A stretch of 64,000 bases of DNA from Scenedesmus sp. PABB004. Its lineage: Eukaryota. The stretch lies in NCBI GenBank assembly GCA_014905635.1, contig JABVCE010000021.1, positions 434,001 through 498,000 on the forward strand. Direction: 5' to 3'. Positions within the stretch are counted from its first letter, which is position 1; every line of letters starts with the position of its first letter. The position numbers were made by a program, and so were the translations under genes. Under the pieces are notes generated by a model. The model had not been told where the DNA came from and searched no databases. It worked only from the letters and a program-made list of their open reading frames with translations. Below, piece by piece: positions 1 through 64,000 of this stretch.

Positions 1-1348
1 ACCTCCTGCGGGCTGGGCTCGCGCGGCAGCGACGGCAAGCTCCAGCCCTGCGCCGCACCGCGGGGCAGCAGGCGGCGCGTCACGCGGCGGCGCAGCCGCG
101 CCGCGGCGAGGCGCGCGCCCACGGCCGCCGCGCCGCGCGCGCCCGCGCGCGCGCGCGCACCAGCTGCGCGAGCGACTTGTTGCCCTTGCGCTGGTTACAG
201 GCCATGCATGCTGTCACGAGGTTGGTCCAGCTGTTGGCCCCGCCGCGGCAGACCGGGACCACATGGTCCAGCGTGAGCTCGCGGTCGGAGCCGCAGTACC
301 TGGCGCGGGCGGACGTGGCGGCGCAGGTGAGGCGCGGGCGAGGCGCGGGCGAGGCGCGGGTGAGGCGCGGGCGAGTGGCGCCCCGCGCCGGCCGCCCCCG
401 CGCCGGGCCGCCCCCCCCCCCCCCGCGGCGGCTCACTGGCAGCGGTGGTGGTCGCGCAGCATCACGTTCTTGCGCGTGAGGCTCAGCCGGCCGGCAAAGT
501 CGTGCACGTCGACAAACGCGCGCACGCGCAGCACCGCGGGCAGCGGGTGGGCCTTGTACGCGCTGTACGCGTAGCCGCTCGCGTGGTACTCGAGCACGTC
601 GACCTTGCCGCCCTCGTCCATGACGACCGCGCGGAACCAGCTGACCACGTTGACCGGGAGGTAGCGCGAGTCGAGCACGAGGCACCTGCGCACAGGCGCG
701 TGCGCGTGTGCGCGGCCGTTTGCGTTTGCGGCCGTTTTTGTTTGCGTGCGACTGCTTGCGCGCGATTGATGGCGCCGGCGGCGGCGGCGCCCGCGGCGGC
801 GCCCGCAGCGGCGCGGCGCGAGTGCGGGGCGCGCCCCCGCACGCACGCACGCGCGCGCACCTGTAGGCGGACGAGCGGCCCGCGCCCGGCGCGCCGCGCG
901 GCGCGTCGAGCTCCTCGTCCGAGGAGAAGCAGTCGGGCTCGCGCGGGGCCGCGAGCGGCGCGGCGGGGACGATGTTGTTGGCCACGCCGGCGCCAAAGCC
1001 GAGCGGCGGGCTGCCGCTGAAGCCGAGCGGCGGGTTGGCCAGCGGCAGCGGCGCCGCCGCCGGCGTCTGCTGCTGCTGCTGCCGCGGCGCGGCGGTCGAC
1101 ACCGCGGCGCCCGCGCCGGCGCCGGCCACGGCGACGCCCGCGGCGGGCGCGCCCTTCTTGGGCTTGCCCGCCTTGGCCGGCGCCGGCGCGCCCGCGCCCG
1201 CGGCGGCGCCGCTGCCGCCCAGCACGCGCAGCAGCGAGCGCCGGCCGCGCGGCGCGAGCGCCGCCGCCTGCCGCGGCGCACGCAACGGCGCCGGCGCCGC
1301 GGCGCCGCCGCTGCATACCCGCGCGGGCGGGCCGCGCAGCAGCAGCAT
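1..1348 (-). CDS. HNH endonuclease domain protein, probably plastid-targeted; spliced, 3' end runs off the window
   Basis: Exons about 1348-861, 685-437, 299-161 and 47-3 with GT-AG junctions. Joined product contains [19 protein letters not shown]...[54 protein letters not shown] (CxxC...DH...N...CxxCN). Confidence 0.88.
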
Positions 1349-2005
1349 CGTCGCCTGCCTGCGGACGAGAGAGCAGCGGCGGAGCAGCAGCGGTTGGCGC
1401 CGCGCGCGCGCCGCGGTCGCGGTCGCCCCAGGCGCTTTCTCGCGTGCACTCGGGCGAGATCTGGGACGAGCGGCGGGCCGGGAGAGTGGCTGGCGGGCCG
1501 CGACCCGGGTTGCGCGCCAGGCTGGAGCAGCGTGCGCTGCTCGTGGGGCGCATGCAGCCGCCCTGCAGGCCTGCGCAGCACTCGTGCACGCCGCCACGGC
1601 CAGGCCGCGCGCCGTCGCGCAGCGGCACGGGCTGTCGCGGCTGCTGCGCGCCAGGCAGCGCGCTCGACATCGCGCGCCAAGTTTGAGCCCCCCGCGTCCT
1701 GCCGCCTGGCCACGCCGCTGCATGAGGCTGCGCTGAACCGCGTGACTGTCACGGAGCTGCGTGTGCGCCATCCGCCAGCGCACGCGGGGCGCGCGCACCT
1801 TTGTGAGCGACGCACGGCGCGGCGCCTCACGCGCGCTGCTACGGGCGTGGCTGCCTGATCCGAGCTGACGCGAGCTGCGGGGTGCGCGGGTGCTGTGCGT
1901 TAAAGAAGGCCAGTTCGGTGGGCGGGGGTTAGCGGCGGCGCGCGACGTCAAACGCGACGATTCTTGATGCCCATGTACTGCCCCAGCGCGCGCAGCCGCT
2001 GGCGT

Positions 2006-4900
2006 TCAGCCTCCCCGCACCGCCAGGCCGGTCTCGCCCGGGCGCACCAGCTCGGCCGTGACCGCGGCGGCGAGCGCGTCGGCGAGCGCCTCGGCGGCCG
2101 CGCGGTCGGCGCCGCGGACCTCCAGGTAGTACTTGAGCTTTGGCTCCGTCGCGCTCGCGCGCAGCGTGAGCACGCCGGCGTCAAAGTAGAGCGTGAGCAT
2201 CATGTCGCCGGCCGTCCAGGGCAGCGCGGCCTCGCGGTCGGGGCGCGTGGTGTCGAGCCCGGTCCCGAGGTCGCGCACGCCCGTGACCTTGACGCCGCCG
2301 ACCGCCTGCGGCGCGGTCAGCGGTCAGCGGCCAGCTGTGACGTGAACGCGCGCGTCCTGCAAGCGTCCTGCAAGCGCGCGCGCGCGCGCGCGCGTGCCGC
2401 GCCGCGCCGCGCGCGCGCGCGCGCGCGCGCGTGCCGCGCCGCGCCGCGCGCGCGCCTCGGGGTAGCGCCCGTCGCGGCGCAGCCGGTCAAACACCGGCTG
2501 GCTCTTGGACGGCGGGTCGGCGACGTAGTAGCTGGCGCGCGACACGTGCACGCCGTACCTGCGCGCGCGGGGCGGCGGCGGCGGCCACAGAGGGTCTGAC
2601 AGACAGCGGCCCCGCGCGGCGCTGGGACGCCACGCGAGCGCGAGCGCGGCGCCAGCCTGGCGCCAGCCTGGCGCCGCTGCTGCTGCGGCGCACCGGTCGT
2701 AGAGGGCGGCGAGGTGGCCCGCGACCGTGGTGCCGCGGCGGTAGTGGCTCGCCGCCATCTCGGCAAACACCGCCGCCGCGCTCACGCCGTCCTTGTCCTG
2801 CCGCAGCGATGGGGCGCGCGCGCGCGGGCCGCGGGCGTCGGCGGGCCGCCGCGGCCGGCCGGCCGGCCGGCCCCGCGCGCCGCCGCGGCGGCAGCACACG
2901 AAACCGCGCGGCGCCAGACACGACCACCGCACCATGTTGGTCGCGGGGAACATGAAGCCAATTGCCTCTTCAAACGCAAACAGCACCGTGCGCCCCTCCG
3001 CGCGCCGCGCCTGCGCGACGTTGCCGAGCCACTTGAAGCCGGTCAGCGTCTGCTCAAAGCCAAAGCCCTCGGCCGCCGCCATCGCGCCGAGCGCCGCGCT
3101 GCTCACGGCCGACGCGAGCATGAGGCACCCCGACGGCGCCACCTGCACCGAGCGCGCGGCGCGTGGTGGGCGGCGCGCGCAGGGGCGCCCACCGCCGCGG
3201 CGTGAGGCCGGGCGTTGGCCCACACACCTCTGGGTGGCGTTGGCGGAAGTTGGTCCAGACCCAGTCGGCGAGCAGCAGGCCGATGTCGTTGCCGCTGAAA
3301 GTGGTGAACCGCCCCGTGCCCCGGCCGGCGCCGTCGAGCGCCTGCTCCGCCGCCGCGAGCCGGTCGGCGTCGGGGTCGTTCGCGAGCACCAGCGCCGCGC
3401 CGTGCTCCGTGGCTGAGCGGCGCGGGGCGGCGCGGCGCGCGCGCGCGTGAGCGGCAGCGCTGGGCGGCCGAGCCCGCCCGCCTGCTGCACGCCCCCGGGC
3501 CGCCGCCGCCGCCGCCGCCGCGCAGCCGCGCCGCACCCGTGTCGAACGCCATCTGCCATGTGCCCTCGCCCTCCTCGGGGTTGGGGAAGACCACGGTGGG
3601 GAACTCCGGGTCGGGCGCCGCCTGCGCGGCGACCACCAGCGGCTCCGGCAGGCCAAACGTCTGCAGGCGCGGCGGCCGCGGCGGGCGTGAGCGTGTCGCG
3701 GCGGGCGCGTCACGCGGCGGGGCCCCACGCGCCCCGCCCCCGCCGCCGCCGCGTGCCACCGCGCGCGGCGCACCTTGAACGCGCGCAGCGCCCACTTGCC
3801 GCCGACGCCGTGCAGCGGCGTATACACCGCGCGCGCCGCGGCCGCGTTGTCGGCGTCGCTGCAGAAACGCAGGTGGTCCGACAGCGCGGCGTAATAGTGC
3901 TCCGCGATGCGCTGCGTCGGGTCGAAGGTCAGGCCCGGCGGCAGCTCCGCGGGCAGCTCCCACAGCGCCTGGTTGGCCTCGATGCAGGCCGCGATGCCGG
4001 CGTCGTGCGGCGGGATGATCTGGCAGCCGTTGCCCCAGTAGACCTGACAGAGAGCGGCGCGGACACAAAGGCCGGGGCATCATCGCGCCGTCGTTGCCAC
4101 GTCGGCCGGTGCCGCCGCCCGATGCGCGCCGGCGGCCGGGTCGGCGGCGCCGGCGGCGTCGCGTCGGCCGAGCCCCGTTGCTGCTGGCAGCGCGGCCGCG
4201 GCGCCTAAACCCTCCCGCACCTTGTACCCGTTGTACTCCTTGGTGTTGTGGCTCGCCGTGACCATCACGCCCGCCGCGCAGCCCAGCAGCGACACGCCCG
4301 CCGCGACAACGGGCGTGGGCACGTAGTCGCCCGGCAGCGCGACGCGCACGCCCGCCGACGCAAACACCGCGGCCGCGAGGTGCGCAAACGCGCGCGAGTT
4401 GTGCCGCGCGTCAAAGCCTGTGGGGGCGGCGGCGGCGCGCGCTCGGCAGCTCAGCGGCGCGAGCGGGGGCGGGCGGCCGTGCGGGCGCGCGGCCGCGGAC
4501 GGGCGGGCGCGCCCTCTGCGCGCACCGATGATCACGCCGCCCTGCGCGAGCGCGTCCGGCGCCTGGGCCTGCAGGTAGCGCAGCAGGCCCTGCGTGGTCT
4601 GCTGCACCGTGACCGCGTTCATGCGGTTGAACCCGGGGCCCATCTTGGCGCGCAGCCCCGCTGTGCCTGCGCGCGGCCGGCGCTGGTCGAGGGCGCAGCG
4701 CAGAGCAGCTCGCGCCGCCAGCACGCGACGCCGATCACACAGGCAGTGCGCGCACCGAACTCCAGGCGCCGGCACATCAGCTCCTCCAGCGCGGCGTCGT
4801 CGCGCGCGTCGAGCAGCGCCTGCACGGCGGCGCGCGAGCCCAGCTCCGCGTCCAGCGCCAGCCACTCCGCCGTTTTCGCAGCCACGTCCGGGGCCGCCAT
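2006..4900 (-). CDS. Phosphoglucomutase-2/phosphopentomutase (alpha-D-phosphohexomutase), multi-exon
   Basis: Motifs spread over exons: [84 protein letters not shown] at 4900, stop at 2006. Confidence 0.92.
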
Positions 4901-5284
4901 GGCCTTGGCGCACGGCCGGGACCGGGAGGGGAGGCTGGACGGCGCGCGGGCGGTGAGGCGTGAGGGTGGCGTGCTGCTCGTGCTGGTGCTGCTCCTGGCG
5001 CCGCCGACACGGCGCATATCGTCCCCGCCGAGGCACGGTGTATGGAGCGGTGCGATCTCTCTGCGCCGGCGAGGCGGGCGCGTCAGGGGCGGGTCCGTGC
5101 GGGCACAGCCAGGGGCGACTGTCTTTTTGGCAGGTCGAGTGCCACCGCGCCGGCGCAGGCGGGAGCACTCCGATCGCGACGCCGGGACTGTCGGCTCGAT
5201 TTCGCAGCGCGTCGCGCTTTGGCGGAGCCTGCCTGCAAGCGCCGCACATCACCGCCGGCCGCCGCTGCTGCCGCCGCCGGCGCC

Positions 5285-8200
5285 ATGCGCGCGCGGGCGC
5301 GCCCTCTGGGGGCCCCGCAGCGCGGGGTGTGCCTGAAGGGATGGCGTGCGGCCCAGGCGAGCCGCGCTGCGGCCGCGCGTGCCGGCGGCCGCCAGCGCGC
5401 GGCGGCCGCCGCTGCTCAGGCGCCCCGCCCGCCCGCCCGCCGGCCGCAGACCCCGCTGCGCCAGCGCCGGGCCGTGGCCGTCGCTGCCGTTGCACGCCCC
5501 ACCGACAGCCGCGGCGACGCGGCGGCGCCGCCGGCGGGCGCCGCGTCCAACGGCGGCGGCCCCGCGGCCACCGCGCAGCCGCCGCCGCCGGCCGGCGCCG
5601 ACCCGGCGCTGCTGGCGCTGCAGGCGCAGATGCAGGAGCAGATGCAGCAGATGGCCGCCATGCTGCAGGCCACGCAGCAGCAGAACGCGCTGCTGTGGGA
5701 GCAGGTGAAGGCGATGCAGCAGCAGGCGTCGCCGGAGCCCGCAGACGGCGCCGCGGCGCCAGCAGCGACGGCCGCCGCGCCGGCGGCAGACGCCGCCGCG
5801 GAGGCAGCGCCCGCGCCGACCGCGCCGCCGTTGCCGCCCGACGCGGCCAGCCGGCTTGCGGCGGCGGCGCAGGCGATGCGCGACGAGCTCCGCGCAGCCA
5901 CTGCACGCAAGGCGCAGGCGCAGCCGGCGGCGGCCGCCAAGGCGGCCAAGGCGGCCAAGGCGGCCAAGGCGGCCAAGGCGGCCAGGCCTCCGAGCCCCGA
6001 AGCGGAGGCCGCGCGCGCCGCGCGGCAGCAGCTGGCGGCCGCCGGGGCGGCGGCTGAGGCCGCGAGCAAGGCGCTCGGCGGCGGCGCCAAGCGCGGCGCC
6101 AAGCGCGCCGCGGCGCGGCCGGCGGCCGGGGGGCGGCCGGCGGCCAAGGCGGTCGGCGGCGCGCCCGCCAGCGCTGCTGGCGCGGAGGCGGAGGCGGAGC
6201 TGCAGCGGGCGCGGCGTGCCAACCAGGCGCTGGCAAAGGTGCTTGAGGCGCAGCAGCGCCAGGCGAGCGCGGCGGCGGGGCCGTCGGCCAGGCCAGAGCT
6301 GCCGGCGACGGCGACGGCGGCGGCGGCGGCGACGCCGGCGGCGGCGACGGCGGCGCAAGAGCAGCTTGCTGAGCAGGAGCAGCCTGCGACCGCGGCGGAG
6401 CAGCCCGCGCCCGCAGCGGAGCACCAGGCGCCCGCGGCAGAGCAGCCTGCGTCCGCAGCAGAGCAGCCTGCGCCCGCAGCGGAGCAGCCCGCGCCCGCAG
6501 CGGAGCACCAGGCGCCCGCGGCAGAGCAGGCACCGGAGGCTGCCGCAGGGGCGGCCGAGGCCGAGGCGGCGCCCGCGCCGCCTGCGGACGCCGCGCCGGC
6601 CGCGTCGGTGGCGGCCGTGGCCGCGGCGGCCCTGCAGGAGCTGCGCGAGGCGCGGCAGCAGGCGGAGCAGCGGCAGGGCGAGCAGCAGGCGCGCAAGCAG
6701 CCGGCGGCGGCGGCGTCGCCGGAGGCCGGGCGCCGCCCTGACGGGCTGCTGCAGCGCATTGTCAGCGGGCGCAGCGCGCGCGACCTGCAGCAGCTGTTTG
6801 AGCGCCAGCAGCAGCGCCTGCGCCCGCACCACCTCGCGGAGCTCGTGGCGCGGTGAGCGGAGCCCGTACGCCGGCGAGCGCGCGCCGCGCCCAGCTCTCC
6901 CTCTCTCGCTCACTTGCCGCCGCCGCCGCCGCCGCCGCCGCCGCCCACAGGCTGCCGGAGACGCACGAGGGCCGAGCGGCGGCGCGGGAGCTCGCGGCCG
7001 CGGGCGCGGCGAGCGCGGCCGCGGCCGAGGCGCCGGCTGCGGCCGCCGCTCCGGCCGTGGTTGCCTTTGCCGACGACCTGCTCACCATGCTGCAGCTCCA
7101 GCTGGGGCTGCTCAATAGCGCGCGCCAGCTCGGCGTGGTGCAGGTGAGCGCGGGTCACGGCCGCGCGGCCTGTGCGCCCGCGCGCGCGCGCCGCCGCCGC
7201 GGCGTGGCCTGCTGACCACCGCGCCGCGCCCGCGCAGGCCGCCGCCGCGCTGCGCCTCACGCCGCGCCCGGCCTGGGTCGCCAGCTTCCTGGCGGCCTCG
7301 CAGCCCAAGCTGGCGCAGCTCGGCCCCAGCGAGCTCGCCGACATGGCGCGCGCGGTGGCGGCGCTCGTCGCAGCGCCGCCGGCCGGCGGCCAGCAGGTGC
7401 AGGGCCAGCAGCAGCAGGCGCGGCTGTCGCCCGCCTGGGCCAGGGCCTGGATGGCCTGCAGCCAGCAGCACCTCGAGCAGCTGGCAGAGGCGCTGCAGCA
7501 GCCGCCGCTGGACGGCGTGGCGGCCGACGGCGCGCCCGCGCCCGCGGTGGCAGCGGCCGCCCCCGGCGGCGCCGCCGTTGGGCAGCTGGCCGAGGCAGCG
7601 GCCGCGCTGGGCGTGCTGGCGCCCTCCGCGCCGCCCACCGGCGAGGGCGCCAGGACCGGGCCCGGCCCCACGGTGGCGGACAGGGAGGCCTGGGCCGCCG
7701 CGCTGCTGGCGGCGGCGGCCGCCGCCGCGTCGGCGTCGGCGGCCGGCGACAGGGCGCCCGGCGCCGTGCTGGACGCGGCCAGTGCGGCCGCGGTGTGCCA
7801 CGGCCTCACCACGCTGCAGCAGCAGCAGCCTGGCCTCGCGCGCGAGCTGCAGGGCCCGGCCGGCGGCGTGCCGGCGACGCTCGCCGCCGTCGCGGCGGCG
7901 GCGAGCGGCAGCATGGCCGGCGCCAGCGGCTCGGCGCTCATGCGCCTCGTGCGCGGCGCAGTCGCGGGCGGCGCGCAGCCGGGTGCGTGGGTGGGCCCTT
8001 CACACGAGGGCGGGACGCGGCGGGCCAGGCGCCTCCCCCGCGCGCATGCCGCCGCGCACGCCGCCGCGCTGACCCGCCGTCCGCCCGCGCGCGCGCGCGC
8101 AGCGCCCGAGTGGCAGGACGAGCTGGCCGCCGCGCTGTGTGCGGCGCTGCCGGAGCTGAGCGCCGGCGACTCGCTGGCCGTGGTTGACGCGTTTGCCGCG

Positions 8201-11200
8201 TGGCGGGCGGGGCGCGACGCGGCCGAGGCGCCGCAGCTGACGCGCCTGCTTGGCGGCCTGCTGGCGCAGGCGGGCGCGGCGCCGGCGGCGTACGCGCCGG
8301 CGCAGGTCTGCCAGCTCCTCGGCGGCGTCGGCGTCGGCCTGGGCTTTGTGGCCGCGGAGCACCCGGGTCACGAGGCGGCCGTGTCGGCGCTGCTGGAGGG
8401 TCTCGCCCACGAGGCCGCGCTGTCCGAGCTCTCGCCCCGCCAGCTCGTGGGCCTGCTGCGCGCGCTCGGCGCGCTGCGCGCCGCGCCGGGCGACGGCTTT
8501 GTGTCGGCGGTGCAGCGCCACGGCGTCGCGCCGCGCCTCGCCAGCCTGCGCCCGGGCGAGTTTGCCGCGCTCTCGCACGCGCTGGCGGGGCTGGGGGCCC
8601 AGATGGAGGCGGAGCTACTCGATGCCTACTGGACGCAGTTGGAGGGCGGCCTGGCCGCGCTGAGCGGTGCGGCGGCGCCGCGGCGGCGGGGCGCGTGCAC
8701 GCGAGTTGGAGCGCCGCGGGCGCCCGCGCCGTGCCGAGGAGCTCATGCGCGCGCCCGCCGCGCCCGCCGCGCGCCACGGCCGCGTCCGCGCAGACGCGGA
8801 GCGCGTGGAGCTGCTGGCGGCGATCGGCGCGCTGCGCCAGAAGCCGCGCGCGCAGCTGCTGGGCGCGTTCCTCGCCGACGCGCTGCCGCGCCTGGGCGGG
8901 CTGACGCGGGCGCAGCTGTGCACGTGCCTCGAGGCGCTCGCGGCGCTGCGGCTGAGCCGCACCGACACGCAGGTGCGCGGCGCGTGCCCCGGCCCCTGCG
9001 CCCGCCCGCCCGCCGCGTCCCTCCGCCCTGCCTGCCCCTCCCTCCGCCTGAGCGCGAGCGCTGCCCCCTGCCCCCACCAAACACCTCCCCCGACCCTCCC
9101 TCCTGGCGCCGCCGCAGGGCGTGCGCGCCACGACCGCGCTGTCCGCGCCCGCGCCGGCCGAGTTTGTTGCCGCCCTCATGGCCACCCTCAGCCCGCAACT
9201 CGGCGGCCCCGCCGGCGCGAGCGCGGCCGAGCTCGCAGCCGTGCTGGCCGCGCTCGCCGCGCTCGGCGCGGCGCCGGACGACGCCTGGCTGGCCGCCGCG
9301 CTCGCCGGCGCGGAGGCCAAGCTCGAGGCCGCGGCCGCGGCACCGGGGGGCGAGGCCGTGCTGCTCGACACGCTGCGCGCGCTCGCGGCGCTGCCGGCGC
9401 GCCCGCGCGGCGGCGCGCTGCCGGCCGCGGCCGCGGCGCTGCTGCCGGCCGCGCTGCCGCGCCTCTCGGCGCGCCAGCTCTCGGGCGCGATCGCGGCGCT
9501 GAAGGCCCTCGGGCTCGAGCTCGGCGACTCGCTCATGTCGAGCTACCTCGAGCGCGCGGCGGCCGCCGCCGCCGGCGGCGCCGCGAGCGCGCGCGACGTC
9601 GGGGGCGTGCTGTCGAGCCTGGCCGGCGCGGGCGTGCGCCCGCCGCCCGGCTGGCTGCGCACCTACCTCGCCGCCGCAACGCCGCTGCTGCGGGGCGCCG
9701 ACTCGGAGAGCCTCGCCGTGATCGCTGTGTCATCCGCCGCGCTCGTCAAGGCCGCGCGCGCCGCGGGCGGCGCCGACGCCGGCGCAGCTGCGGAGCCCGG
9801 CCCCGCGTTTGTGTCGGAGCTCGTCGCCGTGTCGGGCGCGCGGCTGGGCAGCTCCTACATGGACGCGTCGCGCATCCTGAGCTCGCCCGACTTCAAGGCC
9901 CCGCTGCGCCTCGCGGGCCTCGCCGACGTCGCGTGGGGCGCGCTCAAGCTGGGCGCGGCGCCGCGCGAGGTGCAGGGCGTGGTTGCCATGCTCGTCAGCA
10001 AGAGCTACGACCGGCTCAGCCAGCTCAGCGCGCCGCGGCTCGCGGCGGCCGCGTGGGCCGCGGCGCGCGTCGCGGCGGCGGCCGGCGCCGGCGCCGGCGC
10101 CGGCGGGCGCGGCGCCGCGGCGGCCGCGCGCCTGCCGGGCAAGTGGCTCAACCAGTTTGCCGCCGCGGCGGCGCCGGGCGTGGAGGGCCTGAGCGACGCG
10201 CAGCTGTCGGAGCTGCTGTGGGCGCTGGGCGTGCTCTACCTGGGAGGAGCGGACCAGTACGCGCCCGGTGGCGGCAGCGCCGGCGCCGAGGGCGGCGCGA
10301 GCGGCGGTGCCAGCGCGGGCACGAGCGCGGCGGCGGCGCGGGGGAGCGGCAGCATCGGGCGCAGCAGCGAGGTGCCGGTGCAGCAGCTGCTGCGTGCGGT
10401 CGCGGGCCGCGTGGACGCGCAGCTCACGGACGGCGCCCCTGGCTGCGCGCCGGCCGCGGCCGACGTGGCGGTGCTGGTGCAGCTCCTCGCCACGTTTGAG
10501 TGCTCCGCCAGCCGGCGCCTGCTGCGGCGCTTCGCCGCCGACGCTGCGGCCGACTGGGCGGCGCTGCCGGACGCCGCGCTCGCGGACGCCGCGGCCGCGG
10601 CCGCGACGCTGACGACGCCCGGCGGCGACGTCCTGCCCGACGGCTGGCTCGCCGCGCTGGCCGCCCAGGTCCAGGCCAGGTGCGGCTCGGCCCCTGCCCC
10701 GGGGGCCCCGCGCGCCCGCCCCGCCGCGACCGCCCTGCCGCCGAGCGCCCCCCCCCCCCGCCCCCGCCCGCCCGCCGCCGCCGCCGCCCCGCGCAGGCTG
10801 CCCACGCTCGCGCCGGCGCTGCGCGTGCGCTGCGCCTGGGCGCTCGCGACGCTGCGCCACGCGCCCGGCCGCGCCTGGCTGGCCGAGTACGCAGCGCACG
10901 CGTTTGGGGCCGAGGCGCTCAAGGCGCTGCAGCCGGGCGACCTCTCCGACGGCCTGTGGGCGCTCCTCACGCTGGAGGAGCTCGACGGCGCCGCAGGGGC
11001 GCCGGCTCCGCCGAGCCTGCTCACGCCCGAGCTGCTGCGCGCGGCCGTGGCGCGGCTGGACAAGCGCACGCACGCGCTGGGCGGCGGGCAGGTGCTGCGC
11101 CTGCTGCAGCTCGCGGAGGGCGCGGCGCGCGTGGCGCCGAGCTTCAGCCTGCCGAAGGGTGTGGCCGACCAGCTCGGCCAGGCGCTCTCGGCGCGCGCGG

Positions 11201-11474
11201 CGGCGGTGGCCGAGTCGACCGGCGCCGTCGGCCTGCTCTGGGCCGCCGCGCGGCTGGGGCTGCGGCTGCACATCGGCGCGCTGGACGCGCTCGCCAAGAA
11301 GCTCTACGCGGCGCTGCCGGCCTTGCCGCCGGCCGACCTCGCGCGCAGCTTCTGGGCGAGCGAGGCGCTGGGCTACAGGCGCGCGCCGGGGCCGCCGCCG
11401 AGGCGCCGCCGGGCGCGCCTGCGCGGGGGCATGCGCACGCGCGCCGCGCCCACGCGCTCGCCCGGTGCCGCGCC

Positions 11475-11532
<58 letters not shown>

Positions 11533-13538
11533 GCGCAGGTGGCTGCCCCCGCAGCTCGAGGAATTTGACCGCCAGGCGGCGGCGCGCCTCGACGCCGCGG
11601 CGGCGGGCGACGTCGCGCTGCTGCTGGAAGGGTTCAAGGCTCACGGCTACGCGCCCAGCGACGCGCTGCTCGCGCGCTTTGCAGGTAGGTGAGCGTGCGC
11701 GCGGGCAGGCGGCGCCACTCACGGGGTTCAGCCGACCCGCGCGGCTGACCCTCGCGGCCGACCCGCGCGGCGGCGCGCCCCGCAGAGATGCCGGCGGCGA
11801 GCCTGGCGGCGCTGAGCCCTGACGACGCGCTGGCGCTGGCGGCGCGGCTCGCGGACGCGCGGCCGGGGCAGGCGCGCGCCGCCTGGGTGCCCGCCTGGGC
11901 GGAGGGCCTCGGCGCGGAGCAGCTGCAGGCGCTGAGCGGGCGGCAGGCGTTCACGCTGCTGGCCCTGCTCGCCGACGCCGCGCCCGGCGGCGGCGGCGGC
12001 GCGCCGCGGCCGAGCGAGCAGCTGCTGGGCCTGCTGTGCTGGGCGCTCGCGCCGCACGTGCCGGCGGCGAGCGGCGAGGAGGTGCACCGCCTGCTCACCG
12101 CGCTCGCGGGCTGGGCCCACGTGCCCGCCAACGGCGAGCTGCTGCTCGCGTCGGCTGCGGCGCGGCTCGCCGACAAGCTGCCCGTGCTCAGCCAGGTGCA
12201 GGCGGCGGACGCGCTGCGCGCGTTTGCCGACCTCGGCGCGAGCGTGGGCGAGCCGCTGCAGGGCCGGCTGTGCGACAAGCTGCTCGCGGACGCGCCGGCG
12301 GCGCGGCGCGGCGCGCCGGCGGCGGCCGCCGCGGCCGACGCCGCCGGGGTGCTCGCGGCGGTGCTGGCCGCGCTGCCGGCGCCCAAGCCGGGCCTCGTGG
12401 CGGGGCTCATGCAGGCGCTGGACGGGCAGCTCACGCTCGTCCCGCCGGCGCTGCTGGTGCGCCTCGCCGAGGCCATGGCGGCGGCGGGCATGGCGGTCGC
12501 CGCGCCGCTGCCGAGCGGCGGCGGCGGCAGCGGCGGCGGCGGCAGCAGCGGCGGCGTGGTGCGCGGCGCCATCCCGCCCGAGTGGGGCCGGCAGTTTGCG
12601 GCCGCGACGGCGCGCGCGATGCGGCGCCTGACGCTGCCGCAGCTGGCGGCGGCGTGCCGCGCGCTGCAGCGCGCCGGCCTGCTCGCTGACGCCGCCGGCG
12701 CGGAGGCGGCGGTCGGCGCGCTGCAGCCGCACCTCGCCGGCGCCGCGGCGCGCGGCGGCAGCGGCGGAGCAGACGCGCTGCGGGACGTGGCCGACGTCGC
12801 GGCCTACGTGACGGAGAGCGGCTTCCGGCCGACGCCTGCCGTGATGGCCGGCGTGGAGGGCCTGCTGCTGGCTGCCATGTCGGGCGGCGGCGCCGACGGC
12901 GGCCTCGAGCTCGCCGCGACGTCCGGCGCCGGCGGCGAGGTCGCGGCCGACGCGGCGTCGCTCGCGGCGGCGGCCGGCGGCGGCGGCGCCGGCGCGCGCG
13001 CGCCGCTCGACGCCGCGCTGCTGGCGCGCCTGCTGCTGGTGCTCAACCGCTGGGGCCGCCGCCTCGGCGGCGACTGGGCGGCGGCCGCGGTGGCGTGGAG
13101 CCGCTACGAGCTCGCGGCCGCGGAGCCGGCGGCGCTCGGCCCGCTGCTGCTCGGCCTCGCGTCGGTCTGCGGCCCGCCGCCGGGGCCGTGGCTGCACGAC
13201 TGGTCGGCGGTCGCGCTCAGCGCGCTCGACGGCGGGCGCGCGACCCGGACGACCTCGCCGCCATCGCGGCGGGGCTCGCGGCGGTGGGGTCGGCCGACGC
13301 GCTCTGCAGCGCGTCCTGGCTCGCGCACTTCGGTGACGCGCTGCTGCCACAGCTGCCCGCGCTGAGCGAGGCGCAGCTGGAGACGGTCGCGGCGGCGCTG
13401 TACGCGCTGCGCTTCCGGCCGGCGCCCGGCTGGGCGGCGGCGGTGCGCGCCGAGCTCGCGGCGCGCGCGCCCGCGACCGACACGCCCGCCGCGCGCGCGC
13501 TTGCGTACGTGGGCCAGCTGCGGCCGCTGGACCGGTGA
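5285..13538 (+). CDS. Very large Ala/Leu-rich alpha-helical repeat protein (OPR/RAP-like), probably organelle-targeted; multi-exon with an apparent frameshift near 13245
   Basis: Transit-peptide-like start MRARARPLGAPQR. Recurring degenerate units such as LSDAQLSELLWALGVL, LQPGDLSDGLWAL, LPPADLARSFWA, GVRPPPGWL and LRFRPAPGWA recall octotricopeptide repeats. Confidence 0.6.
6392..6535 (+). repeat. Coding tandem repeat, 21-bp/7-aa unit AAEQPAP (about 7 copies); (AAK)5 nearby at about 5933-5980
   Basis: Read directly in the 5042..6856 ORF. Confidence 0.8.
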
Positions 13539-13993
13539 TGAGCGCGAGCCGAGGGGTCGGGCCCTCTGTTCTCATGTTGTCGCGTGATCGTTCGAGTGTT
13601 CCGCGAGGCGTCTGTCTGCGTGTCGGTCTGCCCGCTGTGTGACGGCCGCACCCCCCGTGCAACCTCGGTCGCACGGCCGCTCCTGCCCGCGCCGCCCGCC
13701 GAGAAAACACACAGGGCCGAGCTGATGCCGACCGCTGGCCCCCGCTGCCGCTCTGCCTGCCGCCGCGCCCCCGCCCGACGGCCCGCGCGCGCTCGGACGG
13801 CAGCGACTCGCTGTTACCGTCCCTCCCCCACGCCGCCCGGGCGCGGCGCGGCCCTCCTAGCGAGGCGCCGGCCGCCGCCCGCCGGCGGGCCGCGGGCGGC
13901 GCGCGCGTCGGCGCGTCGGCGCGTCCGCGCGCGCCCGCCCGCCTCCTCCTCGGCCCCGCGCGCCGGTCCGGCCCGGCCCGGCCCGGCCCGGCC

Positions 13994-16179
13994 TCACTCC
14001 TGCTTGTAGCGCTTGTTCTGCTCCTGCAGAATCGTGAGGCGCACGCCCTTGCCCTTGGGCAGGCTGATGAGGGGCTGCTTGCCCTTGCCGATGACAAACA
14101 CGTTGCTGATGCGCGTCGCAAAGCGGTTGCCCGCCGCGTCCTCGATGTGCACGATGTCGTGCCCGCCGCGGTGGCGCTCCTTGTTCACGATCGTGCCGAC
14201 GCGGCCGTTGTTGTGCCCGCCCGTCACCTGGCGGTCGCGGCGGTCGCGGCGCAGACGCGGTGAGCGGTGAGCGGCGCGCGCGCGCGGGGGCACGGCCCGC
14301 CCTGCCCCTCCGCGGCCCTCTGCCGCCGCCCCGCCCCCGCCCCCGCCCCTGCCCCTCCTCCCGCCTGCCCCCGCCTGCTGCCCTCCCGCGCGCCGCGCAC
14401 CATGGCGAGGTTGCCGAGGTCAAACTTGACAAAGTCCTTGATCTTGCCGGTCTCGAGGTCCAGCATGACCGTGTCCTGCTCCTTGACCTCGGGGTCGGGG
14501 TACCGGATCGTGCGGCCGTCGTGCGTGGAGATGTAGGGGATGCCGCCCTTGCCAAACTGCATGCGGCGCACCTGATGGCGGGGACGGGGAGGGAGGGACG
14601 GGGAGGGGAGGGAGGGAGCGCGGGCGGGCGCGGGCGCGGGTTGAGGCGTGGGCGCCGGCGGGCGCGTTGCGCGAGCGGGGGAGCGCTCCCGGCGGGAGGA
14701 CGAGGGCGAGGGGCGCGCCGGCGCGGCGCGGCGCGGCGCGCGGCGGTGCGGCGCGGGAAGCGGGGGCCGCGCCGCCCGCCGCACCTTGCACAGCTTGTAG
14801 GACGCCTCCTCCTCGGTGATCTTGTGCACCACGAAGCGGCCCTTGGTGTCGTACACCAGCCTGCGCGCGGGCGCGGCGCGCTGAGCGGGGCCCCGCGCCC
14901 GACCGGCGCGCCCGCCGCCGCCCGAGCCGGCTGCCGCCGCTCCCGCTGCGCCTGCCGCCCCTGCTGCCGCCCCTGCTGCGCCGCTCGCCGCTCGCCGCCG
15001 CCGGCCGCTGCCGCGCGCTGCCCGCGCCACGCTGCAGCCCGCTGCGCCCCGCTGCCCCACCCCGCTGCGCCCCCTGCCCGCCCGCCGCCCCGCTGGCGCC
15101 CCCCCCCCTGCCCGCCCGCCGCCCCGCTGGCGCCGCGCTGCGCCGCGCCGCGCTGCTGCTGCGCGCCTGTACGCGTCGTTGGTGCGGTCGAGGGTGATGA
15201 CGTCCATGAAGCCGGCCGGGTAGGTCGCGTCGGTGCGGACCTTGCCGTCGACCTTGACCAGGCGCTGCATGAGGATCATCTTCACCTCCTTGCCCGTCAG
15301 CGCGTACCTGACGCGCGGGGAGAGCAGGGAGGGCGCGGGGAGGGCGGTGGCGCGGCGACCAGTGAGCGGCGGCGCGGCGAGCGGCGGCGCGGCGAGCGGC
15401 GGCGCGGCGAGCGGCGGCGCGGTGGTGCTGTCGCTGCCGCTGCTCGCGTCCGCCGCCGCGGCTGCTCCCGCTGCCGCTGATACCGCTGCCGCTGCTGCTA
15501 GTGCCGCTCCTCCCGCTGTCGCCGCCGGCCGCCGCCGGCTGCCGCGGCCGCCGCGGGCGAGCAGCGCCGGCGCTGCTCGCCGCGCCCGGCGGCGCTGCCG
15601 CCGGCGCCGGCCGCCGCAGCCGCAGCGGCTGCCGCGGCCTCCGGGCGTCCCGGCGTGTCCCAGCCGCCCGCCCGCGCCGCGCGCCGCGCCGCGCGCGCAC
15701 TTGAGGCGGTTGCGCAGCACCAGCAGCAGGGGCAGGCACTCGCGCTGCTTGTGCGGGCCCGGGGAGGGCTTGGGCGCCTGCGGGCGGGGCCGGGGCGGGC
15801 GGTGGGCGGCGGGGCCGCGGCTCCGGCGCTCCGCGCGCGGGCGCGGGCGCGGGAGCGGGCGCCCGGGGCAGCAGCCGGCGCCCACCCAAGCTGCTGCCCG
15901 CCGCCCCTGCCCCGCTGCGCCCCCGGGCGCCGCCCCGCTGAGCTCGGCGCGGCGGCGGCGCTGCACCCAGCCCGCGGCGCCGGGGATCGCGGGCATGCGC
16001 GCCCGCCCGGCGCGGCGCGGGCCATCATCCCCTGCCGGCCATCACCCCGCCCCCTCCCGCCCGGCGGCTGGCGGCGGCGCGGCGCGGGAGGCACTCACGA
16101 AGATGCCGCCCAGCTTGTCGAGCATCCAGTGGCTGGGGGCGTTCAGCCGCTTCATGTGCTTCTTGGGGCCGCGCACCAT
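13994..16179 (-). CDS. RPS4: 40S ribosomal protein S4 (eS4), multi-exon
   Basis: [27 protein letters not shown] / [17 protein letters not shown] / [26 protein letters not shown] / [11 protein letters not shown] / [11 protein letters not shown]...[11 protein letters not shown]. Confidence 0.97.
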
Positions 16180-16643
16180 GGTGGCGGGAGCCCGCGGGCA
16201 GCCAAAACACGCTCCTGGGGGTGCAGCGCCTCGCTGCAAAGGAGCGAGCGACGGGCGGGGCCGGCCGCAAGTGGCCGCCGAGCGGTGAGACCTAGACCGC
16301 GCTGCTCCGCTGCAGCGACGAGCGCGCCGCTCCCAGTCGTGCCAGACCGCGAACAAGGCCGCCGGCGTGGCTGCGGAGCCCGGCGCGCCACCGCTCGCGC
16401 CCGGGAGCGGCGGCGCGCGATGGCGCGCGGCCAGGCTGGCGCAGCCGCCCAGGGCGGGCCCCTGACCAGCAGTCGCACTTGCGCTGACCCGCGGCGCAGC
16501 TGGGCAAGCGGACAGGGGCAGCGGCGGCGCCGCCGCGCGCCCGGGCGAGCGCTGGCGCGCAGCGCGCGAGCGCCGGCCGCCGCACTCGCAGCACGGGGGG
16601 CGCGTTGCCGGCGCGCGGTCAGTCACCGCCACCGCTCCCCGCG

Positions 16644-17519
16644 TCACCGCCCGCCTCCCACGCCGGCCGCGAGCCGCGGCGTGCCGTCGCCGCACGCCGG
16701 CGCGCTGCGCTGCGGCTTGAGCGCGCCCGAGCCGGCGGGGCTCAGGAGCGGCGGCGCCCGCGGCAGCGCGCCGCTGCCGCCCGCGGGCCGCAGGCCGCCG
16801 GCGGCGCCGCCGGCGCCAGCGCCCTCTAGCAGCGAGGCGCGCAGCAGCTGCTGCCGCGCGAGCAGGTCGCTCGCAGCCGCGCCCCGGCCGGGGCTGCCGC
16901 CGGCGGCATGCTGATGCTGCGCCTGCAGCCAGGCCGCCGCCGCGTGCGGGTGCTGGCCCAAAAAGTAGCAGCTGCGTTGCGGTGCGCGGGGCGGGCCGGC
17001 GGCGGCGGTGAGGGGGCGCGCGCCTGCCCGGGCGCGGGCGCGCGAGGCGGGGCCCGCGGCAGTCGCGGCCGCGGCCGCCACCCCCCCCCCCTCCCACCCC
17101 CCCCCCCCCCCTGCGCGACGCACTGCTGGTGCCAGCTCTGCCGCATCCACCCCGCCGCGCCACCGCCGGCGAACAGCGGCGCCCGCGCGGGGCTGCGCAG
17201 CAGCTGCGCGCCGTCGCGCTGGCCGGTGGTCTCGAGCAGCACCTCGTTCTCAGGGATTCGGCAGACGCGCGCGACGTGCGCCGCCTCCTGCGCGCGGAGG
17301 GGCCGGCCAGTGGCGCGGCGCGCAGCGCGCGGGTCGCGCCTGGCGGCGGCGGCGCCCCCCCCCCCCCAGGCCTGGCAGCGGCTCCGCGGGCGGAGCCGGC
17401 GCCGTCCCCGCCGGGCGGCGGCTCCCTTGGCGCACCTTGCCGACGTCGCCACCTCCGGCGTCTGAGCTGCTGTTGAGCGCCGCCACCGCGGCGCGAATCT
17501 TGCTCGCCGCGAACGCCAT
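16644..17519 (-). CDS. Hypothetical protein, spliced; boundaries uncertain
   Basis: ATG at 17519 ([18 protein letters not shown]), GT donor after GK, then coding-like [21 protein letters not shown] and [15 protein letters not shown]. No family recognised. Confidence 0.4.
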
Positions 17520-17962
17520 GGCCGCCCAGGTCGTGCTGGTCGAGCTCGCGCGCTCGGTGGCGGCTCGGTGGCAGCTGCTGCGACGCGGGCGCGCGGTGGG
17601 GGGCTTCGCGCCACCGGTCGATGCTGGCCGGGCCAATGCGAGCCCGGGTGCGCCCGGCCGGGGCTGCGCGCTGGCGCGTGGTGTCTTGGTGCCACACAGG
17701 GGAGCTTCCACGACACTCGGCTGGGAAAAGCGGCGGGCCTAGCAGCGGCAAGGCCGCGAAGTTGCGAGCGAGTGCTGCCGACACGGGCGCACCCCTCGGG
17801 GAGCTGCTGTGCGATGATGATGACACTGGCGGTGCGACAGCGCTGACACGCGCTCGGCGCTCTCCGCCGTCGCCGCCGCTGCGCCGCCGCAGCGCCGCCG
17901 CCGAGCCCCGCGCCGCGACCGAGTTGACCCGGCCGCGCTGCTGAGGCGCGCAACGCGTGGTT

Positions 17963-17967
17963 TTACA
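17963..17967 (-). promoter_or_regulatory. TGTAA polyadenylation signal of the proteasome gene
   Basis: TTACA on the + strand about 115 nt past the stop; TGTAA is the known chlorophyte poly(A) signal. Confidence 0.55.
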
Positions 17968-18081
17968 TGCGAGGGCGCTCCTGCGCCCCGCCGCGCCGCC
18001 ACGCAGGCGCCGCCGCGGACTGCTGGTCGCTGCGCGCCGCACTGCGCGCGCCGCCGCCGCTCCGCTCCGCCCGCCGGCCGC

Positions 18082-18961
18082 TCACGACGCGGGCACCGGC
18101 GGCGCGGCGGGCACCGGCAGCTCGCCGTACGTGGGCGCCAGCTTGCTGCCGGGGATGAAGTCGCGCTTCACGCCGTCGGCGGTGATCGTCACGGTGCGCA
18201 CGCAGCCGCCCGACGACGCGTCGCGCGCCATCGCGTGCGTCAGCGCCTGCGCGCGCGCGGCGACGGCGGCGGCGGCGGCGGCGGCGGCGGCCGCGGCGCG
18301 GCCGTGGGTGGCGGCGGGGGCGCTGCCGGCGCGGCGCCGGCCGGCAGCTGGCGGGGCCGCCGCTGCTGCTGCCGCCCGCCGCCGCTCCGCGCCCGCGCGT
18401 CCGCGCGCCCGCGCCCCGCGCGCGCGCCGCGCGCACCGCGACGACGAACGCGCGCGCCTGCTCCTCGGTGAAGTCCTCCCGGAAGTGCTTGTCGCACCAG
18501 CCCGTGATGTAGGCGCTGCCGCTGCCGCCGATCGTGTAGGGCACCTTGAGCAGCGTGCCGCCGAGCGGGATCGCGTAGACCGACCCGCCGGCGTGCGCGT
18601 CCCAGCCCGCGACGATGAGGCCCGCCTGCAGCGCGTTCTTGTTGCCGTACGCGAGCTGCATCGCGAGGTTGGCCGCCGCCGACACGTCGACGGGGCCGCC
18701 CTTCTCCGCCTGGTGCTCGGCGACCCAGTACTGCACGTAGCCGCAGATCGCCTGCGTGTCGCTCGCCGAGCCCGAGCGGCAGAGGTACACGCGGTCGGCG
18801 AGCGGCGTGATCTTGTCCTGCACGCGGTTGGCGACGTACGAGCCGCTGCTCGTGCGCGAGTCGGCGCCGAGCACCACGCCGCCAGGGAACGCGACGGCGA
18901 TGATGGACGTCCCCAGCGCCACGTCACGCAGGTACGCCTGCGCGGGGTCGCCCTCCGCCAT
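18082..18961 (-). CDS. PBA1: 20S proteasome subunit beta-1 (beta type-6), two exons
   Basis: Propeptide followed by G|TSIIAVAFPGGVVLGADSRTSSGSYVANRVQDKIT..CRSGSASDTQA, IGGSGSAYI, AMARDASSGGCVR. Confidence 0.93.
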
Positions 18962-19620
18962 GGCGGGCGCGGCTGCGCGGCGGCGCGGGCGCGGCGGCGC
19001 CGCTGATGGCGCGGCCCGGCGCAAGAGGGAGCGGTCGGTCGCTGCTCGCCGCGGCGGCGGGTGGTCACGCGCGACGCTGTGATCGGCCGGGGACGGGCGG
19101 GCGGGACTGGCGCGGTGGGTGGGGATGAGGTGAAGAGGGGTCGCTGCTGTTGGTTCGGCCGCGTGCCAAAAACCTGTGCGCGCTTGTGTGACACGGCGAC
19201 CGCCGGAAGATCGGGCTGTGGCCCCGGCAGACGCTCCGCACCAGCGCCGCCTCTGCGGCGGCCGCCGCCACGCGCGTGCGCGCGCCGCACGCCGCGGCCC
19301 GCCCCCCGGCGCGCGCGGGCACCGCACGGGCCCCGGCGCCCGGCCTGAGCGCTCGCCGGCCGGGCAGTGCGTCCCTCCCGCCACGACGCGGGCGGCCATC
19401 AAACACCCGGCGGCGGGGGCCTCACTCCGCCACGGCCGTGACCGGCGCGCCCGCCGCCCAAAGCCCGCACCCCGCCGCCCCGCCGCCCAGTCCCGCGACC
19501 CGCGCCCGATCGCCAGCCCCCACACGAACGACCCGCGCAGGCCGCCGACACTCTCGAACGCTCAACGCTCGCAAAGCGCCAGCTCCGCGCCTGGGCCTGC
19601 AGCCGCTGTCGGCGCCAGCC

Positions 19621-22600
19621 ATGGACTCCGACTGGCTCACCGCCGGCGAGTACCTGGGCTGGAGGTGCGGGCCGGGCGCGGTCGCGACGCTGGTGTTCGC
19701 GCGCGCCCGCTCAAAAAAAAGAGTCTGCGCTGGCCAGCTGCTCCCCCACACGCGCCGGGCGGACGCCGATCGTGCCGAGCGCAGCCGGGCTGCGCCTGCG
19801 GGGGACGCGCCGCGCGGCGCCACCGTGCCACAACGGGCGCCGCCGCCGCACCCCTCGCGCAGGCTGGTGGAGCTGGGGTGCACGCACGTGTTCAATGTCC
19901 CCGGCGACTTCAGCCTTCCCATCCTGGACGCCCTCGCGCGCGTGCCGGGGCTGAAGCTGGTCAACACCGCGAACGAGCTCAACGCCGCGTACGCGGCCGA
20001 CGGCTACGCGCGCTCCACGCGCGGCCTGGGGTGCTGCTGCACCACCTTCCTGGTCGGCGCGCTCAGCGCCATCAATGGCGTCGCGGCGTCGTACGCCGAA
20101 GAGATCCCCACGCTCTCCATCGTCGGTGCGCGCGCGCGCCGCGTGGCCAGGGTGGTCGCCGGGTGGCCGCCGCGTAGCCCGCGCTGGCCGCCGCGGCCGC
20201 CCACGCGCGCGCGCGCGCGCCGCCCCCGCCGCCGCCCGCAGGCGTGCCCTCCACGCGGCAGTACGCCGGCATGGGCAGCCTGCACCACACGCTCGGCAAC
20301 GCCGAGGTGCGCGCACCCGCGCTCGAGCGCCCCGCGGCCCGCAGGGGGCGCCGCGCCGTGCCAGCCCCCGCCTGACCACGCCCTCGCCCCGCGCCGCGCT
20401 CGCAGGACATCACCCAGGAGGTCGCCTGCTACCGCCCCGTGACCTGCTACCAGACGGTGCGCGCCGCACCGCGCCGCGCGGCCGGCTGGGCCCACGCCGC
20501 GCGGCCGTCGGGCACGCAAATGCGGCACGCGCACTCGCCCCTCATTGTGCACACGTCCGCGGCGCGCGCACTCAGGTGCTGCGCACGTTCACCGACGCGC
20601 GGTACCTCATCGACAAGGCCCTCGCCAAGGCGCTCACGCACCGCAAGCCCGTGCTGCTCGAGATCTGCAGGCGCGCCGCGCCGCCGCGCGAGGCCGCCGC
20701 GCGAGGCCGCCGCGCCCCGCCGCCGCGCCCGGGCCCCGCGCCTGACACCCCTCTGCCCCCTGCCCCTCCCGCCGCGGCCGCAGGGACATTCCGCTCGTGC
20801 CGCACGCCTCGTTCGGGCGGCGCCCGCCCGCAATGACGCCGTTTGCCGTGCCCCGCGCGCTGAGCGACCCGGCCTGCCTCGACGCCGCGTGCGCGGCGAC
20901 CGCCGCGTTCTTCGCGGACAAGCGCATGCCCCTCGTCATTGCCGGCCGCCGCATCAGGCGCGCCCCCGCCCCACGCCCGCGCCGTGCCGCGCGCCGCGCA
21001 CACGGGCGCGCACGCGGCCGTGCCGCACGCCGCGCCCACGTCCGCGCCCGCGCCGCGCCGCGCCGCAGGTCGTGCCAGGAGGCGCTCGTCAAGTTTGCCG
21101 ACGCGACGGGCTGGGGCGTGGTGGTGCTGCACGACGCAAAGGGCATGTTCCCGGAGGTGCGCGCCGCGCTGCGCCGCGCGGGGCCAGCCGCGCCCAGACC
21201 GCCGCGCACGCGCGCGCGCCGCCGCCGCCGCCGCCGCCGCCCCGCTGCCCGCGCCCCGCCTCGCCCGCCTGCGCCGCCAGCTCGTGCGTCTCGCGGCACC
21301 GCGCTCACGCGGCACCGCGCTCACCCCTCGGCACCGCGCGCCTTGCAGGACCACGCGTGCTTCATGGGCACGCTCTTCCCCGGCTTCACGAGCCCCGTGA
21401 GCGTGCGGCAGTGCTACGAGGCCGCGGACGGCATCTTCTTCGTCGGTGCGCCGCGCCCGCGCCCGCGCGCGCACGCGGCGCGCAGCGCGCGGGGCCAACA
21501 GGGCCCGCCGCTGCCGCTGGCGGCGCCGCCGCTGCCGCCCCGCGCTGCCGCGCCGCGCCGCGCCGCGCCGCGCCGCGCCGCGCCGGCCCTGCCCCTGACA
21601 CGCCGGCGCGCGCCGCGCCGCGCGCAGGCACGCACTTCAACGAGCTCAACTGGGGCGCGCCGCCCGACGAGGCGCTCGAGCGGCGCGCAGTGCTCGCGTA
21701 CAAGAGCCACGTGCTCGTCGGCCACACCGACAACTTTGTCGGCGTGACCACCGAGGACGTGCTCGCCGCGCTGCCAAAGTGAGCGCGGGCGCCGCGCGCG
21801 TGGCGCGCGCCAGCCCTCGCCCCCGCCCGCCCGGCGCCCCCGTCGCGAGCGGCGCGCCCCCCGCGGCCGCCGCGCCGACCAGCACCGCCGCCGCCGCCGC
21901 CGCCGCGCAGGCACCTGTCCCTGTCGGCGCCCGCGCCCGCGCCCGCGGCGTCCGACGCCGGCACGCCGCCGCCGGTCGGCGGCATCCTTGGCCTCTTCCG
22001 GGCGCTGCCCGCGGTGGAGCCCGTCTTCCCGGCCGACCCGGCCTTCCGCGCGCCGCCGGGCGCGCCGCTGACGCTGGCCTACGTGTATGACCAGGTGCAG
22101 AAGGTGCTGCTCGGCGGCGACGCGCCGCCCGCGGCGCTCATGGTCGACACGGGTGCGTGCGCCCGCGCGCGCGCGCACACGGGGCGGCGGCGGCGTGCCG
22201 GCGGCGCGGCGCGCAGGCGGGCGCGCGCGCGCGCGACGCTCGCGGACCCGCCCGCCCGCCCGCCCGCCCGCCCGCGGCCCCGCCGCCGCGCAGGCGACAG
22301 CATGCTGCGCACGCACGCGATGAAGCTGCGCGGCGGCACGCCGTACGAGCTGCAGCTCTTTGCCGGCAACATCGGCTGGGCCACGCCCGCGGGGCTGGGC
22401 TTCTCCCTCGCCGCGCAGCGCAAGGGCCGCCGCCTCGTGGTCCTGCAGGGCGACGGCGGCCTGCAGGCGCGCGCCGCGCCCCCGCCGCGCCGCGCGCTGC
22501 GCCGCACACCCGCTGCGCCGCCGTGCGCCCGCCGCCCGCGCCGCGCCGCCGGCCGACGCCGCCGACTCCCTCCCGCGCGCAGATGACGTGCGGGGAGGTC

Positions 22601-22818
22601 GGCAACTACGCCAAGTTTGGTTCCAACGCCGTCATGATCCTGGTCAACAACAACGGTGAGCCGCGCCGCCAGGCCGGCGGCCAGGCTGGCGTGGGGTCTG
22701 GCGCCGCCCCGCGCTGGGCCAAGCAGCCCGCGAGGGCGCCGGGGCCCCTCCCCGCCTGCGGCGCGCCGCCGCGGCGCGCGCGCTGCCGCCCTTGTGCGCC
22801 CCGCGCACCCAGCCAACC

Positions 22819-22852
<34 letters not shown>

Positions 22853-23595
22853 GCGCCAGGCTACCTGATTGAGCGCGTGCTGAGCCCAATCGCCGACAGC
22901 GGGTACAACTACACCAAGGCGTGGGACTACAGCATGATGGCGCGCGCGATGCTCAACGGCGAGGGCCGCTACCAGGTCTTCACGGTGAGGCGCAGCGGCG
23001 CAGACGCGGGGGCCGCGGCGGCGGGCGCCGGCGCAGGGGCGCCAGGGCGCCTGGGCCACAGCGGAGGCGCGCGGCGGCGGCTGAGGGGCGCGGCGGCGCC
23101 GCGCCGCCGCCGCCTCGTCCAACGCGCGCCGCCGCCGCCGCCGCGGCGCAGGTGCGCACGGAGGCGGAGGCCGCCGCCGCGGTCGCGGCGGCGCGGCACG
23201 ACTGGCCGGACCACTTTGTGTTCATCGAGGTCATCGTCGACGCGCGCGACGCCGCGCCGGGCGCGGGCGCGATGCGCCAGGCCTTTTACAAGCACCACTT
23301 CAGCGAGATCGAGGGCTACCGCACGATGCGGCCGGGCAGCACGCACGGCGCCGCGAGCACGCTCACCGGCGCCGCGGGCGGCGGCGGCGGCGGCGGCTCG
23401 CCGCCGGCGGCGGCCGAGGAGGTGCGCTCGATGCCGGCGCACGCCGCGGGCAGCAGCAGCTGCCTGCCCGCGGCGGCGGCCGCGGCCGCGGGCGCGGAGC
23501 CGGCGGCGGGCGCCGGCGCCGCGGCGGCCGGCCGCAGCCGGCTGGGCCTGACGCCCGCCAAGCGGCACGCGTCGGACGACGGCGAGAGCGCGTGA
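19621..23595 (+). CDS. PDC: Pyruvate decarboxylase (ThDP-dependent), multi-exon
   Basis: HVFNVPGDF, NELNAAYAADGYAR, LSAINGVAASYAE, LHHTLG, GNIGWATPAGLG, QGDGGLQMT...LVNNNGYLIE (ThDP motif plus catalytic Asp, His-His and Glu). Confidence 0.92.
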
Positions 23596-24750
23596 GCGAC
23601 GCGCGCGCGCCCGCGCGCGCGCGTGCCGCGCGCGCCCCGATTGGCGCGCCGGCGCCGGCGCCGCAGCACGCGGCGTGTGTGTACCACTAGGCAGCGGCTG
23701 GGCTGTGTGCGACTGACTGTCTGTCGGGGCGGCCGGCCCCCCGAAATAACTGCGCGTGTGCGTGCGTCGGCTGGCCAGGGGCAGAGCGCTGCAAAGGCGC
23801 GCGTCGGGGCAGGTCAGGGGGCGCGCTGGGCGCTGGGGCCGGCGCTGGGGCGGGCGCTGGGCGCTGGGCGGACCATGGCGCCGCCGACCGCAATCACTTG
23901 TTGCGGCCGTTTGAGCATGCGCACGCGCCGCAGTGGCGCGCGCGCGGGGAGCGGGCAGGCAGCACGCGGGCGCTGTCAGCGCGGCCGCGCGGGTACCCGC
24001 GCGAGGATGGCGTTGGTTGTTTGACGCCCGCCGCGCGGCGGGCGCAAACCGTCGAGCATGACGCCAGATGCATGTTGTTGTTGTTGTTGTTGTGCGACAC
24101 GCGCGCACCGGCCTCGTCAATATATCGGTATTGATTGGCAGTTTGCGCCCGCTGCGGCGGCGCTCGTTCGGGCACGCTCTGCCATCGTCACCGCTGCGGC
24201 GGCGCGCACGCGCGCGCGCCGCAGTTGCCCACGCAGTGCCCCTCGTAGTTGCTGCCTCTCCCAAATCATGTCGAGGCGAACATCTCTCAAGACTTGCGTT
24301 GACCCGGCGAGCCCCAGTGGGGGTGGCGTACGGCCCCGCGCGACGACGCGAGCGCGTGTAACCGAGTATTCTTGCCCACTGTCCCGGTTTTCACCCAAAA
24401 GTCGTTGTTTTTGGCCTGAAAATCTTGTTGTTGTTGGTTACACGGCGGGGCCCGGTACGCTCCGGGCGGTTGAGCGTCCCACTTCGGAACGCCTGGCGGG
24501 CCTGACCAACTCCCTCCCCGCCACCGCACGTGTCAGTGCCCTCCAAGTGCGACCAACCGAGCAGCCCGCAAACGGGATCGCATGCTGGCAAGCCGGCGCA
24601 GGGCGTGTAGCGAGCATGGCGCGGCCCAGGCGCGCGCAACCGGCCCAAACACGGTCCCAACCAATCCGCCAAAAATCGACCCGCCGGCCGGGGCCAAGTT
24701 CTTGGCCAAAAATGGCCGGAAGGCCGAGCTGTTAGTTTTGACAACACGCA

Positions 24751-24759
24751 TTTATATTT
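24751..24759 (+). promoter_or_regulatory. TATA-like element upstream of the tRNA
   Basis: TTTATATTT 33-41 nt upstream of the tRNA 5' end in otherwise GC-rich DNA. Confidence 0.45.
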
Positions 24760-24791
24760 GCTCTTTTCGCCGAAAATGCCGCCTGCTGCTC

Positions 24792-24886
24792 GCCCGTTTA
24801 GCTCAGCGGATAGAGCATCGCTTTCCTATTTCCCCTCCCCGCAAGGGACAAGGCGAGGGTCGCAGGTTCGATCCCTGCAACGGGTG
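24792..24886 (+). tRNA. trnR-CCT: tRNA-Arg(CCT) with a 22-nt intron (24829-24850)
   Basis: Acceptor GCCCGTT/AACGGGT+G73; D arm GCTC-AGCGGATA-GAGC with A20; anticodon stem TCGCT/GGCGA with CCT at 24825-24827; intron at 37/38; T arm GCAGG-TTCGATC-CCTGC; TTTTT terminator just downstream. Confidence 0.92.
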
Positions 24887-25339
24887 GATACCTTTTTCTT
24901 GCCCCCCAGACCGCGCCCGGGCTTTAAGAGCCGCCAGGCGCCCCGCCGGCGCCGCCGAGCGCCGCGGGGCGCGGCAGCGAGCGGCGCGGCGCGGTTGAGG
25001 CCGCCGGGGCTCACCGCGCGACGACGCGGCTGCGCGGCGGCTGTTGGACGCTTGGTAAGGGCCAGTTGCCATCCAGTCAAGCTTCCTGGGTGCTGGATGT
25101 GTGCGTGGCACCCCAGGGTGCCTGGCGTGCGTGGGGTGTCGACCGGTGGTGACGCTGCGGTCAACGGCTGCTGCCGCCGCCATCGAGCTCATCGAGCTCA
25201 TCACCGCTGGCCAGGGCCTGCCACCAGCGCTCAGCACGCCAGCGGCGGCGCGGGCGCGGCCTGGGAGGCGCGGCCCGGGGGCTCGCGCCGCCGCTCGGTG
25301 CCGCCGCGTGCCGCCGGGCACGCGGGCAGAACCCCGCCG
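24822..25339 (+). repeat. Inverted repeat, left arm (partner 30056-30593)
   Basis: Long identical stretches against the reverse complement of 30056-30593, with scattered substitutions and small indels. Confidence 0.93.
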
Positions 25340-25481
25340 CCCAGCGCCGGCGCCCACGCGGTGCGCCCCGCTGGGCGGCCCCCATGCGCTCGGGGAGCTC
25401 TGAGCGACCACCCCCGCCGGGCCACCGCCGTGGTCGCAGCCGGGGCAGGCCGCGCCGCCGCCGGCGCCGCTGCGGGCCGGC

Positions 25482-27540
25482 ATGCAGCACAACCCGCTCT
25501 TCACGGCCGCCCGGGCGGGCGGCCCCAGCCCCGACGATGCATCGACGCGGTGGGCGTCGCCGCTGCTGTGAAGCGCGCGTGGATTTCAAGCGCCGCGCCG
25601 ACAGCTGCGGCCGCTGCTGTGGCCGGCCAGCATGCTCCCCCGGCCCCCCAACGCGCCACGGCCGCCCCGCCGCCGCCCGCAGAGCCCACCCCGCGCCCGC
25701 GAGCGCTGCTGCGGCCCCGCGGCGGCGCTTTTGCAGCTGCTGCGCGGCGGTGCCGTGGCTGCCGCTGCTCTGCGCTCTCATCGCCGCGGCGGCGCTGATC
25801 GTCTGGTGCGCCTCTGCGCATTTCGTGCGCCTCTGGGCGATTGCATGGGCGCTGGGGCCTGTCCGGCCGCGCCCCGAGCCCCGCGAACGCGCGCGCGCGC
25901 GCGATGAGCTGCTCATCGCGGCCGCCGCGCCCGCGGCCCGCGCGGCCGCAGGTCGGTGCACACAGGCAGGGCGGTCCCCGTGGCGCTCGCGGTGCTGGCC
26001 CGGCTCGGCGCGCCGACGGCGACCGTCGCCGCCGTGGGCGGCGGCGAGGCGATGCTGCGCACCGCGCTGATCGCGGGCTCGAGCGGCGCGGCGGGCCTCG
26101 CGCTGCTCCTGGGCGCGCTGCGCCAGCGCCAGCTGGCCCGCAAGCGCGCGGCGCTGACCTTTGAGGGTGCGGTGCGCGCCCGCGGCCGCCACGCCGCCGC
26201 GCCTCAGCAGCTGCGCGCGAGCGCGCCGCCCGCCCCCGCCCCGTCGGCCCGCAGACTGGCCCTCCGGCTGGCGCGCACGCGCGTTCGTGGCCGCGGCGGG
26301 GCTCTGCGCCACGGCACTGTGGGTGGTCCTGGCGGGGCTGGCGGCGGTTTTGGCCGTCACCTTTGCCTGCACGGCGGCGGGCGCGGCCGGCAGCGCTGCG
26401 GCGAGCCGAGGTCTGAGGTGCGCCTGGGGCGCCGGGGCTCGCGCGCGCCCAGCGCGCCACACCCGCAGCAGCGGCGGGCGCTGTGTGACGCGCGCCGCCC
26501 GATCGACCGGCGCCGCAGCGCCGCCGCCGGGAGCAACGCGACCTCCACTGCAGCCGGGTGCGCGGCGACCTGCCTGGACTTGCGGATCCTCGCTGGTGAG
26601 GCTGCGCTGCTGGGGGCGCGCGGCCCGGCGCCAGCCGGCTGCGGCGCCAGCAGAGGGCGCGCCTGGCGCGACGCCCGACCCGTGCGCCGCGCGCCGCGCG
26701 CCGCGCACCGCGCGCCGCGCACCGCGCACCGCACACCGCACAGGCCTGGTCGGGGGCACGCCGGGCCCCGGCGCGTGCGTGTGCCAAGGCAAGTTGCAGG
26801 AGCTGCAGGTGGAGCTCGCGGGCGCGGCGCGGGACGGCGTCGTGGCGTGCACCGCGCTGGCGGCGCTGATGGCCGCGAGCTCCTGGCTGCTGCTCCTGGC
26901 CGTCGCGCAGCTCGCGTCGGCGCGGCGCGACGCGCTCGACGCGGCGCTGCTGGGCGCGGCGGGCACGGCGACGGCGCGCGGCAGCGCGGCCGACCGCGCA
27001 ATCAGCGACTGGCTGCGCTCGCCGACGCCCTCGGGCGGCGGCGGCGGCGGCTTTGACGTCAAGAGCGACCAGCAGCGCCAGGCGGCGCTCATGGCGCCGG
27101 AGCTGCGGGCGAGCCTGTCGCCCAGCAAGCACCGCACGGCGGGGGCCTCCGGCGGCGGCGACCTGAGGCTGGTGAGCTGCCCGCGCTGGCGAGCTGGCGG
27201 GCTGCGCCCCCACGAGGGCGCAGCGCTGCCGCTGGCCCGCCACCCGCCTCTCTCACCGCGCGCCGCTGCCGCCCCCTGCCCGCAGGCGGCCGACGTCGAG
27301 CAGCCCGCCCTGCACGGCCGTGCAGACCAGCTGGCCGCCGCGCCCTGCCCCGCCGCGCTGGCGCCGCCCGGCGACGTATCGCGCGGCTGGGCCCATGGCG
27401 GCGCCGCGGCTCGGCCGCAGGCGGCGGCTGGGCCGCAGGCGGCGGCTGGGCCGCAGGCGGCAGCTGGGCCGCAGGCGGCGGGCCAGCAGCCGCTGGGCGC
27501 GCCGCGGCGGCCCGGCCAGGCGCGCCGGCGCTGGCAGTGA
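25482..27540 (+). CDS. Four-TM membrane protein A, proteolipid/M6-like (tentative family), multi-exon
   Basis: Spliced product: ..RRFCSCCAAVPWLPLLCALIAAAALIVWC (TM1), TM2, TM3 ..LWVVLAGLAAVLAVTFAC, loop SNAT..GCAATCLDLRILAGLV..ACVCQ, TM4 ..ALAALMAASSWLLLLAVAQLASARRD. The splice phases I checked are consistent. Confidence 0.7.
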
Positions 27541-27982
27541 TCATCGGAGGCGCTCGCCCGCCAGCGCAGTGTTTACACAGCAGCAGCACGCAGGCCCGGC
27601 TGAGAAGAGGAGCGAGGGGTGCCCGAGCGGCGGCCGCCGTCTGCGGTCGAACAACTCACAAGCCAGGGCAGTGACGCAGTGAGGCGAGGGACAGTGTGAA
27701 GTGTAAGTGGGTGCTCAAACCGACGTGCGCCTTCCGCTCGTGATTCAAAGCGCTCGTGCTTCCTCGAGTCGCACAGGCATGCCGGGACCACACCAACGAG
27801 GCCTGACTGGCCGTCCAATGCAGATGTTTCAGCACTCCGCCAGTGTCAATGGTGTTCGGCAAGGGGTGGTCGTGCGCGCCCCCCAGGCTCTGGGTTGCCA
27901 GCTGCGCCGGCGCGGTCTTGCCAGTGCGTGCAAGTGTGCGTGCTGCGGTCCGATAGCAGTCGCCACCCCCCGCCTAGGTGGC

Positions 27983-29760
27983 CTAGGCCACCTGCATCTC
28001 TGCCTTGCCCAGCAGGTGGCCCACCACCGCCCTCACGAGCGGGAAATAGGGCCAGCAGTGCACGGCGACGAGCGCGATCTGGGCGTTGTCCAGGCTCAGG
28101 AGCATCGCCCAGCCAAAGACCATGATCGCGGCCCGCCCGCGCACCAGGTTGCGCTGGACCGCGTCCAGCAGCGCCTCGTGGTCGGCCAGGTCCAGGCCGT
28201 GCCCCGCCGGCCGCAGGCGCTGCAGTGCGAGGCAGCCCGCGCCGGCGCGCGCCGCCGCGCCGGGCGCGCGCAGGCAGGCGAGCGCCATGCCGGCGGCGAG
28301 CGCGTCGCGCGGCGCCGCGCCGCCGGCGGGCACCGCCGCCGCGGCGGCGGCGCCCGGCTCGGCCAGCTCCGCCGCGCGGGCCAGCCGCGCGAGCAGCGCG
28401 CGGCGCTCTGCGTTGAGCGCCGCCATCGCGCGCTCGTAAAGCGCCCATGCCGCCTCGAGCTGGCTGCGCTGCTCGGCGCGCAGCGTCACCTCGCGCGCCG
28501 CGCGCCCCCAAAACTCGCTGCGGACCGGGTCGTGCCGCCCCGTGGACAGGTTGATGGTGTACAGGCCCAGCCGGCCGCTGTCAGCGCCGCCGCCGCGCCG
28601 CCGCCGCCGTCGTCGCTGGCGCCGCCCCCTGCTCCGGCGGGGACGCCGGCGTGGCGGCTGACCTTCCAGAGCGAAAGGGCCTCCAGCAGGTTGAACGGAA
28701 AGGGCGGGTAGCCGGTGCCGTCCAGGCGCGGCCCCGGCACGCCCGTGGGCGACTCGCTGGCCGGCGGCGGCGGCGCCGGCGGCGGCGCCCCGGCCGCGTG
28801 GTGGCGGGCGAGGCACGGCGCGAGCGCCCCGCCCGCGAGCCGCGCGGTCACGCCGTTGACGTACTCTCTGTACCGCGCCCACAGGGCGGGGGCCTCCTGG
28901 AGGTGCTGCTGCCGCGCGGCGTGGCGCTTGAGCAGCTGCTGCTGCCGCGCGATGCCGCCGCGCCCGCCCCGCGCCGCGGGCGCGCCGAGAGCGCCGCGGC
29001 CGGCCGCGTCGCCGCTGCCGGCGGCTGCCGCGTCGTCGGGCGGGCCCAGGCTCAGGTTGAGGTTGGCCAGCTGCGCCACCAGGACCTCCTGGTTGCGCTG
29101 CGCCGCCTCGATGGCGGCGAGGCGGCTCGTGAGGCGGCGGTGCTCGGCCTCCAGCGCCTCGGCCTGCGCGGCCTTGGCCGCGACCTCCGCCTCCAGCCCC
29201 GCGACCTGCGCGCCGCGTGGCGGCGGCGGGCGTCGTTGTGGCAGCCGCGGCGGCGCGGGCGGCTCCGCGCCGGCGCGCACGCGGCGCGAGGCCCGCCCCA
29301 CCAGCTGCGCCCGCTTGGCCTTGTGCTTCTTGACCGCCAGGAAGCGCCGCGCATGCTTGGCGGCGGCAGCGGCACGCGCGGCGGCGGCGGCAGCGCCGCC
29401 GTGCCCGGCCCGCTGCTGCTGGGCCGCGGCCGGCCGCGCCGGCGGCGCCCGCTGCGGCTCTGGCGCCTGCTGCTGCTGCTGCTGGTGCTGCGTCGCCCGG
29501 CCCGGCCACTGCGACAGCGCCGCCTCCAGCGCGCCGCGCAGCGACTCCTCCGCGCTGGGGAGCGCGCGCTGCTGCGGCCGCAGCGGCACCGGCGGCTGAG
29601 GCGGCGACGGCTGCTGAGCGCCGGCCGGCGCGTCGAGCATCGGGAACAGCACGCCCATGTTGCTGGTGATCTCTCCGTCCTCCCAGGCAAACACGTCGGC
29701 CAGCATGCGGCGAAAGCTGTCGGCCGAGTCCGTCGCGCCGCCAGACAGCAGGCTCTCCAT
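27983..29760 (-). CDS. bZIP-like putative transcription factor with a C-terminal helical domain; apparent frameshift near 28596
   Basis: Basic region KHARRFLAVKKHKAKRAQL followed by heptads LEAEVAA..LEAEHRRLTSRLAAI. C-terminus FW..LRAEQRSQL..LDNAQIALVAVHCWPYFP. Confidence 0.6.
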
Positions 29761-30055
29761 GGCCGGCGATCAGCTGTTCTTCGCTGCTGCTGCTGCGCCG
29801 AGCGCTTCACTCCACTGCCGCTGCTGCCGGGCCGCCACGGCCGCCACACGAGCGCTGCTAAGAGCTCTCGCGGAGTCCGTGGCGGCCGCGGCGGAGCTGG
29901 TGGGCGGCGCTGGGCAGCGCAGCGCCGGCGCGGCGCGCCTGCCGCCGCAGCTCGGCCGCCGCCGGCCGCGCCGGCACTGCCCCGACGTGCGGGTGGAGCG
30001 CCCTACGGTGTGTGAGCCGTCGGTGGAGGCGAGCGCGGCTTGAGGCGCCCGGCGC

Positions 30056-30593
30056 CGGCGGGGTTCTGCCCGCGTGCCCGGCGGAACGCGGGCCGCGTGA
30101 CGCGGCGGGCGCGAGCGCCCCGGGCCGCGCCTCCCAGCCGCGCCCGCGCCGCCGCTGGCGTGCTGAGCGCTGGTGGCAGGCCCTGGCCAGCGATGAGCTC
30201 GATGAGCTCGATGGCGGAGGCAGCAGCCGTTGACCGCAGCGTCACCACCGGTCGACACCCCACGCACGCCAGGCACCCTGGGGTGCCACGCACACATCCA
30301 ACACCCAGGAAGCTTGACTGGATGGCACCTGACCCTCACCAAGCGTCCAACAGCCGCCGCGCAGCCGCGTCGTCGCACAGTGAGCCCCGGCGGCCTCAAC
30401 CGCGCGGGCGCTTGGCAGCGGCTCGCTGCCGCTCGCTGCCGCGCCCCGCGGCGCCCGGCGGCGCCCGGCGAGGCGCCTGGCGGCTCGGGAGGGCCCGGGC
30501 GCGGTCTGGAGGGCAAGAAAAAGGCATCCACCCGTTGCAGGGATCGAACCTGCGACCCTCGCCTTGTCCCTTGCGGGGAGGGGAAATAGGAAA
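30056..30593 (-). repeat. Inverted repeat, right arm (partner 24822-25339)
   Basis: Reverse complement matches the left arm. Confidence 0.93.
30529..30593 (-). pseudogene. 5'-truncated tRNA-Arg(CCT) copy retaining anticodon loop, intron, T arm and 3' acceptor strand
   Basis: Matches 24822-24886, but the 5' acceptor strand and D arm (A box) are absent. Confidence 0.88.
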
Positions 30594-30706
30594 AGCCCCG
30601 ACCCGGCCTGTGCAGCGCACGGAGCACGGGTCGGCGGCGGCGGGCCAGGGGCGGCCGCTTGGAGCGACAGCGCCGGTGGCCCACCTCGCCGGGGCCGCGC
30701 CGCCCA

Positions 30707-31261
30707 CGCCGGAGCGCGCAGACGCGGGCGTCGCCGGCGGGTTCGGAAAGCCCCGCCCGCGCGCCCCAGTTAAGGTCGGCATTTAGTTTAGGGGCGGCCG
30801 TTCAAACGCGCGCCAGGCGACACACGCGGGCAGCGCACGCACGCCGCCGTCGTCCCGCGCAGAGCACCGCAGGCGCAGCCGCGCGCCCCGCCCGGGGGCC
30901 GCCCCCGCCGAGGCCGGGCGCCCGCACCCGAGGTCCCGGCGGGCCGCGCAGGCGCCGCCAGGCGGCGCGGCCATGCACACCAGGGCCAGCCCCGCGCTCG
31001 CGGCGCGGGGGCGGGGCGCGCTGCAGCGCGCGCCCACGCCCCCGCGCGCGCGCAGCGCCACGGCGCGGGGCCGGAGCACCCCGCCGACAGGGCGGACGAG
31101 GGCAGCGCCTGGATCAAGGGCGCCGCGGGCGCGGCCCTGCTGGGCCTCGCCACGCTCTCGGCGGTGAGCGGCCGAGCGCGCGCGGGCGCCGGGGCGGCCG
31201 CGGCGCTTTCGCGGCGCGCCCGGGCGCGGCGCGGCGGGCGCGCGCGCCGCGGGCGAGGCGC
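30707..31261 (+). pseudogene. Direct-repeat copy of the upstream region, exon 1 and intron 1 start of the coiled-coil gene (partner 35876-36449)
   Basis: Near-identical. ATG at 30973 gives MHTRASPALAARGRG, but a 19-bp deletion shifts the frame and downstream exons are missing. Confidence 0.88.
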
Positions 31262-31310
31262 GCCCGCGCGCGCCCAGGGTGTCTCGTCTCGGTGGATCGC
31301 GGCGGCGCGG

Positions 31311-32192
31311 TCACCCCAGCATGCGCTTGGCGAGGGCCTTGACCTTTTGGTCAAAGGGCTTGGACGTGATGCGCGTGGCGGGGCCGTGGAAGGGGTTGAG
31401 CATCACCTGCGTACGCCACGGCCCGCGGCGACGCGGGCTTCGGCGGCGTCGCCGACAGCGACCGCTCCACGTGCGCAGCCCCGGCGGCGCCCGTCCGCGC
31501 GCGGGCGGGCGCGCTCTTGCGCGGGAGCGCCAGCCGCGCGGCACGCGGCGCGGCGGCGCGCATGGCGCAGCGGGGCGGGTTGGGGCGGGGCGCACCCTGA
31601 GGTGCAGCTCTGCCACCTCGGCGAAGAAGGCGCGTATCGCGTCGTCGCCGCGGCCGTCGTGCAGCAGCAGCAGGCGCGCGCCGCCGGGCGTGACGTAGGC
31701 GCTGACGAAGAGGTTGTTGAAGCGGTCGACCGTCTGCAGGGCGCGCGCCGGCGGCGGGCGCGCGGCGCGGCGCGGCAGCAGCGTAGGCGGCGGTCGGCGC
31801 GGCGCGCGCGCAGCGGCAGGGTCGGCGGCGGTCGGCGCGGCGCGGCGCGGCGCGCGCGCGCAGCGGCGCGGGACTCGGGGGCAGCGGCGGCGCGCCTTGA
31901 GGTGCAGCTCCTTCGACGCCCACATCGCCTCGTCCACCGCGTCCAGGGAGGCGTGCAGCACGAACTGGTGGAGGTACTGGGTCTGTTGCTGCGCGGCGGC
32001 GGCGCGCGGCGGGCGGCGCGCGAGCGCGCGAGCGCGTGAGCGCGTGAGCGCCGCCGCGCGCCGGCGCCGCGCGCGCCGCCGTGCGCTGGCGCCGCGCACC
32101 TCCTTGGGCCCCGTGAGGTCGACCTCGTAGATGGGCTGGTCCTGCTGGCCCACGATCACAAAGGTCAGCACGCCGCCGGCGACCGCGGCCAT
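31311..32192 (-). CDS. TRAPPC2: TRAPP complex subunit 2 (sedlin/Trs20), four exons
   Basis: FVIVGQQDQPIYE / YLHQFVLHASLDAVDE..LHLK / TVDRFNNLFVSAYVTPGGARLLLLHD / MLNPF..ITSKPFDQKVKALAK. Confidence 0.93.
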   Translation of the reverse strand: MAAVAGGVLTFVIVGQQDQPIYEVDLTGPKEVRGASARRRARRRRAAALTRSRARALARRPPRAAAAQQQTQYLHQFVLHASLDAVDEAMWASKELHLKARRRCPRVPRRCARAPRRAAPTAADPAAARAPRRPPPTLLPRRAARPPPARALQTVDRFNNLFVSAYVTPGGARLLLLHDGRGDDAIRAFFAEVAELHLRVRPAPTRPAAPCAPPRRVPRGWRSRARARPPARGRAPPGLRTWSGRCRRRRRSPRRRGPWRTQVMLNPFHGPATRITSKPFDQKVKALAKRMLG

Positions 32193-32522
32193 CGCGCGCC
32201 GGCGCCGCTGCTGAGCGGTTGCGGGGGGTTGTGTGGGGGGCGCCGCAGCTGGCGCGCGCGCGGGCGGAGCGAGAGAGTGCCGGGAGCGGTGTGGGCGATG
32301 GCAGGAGGCGGTCGCGGTCGATGGGAGAAAGACAGCTCGGGCTGCGAGGTTCCGGCACGCTGCGCCCGCAGCCGGCGCCCGCCAGCCCACACCGCCGCGT
32401 GTGCTCAACCACTGGCGCAGTCGCCCTCCCCGGCGCCCGCGCACCCCGCCGCGCTGCGCCAGGGCGCGCGGAGCTCCGGGCCTCACACGCGCACGCAGCG
32501 TGCGGCCCTTATCGGCGGCGCC

Positions 32523-34464
32523 ATGGCGTGGTCGTGTCACCAGCGACTGCCCGCGGCCGGCGCGGCGCTGGTGCGCGCGCGCGGCCAAGCGCCGCGCAGC
32601 GGCGCCGCGGGCGCGGGCGCGCGGCGGGCCACGGCGGCCAATTGCACAGGCCGGCGCCGCCGCCAGCTGCGGGGCAGCTGCGGCCTAGCCGGCACCGCCA
32701 CCACCGCCGCTGCCGCACGCCGCTGCCGCGCGCAGGCGCGCCGCCCCGCGCCGCTGGTGGCGGCGGCGCCTGGCGCGCCCCGCGCCCCGCGGCCGGCCCG
32801 CCGGCGCCTGGTGCCCCGCACGGCGGCGCCCTCGCTCGACGTAGCGCAGCCGGCCGCGTCGGCGGCGGCGCAGCAGGCGCCGGCGCCCGTCGCGGGCGAG
32901 CAGGCGCCCGGCGGCGCCCCCGCGGCGTTCAGCTGGACCGCGCAGTGGTGGCCGGTGGTGCCGGTTGACTACCTCGATCTGGCAAAGCCCCACACCGCCA
33001 CGCTGCTGGGGCACAACTACGTGGTCTGGTTCGCGCCCAAGGAGCAGAAGTGGCGCGTGCAGGCCGACCGCTGCCCGCACCGGTGGGAGCGCGCACGCTC
33101 CGGCGGCGGCGCGGCCCCGCGCAGCGCGGCGCCCCGCGGCGCCGCGGCCCTGCCGACCCACCCGCCGCGCGCAGGCTGGCGCCGCTGAGCGAGGGCCGCA
33201 TCGATGCAGACGGCACACTCATGTGCTCGTGAGTCGCGCGCCGCCCGAACCGTTCCGCCAATCGCTTTGGCTCCCGACGCGCAGCGGCGGGGGCGGCGCT
33301 GCGCGCGCAGCAGCGGCGGGGCCGGCCGAGCCGCGTCGCCGGCGCCAGCGCCGCGCCGCCCGCTCACGGCCCCCGCCCGCCCGCGCCGCGCCCAGGTACC
33401 ACGGCTGGCAGTTTGACGCGCATGGCGCGTGCGTGCGCATCCCGCAGGTGCGCGCCGCGCCACCGGGCGCGCCGCCGCCGGGCGCGCCGCCGCCGGGCGC
33501 GCCGCCGAGCGCGCCGCGCGCCGCGCCGCGCCGCGCCGCGCAGATCGGCGACGCCGCCAAGATGGCGGCCGCGTGCGCGAGCCCGCGCGCGTGCGTCGCG
33601 AGCTTCCCCACGGCCGTCGTCGACGGCGTGCTCTACGCCTGGCTCGAGTCCGGCCCCGCCGCCGAGGCGGCCGCGGCGGCGGCGCCCATCTATCGCATGC
33701 CCGAGCTCCAGGGCAGCGACAGCCCATGGTTCATGACCGAGCAGCAGGCGCGGCGCAGGGGCGCGGGGGCGCGGGCAGGCTGTGCAGCGCGGGCGGGCTG
33801 CGCGGCGCTGCGCGGCGCCGCAGCACGGGGCGCGCGCGCTCGCTGGCGGGCGGGGCGCCCGCCGGCGGCCGACCGCCGCTGGGCGCCGCAGGTCGACTAC
33901 ACGTTCTGGCTGGAGCAGGGCATGGACCCCTCGCACGCCAACTTCCTGCACCACACATGTGAGCCGCGGCGCCAGCACTGCCCGCGCGCCGGCCCGCGCC
34001 GCGCGCCGCCCCGCGCCGCGCGGCACCGCGCCCGCCGCCCACAACGACCCCGCGCCGCCCGCGCCCCCGCGCCTCGGGCCAGGCGGCTTCCCCATGTCTG
34101 ACGCGGTGCCGATGCCCGGCGAGACGCTGGCGCCGGGTGACGTCGACGTGCAGCGCGGCTACACCTGGGTGCGCGCCCCGCCGCGCCGCCCGCTCGCGCG
34201 CCCCGCCGCGCCGCCCGGTCGCGCGCCCCGCCGCGCCGCCCGCTCGCGCGCCGCGCCGCGCCGCGCCGCGCCGCGTCGGCCTCCTCACGCCGCCGCCCGC
34301 CCGCCCGCCGCGCGGCCGCCAGGTGCACGGCGAGTACAGCCGCAAAAACGCGGGCATGACAGCGGTTCGCCAGTTTGTGCCGCCCAACTCGCTGGTGTGC
34401 GCCGCGCTGCAGCGCACTGGAGGGTCGCTGCCGCCGCCGCGCGGCCCGGGGCAAACCGACCAAC

Positions 34465-34499
<35 letters not shown>

Positions 34500-35530
34500 G
34501 CAGCGAGTGGTGTACGACAAGGGCTTTGTGCGCGGCTTTGCGACGATGGGGACGCCCGTGCGCCCAGGCGTGTCGCGCGTGTTCGGGCGCTTCGCGTTTG
34601 GCCCGCCCGGCGGCAAGGCCAAGAAGGCGCCGCTGCCGTTCCGGCTGCTCGCGGCGCTGCCGCACTGGGCGCGCCCGATGTCGCCGCTCGCCGACCAGGA
34701 CGCAGTGATGAATGCAAAGCAGGCGCGGCGCGCGCGGCGGCCGCCCGGCGCGCGCGCGGCACGGCGCACGCGGCGGCCCCGCGGCGGCGGCCCCGCGCCC
34801 TGACGCCCCCGGCCCTTCCCCCGCCCGCCCGCCAGGAGGCGTACATGCGCTCCGCGGGGCTGTCGCCGCGCGACTACGCCGCGTTTGCCCGGGCCGACCA
34901 GGGCGTGCTCGCCGCGCACCGCTGGTTTGACGCGGCCGGCTACGACGCGATGTGGGCGGCGCGCGGCGTCGACCCCGAGCCCGAGCCCGCGCCTGCGCCC
35001 GCCGGCGCCGCCGTGACCGGCGGCGCCGGCAGCCCCGACGCGCCGGCCGGCGCCAACAGCGGCGCCAGCGCCCCCGGCGCCGCCGGCGCCGGGGGCAGCG
35101 CCGCCGGCGCCGGGGCAGCGGCAGCGGCAGCGCCGGGGGCGCGCGCTACGCGGCGCGGGGCTACGCGCCGCCGCCGCCCGGGGAGGCCGCGTTCTTTGAC
35201 TGGTACGAGCGGCATACCAAGCACTGCCGCTCCTGCCTCGCCGGCGCGGCGCTGCTCGCGGCGGCCGCCAACGCCGCGGCGGCCGCGGGCGTGGCGCTCG
35301 CCGTCGCCGCCGCGGCGCTCGCGGTCGGCGCGGGCACGCTCGCGCACGCGGGCGCGGCCGCGGCGGGCCTCGCCGCCGCGGGCTGCGCGTGGCTGCGCCG
35401 CGCGCTGCTGACCTACCGGCGGGACCGGTTCATCGACAGCAGCGCGCGCTGGCACGCGGCGGGCGGGCTCTCGCTCGTGCGCGGCGCGCCGATTCGCCTC
35501 GACGCCACGCCGCGGCACGTGCCGCTGTGA
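32523..35530 (+). CDS. Rieske non-heme iron oxygenase of the PAO/TIC55/PTC52 family, probably plastid-targeted; apparent frameshift near 35112
   Basis: FSWTAQWWPV; Rieske motif DRCPHRLAPLSEG..CSYHGWQF; mononuclear Fe motif EQGMDPSHANFLHH; C-terminal HTKHCRSC followed by hydrophobic helices. Confidence 0.88.
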
Positions 35531-35875
35531 GAGGACGGCGCGGCGGCGGCGGCGTGTGCTATACTAGTAACGGGACTGCAGCGTTGCTGGAGTGCAGCCC
35601 GGCTGGCTTGCAGCGGGCGGGCAGGAGCGCGAGGGCAGGAGCGTGCGAGCGGCGGAGGCGCGCGCGGCCGCTCAGCGCCGCCGCGGCCCGGGGCCGCGCC
35701 ACCGGCCGGCGCCGGTGCGTGGCCCCGGCACGCGTGGGACCCGAATGCGCTGGGCCGCGAGGCGGGGCGCGGAGGACGGCGCGCCGCACCTCGTGGCCGC
35801 CGCTGGCGGCGCCTCGGGCGGCGGCGGCGGCGGCGCAGGGCGGGCCGCGCACTGGCCGACCGCACTGCAGACGCT

Positions 35876-36449
35876 CGCCGGAGCGCGCAGACGCGGGCGT
35901 CGCCGGCGGGTTCGGAAAGCCCCGCCCGCGCGCCCCAGTTAAGGTCGGCATTTAGTTTAGGGGCGGCCGTTCAAACGCGCGCCAGGCGACACACGCGGGC
36001 AGCGCACGCACGCCGCCGTCGTCCCGCGCAGAGCACCGCAGGCGCAGCCGCGCGCCCCGCCCGGGGGCCGCCCCCGCCGAGGCCGGGCGCCCGCACCCGA
36101 GGTCCCGGCGGGCCGCGCAGGCGCCGCCAGGCGGCGCGGCCATGCACACCAGGGCCAGCCCCGCGCTCGCGGCGCGAGGGCGGGGCGCGCTGCAGCGCGC
36201 GCCCACGCCCCCGCGCGCGCGCAGCGCCACGCCGCCCCGCGCGCGCCACGGCGCGGGGCCGGAGCACCCCGCCGACAGGGCGGACGAGGGCGGCGCCTGG
36301 ATCAAGGGCGCCGCGGGCGCGGCCCTGCTGGGCCTCGCCACGCTCTCGGCGGTGAGCGGCCGCGCGCGCGCGGGCGCCGGGGCGGTCGCGGCGCTTTCGC
36401 GGCGCGCCCGGGCGCGGCGCGGCGGGCGCGCGCGCCGCGGGCGAGGCGC
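35876..36449 (+). repeat. Direct repeat, intact copy (partner 30707-31261)
   Basis: Direct sequence comparison. Confidence 0.92.
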
Positions 36450-37757
36450 CGCGAGCCTACCGCGGCTGGCATGCGCCCCGCCCCGCAGGCCGCCAACCCG
36501 GCCCCCGCGGCCGCCAACGTGGTGCTGGAGGCGCCCAGCGCGGCCGTGGTCGACGCGCACGCCCGGCGAGGCCGCGAGGGCGCCGCCGGAGCGAAGCAGC
36601 ACGCGACGGCCGCACAGGCGCGCCGCGGCGGCGCGCGGGCCCGGGGCTGCGCCGGCGGCGGCGGCGGGCCGCGGGGTGGCTCCCGGGCGCGGCCGGGGCG
36701 CCGCGCCGCGGTCCTGCAGCCGCGCCCAGCGCGCTGCGGCGCCGCCCCGCGCTGACTCGCGCACGCGCTGCGCGCGCCGCCGCGCCCCGCAGGATGGCCG
36801 CGCCCGCTCGGAGGCGACGGACGCTGCGCTGCGCCTGCAGCAGCAGCAGGTCGCGCAGCGCGCGGCGGTGCGGCAGCAGGCCGCCGCGTGGAGCGGCCAG
36901 AGCCTGCAGCAGCAGGTGCAGCGCCACGTCGCGCAGCTGGCGACGCTGGAGGAGCTGCAGGAGCAGCACGCCGCGGCGCACGCGGCCGAGCAGGCGCACC
37001 TCAGCAGGCTGCTAGAGGACGAGGCCGCCGAGGAGGCGGTCGCAGAGTGCGTGGCTCGCGGGCGCGGGGGCGAGGCCAGGCCCGCTGCGGGCGACGCTCC
37101 GGGTCTAGCGCTCACCCCTTTCTCCCCCCGCCGCGCCCCCCACCGCCCGCCGCCGCGCCCCCGGCGCAGGCTCCGCGCGCTGCGCGCGGAGCTCGACCGC
37201 GTGCGCGACGCCGAGGCGGGCACGCTGAGCACGCTGCGGTCGCAGGAGGAGGCGCTGCTGCGCCTCGCGGCGCAGCTCAAGGAGGCGGCGCACAGCGAGA
37301 TCAGCACGCTGCAGGCGACCGAGGGCCGCCTGCTCGGAGTGATCACGAGCAGCGCGGAGCGGCTGCGCAGCATGCACGCCGCCGCGGCGGCGCGCGAGGA
37401 GCTGCAGCACAGCGTCGCGGACAACGCGGCGCGCATCGTGCAGGTCGCGCTCTCCGGCGGCTTCGTGATGTTTGCCGGCAGCGCCGCCGCGAGCGCCGCG
37501 GCCGTGTACGCCGTCACGCGCAGCGGCTTTGGCAGCAGCAGCGCCGGCGGCGCGCGCAGCAGCGCCGCGAGCAGCGGCGGCGGCGCCGCCGGCCCCGCCG
37601 CAGCCCACGGCGGCGGCGGCGGGCGGCTGTCGGGCCGCGGCGCGGGCGTGGTCGCCGCCGCTGCCGCCCACCTGGCGGCTGAGGAGCACGGCAGCGAGCA
37701 GCGCTCGCCGCCTTACCGCTGGCGCCGCTGGCGGCCCAACGCCGAGCGCGGCAGCAG

Positions 37758-37790
<33 letters not shown>

Positions 37791-40700
37791 GCAGCCCGGC
37801 GGCGCGGCCGCCGACGGGCCGCACACGCCGCAGGCGGCGCGCGAGGCGCACCGCGTGCCCGAGGCGTGGCGCGGCAACTGGCGCTCCCAGGCCGTTGAGG
37901 TGCCGGACGGCCTGCCCGGCCTGCCCGAGCTGCCGCGCCACCTCGAAGAGGAGCTGCTCGGCGGCGGCGCGCGCGGGGGCTCCGGCGCGGCGTCGCCGGC
38001 GACGATGCAGGCGCTGCACGCCAAGGCCGTCGAGGCGGCGGCGGCCGCGGCGGCGCTGCACGACCTGCACCAGCAGGACGCGCACGCGGCGGTCAAGTCG
38101 GCCGAGCTCGCGGCGAGCAGCCTCGAGGCGGAGCGGCGCGTGGCCGAGGCGATGCGCACCGAGGCGCTCGCGGCGCAGCGCCTGCTCGAGGTGGAGCGCG
38201 GCGCCAAGGCGGCGGCGGAGGCGCAGGCCGAGGCGCTCGCCGCGCAGGTCGGCCGGCTGCAGGGCGAGCTGGAGGCGCAGCAGCGCGGCGGCGCCGCGCC
38301 GTGGCGCCGCGGCGGCAGCGGCGCCGGCGTGGGCGGGCAGGAGGAGCGCGCGTCCAACAGCGTCGCGCTGAGCCTGGTGCAGAAGCAGCTGCAGGAGGCG
38401 CACGAGCGCCTCGCCGCCGCGACGCGCATGCGCAGCAGCGCCGAGAACGAGCTGCGCGAGCTCACCTGCGCGCTGCAGACGGAGCAGCACCAGGTGGGGG
38501 TGCCGCCGCGCCGCCGGTCCCCGCGCGCGCGCCGCCGTCGTCGCTGCCGCCGCTCACCTCTGCCGCCGCCGCCGCTCACCTCCGCCGCAGTCTGCCGAGA
38601 TTGCGCAGCAGCTGGAGCGCACCGAGGCCGCCATGGCCGAGGTCTCCAGTGAGCTGACCGACCTGCAGCACCAGCTCCAGGCCGAGCGCGCGGCGCACCG
38701 CCAGCACCTCGCGCTCGCGAGCGCCGAGGCCGACGCCGCGGCCGCGCTGATGGCGAGCGAGCACGAGCACACGGTCAGCCAGCTGCGCGAGCAGCAGGCC
38801 GCGCAGCTGAGCAGCCTCGCGCGCCAGGAGCAGCGCCTGGACGCGGAGCTCGCCGAGGCCAAGTCGCAGCTCGCGGCCGCGCTGTCCGACCTGGAGCGCG
38901 AGCGCTCCAGCGGCGGCCAACTGCACCGCCAGGTCGCGCGCCTGCACCACGAGTTTGAGGGCGCACGTGAGCGCCCGCGCGCGCGCGCCGCCGCCGCGGC
39001 GTGCAGGGGCGCGCGGGCCGCCGCCGCCACCGCTGCCCCCCCCTCCTCCCGCCGCTCACGCGCCGCGCCGCCCGCTGCACGACACAGGCACCTCGCTCGA
39101 CGCCGAGCGCGCGCGCGCGCTGGCGCTGGCCGAGGAGCGCAGCCGCCTGGAGGCGGCGCTCGCCGCGGCCGAGTCTGCCGCCGCGGCCGCCGAGGCGCAG
39201 GCGGCCGCCGCGCACGCGGAGGCGCAGGCGGCCGCGGCGCAGGCAGCCGCGGCCGCGGCCGAGGCCGCCGCGGCGCAGGAGCAGCTGGTGGTGGTGCAGG
39301 AGGAGAAGGAGGAGGTGGAGGGGCAGCTGCAGCAGGCGGCGGGCGTGGTGGAGGCGCAGCAGGCGGCGCTGCGCACCAAGGACGCGCAGGTCGGCAAGCT
39401 GCAGGCGGAGGTCGTCCACACACGTGCGCGGCGCCGGCGCGGCGGGCGGGGCCGGGCGCGGCGCAGGGCCGCACGCGGGGCCACGGGGCCGCCGCCGCGC
39501 CACTGAGCGTCGTTGTTGCCGCCGCCGCACGCCCGCAGGCGACGCGCTCGCGCAGGAGCGCGAGCGCGCGGCGCAGCTGGAGACGGCCACGCGCGAGCTG
39601 CACGGCCGCATCTCCAACATGGCCGCGGTGCGCGAGGCCGGCAACCGCGAGCTCAGCGGCCAGCTGGACCGCCTGCGCGGCGCGCTCGCCAAGAGCCGCG
39701 CGAGGCAGGCGGAGTCCATGGAGCAGGTGCGCGCCCGCGCGGCGCTGCGCGCTGCGCCGCCAGCCGCGCTCGCTCATGCCGCCCGCCGCGCGCCGCCAGG
39801 TCAAGGCGTTCCAGAGCGGCTGCGTCGCCGCGCAGCGCCAGCTGGCGGCGGAGCAGGCGGCCAGCGCGCAGGCCAAGGCGGCGGCGGACGACCTGCGCGC
39901 CCGCCTGGCCAACATGCGCGCGACGAGCTCGGCGCACGCGGAGAGCGTGAGCGCCGCCGTGGCCGACGCGCGGAGCCGCCAGGCGGCGGCGCAGGCCGAG
40001 GCCGCCGCCGCGGCCGCCAAGCTGGCGGCGGCGAGCGAGCAGCTCGAGTCGACCAAGCAGCAGCTCGCCACGGAGCGCGCGGCCGCCAAGGATGCGCAGG
40101 CGACGGCGGAGGAGATGCGCCAGCGCCTGGCCAACCTGCGCGCGACGAGCGCGGCCGCCGGCGCGGTGGCGGCCGCGGCGTCCGCCGCGGTGCAACCCGC
40201 CGCGGCGCTCGCGTCGGCTGCCGCGGCGGCCGCCGAGGACGCGGGCCGCGCGCGCGAGGTGGCGTTGCTGCGCCGGCAGGAGGAGGAGCTGCTTGCCGCG
40301 CAGGAGCGCCACGCGGCGGTGATCGCCGCGGAGCGGCGCCAGACGGCGCAGCAGGCGGCGGAGCTGCAGGAGGCCAACAGCCAGCTGGAGGCGCTGAAGA
40401 GCGAGCACCAGGTGCAGCTCGAGGCGATCAAGGCCCGCCTCGCGGCCGCGGAGACGCAGGCCGACCAGGTCGTGCGCGCGGCGGAGGAGGCGCTCGCGGT
40501 GCAGCAGGGGCAGCTGCAGAGCGTGCAGGGCAAGCTCGCGGCGTCGCAGGCGGCCGCGGCGGCGGCGGCGGCGGCCGAGCGCGCCGCGCGCGCCGATGTC
40601 GCGGCGCTGCAGCAGCAGCTCGACGACCACCGCGACGAGGCGCGCGCGCAGAGCGAGGCGGTCGCGGAGGTCAAGGCGCAGCTGATCGCGCTCAAGCAAA

Positions 40701-43700
40701 AGGCGGCGGACAACCGCGAGCAGCTCGAGACGGAGCGCGCCCGCGCGCTGAGCCACGAGGCCGCGGCGGAGCAGCTCAAGGCGCGCCTGGCGAGCGTGGA
40801 GGAGCTGCGCCGCCACCAGGCGCTCGCGCACGGGCAGCAGGTCAATGCGCTGCTGGCGCAGATCAAGGAGGCGCAGTCGCAGGTCGCCGAGGCGGGCGAG
40901 CAGCGCAAGAAGGCCGAGGCCAAGTACAAGACCGCACGTGAGCTGCCGCCTGCCTGGGCACGCAGCGGCCGTCGGCCACGCGCGCGCGCGCAGCGCGCAG
41001 CGCGGCCTCGCCAGCGCCCCACCCCGCCAGCGCCCCGCCAACGCCGCGCCGCTCACAAGCATTGCCGCCCCCGCCCCCGCGCCGCGCGCGCGCGCAGGCG
41101 ACGACATCGAGCGCCGCCAGGCGGAGCTCGCTGCGGCGTACAAGCAGCAGGAGGAGCTCGAGTCGCGCCTCGCGGCGATCTCGCAGTCTGGCGCCGTCGC
41201 GGCGAGCCACCCCATGGTGGGGCAGCTGCAGGCGCAGCTCGCCGCGAGCAGCGCCGACCTCGGCACGGCGGTCGCGGAGCTGAAGGAGCTGGAGCTGCAC
41301 TACCTGGCCGCACGTGAGCGCGGCCGGCGGCGCTGCCGGCGGCGCTGCCCGTCGCCGCGACGGCCGCCGCTACTTTGCGCCGCGCCGCTGCTCACGCCCG
41401 CCGCCGCGCCGCCCCGCCGCCCGTGCGCAGGCGGCGAGCTGGAGGCGTCGGAGGAGCACGGCCAGCAGCTGGTGCTGGCGGTGCAGGCGCTGCAGCAGCG
41501 CCTGGAGGACGCCACGCACGCCGCGCGCGCGCAGGGCGACGCGGCGGCGGAGGAGCAGCGCGTGCTGCAGGCGCAGCTGCGCGAGCAGCAGGCGCAGCTG
41601 GAGCAGGACCGCGCGGCGATCGAGGAGCTGCAGGAGGCGGCGCTCGCGGCGCGCGGCGAGCTCGTCGCGCAGCAGGAGCTCGCGGTGGGGCTGCAGGCGC
41701 AGGCCGCCGAGCTGCACGCGCGCCTGAGCGCGACCGAGGCGGACAAGGCGGCCGCCGAGGCGCGCGCGTCGGAGCTCGCGGGCCAGCTGGGCGAGGCCGA
41801 GGCCGAGATGGCCGCGCTCGCGAGCGCGCAGGCCGAGAGCGAGAGCGTCGCCGCGGCGGTCGCGTCCGACCTCGCCGCTGCGCGCGAGTGGGCGCTCTCC
41901 AACGCCAAGCGCTTTGTGGAGGTGCAGAAGCAGCTCGGCACGTACCAGACCGACCTGCAGGAGACGCAGGAGGACCTGCGGCAGAGCCGCGCGCGGCTGG
42001 AGAGCGCCGAGGCGCAGCACGCCGCGGTGGGGCAGGAGCTCGTCGTCGCGCGCGAGGCGCTCGCCGCGGAGCAGGCGGCGCACGGCGACACGACCGAGCA
42101 GCTCTCGCTCGCGCGCGCCGCGCTGGAGCAGCTCAAGGCGGCCTACCTGGTCGCGCGCGACGAGCTCGAGGCCGAGCGCGCGCACAGCATGAAGCTCGAG
42201 CGCACCGTCGCGGAGCTCAAGGAGCGACTCGCCGGCCTCGCGCGCCTGCGCGACCAGCAGTGCGAGGCGGCGGCCGCGGAGCGCGCGCGCTGGGCGGAGC
42301 AGCTCGCCGCGGGCCGCGCCGAGCAGGAGGCGGCGGCGGGCGCGCTGGAGGCGCTGCAGCGCGACTACTTCGCCGCATGTGCGCGCCGCGCCGCGCCGCC
42401 GCACCGCCGCCGCGCCTTGCGCCCCGGCGCCGCCTCCCCCGTCGCCGGCCGCCGCCCGCTCGCTCACGCGCGCGCCCGCCGCCGCCGTCGCCGCTGCCGC
42501 CGCAGTCGAGCGCCTGGACGAGGAGCAGCAGCGCGCGGCGGGGCTGGAGGACATCGTGGGCCAGCTCGAGTCCAAGATGGTCGAGCTCTCGCAGCTCTCG
42601 CGCGCTGCGATCTCGGCGCCCGCCGCGACGGCGCTCGAGGTCGGCGGCGTCGGCGGCGAGCTCGTCGCGGCGGGCGCGGCGCTGCGCGCGCAGTGGAAGG
42701 ACGCGCGCGCCGCGCTCGCGACGAGCCGCAGCATGGTGGAGGTGCTCGAGGCCGAGTACAAGGCGGCACGTGAGTCGCCGGGACGAGCGCCGCGCGGCGG
42801 CGCCGCCGCCGCAGCCGCCCCCGCGCCGCCGAGCTCGCCGGCGCCCGCTCGGTCGGCAGGCGCGCGTGGCGGGCAGCCGCGCGGCGCCGCGCGCGCACCC
42901 GCGCCCGCGCCCACGCGCCCGCGTGCCGCGCCGCAGGCACCGCGGTGGACGCGGAGCACGACCACATGGCCCAGATTGAGGCCAGCCTGGCCTTCCTGGC
43001 GGAGCGCCTGTCCGCGGCCGAGGCGGCGGGCGAGGGCGAGGCCGCGGCGTACGAGCGCAGCACGTCGGAGCTGCGCGAGCAGCTCGACGCCCAGGCGGCC
43101 GCGCTCGTCGCGAGCCAGCTGCGCATCGGGGCGCTGAAGGACGAGCTCGCGGCGAGCAAGCAGCGGCTGGAGGACGAGCAGAGCAACCAGGCGGCGCTCG
43201 CTGCGCGCGCGGCGTCGCTCGCGGCGCAGGCCGCGGCGGCGGGGCACGGCGTCGACGCGCTGGACGCCGAGGAGGTGTGGCAGCGCCCCGCCGCCGCGGG
43301 CGGTGGCGCGGAGCTCGTCGCCGAGACCAGCGCGCCCGTGTTTGGCGGCGACGCGGCGGCGGCGCCGGCGCAGCAGCAGCAGCAGCCCGCGGCGCCGGCG
43401 CTCACCGGGGCGGCCCACGCACGGCCCGCCGCCGGCGACGCCGACCTGGCGGCGGCCGAGGCGGAGCGGCTGCTGCGCGAGCTCGACGCCGTCCTGGGCG
43501 GCGCGGGCGGCGGCGCGCAGACCGCCGACATGGCGGCCATCCGCGCGCACGTGGAGGCGATGGCGCGGCAGTTTGTGGGCCGGCTCTCGGCGGCGGAGCA
43601 GGAGCTGCGCGCCGTGCGCGGCGTGTGGCAGCAGGCCGAGGCGGAGCTCGCCGAGCTGCGCCGCGGCGGCGCGGCGGGCCGCGGCGCCGCCGCGCCGGCG

Positions 43701-44567
43701 TCGCTGACCGACGTCCTGGCGGACGCGAGCGGCGAGCCCGGCAGCCCGCGCGAGCGGCGCGCGTTCAGCCCCGACGGCGGCGCCTCTGCGGGCGCGTTCT
43801 TTGCCTCTGCCAGCGACTGGTACGCCTCGACGGCGGGCGCCCCCGCCGCCGGCGGGCCACTGGCCAGCGTGCAGGAGGAGGATGAGGAGGACGGGGCGGG
43901 CCAGGAGAAGCAGGGCGCGGCGGCGGCGCGCGAGCCGGCGCCGACCACCGGCGGCGCAGCGCTGCACTCGCGCTGGCTCGCGCAGCTCGCGCCGGCGCGG
44001 CTGCCGGCCAGCGTGTCGGGCGCGGCGCATGCCGCCGCCGACGCCGAGCACGGCCTGCCAGGGCAGCTGGTGGTGGACCTGCCGACGCCCGTGTTTGGCG
44101 GCGCGCTCTCGCCGGCGGCGTTTGAGCCGCCGCGCGGCGAGCACGGCCCCGCCTGCGCCGTGTTCACGACCAGCAGCCCCAAGTTTGGCGGCGGCGGCGT
44201 GGGCCAGCACCCGCCGGGGCTGGTCGTGGGCCTGCAGAGCGGCACGCTGGTGGAGCTGAGCGAGGACGACGGCGCCGGCGCGCCGCGCGGCGCCGGCGGC
44301 GCGGCGCGGGGCCAGGGCCGCGGCGCGCCCGTCGTGGCCGCCGCGGCCGCGCCGCGCGCGCGCGCCGCCGGCCACGCCGGCGAGGCGGACGCGTACGCCG
44401 CCGAGGCGGCCGCCGAGGCGGCGGCGGCGGCCGCCGAGGCTGACGCGGCGCCCGACGTCGCGGCGGTGCAGCAGCGCGTGCAGGCGGGCCTGCGCAGCAG
44501 CGGCAGCGCGACCGTGCGCGTGCGCGTGCGGCCCGCGCCGTCGCCGGCGCCGCCCGCGGACGCCTGA
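36142..44567 (+). CDS. Long coiled-coil protein with a transit-peptide-like N-terminus and hydrophobic segments, multi-exon
   Basis: Extensive E/Q/A/L/R heptad exons with consistent GT-AG junctions; stop TGA at 44565-44567. Confidence 0.75.
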
Positions 44568-45239
44568 TGCTGCTGGCGAGCAGCCACACCGGCAGCACGC
44601 GGCGCGCCGCGCCCGGCGCAGTGATCAGCGAGCAGCCCCGGCTGCACGCGGGGTGGGGCTGGCGGCGCAGGATGGCTGCAGGTTGTGTGCATGCGCGCCG
44701 CAGTGTGCGCGGCGGGGCCCGAGGGCGTTTTGATTGCGCGGAGGTGGGGCGGCGGCCCAGAGCAGAGGGGTGTGCTGCGTCGTCTGTGTTTTTTAGAGAG
44801 GCCGGCGTGCGCATTTGCGTGTTGCGTTGTGTGTACCACCAACCACCAATCAAACCGAGGGGCGCGCCCCTCGCGCGGCCGCCCCGCTGACCGCTGACCG
44901 ACCCTGACCGACTGCATGACTGACTGACCGCAGCGTTTGACCGGCCGCCGGCTGACTGGGGCACCTCTCGCGAACGCTGCCCCGCCGCGCGCGCCGACGC
45001 CGGCCCGCGTGGCGGCGGCGCGCGGCGGGGCTGCCGTGTGTGGCCCCTTGCATCGCAGGACTGTGCGACTGAGCCTGACGTCTGACGGCGACCACCACTC
45101 TGTGTGCCGCGCACGACGCTCGCGGCACGGCCCGGCTGACGACCACGACCAGCACTTGCCACACGGCCGACGGCTGGGCCCGCGCCCGGCCTGTGAACCT
45201 CGGCGGCACCGTGACAACGCGCAACCGCGCCGCCCCCGA

Positions 45240-48093
45240 TCAGTCCTCTGTGAGCGTCTCGACCGCGAGCGCGCCCATGGCCGCGACCGCCGCGGCCACG
45301 GCCTCACCGCCGCCGCGCAGCGCCGCGCCGGTGTCGAGCCAGAGCTTCGCGGACACGTCCTCCGGGTGGCACGTCACGCGGTTGACGTACGCCCCCACCA
45401 CGACCGTCACGCGCGAAAACACCGACACCTGCGGCGCGGCCGCGCAGCGCCGGCGTTGGCCCGCACAGCACCAGCCCGCGTGGAGCAGCGCGGCGCCGGC
45501 GGCGGCGGCTGCAGCGCGCAGCCCGCGCCGTGCGGCGGCGAGCGCGGCGCGCCTTGAGCGGCAGCGCCTCAAACGGCAGGCCCTCGCGGTTGATCACGCC
45601 CGCCGGCAGGCCCTCCAGCCAGGGGCGCAGCCGGAAGCGCGGGCTGTTGAGCAGCAGCTCCTGCCGCGCCTCGCCCGCCGCCGCGCCGGGGGTGCTCGGC
45701 GGCGCGTCCGCAAACGCCGCGGCCGCGGCGGGCGAGTCGTCGCGGGAGACCGTCAGCACCTGCGCCTTGGCGTCCCACGCGCCGACCAGCGGCACGCCCT
45801 GCAGCTCCAGCGTCACGCGCGTCCTGCGCGCGCCGGCGGGCGGGCGCGGCCGGGCGGCCGTTGGCGGCGCCCGCCTACGCGCCCCGTGACCAGCAGCAGC
45901 ACCCGCCCGCGCGCGCGCCCCAAGCACGCCCCCCTCCTGCACAGTTTGTCCCCCCCCCTGGCCCGCGCACTCGCAGCCGAGCTCCGGCAGGTAGAGAGTG
46001 AAAAACTTGTCCCCGCCGACGCCCGTGACGACGCCGGCCGTCACGCGCGGCGCTGCCTTGAGCAGGATGCACAGGTATAGCCGCAGGCTCCCGTCGCTCG
46101 CGAGCCGCGCGGAGAGCTTGGTCTCGTTCGAGTGCGTCGCGATGCGCGACAGCGCCGCGCCGTCGGGCAGGCCGTGCGACGCGAGCATCGCGGCGGCCTC
46201 GGCGGCCGCCGCGGCGGTGGCGGCGGCGGACGCGGACGCGGACGCGCCGTCCCACCGGCGTCGGCGTCGGCGTCGGCGGCGCCGTCGGCGGCGCCGTCAC
46301 CGGCGGCGGCGGCGGCGGCCACGACCGCCGCGCGGCCCGCGCCGCTGCCGGCGCGGGCGCGCCGCGCCGCGCGCCGTCGTCCGGCACCGCCGCGCCCGCG
46401 TCCACGGGCGCCGGCGGCGGCGGCGGCCGCGCCGCGAGCGGCGCGGTCAGCAGGTCGGCGTTGCTGGGCAGGCCGCGCTGCGCGCGCAGCTCGAGCGCCG
46501 CCTGCAGCAGGCGGTGGACGATGATGTCTGGGTAGCGCCTGGGGTTTAGGGGGTGGTGTGCACAGGGTTTAGGGGTCCACACGGTGGCAGGGTCGAGGGG
46601 TTTAGGGGGGTATCAAGGGTTGAGACCTGAAAACCAGGCGCGGGGGCGTGCGGGCGGAGAGGCGCGGGCGCAGCGAGCACGAGCGGCAGCGGGCGCGGCG
46701 GCGCCGGCGGGCAGGCGGCGGGCGGCATGCGCGGCGTTCGCGCGCGCGCGGCGCGGCGCGCGCGCCTGATGGGGCTGGTGAAGTGCGTGTAGAACCCCAC
46801 CGCGAGCGCGTAGTGCACCCAGGCCGCGGGCTCGGGCGCGTCGCCGGTGCAAAAGTACTGCGCGAGCTGCATCGGCTTGATCGCCAGCAGCATCAGCGCC
46901 TGGCCGCGCAGCGCCGGCGGGGGCGGCGGGCGCAGGGGCGGGGGGGGGGGGGGGGGCATGGGCGGGCGCGCGGCGGGCGCGGCGCGAGGTGTCGAGCGCG
47001 CGCGCGCGGTGTCGGGACAGCCTCCGGGGCGCCCAGCCGCCAGCCAGGCGGCGGCGGCGCGGCGGCGGCGGCGCTCACGTCGCGCTGTGCGTCGTCGCGG
47101 CACGCCGCACGCAGCGCGACGAGGCTCGCGGCGAGCGCGCCCGCGGTGCGCGCGTCGACGGCGACGCCGAGCAGCGCGCCCGCGGCCTGCAGCTCCGCCA
47201 TCTTGCGCTCGCTCGGCGGCGGGTGCCGCCTGCGCGCGGGAGGGAGGGTGTCGGGCGAGCGGGCGCGTGCGTCGCGTCGCGTGCGCGAACACGCACCGCC
47301 CCCGGCGCGCGCCGCGCGGCCGCGGCCCCGCCCCGCCTCGCGCGCCCCGCGCGGCGCACCGCAGCAGCGCGTGGCGCGGGAAGGCGTCGGCGATCGCCGC
47401 CGCGACGCGCATGTTTGCCAGCAGCATGTACTCCTCGACCAGGTGGTTGGCCTCGCTCGTGACGTACGGCGACGCCGACACTGGGTTGCCTGGGGCGGCC
47501 GCGCCGGGCGGCGCGGCGCGGGGCGGCGCGGCGCGGTGGCGAGGTGCTCGTGAGGTGGGGGCGGGCCGGCTGGCGGGCAGGCGGCGTGCTGCGCGCCGGC
47601 GCACCGCCGGTGTCGAGCGCGAAGCAGAGGCGCGTGTTGTTCAGCCGCAGCGCGCCCGCCGCAAAGCGCGCCGCGCGCAGGCGCGACGCGACGCCGTGCA
47701 GCGCGAGGCAGTCGCCCGTGATCTGCGGCGGCGCCCCGGCGCGCGGCTTGGCGGCGCGCGGCGCGGCGGGGCGCACGGCGCGGCGGCGCGCGGCGCGCGG
47801 CGCGGCGCGGCGGCGCGCGCCTCGTCCCACGTCGCGCCGTGGTGCAGCGCGACGCCCCAGCGGTCCGGGTCGAAGCATCCGTCGATCATCTGCTGCACCA
47901 TCGGGTACGCGAGCTTGGCGCGGCTGTCGATCACGCTGCGCCCCGCCCACTCGCGCAGGATGGTGCCGTCGGACTCCATCTCCCACACCACGCTGAACGC
48001 GAGGCGCGGCGCGCCGGGCTGCAGGCTGCAGAGCTGCTCGCACAGCAGGCGGGGGAGCATGGGGATGACGCGCTGCACCAGGTAGCTGCGGCC

Positions 48094-48144
<51 letters not shown>

Positions 48145-48964
48145 TGCATCGTGCGTCGTTGTGCGTCGTTGTGCGTCGTGCGCAGTGCGCAGCGCGCGGG
48201 CAGGGCGGCCGGCGGCGCGCGCGGCCGCGGCCGCCGCTCGGCCAGCGCGCCGCGCGCCGTGCGCTCACACGCTGGAGCCGCGCAGCTCCGCCTCCTTGTC
48301 GAGCGCGGTGCCGGGCCGCACAAACGTGGCGACGTCCGCGATGTGCACGCCCATGCGCCAGCGGCCGTTGGCGAGCGGCTGGATGCTGAGCGCATCGTCG
48401 AGGTCGCTGAGGCGGCCGGTCGGCGCCGGCAGCACGACCGTGAGCGGCGCGCGGCGCGCGCGCGGGGCCCTGGCCGCCCCGCCGGCACCGCAGCGCTCGT
48501 GCGCCCGTGTGGGCCCTAAACCCTCTCTCCCTCTCACCGCGCGGTGATGGGGTCGATGCTGAAGACCCGCCAGCCCGTGAAGTCGGCGCGGCCGGCCGCC
48601 TCGGACGCGCTGATGCTCCACGGCACGCGCGGCAGGCACGCGTACACCTGCGCGCGCGCGCGCGGCGCGTGGCGTGTGCGGCGGGCGCGGCGGGCGCCGT
48701 GCGCGGCGTGCGCGGCGGGTGTGCGGCGGGGCTGGGGCGGGCCAGCGGCGGGCCGGCGCCGCTGCGGCGCACATCAAGGCTGAAGTCCTCCTCCCTCAGC
48801 CCCTCGCTCGCCAGCAGCGCCGCGGTGCCGGCCTCGATGTCGCCCGTGGGGCCGAGGCTCTGCGCGACCGCCACAAACGGCAGCGGGCTGCCCGCGGGCC
48901 AGTCGGTGACGCGCGCGGTGACAAACGTGCGGCTCGCCAGGCCGCTCGCGGCGGCCTCAACCCT

Positions 48965-49000
<36 letters not shown>

Positions 49001-49220
49001 GTGAGCACGGCCTGCCGGGCGGCGCGCCGGCGCGCGGGCGCGGCGCTGTCGCGCCGCCGCCCGCACGCACCTGAGCGCCTCGGGCAGCGCTGCGACCGCC
49101 GGCGGCGGCACGAGGCCCCTGGGCAGGCGCGGGTCCAGCGGCACCAGCATGAGGTGACCCGCGTACGCCCCCGCCGCCGCCGCGGCAGCCGCGGCGGCCG
49201 CCGGCGGCGACTGCCCGCCC

Positions 49221-49263
<43 letters not shown>

Positions 49264-49767
49264 TGCTGCCGGCCGCCACCGCCGCCGCCATCGCTGCCTC
49301 GGGCGTGAGCAGCACGCCGACCATGGCCTCGCGCCGGGGCGAGGGCTCCAGGATCGCCACCACCTTGCCTGGGGGCGCGTCGCCGCACGCGTGGGCGGGG
49401 GGGGGGGGGGGGGGGGGGCAGCGGCGGGCACGTGAGCGGCGCGGGCAACCCGCGCGCGGGCCGCGCTGACCCCCGCCCCCGCGTCCCGCGGGCGCCGTGC
49501 GCTGTGCGCGCACCGGTGACGCGCAGGTCCGGGCGCGCCCGGCAGATGCTTTCGAGCGCCGCGAGCGCGCCCTCGGGCGTGCCCGCCGCCTGCCAGGGGC
49601 TCTGCGCCGCCGCCGCCGCGGCGGGGTCGCCGCCGGCGAGCGCGAGCTGCCCGAGCCGCTCCGCCAGGGCGAGCGGGTCGGCGTCGCTGTCCGGCATCAG
49701 CCCCAGCTCCGTCAGCTGCGGCGCGGCCGTGCGGCCGGTCGGCGGCCGCGGGTTGCGACGCGGCCCC

Positions 49768-49809
<42 letters not shown>

Positions 49810-50406
49810 CCCGGCGCTGTGCGCGCTCAGCTCCCGTGAGGGGGGGTGAGCCCCCGCTCACCCGGTCGCGCTCTTTGAAGACGACAAACCAGTCGGGCAG
49901 GCGGAAGGGCAGCACCGCGACCTCGTCGCCCTCGACCGCGCGGTTGTGGTTGACGTCGCCGCGCAGCGTCATGTCGGCGGGCAGGCTGGGCAGGCTCACA
50001 AACGCCTCGCTGCGGTTCGCGGCGTTGAGCCGGAACTTGGCCCTGCGGCGGCGCCGCGGGCGCCGTGGGCGCGCCGTGGGCGCGGCGCTGGGCGCGGCGC
50101 GGGAGGCGGTGTGGGCGCGCCGGCGCACCTGAACACCTGGCCCCGCTTCATCGCCGCCGAGAGCTGCTGCCCCTCCATGTACGCCGGCCACGTGAAGCCG
50201 CGCCCGCCGCCTGCCCGACCGCGCCCGCCGCCGCCGCCGCCCTGCGCCGCGCCGGGGCTGGCGCCGGGCCACTGGCTGTATCGCTGCCGCCCGCCGCCGC
50301 CGCCGCTGCCGCCGCTGCTGTGGCCCTCGCGCCCCCGCGGCCGGCCGCCGGGGGCGGCGCGCGGCGGCGCAGCCACCTCCTCCATGGGCGGCGCCGCGGC
50401 GGCCAT
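45240..50406 (-). CDS. DIS3L2: DIS3-like exonuclease 2 (RNase II/RNB family, SOV-like), multi-exon
   Basis: [100 protein letters not shown]. No N-terminal PIN domain seen. Start could be 50385. Confidence 0.9.
46541..46624 (+). repeat. Degenerate TTTAGGG telomere-like motifs inside a DIS3L2 intron
   Basis: Three GGGTTTAGGG copies plus degenerate GGGTCGAGGG and GGGTTGAG within about 85 bp. Confidence 0.65.
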
Positions 50407-50808
50407 CCCGAGCGGCGGCGCGCCGCCGTCAGGGGCGCCGCGCGCGTGCGTCGACGGACAGTCGAGTCGAGCGCCGCTGCTGCCGCCTGCCGTGCGGCGC
50501 TTGGAGCCCGTGGACCCGCGTGTAGGCTGGTGCACGCAGATCGCCTGGTAGGGTGCTCTGGCGCTGTGCGGGCAGCCCGGGCGCGGCGAGGGCTTTGCTT
50601 CGACCGCCGCAGCGGTTTCGGCGGCGAACGTTGTGCCGCTCTGATGCCCTGCCGCGCCTGATCGCGCGCCGCACCCGCTCGGGACGGCTTGCTGCTTGGG
50701 GCACACGCACACGCGGCAGCGCGCGCCCGCGTGTCGCTCGCGCCGAGCAGCAGAGCCCCCGCAGCACCCGGGCGCCCTCGTCACGCCGCGCGAGCCGCGC
50801 CAGGCGCC

Positions 50809-52672
50809 ATGCTGCCCGCCGTGCGTGCCTCTGGGCGCGTCCCACGCGTGGGGCCCTTCGGCAACGCGCCGCGGGCTGGCAGTGCGCGCAGGAGCGCCCC
50901 GCGCGGCCGGACCACCGCCTGCGCGGGCGTGCCGGGCTGGGCGGGCGTCCCGGAGCCGGTGAGGACGACCACGCGCGACTGGGCCGTGCCCACGGAGCTG
51001 CTGGCGTCGCTGGCCAGCGAGCAGGTGAGCCGCGGCGGGCGGCGGCGGGGGCGGCGCCGTCCGACTCAGCAGCGCGGCGCACGCACAGGCCGGGACGCGC
51101 AGCCCCGCGGCCTGCACAGATCGCGGGCAGCGCGATCAGCGCCCGCCGTCCGCATGGCGGCGCCGCGCGGCGCGGTGCAGCGCGGGCGCGCAACCGCCCG
51201 CCGCCGCCCGCCGCGCCGCGCAGGCCGCCGGCGGCGCGCCGTGCCCGCCCAACTGCACCGTCTACACCGTGCGCCTCACCACCAGCTGGGACCGCGGTTC
51301 CGCGCTGTCGGAGCCGCTCGCGGGCGTGAACGTGTGCCTCATCGGGCGCAGCGGCGCGGCGGTGCTGCACCGCATCTCGCCCGTGAACGACCCCGCCGAC
51401 AACCGACGCGTCATGGAGGACATATGCTCCGTGAGCGCACCGCACGCGCACACGCGCGGCGCACGCGCCAGCACGCGCCGCGCGCGCGCGGCGCACGCAC
51501 CAGCACGCGCCGCACCGCGCGGCCCGCGGCCGCCGCCGCGGCGCCGCCCAGGCGGTCGGCGGCGCTGCTGACCCGCGCACGCCGGCCGCTGCCGCCGGCC
51601 GCGGCGCAGATCGTGGGCGAGGACTCAGGCGCCGACTGCGCATCGCTGAGCAGCGTCGACCAGCCGCAGCTGTGGCCGGTAGACAAAGACCCCGGCGTCA
51701 AGCAGCGCTTCCAGGTGCGACGGCGCGGGGCAGCCCGCGCCGGCGGGACACGCGCCACGCGCTGGCCCCGCGGCGGCGGGCGGGCGCCCCAGCAGCAGCG
51801 CCGCGCGCGACGCGCGCGCCGGCGCCGCAGGAGGGCGCCGTCGACGAGGTGAGCTTCGTCGCGCCCGAGCTGGGGGGCCTCGCGGCCATCCTGGTCGCGC
51901 CCGAGGGCGGCGCGTGGACGTGCGACGAGGTCGACGTGTTCAGCAGCCGCAGCAAGCACATGGACCGCTTCGTCTGCCGCAAGCAGCTCGGCGGCCGCCG
52001 CGGCGACGCCGCCGCGTACCTCACGCCCGTGCCGCCAAACGCGGTCGTCTACGGCACCGGCGACGCCGCGCGCGTCATCACCAAGGCACGGCGCTCGCTG
52101 CCGCTTGCCGGCGCCGCGCCGCGCCGCTGCGCCGCCGCGCCGTCGCTGCGCGCCCGCGCCCGCCGGCGCTGCCCGCTGCGGGCGCCGGCGACGCGCCGCC
52201 GCCCGCCCGCGCGCCCCCCGCAGGAGCAGGCCGCCGCGCTGCAGGCGCTGAGCCTGTCTGACTACGGCGAGCTCAAGTCGCGCCTGCTGCTCACGACCGC
52301 GCTGCTCACGCTCGGCGGCAGCGGCGTCGCGGCGCTCGCGTCGGGCGTGCACGCGGCGCTGCCCTTTGCGCTCGGCGGCGTGGCGGGGCTGCTGTACCAG
52401 CTGCTCCTCCAGGTCGGCGCCGACGCCGCGGTCGGCGGCGCGGCGTCGCCGGGCGCGGCGCCCGCGCCCGCGCCCGCGCCCGGCGGCGCGCAGGGCCTGC
52501 CCGGCCGCATGATGCATGTGCTCGGCAGCTCCGCGGTGCGCCTGGCGCTGCTCACGTCGGCGGCGCTCGCGGCGGTGTGGTCGCTGCAGGACGGCACGGG
52601 TGCGTCGGCGCGCGCGGGCGCCGGCGCGGGCGCGCAGCAGGCGCTCAGCGAGCGCTCGCGCCGCGACGCTCA

Positions 52673-52735
<63 letters not shown>

Positions 52736-52919
52736 AGGCGCGCGCGACGGCTCCGAGGCCGCCGCGCTGGTGCAGCTGACGCCCGTGGACGCGTGGCAGA
52801 TGGGCCTGGGGCTGGCCGGGTTTATGATGTACAAGGTGGCGGTGCTCGGCGTGAGCCTCGCGCCGCCGCCGCCGCCGCGCGTGCCCGCGCCGCCGCAGCA
52901 GGTCGAGAAGAACGCCTGA
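50809..52919 (+). CDS. Probable plastid protein with a PLAT/LH2-like N-terminal domain and a C-terminal multi-TM (AtpI-like) region
   Basis: YTVRLTTSWDRGSALSEP.AGVNVCLIG, FQEGAVDEVSFVAPELGGLAAILV..GAWTCDEV, DYGELKSRLL..FALGGVAGLLYQLLLQ..GFMMYKVAV. Confidence 0.72.
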
Positions 52920-53640
52920 GCGCGCAGCGCAGCGCGGGGCGCGCATGCGCGCCGGTTTTTGCCCCGCAGCGGGGGCACATGCACTTGGCGCGCCACACGC
53001 GCGTGTACCACCAGGTGTCCGTCGTGTCTCGCTGGGTTAGTGGTGGTGGCGGGGGCGGTATGCGCGTGGGGGAGGGGCCGCGGCGGGCCGGTCAGCCGCC
53101 GCGGCGGTCGGTCAGCAGGCCTGCCTGTGTGCACCTCGGTTGTTGTATGCTGTACACGACGCGCACCGGCGCCGGGGTGATCCGTTTGTTGGCACTGTGT
53201 GCGGGCGCGGGGGTGGGCAGCACGGCGCGGGACGGCCGGCCGCGCGCGGCCGTGCGCGGCGCCGCCGGCGGTCGCTGCCGGTGGCCGCTGCCGGCGGCTG
53301 GCGGCCGCTGCCTGCGCGCCCGGCCGCCGTTGTGGCTTTGGTTTTGGTGCACGCCTGCATCGTCTGCAGCCAGGGCCAGCTGGCACGGGCGGCGGCGGCG
53401 TAACAGCAGGGCGAGTTTTCCCTGACCACTGCCGTGGACGCCCCGCCCCCGCGCCCACAGCGCGCCCCGGCCACTCGCGACCGCCTCCGCAAGCGCGGCA
53501 CCAGCTGCGCGGCGCTGAGCGAGCTGCCCGTTTCCAGCCCGCTTGACCAGGCGGAGCCCTCTTCACCCGGCCACGACAGGCCCCAGGCGCCCGCGAAGGA
53601 GTTTCCAGCGCTCGCGCCACCGCACCCCCCGCCGGCCGCG

Positions 53641-56114
53641 ATGCCGGGCTCCGACCAGGGCGAGCGCACGGCGCTCGACATCAGGTGCGCGGGGACGCCC
53701 CTGCCGCCGCGCAGCGGGCGCTCCGGCCCGCGCCCGCGCTCGAGGGACCGGAGCTTACGGTCTCGCACCCACAGGGAGCTCGAGGAGGAGTTTGAGACGG
53801 TGACCATGGAGGAGAGCCTCGCCGAGCTGCGCAGGTGCTGCTCTGCCGCCGCGCCCGCCCCCGCCGGGGCGCCGCCGCCGCCGGGCTTGCAGGGGCGACC
53901 AAGTCCCTGCTGAGCTCCTGGCCCCCGGCCTCCCTGCCCCGTGTCGTCCGCCTGCCGCCGCCGCGGCCGCCGCAGGCGCACGCGCATCTGCATCAAGGCC
54001 ACGCCCTGGGTGTCGACCCTCAGCTGCGTGTTCGTGGCCGTCGGCCTGGGCGTGTGGTGCGCGCCGCCGGGGGCTGAGCGGCTGCGGCAATGGGGGGGCT
54101 GAGCGGCGGCGCAGCACGCGGCGGCGCCCCCGTCGCGCGCGCGCGCGTGCGCCGACCGCGCCGCGCGACCGCTCGCTCGCTGCCTCCCGCGCACGCACGC
54201 AGGTACGTCTTCACCAAGCGCGCGCTCGCGCTGACCCAGGACGTCATGGGCGGCCTGTTCTCGCAGCCGCTGGTGCTCGTCGACGAGCTCGCCGCATCCG
54301 TGGGGTGGACCACGCTGCTCATGGTCATCGCCGTCTCCTGCCTGCTCGGCGTCACGTTCTTCGTGTCACTCCTCCGCACCTACCAGTACGCCGCGGCCGT
54401 CCCCGACACCAGCTGCGGTGCGGCCCCCGCGCACGCGCGCGCGCGCGCCGCCGCCTGACCCCCTCGCCCGTCGGCGCCAGCGTGCGCGCGCGCGCCCTAG
54501 GCGCAGCGCCGTCACTGACTCACCGCGCCCGCACGCTCATCGCTCACCGAGCGCAGGCGCGCCGGGCAAGGTGTCGTACGGCGCGTACGCCGGGCTCGTC
54601 GCGGTGCTCAACGCGGCGTGGTGGCTGCTGACCGTGGTCGTCGCGCTGCTGCTCGCCGCGAGCCTCGTGTGGCTCACGCTCGCGTTTGTGTTCAGCTCCG
54701 CCATCTACATGGGCGTCGAGTGAGCCCCGCGGCCCGGCCAGCGCGCAGCACGTAGGGCTGAGGACCAACCCGCCGCGCTGGCTTGCCCCGCTGACGGCCC
54801 GCGCCGCGCCCCGCGCCGCCCCCGGGGCCACCGCCGCAGGAACCGGCCAGCGCCGGCGGGGCGGCCCAACGCCGAGGTCTACGCGACCGCGCGCGCCGCG
54901 CTCGACGGCCTCGCGACGTACGCGGCCGCGGTGCAGCCGGCGCTGCCGGCCGCCGTCGCGGCGGCGCCGCAGGTCGCGGCCATGAACAGCGCGGTGTCGC
55001 AGTTCCTGGCCACGTCGCGCGAGGTCCCCGTCACGCTCTGCCCCGTGAGCTGCTTCAACATGGGCTCATTCTACGGTGCGCCGCGCCCGCCGCGGCGCCT
55101 CGGCGCGCTGCTGGTGCATTGCGCGCGGCGCCGCCCCCGGGCAGGCCGGCATGCGACCCCCGCCCCGCCGCGCCGCCGCCGCGGCCGCCGCCCAGACACG
55201 CTGCGCCTGAGCTCCAGCTGCATCTGCAGCGAGGCCGACGTGAACGACCTGTCAGACAAGGCCACGCGCAACTGGGAGGTGCGGCGGCGGCACGTGGCCG
55301 TCCATGCGCGCGCTGCGCTGCGTGTGCGCCGTCCGCGAGTGACCACCACCGCCCGTCCCCCGCGCCGCCCCCGTGCCGTCGCCGCCTGCAGTGCCTGGTG
55401 CACGTGCTCGCGTCGCTCGCGCTCATGGGCGTGGGGTGCCTGTGGCAGGTGATGAACATGAGTGCCAACTACGCGCACGCGCGGCGCGACGTGCGCGACG
55501 CGCGCGCGCGCGCGGCCGGCGCGCTCTTCACACACGGCGGCGACGCCGTCGCGGCGGTGCTCGCGACGTGGCCGATCGACAAGAGGTCCAGCAAGACCGC
55601 GCTGCGCGACCTGGTGCGCACGCGCGCAAGCGTTGAGAGAAGGGCAGGCGGGCGGGTGCAGCGGCGGCGGTGCTCGCCCCTCCTCTGCCTTGGCCGCCGA
55701 CGCCCGCGCTCCGCTCGCCCCCGCCCGTGTGCGGCCGGCCGCGCAGGAGGGCGGCCACACCACCGACACAGCCCTCTTTGGCGCGAGCGCTGGCGGCGCA
55801 TCCGAGGCCGAGGCGGGCGGGGAGCACATGACCTACAACAGCGCCTACGAGGGCTACGTCGCGCCAGCGGAGGCCGAGGCCGGCGCGGCCGCGGCCGGCG
55901 CGCGCCGCGCGTCCTCGCCCAGGTGCGGGCCGCGCGCGCGCGCGCAGCGGCTGGCCGGCCGCGGCGGCTGACCGCGCGGCCGGCGACACCGCGCGCGCGC
56001 AGGAGCGGCGAGGCGGAGCAGCCCAGCCCCAGCAGCGGCGGGCGCGGGGCGACGTTCAACTCCACCGCGCAGCGGTACGCTGCCTACAGGCTGCGCGCAG
56101 CGCAGGGTAAGTGA
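53641..56114 (+). CDS. Four-TM membrane protein B, proteolipid/M6-like (tentative family), multi-exon; ends uncertain
   Basis: RICIKATPWVSTLSCVFVAVGLGVW (TM1), TM2 LLMVIAVSCLLGVTFFVSLL, TM3 NAAWWLLTVVVALLLAASLVW, loop CPVSCFNM..SSCICS, TM4 VLASLALMGVGCLWQVMNMSANYAHARRD. Confidence 0.72.
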
Positions 56115-56903
56115 CGTGCCCCGCCCGGACCGCCGCGCCAGCCTGGCCCTGCACGCGGCGGCGTGGCCAGCGCCGGCGCCCGCAGCTCGCGCCCGCACCT
56201 GCTGACGCCCGTGCGCTCCGCGCGTGTGCGCAGCCGCGGCGGCCAAGGGCTCGCCCTCGAGCGACGGCGGGCGCAAGCAGTGGGTGCGCTGAGCGGCGGC
56301 GGCGCCGTCAGCGAGCTGGGGGGCCCCAGGCCGCCGCCTCGCTGGCGGCCCCTGCGCTGGATGGAGGAGGTGGGGGGCAGCAGGCAGCAGCACTTGCGTG
56401 TCCGCAGCAGTGCACGCGCGCGCGGCGGCAGCCCCCGCTAGGCGCGCCGCTCGGGGGCCCTGGCCAGCAGGCGCCCCCTGTGTCAGCGGCGGAGCGTGAT
56501 CAACCACCTGTTTGACTGACGGCCGAGGCGAGCAGCCCGCCCGCCGCCTGCCGCGCCGTTGGCAAGCAGCGATGTGCGCGGGCGGCGTGGCGCCGCGCTG
56601 CGCCGACTGACCCCTGACCGTGTGTGGCGTGCGGGGCAGGGGGCGGGGTGGGGTGCCTGACCGATCGACGATTTATTCTGACCCGATAGCAGCGTGCCCG
56701 TTCTAGCGTCCTATCCTAGTCCAGCGTGCCGAGATTTGTGGTGAGGTGCTTGAACGACGCCAGCGCAAACGACAGCCTGTGAGGTAACACGTGCGCTGCG
56801 CCCAACGGCGGCCCACAACTCAAACTCAACTCTGTTCGGACGGCATTGCACGATACATGCAGGCCGCTCTCTCTGCAGCCTCGGACCGTGCGCGCGTGTG
56901 CGT

Positions 56904-56904
<1 letters not shown>

Positions 56905-56986
<82 letters not shown>
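56905..56986. repeat. (CA)41 microsatellite
   Basis: Perfect dinucleotide run 13 nt downstream of the dynamin stop codon. Confidence 0.97.
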
Positions 56987-56988
<2 letters not shown>

Positions 56989-56999
56989 GTGGCAGCCGC

Positions 57000-59900
57000 T
57001 CAGGCGCTCAGGATCTTGCGCGCCTTGGTCAGCGCATCGCGCTGCGCGGCGAGCTCCGCGCGGCGAGCGGCAACGCTGCGGTCCTCCTCCATGAGCGCCA
57101 CCAGGTGGGCAATGCCCGGCCCGCCGTTGCCGCCGCCCGGCGCGCTGCCGTCTCCCGACTGCATCAGCCGCAGCGGCAGCTCCTCCAGGCGCCGGGCGGT
57201 GCTCTGGAGCAGGCAAAGCGTGGTGTGCATTGGCACGTAGTCGATCACGCGCTTGGTGCTCACTTTGAAGTAGGCGAGCGTTGCAGCGACCAGGTGCAGC
57301 AGGTTCTCGTCCGCGCTCGGGCCCGCCTCCTGCATCTTGACCAGCGCCGCGAGCTTGCGCAGGTGCTCGTGCGTCACGCCTTGGATGCCGATGTGGCCGA
57401 GGTACGTGACCGCGGTACTCGTGTACTCCGAGCCGAGGTTGATGTCGGGGACGGCGTAGAGTCCCTCCTTCATGCGGTCGAGGAAGCCCGACGTGGCAGT
57501 GTGGTAGTAGTGGTCTGGCGGCAGCGGCAATAGGGAACGGCCAGCGTGTGTTGCAGCATGTGCGCACGCCGGCTGCCGGCGGCAGTGCGCCCGGCCCGCG
57601 CCGCGCGTGCGCTAGAGCGCGCCGCACCGTTCTGCGTCCACGTCAGCTCGCGCTCAACCTCCATCAGCAGCTCCAGCACGCCGCGCGTCTTGCTCAGCTC
57701 GGCCTCCTGCAGGTCAAAGATGATGCCCCTGGCGGTGGTCGCGGCGGCGTGAGCTGAGACCAAGCGCAGGCGCAGAAGCGCCCGGCCGGCCAGAGCAGCG
57801 CTGCTTGCGGCCGCACCTCAGCGCGCTCTCCGCGGGCTTGAAGTTGCCGAGTTGCTCGTGCAGCAGGCGGTCCACGAGGCCGCGCAGCTCCCTGTCAACG
57901 CGGCCGAGGCACTCCTGGGCGGCGTCAGCCCAGCGGCCCTTGTGCTTCGCGACCAGCGTCTCCAGCACGCGGTAGCTCGCAAAGCCCGGCAGCTCGCGGC
58001 CCTTGAACTCCGCCGCGAGCTGCCTGACCTGCTCCAGCGTGATGGCGCCAGCGCTGGTGCTGCCATCGCCGGCGAGCCAGAAATGGTTGTCCTCCTCCGT
58101 GGGCGGCTGCTTCTGCTCCTGCTGCTGCCGCCCGTTGTTGGGCAGCTCGAACTTCGGCCGCGCCTTCAGCACGGCCGCCTTAAAGTCGGCAAAGTGGCGG
58201 GCCGTGGCCTGCCTGAAGTGGTTGTCGTCGTGGCCCTCCACCGCGGCGGCCATGGCCTTGGCCAGGCGCTGCAGGCGCATGAGCAGCTCCGTGCTGCGGT
58301 CGCTGGACGGCGGGGGCGGCAGCGCGGCGATGTCCTTGTTGACCTGCGGAGCGGCGCGGTCAGGGCGGCGGGGCCGTGCGGGCTCAGCTGTGCGCGCTGG
58401 CACGGCTTGGCGCGGCCTGGCGCGACCTCTCGTGGTAGCGCTGGCGGCGCAGCAGCAGCCCACCTGCTCCAGCTTCTCCTCGGCCGCCACGCGCATCCCC
58501 GGCAGCTCGGCTTGGATGAGACTGACCAGCACGTCGCTCAGCGCGTTGCGCAGCGCGCCCACGCCGCAGCGGCCGGCCATGGCGTCGGGCATGCTGACGC
58601 TGAAGTAGAGATCAGTCCTGAAGAACTTGGTCTCCTCGCTCACCGCCTCCTCAAGCGTGACGTTCTTGTCGAGCTCCGCCTGCGACGACGAGCCAGGTCC
58701 GGTGGCGGCGGGCAGGGTCAGGCGCAGCCCGCACCTGCGCAGGTCAGCCAGCCAGTCGGTGCCAGCGGCCAGCGCGCAGCAGCCACGCCACAGCTCACCT
58801 GGGGCGGGTTGCGCAGCCAGTAGTAGCCCAGCGCCAGCCGGAACGCGCCCTCGTTGGCCATCACGTCGCGCCAGGCGCTGTGCGTGCCCTGCTCCAGCGT
58901 GTCCACCTTGGTCACCACGCCGATGGTGCGGCTGCCGGTCGGGTCGGCCTTCTTGGCGAGGCTCACGATTTGCTGCGCGGCGGCGACGGCGTGGCGCGCC
59001 GCCGCACGCGGCTGGGCACGCGCGCGGCGCCGGCAGCGGGCAGCAGCGAGCGAGCAGGCAGCGGCAGCCAGCGAGCGAGCAGGCAGCGGCAGCCAGCGAG
59101 CGAGCAGGCAGCCAGCGAGCTGCCCGGTGGGCGAGCGAACTGGCCGGCGCGCGGCCGCGCGCACCTGGTTCTGGACGTCGTCCTTGGCCGAGACGGTCAT
59201 CACGATGATGGCGCGCCTGCGCTCCACGTAGCTCTTCACCAGGTCCTGCACCAGCCGCACCTCGTCCTCGCCCTCCTCGCGCGTGCTGGTGTGGATGATG
59301 CCGGGCTGGTGTGGAGCGCGGCGGGCGCAGGGTTGGCGCGCGGTGCTCGCCGCCCGACAGGCCAGGCGGCGCGGGTGCACAGGTCCCCGGCGTGTGCGCC
59401 TCGGCCAGGCGCGCGGCGCCGCACCAGGTCGATCAGGGTCAGGTCTGCCTCCGCGCCGGCAATGGTCAGCACCACGACGTTGGGCGTGAAGGCCAGCTCG
59501 TCCTTGGTGCTGCCGCTGTCCGCCGCGCCGCCGCCGCTGCCCGCCGCGCCGCCGCCGCTGCCCGCCTCGCCGTCGGCAGTCGCGCCGCCGTCGGCAGCCG
59601 CGCCGCCGTTGGCCGCTTTGGCTGCGGCGGCGGCTTGCTGCTTAAACCGCCCGGGCTCGTCTTTGGGGTTGAGCAGCGCGCGCTGCGCGGCGCTGACGTA
59701 GAGGTGCAGCAGGCGCTTGCGCGCCGCCGGCACCGCCGCAAAAGGCACCTCGCTGGCGTCCGCCAGCGGCGTCACGTTGTCCTTGCCGACCTCGCGGCGC
59801 AGCTTGATGTCACAGTGCCACTCACCCCCGGTGCTCAGCCGCACCTGCGCGGCGCGCACGGGCGTGCGCATCACACAGCTGCAGCAGCACGCGTCGCACA

Positions 59901-60386
59901 GCACGGGAGAGCGCGCGGCGCCGCGCCGCGTGTACCTCGGTGGGGCAGCGCGTGCAGGTGCCGGCGGCGCGTGGGAGCTTCACACCGGCCAGGCGCTCGA
60001 GCACGGAGCTCTTGCCGGCCGACTGGTTGCCACAGACCACCAGCGTCGGCAGGTCTGACGCGGCGGCGGCGGTCAGCGGCGGCGCGCGGTGCGTTGCAGC
60101 GAGCCGCGGCCTGCGGCGCGCGGTGAGCGGCGGATCGCGGCAGCTCACCGAGCGTGAAGTGCGCGCCATTGGCGCGCAGGTCGTTGACCGTGTTGATGAA
60201 GCGCTTGGTGGTGGTCCCGTAGCTCGTAGCCGCAAGCGAGGCACGCTCGCTGGCCTCAGCGGGCTTGCCATTGGCTGCGCCGCCGGGCGACGCACCCGCG
60301 CTGGCCTCGGCGACGGTGGGCTCGCCGTTGGCCTCGGTGCCGCCGGGCTTGCCGCCGGCGACGCCGCCGTGCTTGGTCTTGGCCAT
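57000..60386 (-). CDS. Dynamin-superfamily GTPase, Mx/DRP4-like, multi-exon
   Basis: G1 [20 protein letters not shown]2 GTCTRCP, G3 DLTLIDLPGI, G4 [10 protein letters not shown], middle [38 protein letters not shown]. No PH or PRD domain visible. Confidence 0.92.
59044..59120. repeat. Intronic minisatellite, about 25-bp unit CAGCGAGCGAGCAGGCAGCGGCAGC, about 3 copies
   Basis: Read directly. Confidence 0.7.
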
Positions 60387-60690
60387 GCTGTCGCCCCCTC
60401 GTGGGCGCACGACGACCTCGTGGGGCGCACTGGGCGGCTGGGCGGGCTGGGCGGGCTATGAACAGGCGCTCCGACGGTCGCGAACGACCTTGCAAATCAC
60501 CGCGCATCCGTGCCGCTACCTGGACCGCTGGAATCTGTGGCTCTCACGCGCTCTGCCTAATCTGCCGCACGTTCCCGCTGTCCGAAGCCGCGGCAGCCCG
60601 AGCAGCGGTGGCAGCATCGTTTTTCGCGGCGTCACCGGAAAGGCGTCACCGCCGGCGCGCGCGGCGCCGCTGCTCGCCCGCGCGCGCTGC

Positions 60691-62223
60691 TCATGTGCAC
60701 GCCGGCGGCCGCGGGCAGGGCAGCGTCATGGGGCGCGTGTCGAACGGCGTCTGGCTCAGCAGCAGCCTGCGCACCTCGCCCGGGCGGAACGCGAGCTCGC
60801 GGTGCCGCCGCACGTCGAGCCCCACCACCGCCGCCTGCGCGCGCGGCGGGCGCGCGGCGGGCGCGGGCCCCGCGCGCTCAGCCGGCAGCGCACACGCCGG
60901 GGAGGGCGCAGCACCGACCAGGCAGCCCAGGCGAGCGGTCGGGTCGCCGACGCGCGAGCGAGCTCTGAGCCCAGCGCAGCCCAGCGCCCGCCCCACCACG
61001 AGCACACACACACACACACATGCACGCGCCTGCAGCACTGAGAGCGTGTCCGAGTCGGGCGAGATGAACACCACATCCTCGCCGCTGTACTGCGTCTCAG
61101 TTATTGACATCACCTGCCAGCAGCGCGCCGCGCGTGGTGGCACGTCAGGGCCCGCCGCGAGGCGGGCGCGCGCGCCCAAGCTCCAGGCCAGCGCCGGCGG
61201 CGGCGCCGCGCGCCCCGCGCGCGCGACGCGCGACGCGCCTGCCGCATGCGCGTGAGCACGTCGGCCGCGCTCTCGTTGGGCGTGCCGTCGTAGCCCGGCG
61301 GCGGGCGCCAGCCCGCGTCGAGCGCGTCGCCCTCCGCCAGGCGGCGGTACGTCTCGGCGACGCGGCCGCCGTCCAGCGCGCCCACGCCGCGCGCGTCCAG
61401 AAAGGAGTACCTGTCTCACGGCACGGTGCGGCGTGGCTGAGCGGGGCAGGCGCGGCGGAGCCGGGGCCCCGGCGAGCCCCGGCGGAGCTCGCAGCGCCGA
61501 GGCCGCCGGCGCGCCGCGCCGCGCCGCGCCGCGGCGCTCACTCGGGCACGATGCGGCTGCGGCCGACGCCCAGCGCGTACGCCAGAATCTCGCCTGTCTG
61601 GTACGCAGTGTTGGTGATGCTGGGCCAGATCCAGCACCCCGCGTCGCCGCACACGCCGAGGCTGCGCAGCGCCGGCAGCGCCTCGCGCACGACCTGCGCG
61701 CGGCGACGGCGCCGGCGCGGCGGCAGCGCTTCGCGGCGCCGCGCCCGGCACGCGCGGTGGCCACCGCGCCCGGGGCACGCGCGGGCCGCACCTGCGCCTT
61801 GCCCCTCTTGCTCAGGCTCGCCGCGCCGGACTGCTTCCACACGGGGTTGGTCAGCACCGCGTCCTCCGCCTCGCTCTCGCTCTCGCCCGCCCGCACCAGG
61901 ACGTAGTTGTTCTTGAGCTCGGCCGCAGGGAACTGCACCAGCCCCGCCCGCGCTGCGCGCGGCGCCGCGGCGCCCGCCAGCGCTGCGCCCGCCAGCAGCG
62001 CCGCGCGCCGGCCGGCGGCGGCGACGCCTGGGCTGCTGCGTGCACTAGTGACCGCAGCTGCTCCGGCGTCGGCGTCTCGCCGGCCGCTGCCGGCGTCTCG
62101 CCGGCGACCGGCGTGGGCACAGCTGCAGCAGCGGGCGCGGCGCGCGGGCAGCGGCGCCCGCGCCGCGGCTGCTGGTCCTGCCACACCGGAAGGCTGCGAT
62201 TGACGCAACGGATGCCTGATCAT
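60691..62223 (-). CDS. Phosphoglycerate mutase/histidine phosphatase-fold protein, probably thylakoid-lumenal, multi-exon
   Basis: Twin-Arg signal GRRAALLAGAALAG..ARA, then NNYVLVRAGESE, LSKRGKAQ, AYQTGE, IVPEYSFLDARGVG, ESAADVLTR, VVFISPDSDTLSVLQ. Confidence 0.8.
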   Translation of the reverse strand: MIRHPLRQSQPSGVAGPAAAARAPLPARRARCCSCAHAGRRRDAGSGRRDADAGAAAVTSARSSPGVAAAGRRAALLAGAALAGAAAPRAARAGLVQFPAAELKNNYVLVRAGESESEAEDAVLTNPVWKQSGAASLSKRGKAQVRPARAPGAVATARAGRGAAKRCRRAGAVAARRSCARRCRRCAASACAATRGAGSGPASPTLRTRQARFWRTRWASAAAASCPSERRGAARRGAPAASALRAPPGLAGAPAPPRLPRSATPHRAVRQVLLSGRARRGRAGRRPRRRDVPPPGGGRRARRGLAPAAGLRRHAQRERGRRAHAHAAGASRVARAGRAAPPPALAWSLGARARLAAGPDVPPRAARCWQVMSITETQYSGEDVVFISPDSDTLSVLQARACVCVCVLVVGRALGCAGLRARSRVGDPTARLGCLVGAAPSPACALPAERAGPAPAARPPRAQAAVVGLDVRRHRELAFRPGEVRRLLLSQTPFDTRPMTLPCPRPPACT

Positions 62224-62543
62224 GATGCGGGTGGTCGCAAGCGCCCACACCGGGAGCAGAGACCGCTCGACCGCTGCTGCTGCTAGCGGCAGCTGGTGCT
62301 CACGCACGCTCACGCAGGCCCCACCGCCAGGGCTGGCACGCTGCCTGATGCCTCAGCGTCCCCAACGTCGCGCGGCCGAGTCAGGGCGCGTGCTGCGCGC
62401 GCGCTGGCGGCGGCGGCGCTGCTCGGCGGCGGCGGCGTGTGCTGCGGGCACGTCACCAGCTCAAGGGCCAGCCCGCTCGTCACAACGCCAACGCCGCCGC
62501 TCGCTGAAAACCCCCGCCCCGGACCCCGGCACACCGCCGCGCG

Positions 62544-62846
62544 TCACCAGCCCAGGCCGTGCTGCATCACCAGGCTGGATCCCACGCCAAATGCGGCGCG
62601 CATGAGCCAGGGCGCCACGGGCAGGTTGTGCAGCCGCTGGCGGTGGTGCAGCACGCGGTGGTCGGCGGCGCGTATGGTCAGCAGGTCGGTCGCCCACACG
62701 GAGACCGCCGGCGGCAGGAACAGCGACGTGAGGGGCCCCCGCACGAGGCGCGGGAGGCGGAAGGTGATGCGGCTGATGATGCGGAGGACGTACGTGTCGC
62801 CGCCGCCGGCGCCGCGGCCGCGCCGGGGGCTCAGCCAGGCGAGCGG

Positions 62847-62879
<33 letters not shown>

Positions 62880-63686
62880 CGGCAGCACCTCGGCCTTTTC
62901 AATCTCCACCGCGACCCCCGCGACGGCGCGGCGCTTCGCGTAGAACTGCACATCCACCTGGTCGCGCCCCCAGACCTGCGCGCGGCGCACACGGCGGGGA
63001 GGCGGGGCGGGGCGTCGGCGGCGTGCTCCCGTGCCAGCCCGCGGCCGCGCCCGGAGAGCGCCAGCGCGCACCGCGACGAAGTTGTCGTCGAACGACGCTG
63101 CCTCGTCGTACGACGCCTCGAGCGCGGCGACCTGCTGCGCCTCCGGGCAGGGCTCGAACAGCGCGGCCCAGGCGCCCAGCAGCGCGAGCGCGTCGGGGCC
63201 GAGGCCGCGCGCCGCCGCGCCGGGGTCGGGCAGGCGCTCGCGCGGCAGCGGCGCCGGCGCGAGCGGGCCGAACAGCGGCGCCAGCCTCGACGGCGGCGGC
63301 GGCCCGCCGGCGCCGGGCGCGGGGCTGGGCGCCGCCGCGCGCGGCGCCGGCGGCGCCGTGGGGCTGCCGGGCGCCGCGGGCGAGCCGGCGGCGTCGCCGC
63401 TGGCGCCGCCGCAGGGGCTGCCCGGCTGCGACGGCGGCGCCTGCGCGGCCGCCACGCCGGCGGCGCGCGGCGGCGGCGGCGCGCGGGGGCTGGCCGGCGC
63501 CGCGCGCGGGCTGCCCGGCGCCGCGCGCGGGCTGCCCAGCGCCGCGCGCGGGCTGCCCGGCCGCGCCGCGGCCGCGCCTGCGTCGACCTTGCTCGCGGCG
63601 CGCGCCGCCGCCCGCTTCTGCGACGCCGTGCGCCGTGGCGCGGCGGGCGCCGGCGGCGCGGGCGCCGTGGCGGCCTCGAAGCTCAT
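62544..63686 (-). CDS. Hypothetical protein with a Pro/Ala/Ser-rich N-terminus and an NTF2/SnoaL-like C-terminal domain
   Basis: YDEAASFDDNFVA|VWGRDQVDVQFYA pattern, followed by beta-strand-like YVLRIISRITF and DLLTIR; one intron at about 62976-63071. Confidence 0.55.
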
Positions 63687-64000
63687 CCGATGCGACGCGG
63701 CGACGCGCGGCCGATGTGGCGCGCTCGGCGGCGCGCGTGCTGGCTCGCGAGGGCCTGGCGTGGCGGGGTGCGCTGCGCTGGGGTGGCGTAGTTGTCCGCG
63801 GGCACGCGCTGCGCGGTGCGGGAGGCGGCGCGCGACGTCTCTTGCGCCCCTTGCGCCGCCGCCGACGGCGGCGCCGCCGCGCCCCTCAGCCGAGCGCGAA
63901 GACCCCGGCGGTGCTGTGTCTGCCCTCTCGTTATGCGCGCGACGCCTGTCCTCCATCCCGCGCGCCCGCAGGCAGCAGCAGCGCCCTTCAAACCGCCCTC

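What the first reader, a model, noticed from the sequence alone, without database searches (positions are those of the whole stretch)
25482..27540. Second, divergent proteolipid/M6-like paralogue carrying CLDLR
Seen: FCSCCAAVPWLPLL before TM1, four TMs, an N-glycosylation sequon (NAT) and CAATCLDLR (CLDLR at 26571-26585) then CVC in the TM3-TM4 loop, and ARRD after TM4. These landmarks align with gene B (PW; CPVSCFNM; CIC; ARRD), which suggests paralogy. Recalled: GPM6A has CLDLRQFG in this same loop. The two genes preserve complementary M6-like motifs, which strengthens the assignment. Inference: a small uncharacterised algal family.
Basis: partly seen in the sequence, partly recalled or inferred. 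Interest (0 to 1): 0.75.

Follow-up and report, generated by a model that had tools for sequence, protein, structure and literature searches.

The report
Algal relative of myelin proteolipid proteins
This is a real, intact gene from a green-algal family of four-pass membrane proteins that looks distantly related to the myelin proteolipid/M6 proteins of animal nerves, a family that has been called an animal novelty.

Summary
Gene A (25482-27540, +) splices through six GT-AG introns into 442 aa with four membrane segments, and every motif lies where stated. It is a paralogue of gene B: four introns share alignment column and phase, and two exons have equal lengths (215 and 163 nt). A scores 56 bits against a family profile from other organisms; shuffles reach at most 13. 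It is one of at least five copies in this genome, in a family found in Sphaeropleales and Chlamydomonadales. The PLP/M6 link rests on relatives, not on A. PF01275 was listed for 9 of 42 proteins scanned, above its cut-off for one gene, and protein-language-model features of B point to PF01275 (0.93). A's exons hit nothing. CLDLR is the family consensus; its identity to GPM6A is recalled and unverified. The EL2 cysteine spacing differs from M6a, and the best natural fold match is Tweety TM2-5. Most likely role: a lipid-modified, disulfide-looped, dimer-forming membrane organiser (inferred). A is the most diverged copy, and no expression data were obtained.

The parts
25482..25549 (+). Gene A exon 1 (ATG; cytosolic N-terminus); intron phase 2
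   Evidence: GT-AG model; the start is the least constrained part
25683..25805 (+). Exon 2: RRRFCSCC cluster (C40/C42/C43, candidate S-acylation), PW, TM1; intron splits the TM1-end Trp codon (phase 2), as in genes B and C
25952..26166 (+). Exon 3 (215 nt, same length as B exon 4): EL1, weak TM2, basic cytosolic loop RQRQLARKR
26255..26417 (+). Exon 4 (163 nt, same length and flanking phases 1/2 as in B, D, E): TM3; family Asn/Trp residues are lost in A
26519..26595 (+). Exon 5: EL2 with NAT sequon (26535-26543), C204 and C208 (CAATCLDLR, 26559-26585)
26744..27171 (+). Exon 6: C227-V-C229 (26776-26784), helix into TM4 (26836-26907), ARRD (26920-26931), start of low-complexity tail
27286..27540 (+). 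Exon 7: low-complexity cytosolic tail with tandem PQAAAG-type repeats, stop TGA; no family homology, so the least certain exon
53641..55612 (+). Paralogue B, four-TM core (the gene continues beyond 55612); equals residues 502-868 of public model P0001

Best explanation
Gene A encodes an intact but fast-evolving member of a chlorophyte four-TM family that is a remote branch of the animal PLP/DM20/M6 (lipophilin) family. Shown: gene structure, paralogy, family membership, and a four-helix bundle in two relatives. Inferred from anatomy: both termini are cytosolic; the Cys cluster before TM1 is S-acylated; the TM3-TM4 loop faces outward, carries an N-glycan at N196, and has four Cys forming two disulfides on a short beta hairpin. 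Inferred by analogy: like PLP and M6a it has no catalytic site or pore. It would form cis-dimers through its TM helices, partition into sterol-rich membrane domains, and organise, curve or appose membrane (plasma, flagellar or secretory). A has a minimal EL2 and a private tail, so it may be a specialised or relaxed copy. Probabilities: real coding paralogue of B about 0.97; family homologous to PLP/M6 about 0.75; membrane-organiser role about 0.5.
For: Paralogy: four introns at identical columns and phases in A and B; two of these also in D and E. A scores 56.2 bits (E 1.9e-19) against a profile of 15 proteins from other organisms; reversed A scores -3.2; shuffles reach at most 5.4 (251 of 300 reported) and 13.0 (300 of 300 window shuffles). 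PLP link: PF01275 listed for 9 of 42 proteins from other organisms. It is above the 23.8-bit cut-off for P0006 (27.2 bits, E 3.9e-6, profile 6-228 of 231) and for P0066 (same 90% cluster); P0005 reaches 23.4 bits. A different subfamily (Gonium P0051) hits profile 109-212 at E 0.0018, and the N-terminal half alone (P0065) hits 6-134 at E 0.0018. Atlas features of B residues 525-840: top three clusters are PF01275 (0.93/0.91/0.90; 208 of 256 features shared; 10 of 10 best family hits agree; the tool's calibration was not measured for parts of proteins). Anatomy matches the M6a features read in PMC8129562 and PMC3438117 (passages): N-terminal Cys cluster, four EC2 Cys, EC2 sequon. A sequon lies within 15 aa before the first loop Cys in 13 of 33 motif-bearing sequences. 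AlphaFold2 models of P0006 (pLDDT 66.7) and P0064 (83.1) give four long helices and the same short beta pairing in EL2. Homodimer model of P0006 residues 28-282 (not of A; alignment not used): score 0.58, best of 3 controls 0.00, runs agree in at least 77% of contacts, pLDDT at least 69, interface TM3/TM4. That mark was reached by 17 of 29 eukaryotic solved pairs, by only 1 of 7 without an older solved relative, and by 0 of 30 single chains. PLP/DM20 are cis-dimers (PMC9279222, passages).
Against: No A exon (0 of 5), B exon (0 of 6) or C exon (0 of 5) hits PF01275. B inside P0001 reaches only E 3.9. 33 of 42 scanned proteins, including all seven C-clade proteins, show no PF01275; many of the 33 are fragments and two are unrelated. 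EL2+TM4 pieces of P0051 and P0006 alone gave no hit (0 of 2). The unindexed search with a three-fragment EL2/TM4 profile returned 52 proteins, none recognisable as animal M6. EL2 Cys spacing is C-x3-C-x(12-18)-C-x-C, against x11/x17/x9 for M6a C162/174/192/202. No PLP structure was returned to compare with; the top natural fold match is TTYH1. A has the longest branch, 18-27% identity to all relatives, has lost the family Pro of CP and the TM3 Asn/Trp, and no orthologue of A was found.
Confidence: 0.68

Rival explanations
1. The family is a four-TM derivative of the Tweety/prominin superfamily (TM2-TM5 without TM1), acting in membrane bending or lipid handling. The PLP signal is then convergent or reflects a still deeper common origin.
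For: TTYH1 is the best natural-protein match for both models: Z 12.0, rmsd 4.4, 206 aligned; Z 16.0, rmsd 2.9, 167 aligned, chain 90-422. TTYH3 also ranks 8 and 5. Many algal members have long helical EL2 extensions. Prominin-like sequences are reported in green plants, and Ttyh1 promotes vesicle formation (PMC10659291, passages).
Against: A de novo four-helix bundle scores Z 13.4 and 15.2, so much of the score is generic. Foldseek finds nothing at E <= 0.001. No Tweety or prominin Pfam family was listed for any member. Atlas features point to PF01275. PLP is absent from the structure hits, so the ranking cannot compare the two.
Confidence: 0.12
2. An independent algal tetraspan family whose resemblance to PLP/M6 is generic (four TMs, juxtamembrane Cys, Cys loop).
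For: Only one gene passes the Pfam cut-off; the C clade, A's exons and EL2+TM4 pieces give no PF01275 hit. Cys spacing differs from M6a. Other tetraspans (LCI1, PRPH2, MS4A, synaptophysin, sarcospan complex) score Z 10-13. No intermediate lineage was seen.
Against: The same Pfam family, out of 24,736, recurs as top or near-top hit in nine proteins from two subfamilies and on both halves of the profile, collinear over 6-228 of 231. No other tetraspan family does. A separate method agrees.
Confidence: 0.12
3. Gene A is a decaying or non-functional duplicate; its motifs are remnants.
For: Longest branch in the tree; A+G+P+R make up 53%; weak TM2; lost conserved TM3 residues; no orthologue found; a duplicated, inverted upstream segment hints at local rearrangement.
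Against: Open frame across six canonical introns; GC3 0.93 with clear three-base periodicity; exon lengths kept; all four loop Cys, the sequon, PW and ARRD retained while the rest drifted to about 22% identity, which is the pattern expected from selection.
Confidence: 0.08

Closest known systems
PLP/DM20/M6a/M6b (lipophilin) family, Pfam PF01275 Myelin_PLP
   Same: Four TMs, small EL1 and larger EL2, Cys cluster before TM1, four EL2 Cys, EL2 N-sequon, predicted cis-dimer. Relatives hit PF01275 collinearly and by Atlas features.
   Different: Cys pattern C-x3-C-x(12-18)-C-x-C instead of x11/x17/x9. Many members carry a long helical EL2 insert and long low-complexity tails. Found in green algae, with at least five paralogues per genome here. 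A itself is below detection.
Tweety homologues (TTYH1-3) / prominins
   Same: Best natural structural match over TM2-TM5 (Z 12-16); helical extracellular extension; membrane-shaping role reported.
   Different: Five TMs and larger ectodomains; no sequence-family hit; scores close to those of generic helical bundles.
Other tetraspans (tetraspanin/PRPH2, MS4A/CD20, synaptophysin, claudin fold, Chlamydomonas LCI1)
   Same: Four-helix membrane bundle, Z about 9-13.
   Different: No Pfam hit to any of them; no CCG motif in the loop (tetraspanin motif recalled).

Membership tests
Chlorophyte four-TM family of gene B | Significant match to a family profile built from other organisms | tested here: met
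   56.2 bits; shuffles at most 13.0
Chlorophyte four-TM family of gene B | Shared intron positions and phases | tested here: met
   4 of A's 6 introns shared with B, 2 of them also with D and E
PLP/DM20/M6 (PF01275) | Gene A product reaches the PF01275 cut-off | tested here: inconclusive
   Only single exons were scanned: 0 of 5 hit; the spliced protein could not be given to the tool
PLP/DM20/M6 (PF01275) | Family members reach the PF01275 cut-off | tested here: met
   P0006 27.2 and P0066 26.8 bits (one gene cluster) against 23.8; 7 more below the cut-off; 33 of 42 no hit
PLP/DM20/M6 (PF01275) | Four TMs, cytosolic termini, small EC1 and large EC2 | tested here: met
   Hydropathy and a basic TM2-TM3 loop in A; models of relatives; topology is predicted, and TM2 of A is weak
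PLP/DM20/M6 (PF01275) | Cys cluster just before TM1 (M6a C17/18/21) | tested here: met
   A has C40/C42/C43; P0006 C42 aligns to profile position 6; absent from D and the C clade; acylation not tested
PLP/DM20/M6 (PF01275) | Four EC2 Cys with M6a-type spacing and a C174-C192-type bond | tested here: inconclusive
   Four Cys present, but outer spacings differ (x3 and x1 against x11 and x9). The 17-residue spacing is matched by Cys2-Cys4 in B-type proteins; A has 18 (Cys2-Cys3) or 20 (Cys2-Cys4). Connectivity is not readable from the model output.
PLP/DM20/M6 (PF01275) | CLDLR identical to the GPM6A EC2 motif | not testable with these tools
   No animal sequence returned by any search; text searches empty; motif is recalled
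PLP/DM20/M6 (PF01275) | Same fold as PLP/M6 | tested here: inconclusive
   No PLP/M6 entry among the hits; PMC9279222 states that no experimental 3D structure existed in 2022
PLP/DM20/M6 (PF01275) | Homo-oligomer, raft partitioning, membrane shaping | not testable with these tools
   Only a predicted homodimer of relative P0006 (0.58 against best control 0.00)
Tweety/prominin | Five TMs | tested here: not met
   Four TMs in A, B, D, E and in both models
Tweety/prominin | Structural match to TM2-TM5 | tested here: inconclusive
   Z 12.0 and 16.0, tied within about 1.5 with a de novo bundle

The most novel reading that the evidence does not exclude
The myelin proteolipid/M6 family is not an animal invention. 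Green algae keep an expanded, intron-conserved branch of it, and this branch links PLP/M6 structurally to the TM2-TM5 core of Tweety/prominin. All of these would form one ancient eukaryotic superfamily of disulfide-looped, membrane-bending helical bundles, whose ancestral function could be tested in Chlamydomonas genetics.
Probability: 0.3. Interest if true: 0.8.

Novelty: new variant of a known kind. Interest (0 to 1): 0.55.

Why it matters
PMC5620054 (passage read) lists PF01275 as a novel metazoan cluster, though it sampled only animals and two unicellular holozoans. PMC3438117 gives the range as arthropods to mammals, and PMC3230579 says no family member has a clear molecular function. A green-algal branch would push the family back towards early eukaryotes (or imply an odd transfer). 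It would also make the neuron-independent activity of proteolipids testable in a haploid, flagellated model, since members exist in Chlamydomonas and Gonium. The interest lies in the family; gene A is its least informative member, and the PF01275 label already sits unremarked on one algal database entry.

Tried and rejected
Pfam on single exons of A, B and C: no meaningful hit. Atlas with C's last exon: only low-score retroviral envelope clusters (0.81, under the tool's bar), rejected. PF01275 against the own genome: no match, but the controls did not ring either, so uninformative. Orthologue of A or its own database model: none seen; searches scored only about 8000 candidates, so this is weak. 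RNA: no RNA holder listed, so no reads were laid. PDB by sequence: only LPAR1 (E 0.005) and the renin receptor, partial and judged chance. Foldseek against PDB and viral models: nothing at E <= 0.001. A viral origin of the intronless members P0011/P0025/P0064 could not be tested: three short low-complexity matches, none, none confirmed. Tree: A's position is unresolved (midpoint root only, long branch), so no sister relationship to B is claimed. Loci L006-L009 are not family members (no segment above 5 bits). Literature: 'proteolipid protein'+GPM6A+evolution+algae 0 papers; 'myelin proteolipid'+Chlamydomonas 3, none relevant by title and abstract start; PF01275 2; tweety+prominin+proteolipid+homolog 2, irrelevant; proteolipid family with choanoflagellate/unicellular/origin, none of the 20 listed held the first term. 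The library lacks most subscription journals, and no supplements were read. Earlier findings of the scan: nothing returned.

Full report
Observation. The window is about 80% G+C and intron-rich. Splicing at GT-AG sites joins them into a 442-aa frame from ATG 25482 to TGA 27540 with six introns. CLDLR is at 26571-26585, NAT at 26535-26543, CVC at 26776-26784 and ARRD at 26920-26931. The modelled frame has GC3 0.93 (other frames 0.79 and 0.68; paralogues 0.96-0.98), and the disputed exon 26519-26595 fits it. Four hydrophobic segments are present, with a basic loop (7 K/R in 27 residues) between TM2 and TM3, which favours cytosolic termini and an outward TM3-TM4 loop; TM2 is marginal. No RNA evidence was obtained.

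Paralogy. My model of gene B (53641-55612) equals residues 502-868 of a public NCBI model, P0001, labelled Scenedesmus sp. by its source. That checks the splicing logic independently. A and B align with score 111, above all 500 whole shuffles and all 500 window shuffles (maxima 88 and 107). The intron evidence is stronger: four introns fall in the same alignment column with the same phase, and the exons between them are 215/215 and 163/163 nt. Searches of the own genome found three more copies: C (C2:1547-1549 kb), D (C2:686-688 kb) and E (C46:1133-1134 kb). D and E also have the 163-nt TM3 exon with phases 1 and 2. C shares the intron in the Trp codon after TM1 (read), but one of its introns could not be modelled cleanly. 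Five is a lower bound.

Family. Three indexed searches and one unindexed search returned relatives. Named ones come from Scenedesmus, Monoraphidium, Flechtneria, Hariotina, Gonium and Chlamydomonas; many are unnamed fragments. A profile from 15 proteins of other organisms scores A at 56.2 bits, B 322.9, D 99.5 and E 96.0, while reversed A scores -3.2 and shuffled A at most 13.0. The signature is C-P-x2-C-[LIVFM]-[DN]-[LMVIA]-x(9-15)-C-x-C, then a helix into TM4 ending W-L-L-x3-A-x-Q/N-[FWY]-A-x2-R. Of 67 sequences examined, 33 carry the Cys motif; 11 of these read C-[ILV]-D-L-R and 2 (A and Gonium P0051) read CLDLR. A's motif is thus the family consensus, not a special M6 relic, and B's CFNM is the same site. 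A is the most diverged member: 18-27% identity to all others, the longest branch, position unresolved. No orthologue of A was found.

Link to PLP/M6. This rests on relatives. PF01275 was listed for 9 of 42 proteins from other organisms. One gene passes the curated cut-off (P0006, 27.2 bits, profile 6-228 of 231; its cluster mate P0066, 26.8), P0005 falls just short (23.4), a second subfamily hits the C-terminal half (P0051, E 0.0018), and an N-terminal fragment hits the other half (P0065, E 0.0018). Atlas features of B's four-TM domain gave PF01275 clusters of chordates, nematodes and arthropods at 0.93-0.90, with 10 of the 10 best family hits agreeing; its structure search, on a poor model, gave nothing. 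Against this: no single exon of A, B or C hits PF01275, B itself reaches only E 3.9, the C clade gives no hit, EL2+TM4 pieces give none, and no animal protein was recognised among 52 hits of a small profile. Passages of PMC8129562 and PMC3438117 give M6a's features: C17/18/21 needed for raft inclusion, EC2 C162/174/192/202 with a C174-C192 bond, and a glycan at N164. A has the counterpart cluster (C40/42/43), four loop Cys (204, 208, 227, 229) and N196, but the outer spacings are compressed. The 17-residue C174-C192 spacing equals Cys2-Cys4 in B-type proteins. The GPM6A CLDLR match is recalled and unverified.

Structure. Models of two relatives (P0006, pLDDT 66.7 with a disordered tail; P0064, 83.1) are four-helix bundles with long TM3 and TM4 extensions. 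Foldseek found nothing significant. The wide search ranked human TTYH1 TM2-TM5 as the best natural match both times (Z 12.0, rmsd 4.4, 206 aligned; Z 16.0, rmsd 2.9, 167 aligned), beside a de novo bundle (13.4 and 15.2) and other tetraspans at Z 9-13. No PLP structure appeared, so fold cannot decide between PLP and Tweety; a deeper common origin stays open. A homodimer model of P0006 passed the tool's mark: 0.58 against best control 0.00, at least 77% of contacts shared between runs, pLDDT at least 69, interface TM3/TM4. The mark was met by 17 of 29 eukaryotic solved pairs, 1 of 7 without a solved relative, and 0 of 30 single chains. This supports but does not show binding, and it does not concern A, whose TM3 is altered. 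PLP and DM20 are cis-dimers that stack bilayers (PMC9279222, passages); M6a deforms membranes through its TM region (PMC3230579, passages), with TM2/TM4 glycines implicated in self-association (PMC8129562), a partly different interface.

Mechanism. The most likely role is a non-catalytic membrane organiser: acylated at the N-terminal Cys cluster, folded in the secretory pathway with a disulfide-closed, glycosylated outer loop, dimerising in the bilayer, and shaping or apposing sterol-rich membrane. Gene structure and family are shown; topology is predicted; acylation, disulfides, location and function are inferred by analogy. Retention of exactly the Cys, sequon, PW and ARRD positions argues that A is still under selection.

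Verdict. A real gene and a real paralogue of B, in a wider chlorophyte family that is probably (about 0.75) a remote branch of PLP/M6 with an altered cysteine loop. My searches found no paper describing such algal proteins, while one paper calls PF01275 a metazoan novelty on holozoan sampling (PMC5620054, passages). The library is incomplete and the Pfam label is already attached to one algal entry.

Noticed in passing
window 24791-24887 (+): Intron-containing tRNA-Arg(CCT) 600 nt upstream of gene A; Rfam 51.6 bits, found by ARAGORN only with introns allowed.
   Followed up: partly
window 24822-25354 and 30593-30044: A 558-nt inverted duplication (90% identical) that begins inside the tRNA gene. 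Only these two long copies were found in the genome. They bracket gene A and a minus-strand ORF region at about 28-29.8 kb and lie upstream of both; possible trace of a local inversion.
   Followed up: partly
P0001 / window upstream of 53641: The public model fuses gene B to an upstream DUF7755/CGL160-like gene. A stop at about 52917 and stand-alone B orthologues suggest an annotation fusion.
   Followed up: partly
P0011, P0064, P0025: Full-length, N/I/K-rich family members; P0011 and P0064 are called as single ORFs on 13 and 39 kb JGI contigs. They could come from an intron-poor alga or a large DNA virus; no locus was recovered.
   Followed up: partly
L003:335-500 (G000 C2, gene C): The intron between TM2 and TM3 of gene C has no clear GT donor or AG acceptor where the homologue P0015 predicts them; possibly a GC donor or an assembly slip in a CG repeat.
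   Followed up: no
window about 56100-56290 (gene B 3' end); P0002-P0005, P0058, P0059, P0061, P0066: B-type proteins end in a highly conserved cytosolic motif (T-A-Q-R-Y-A-A-Y-R-L-R-A-A-Q ... K-Q-W-x-R) after a variable linker; a likely binding or sorting signal absent from A.
   Followed up: no
window 56905-56987: Long (CA)n microsatellite.
   Followed up: no
G000 C24, C33, C36, C51: Many short matches spaced about 171 nt apart point to a tandem satellite on several contigs.
   Followed up: no
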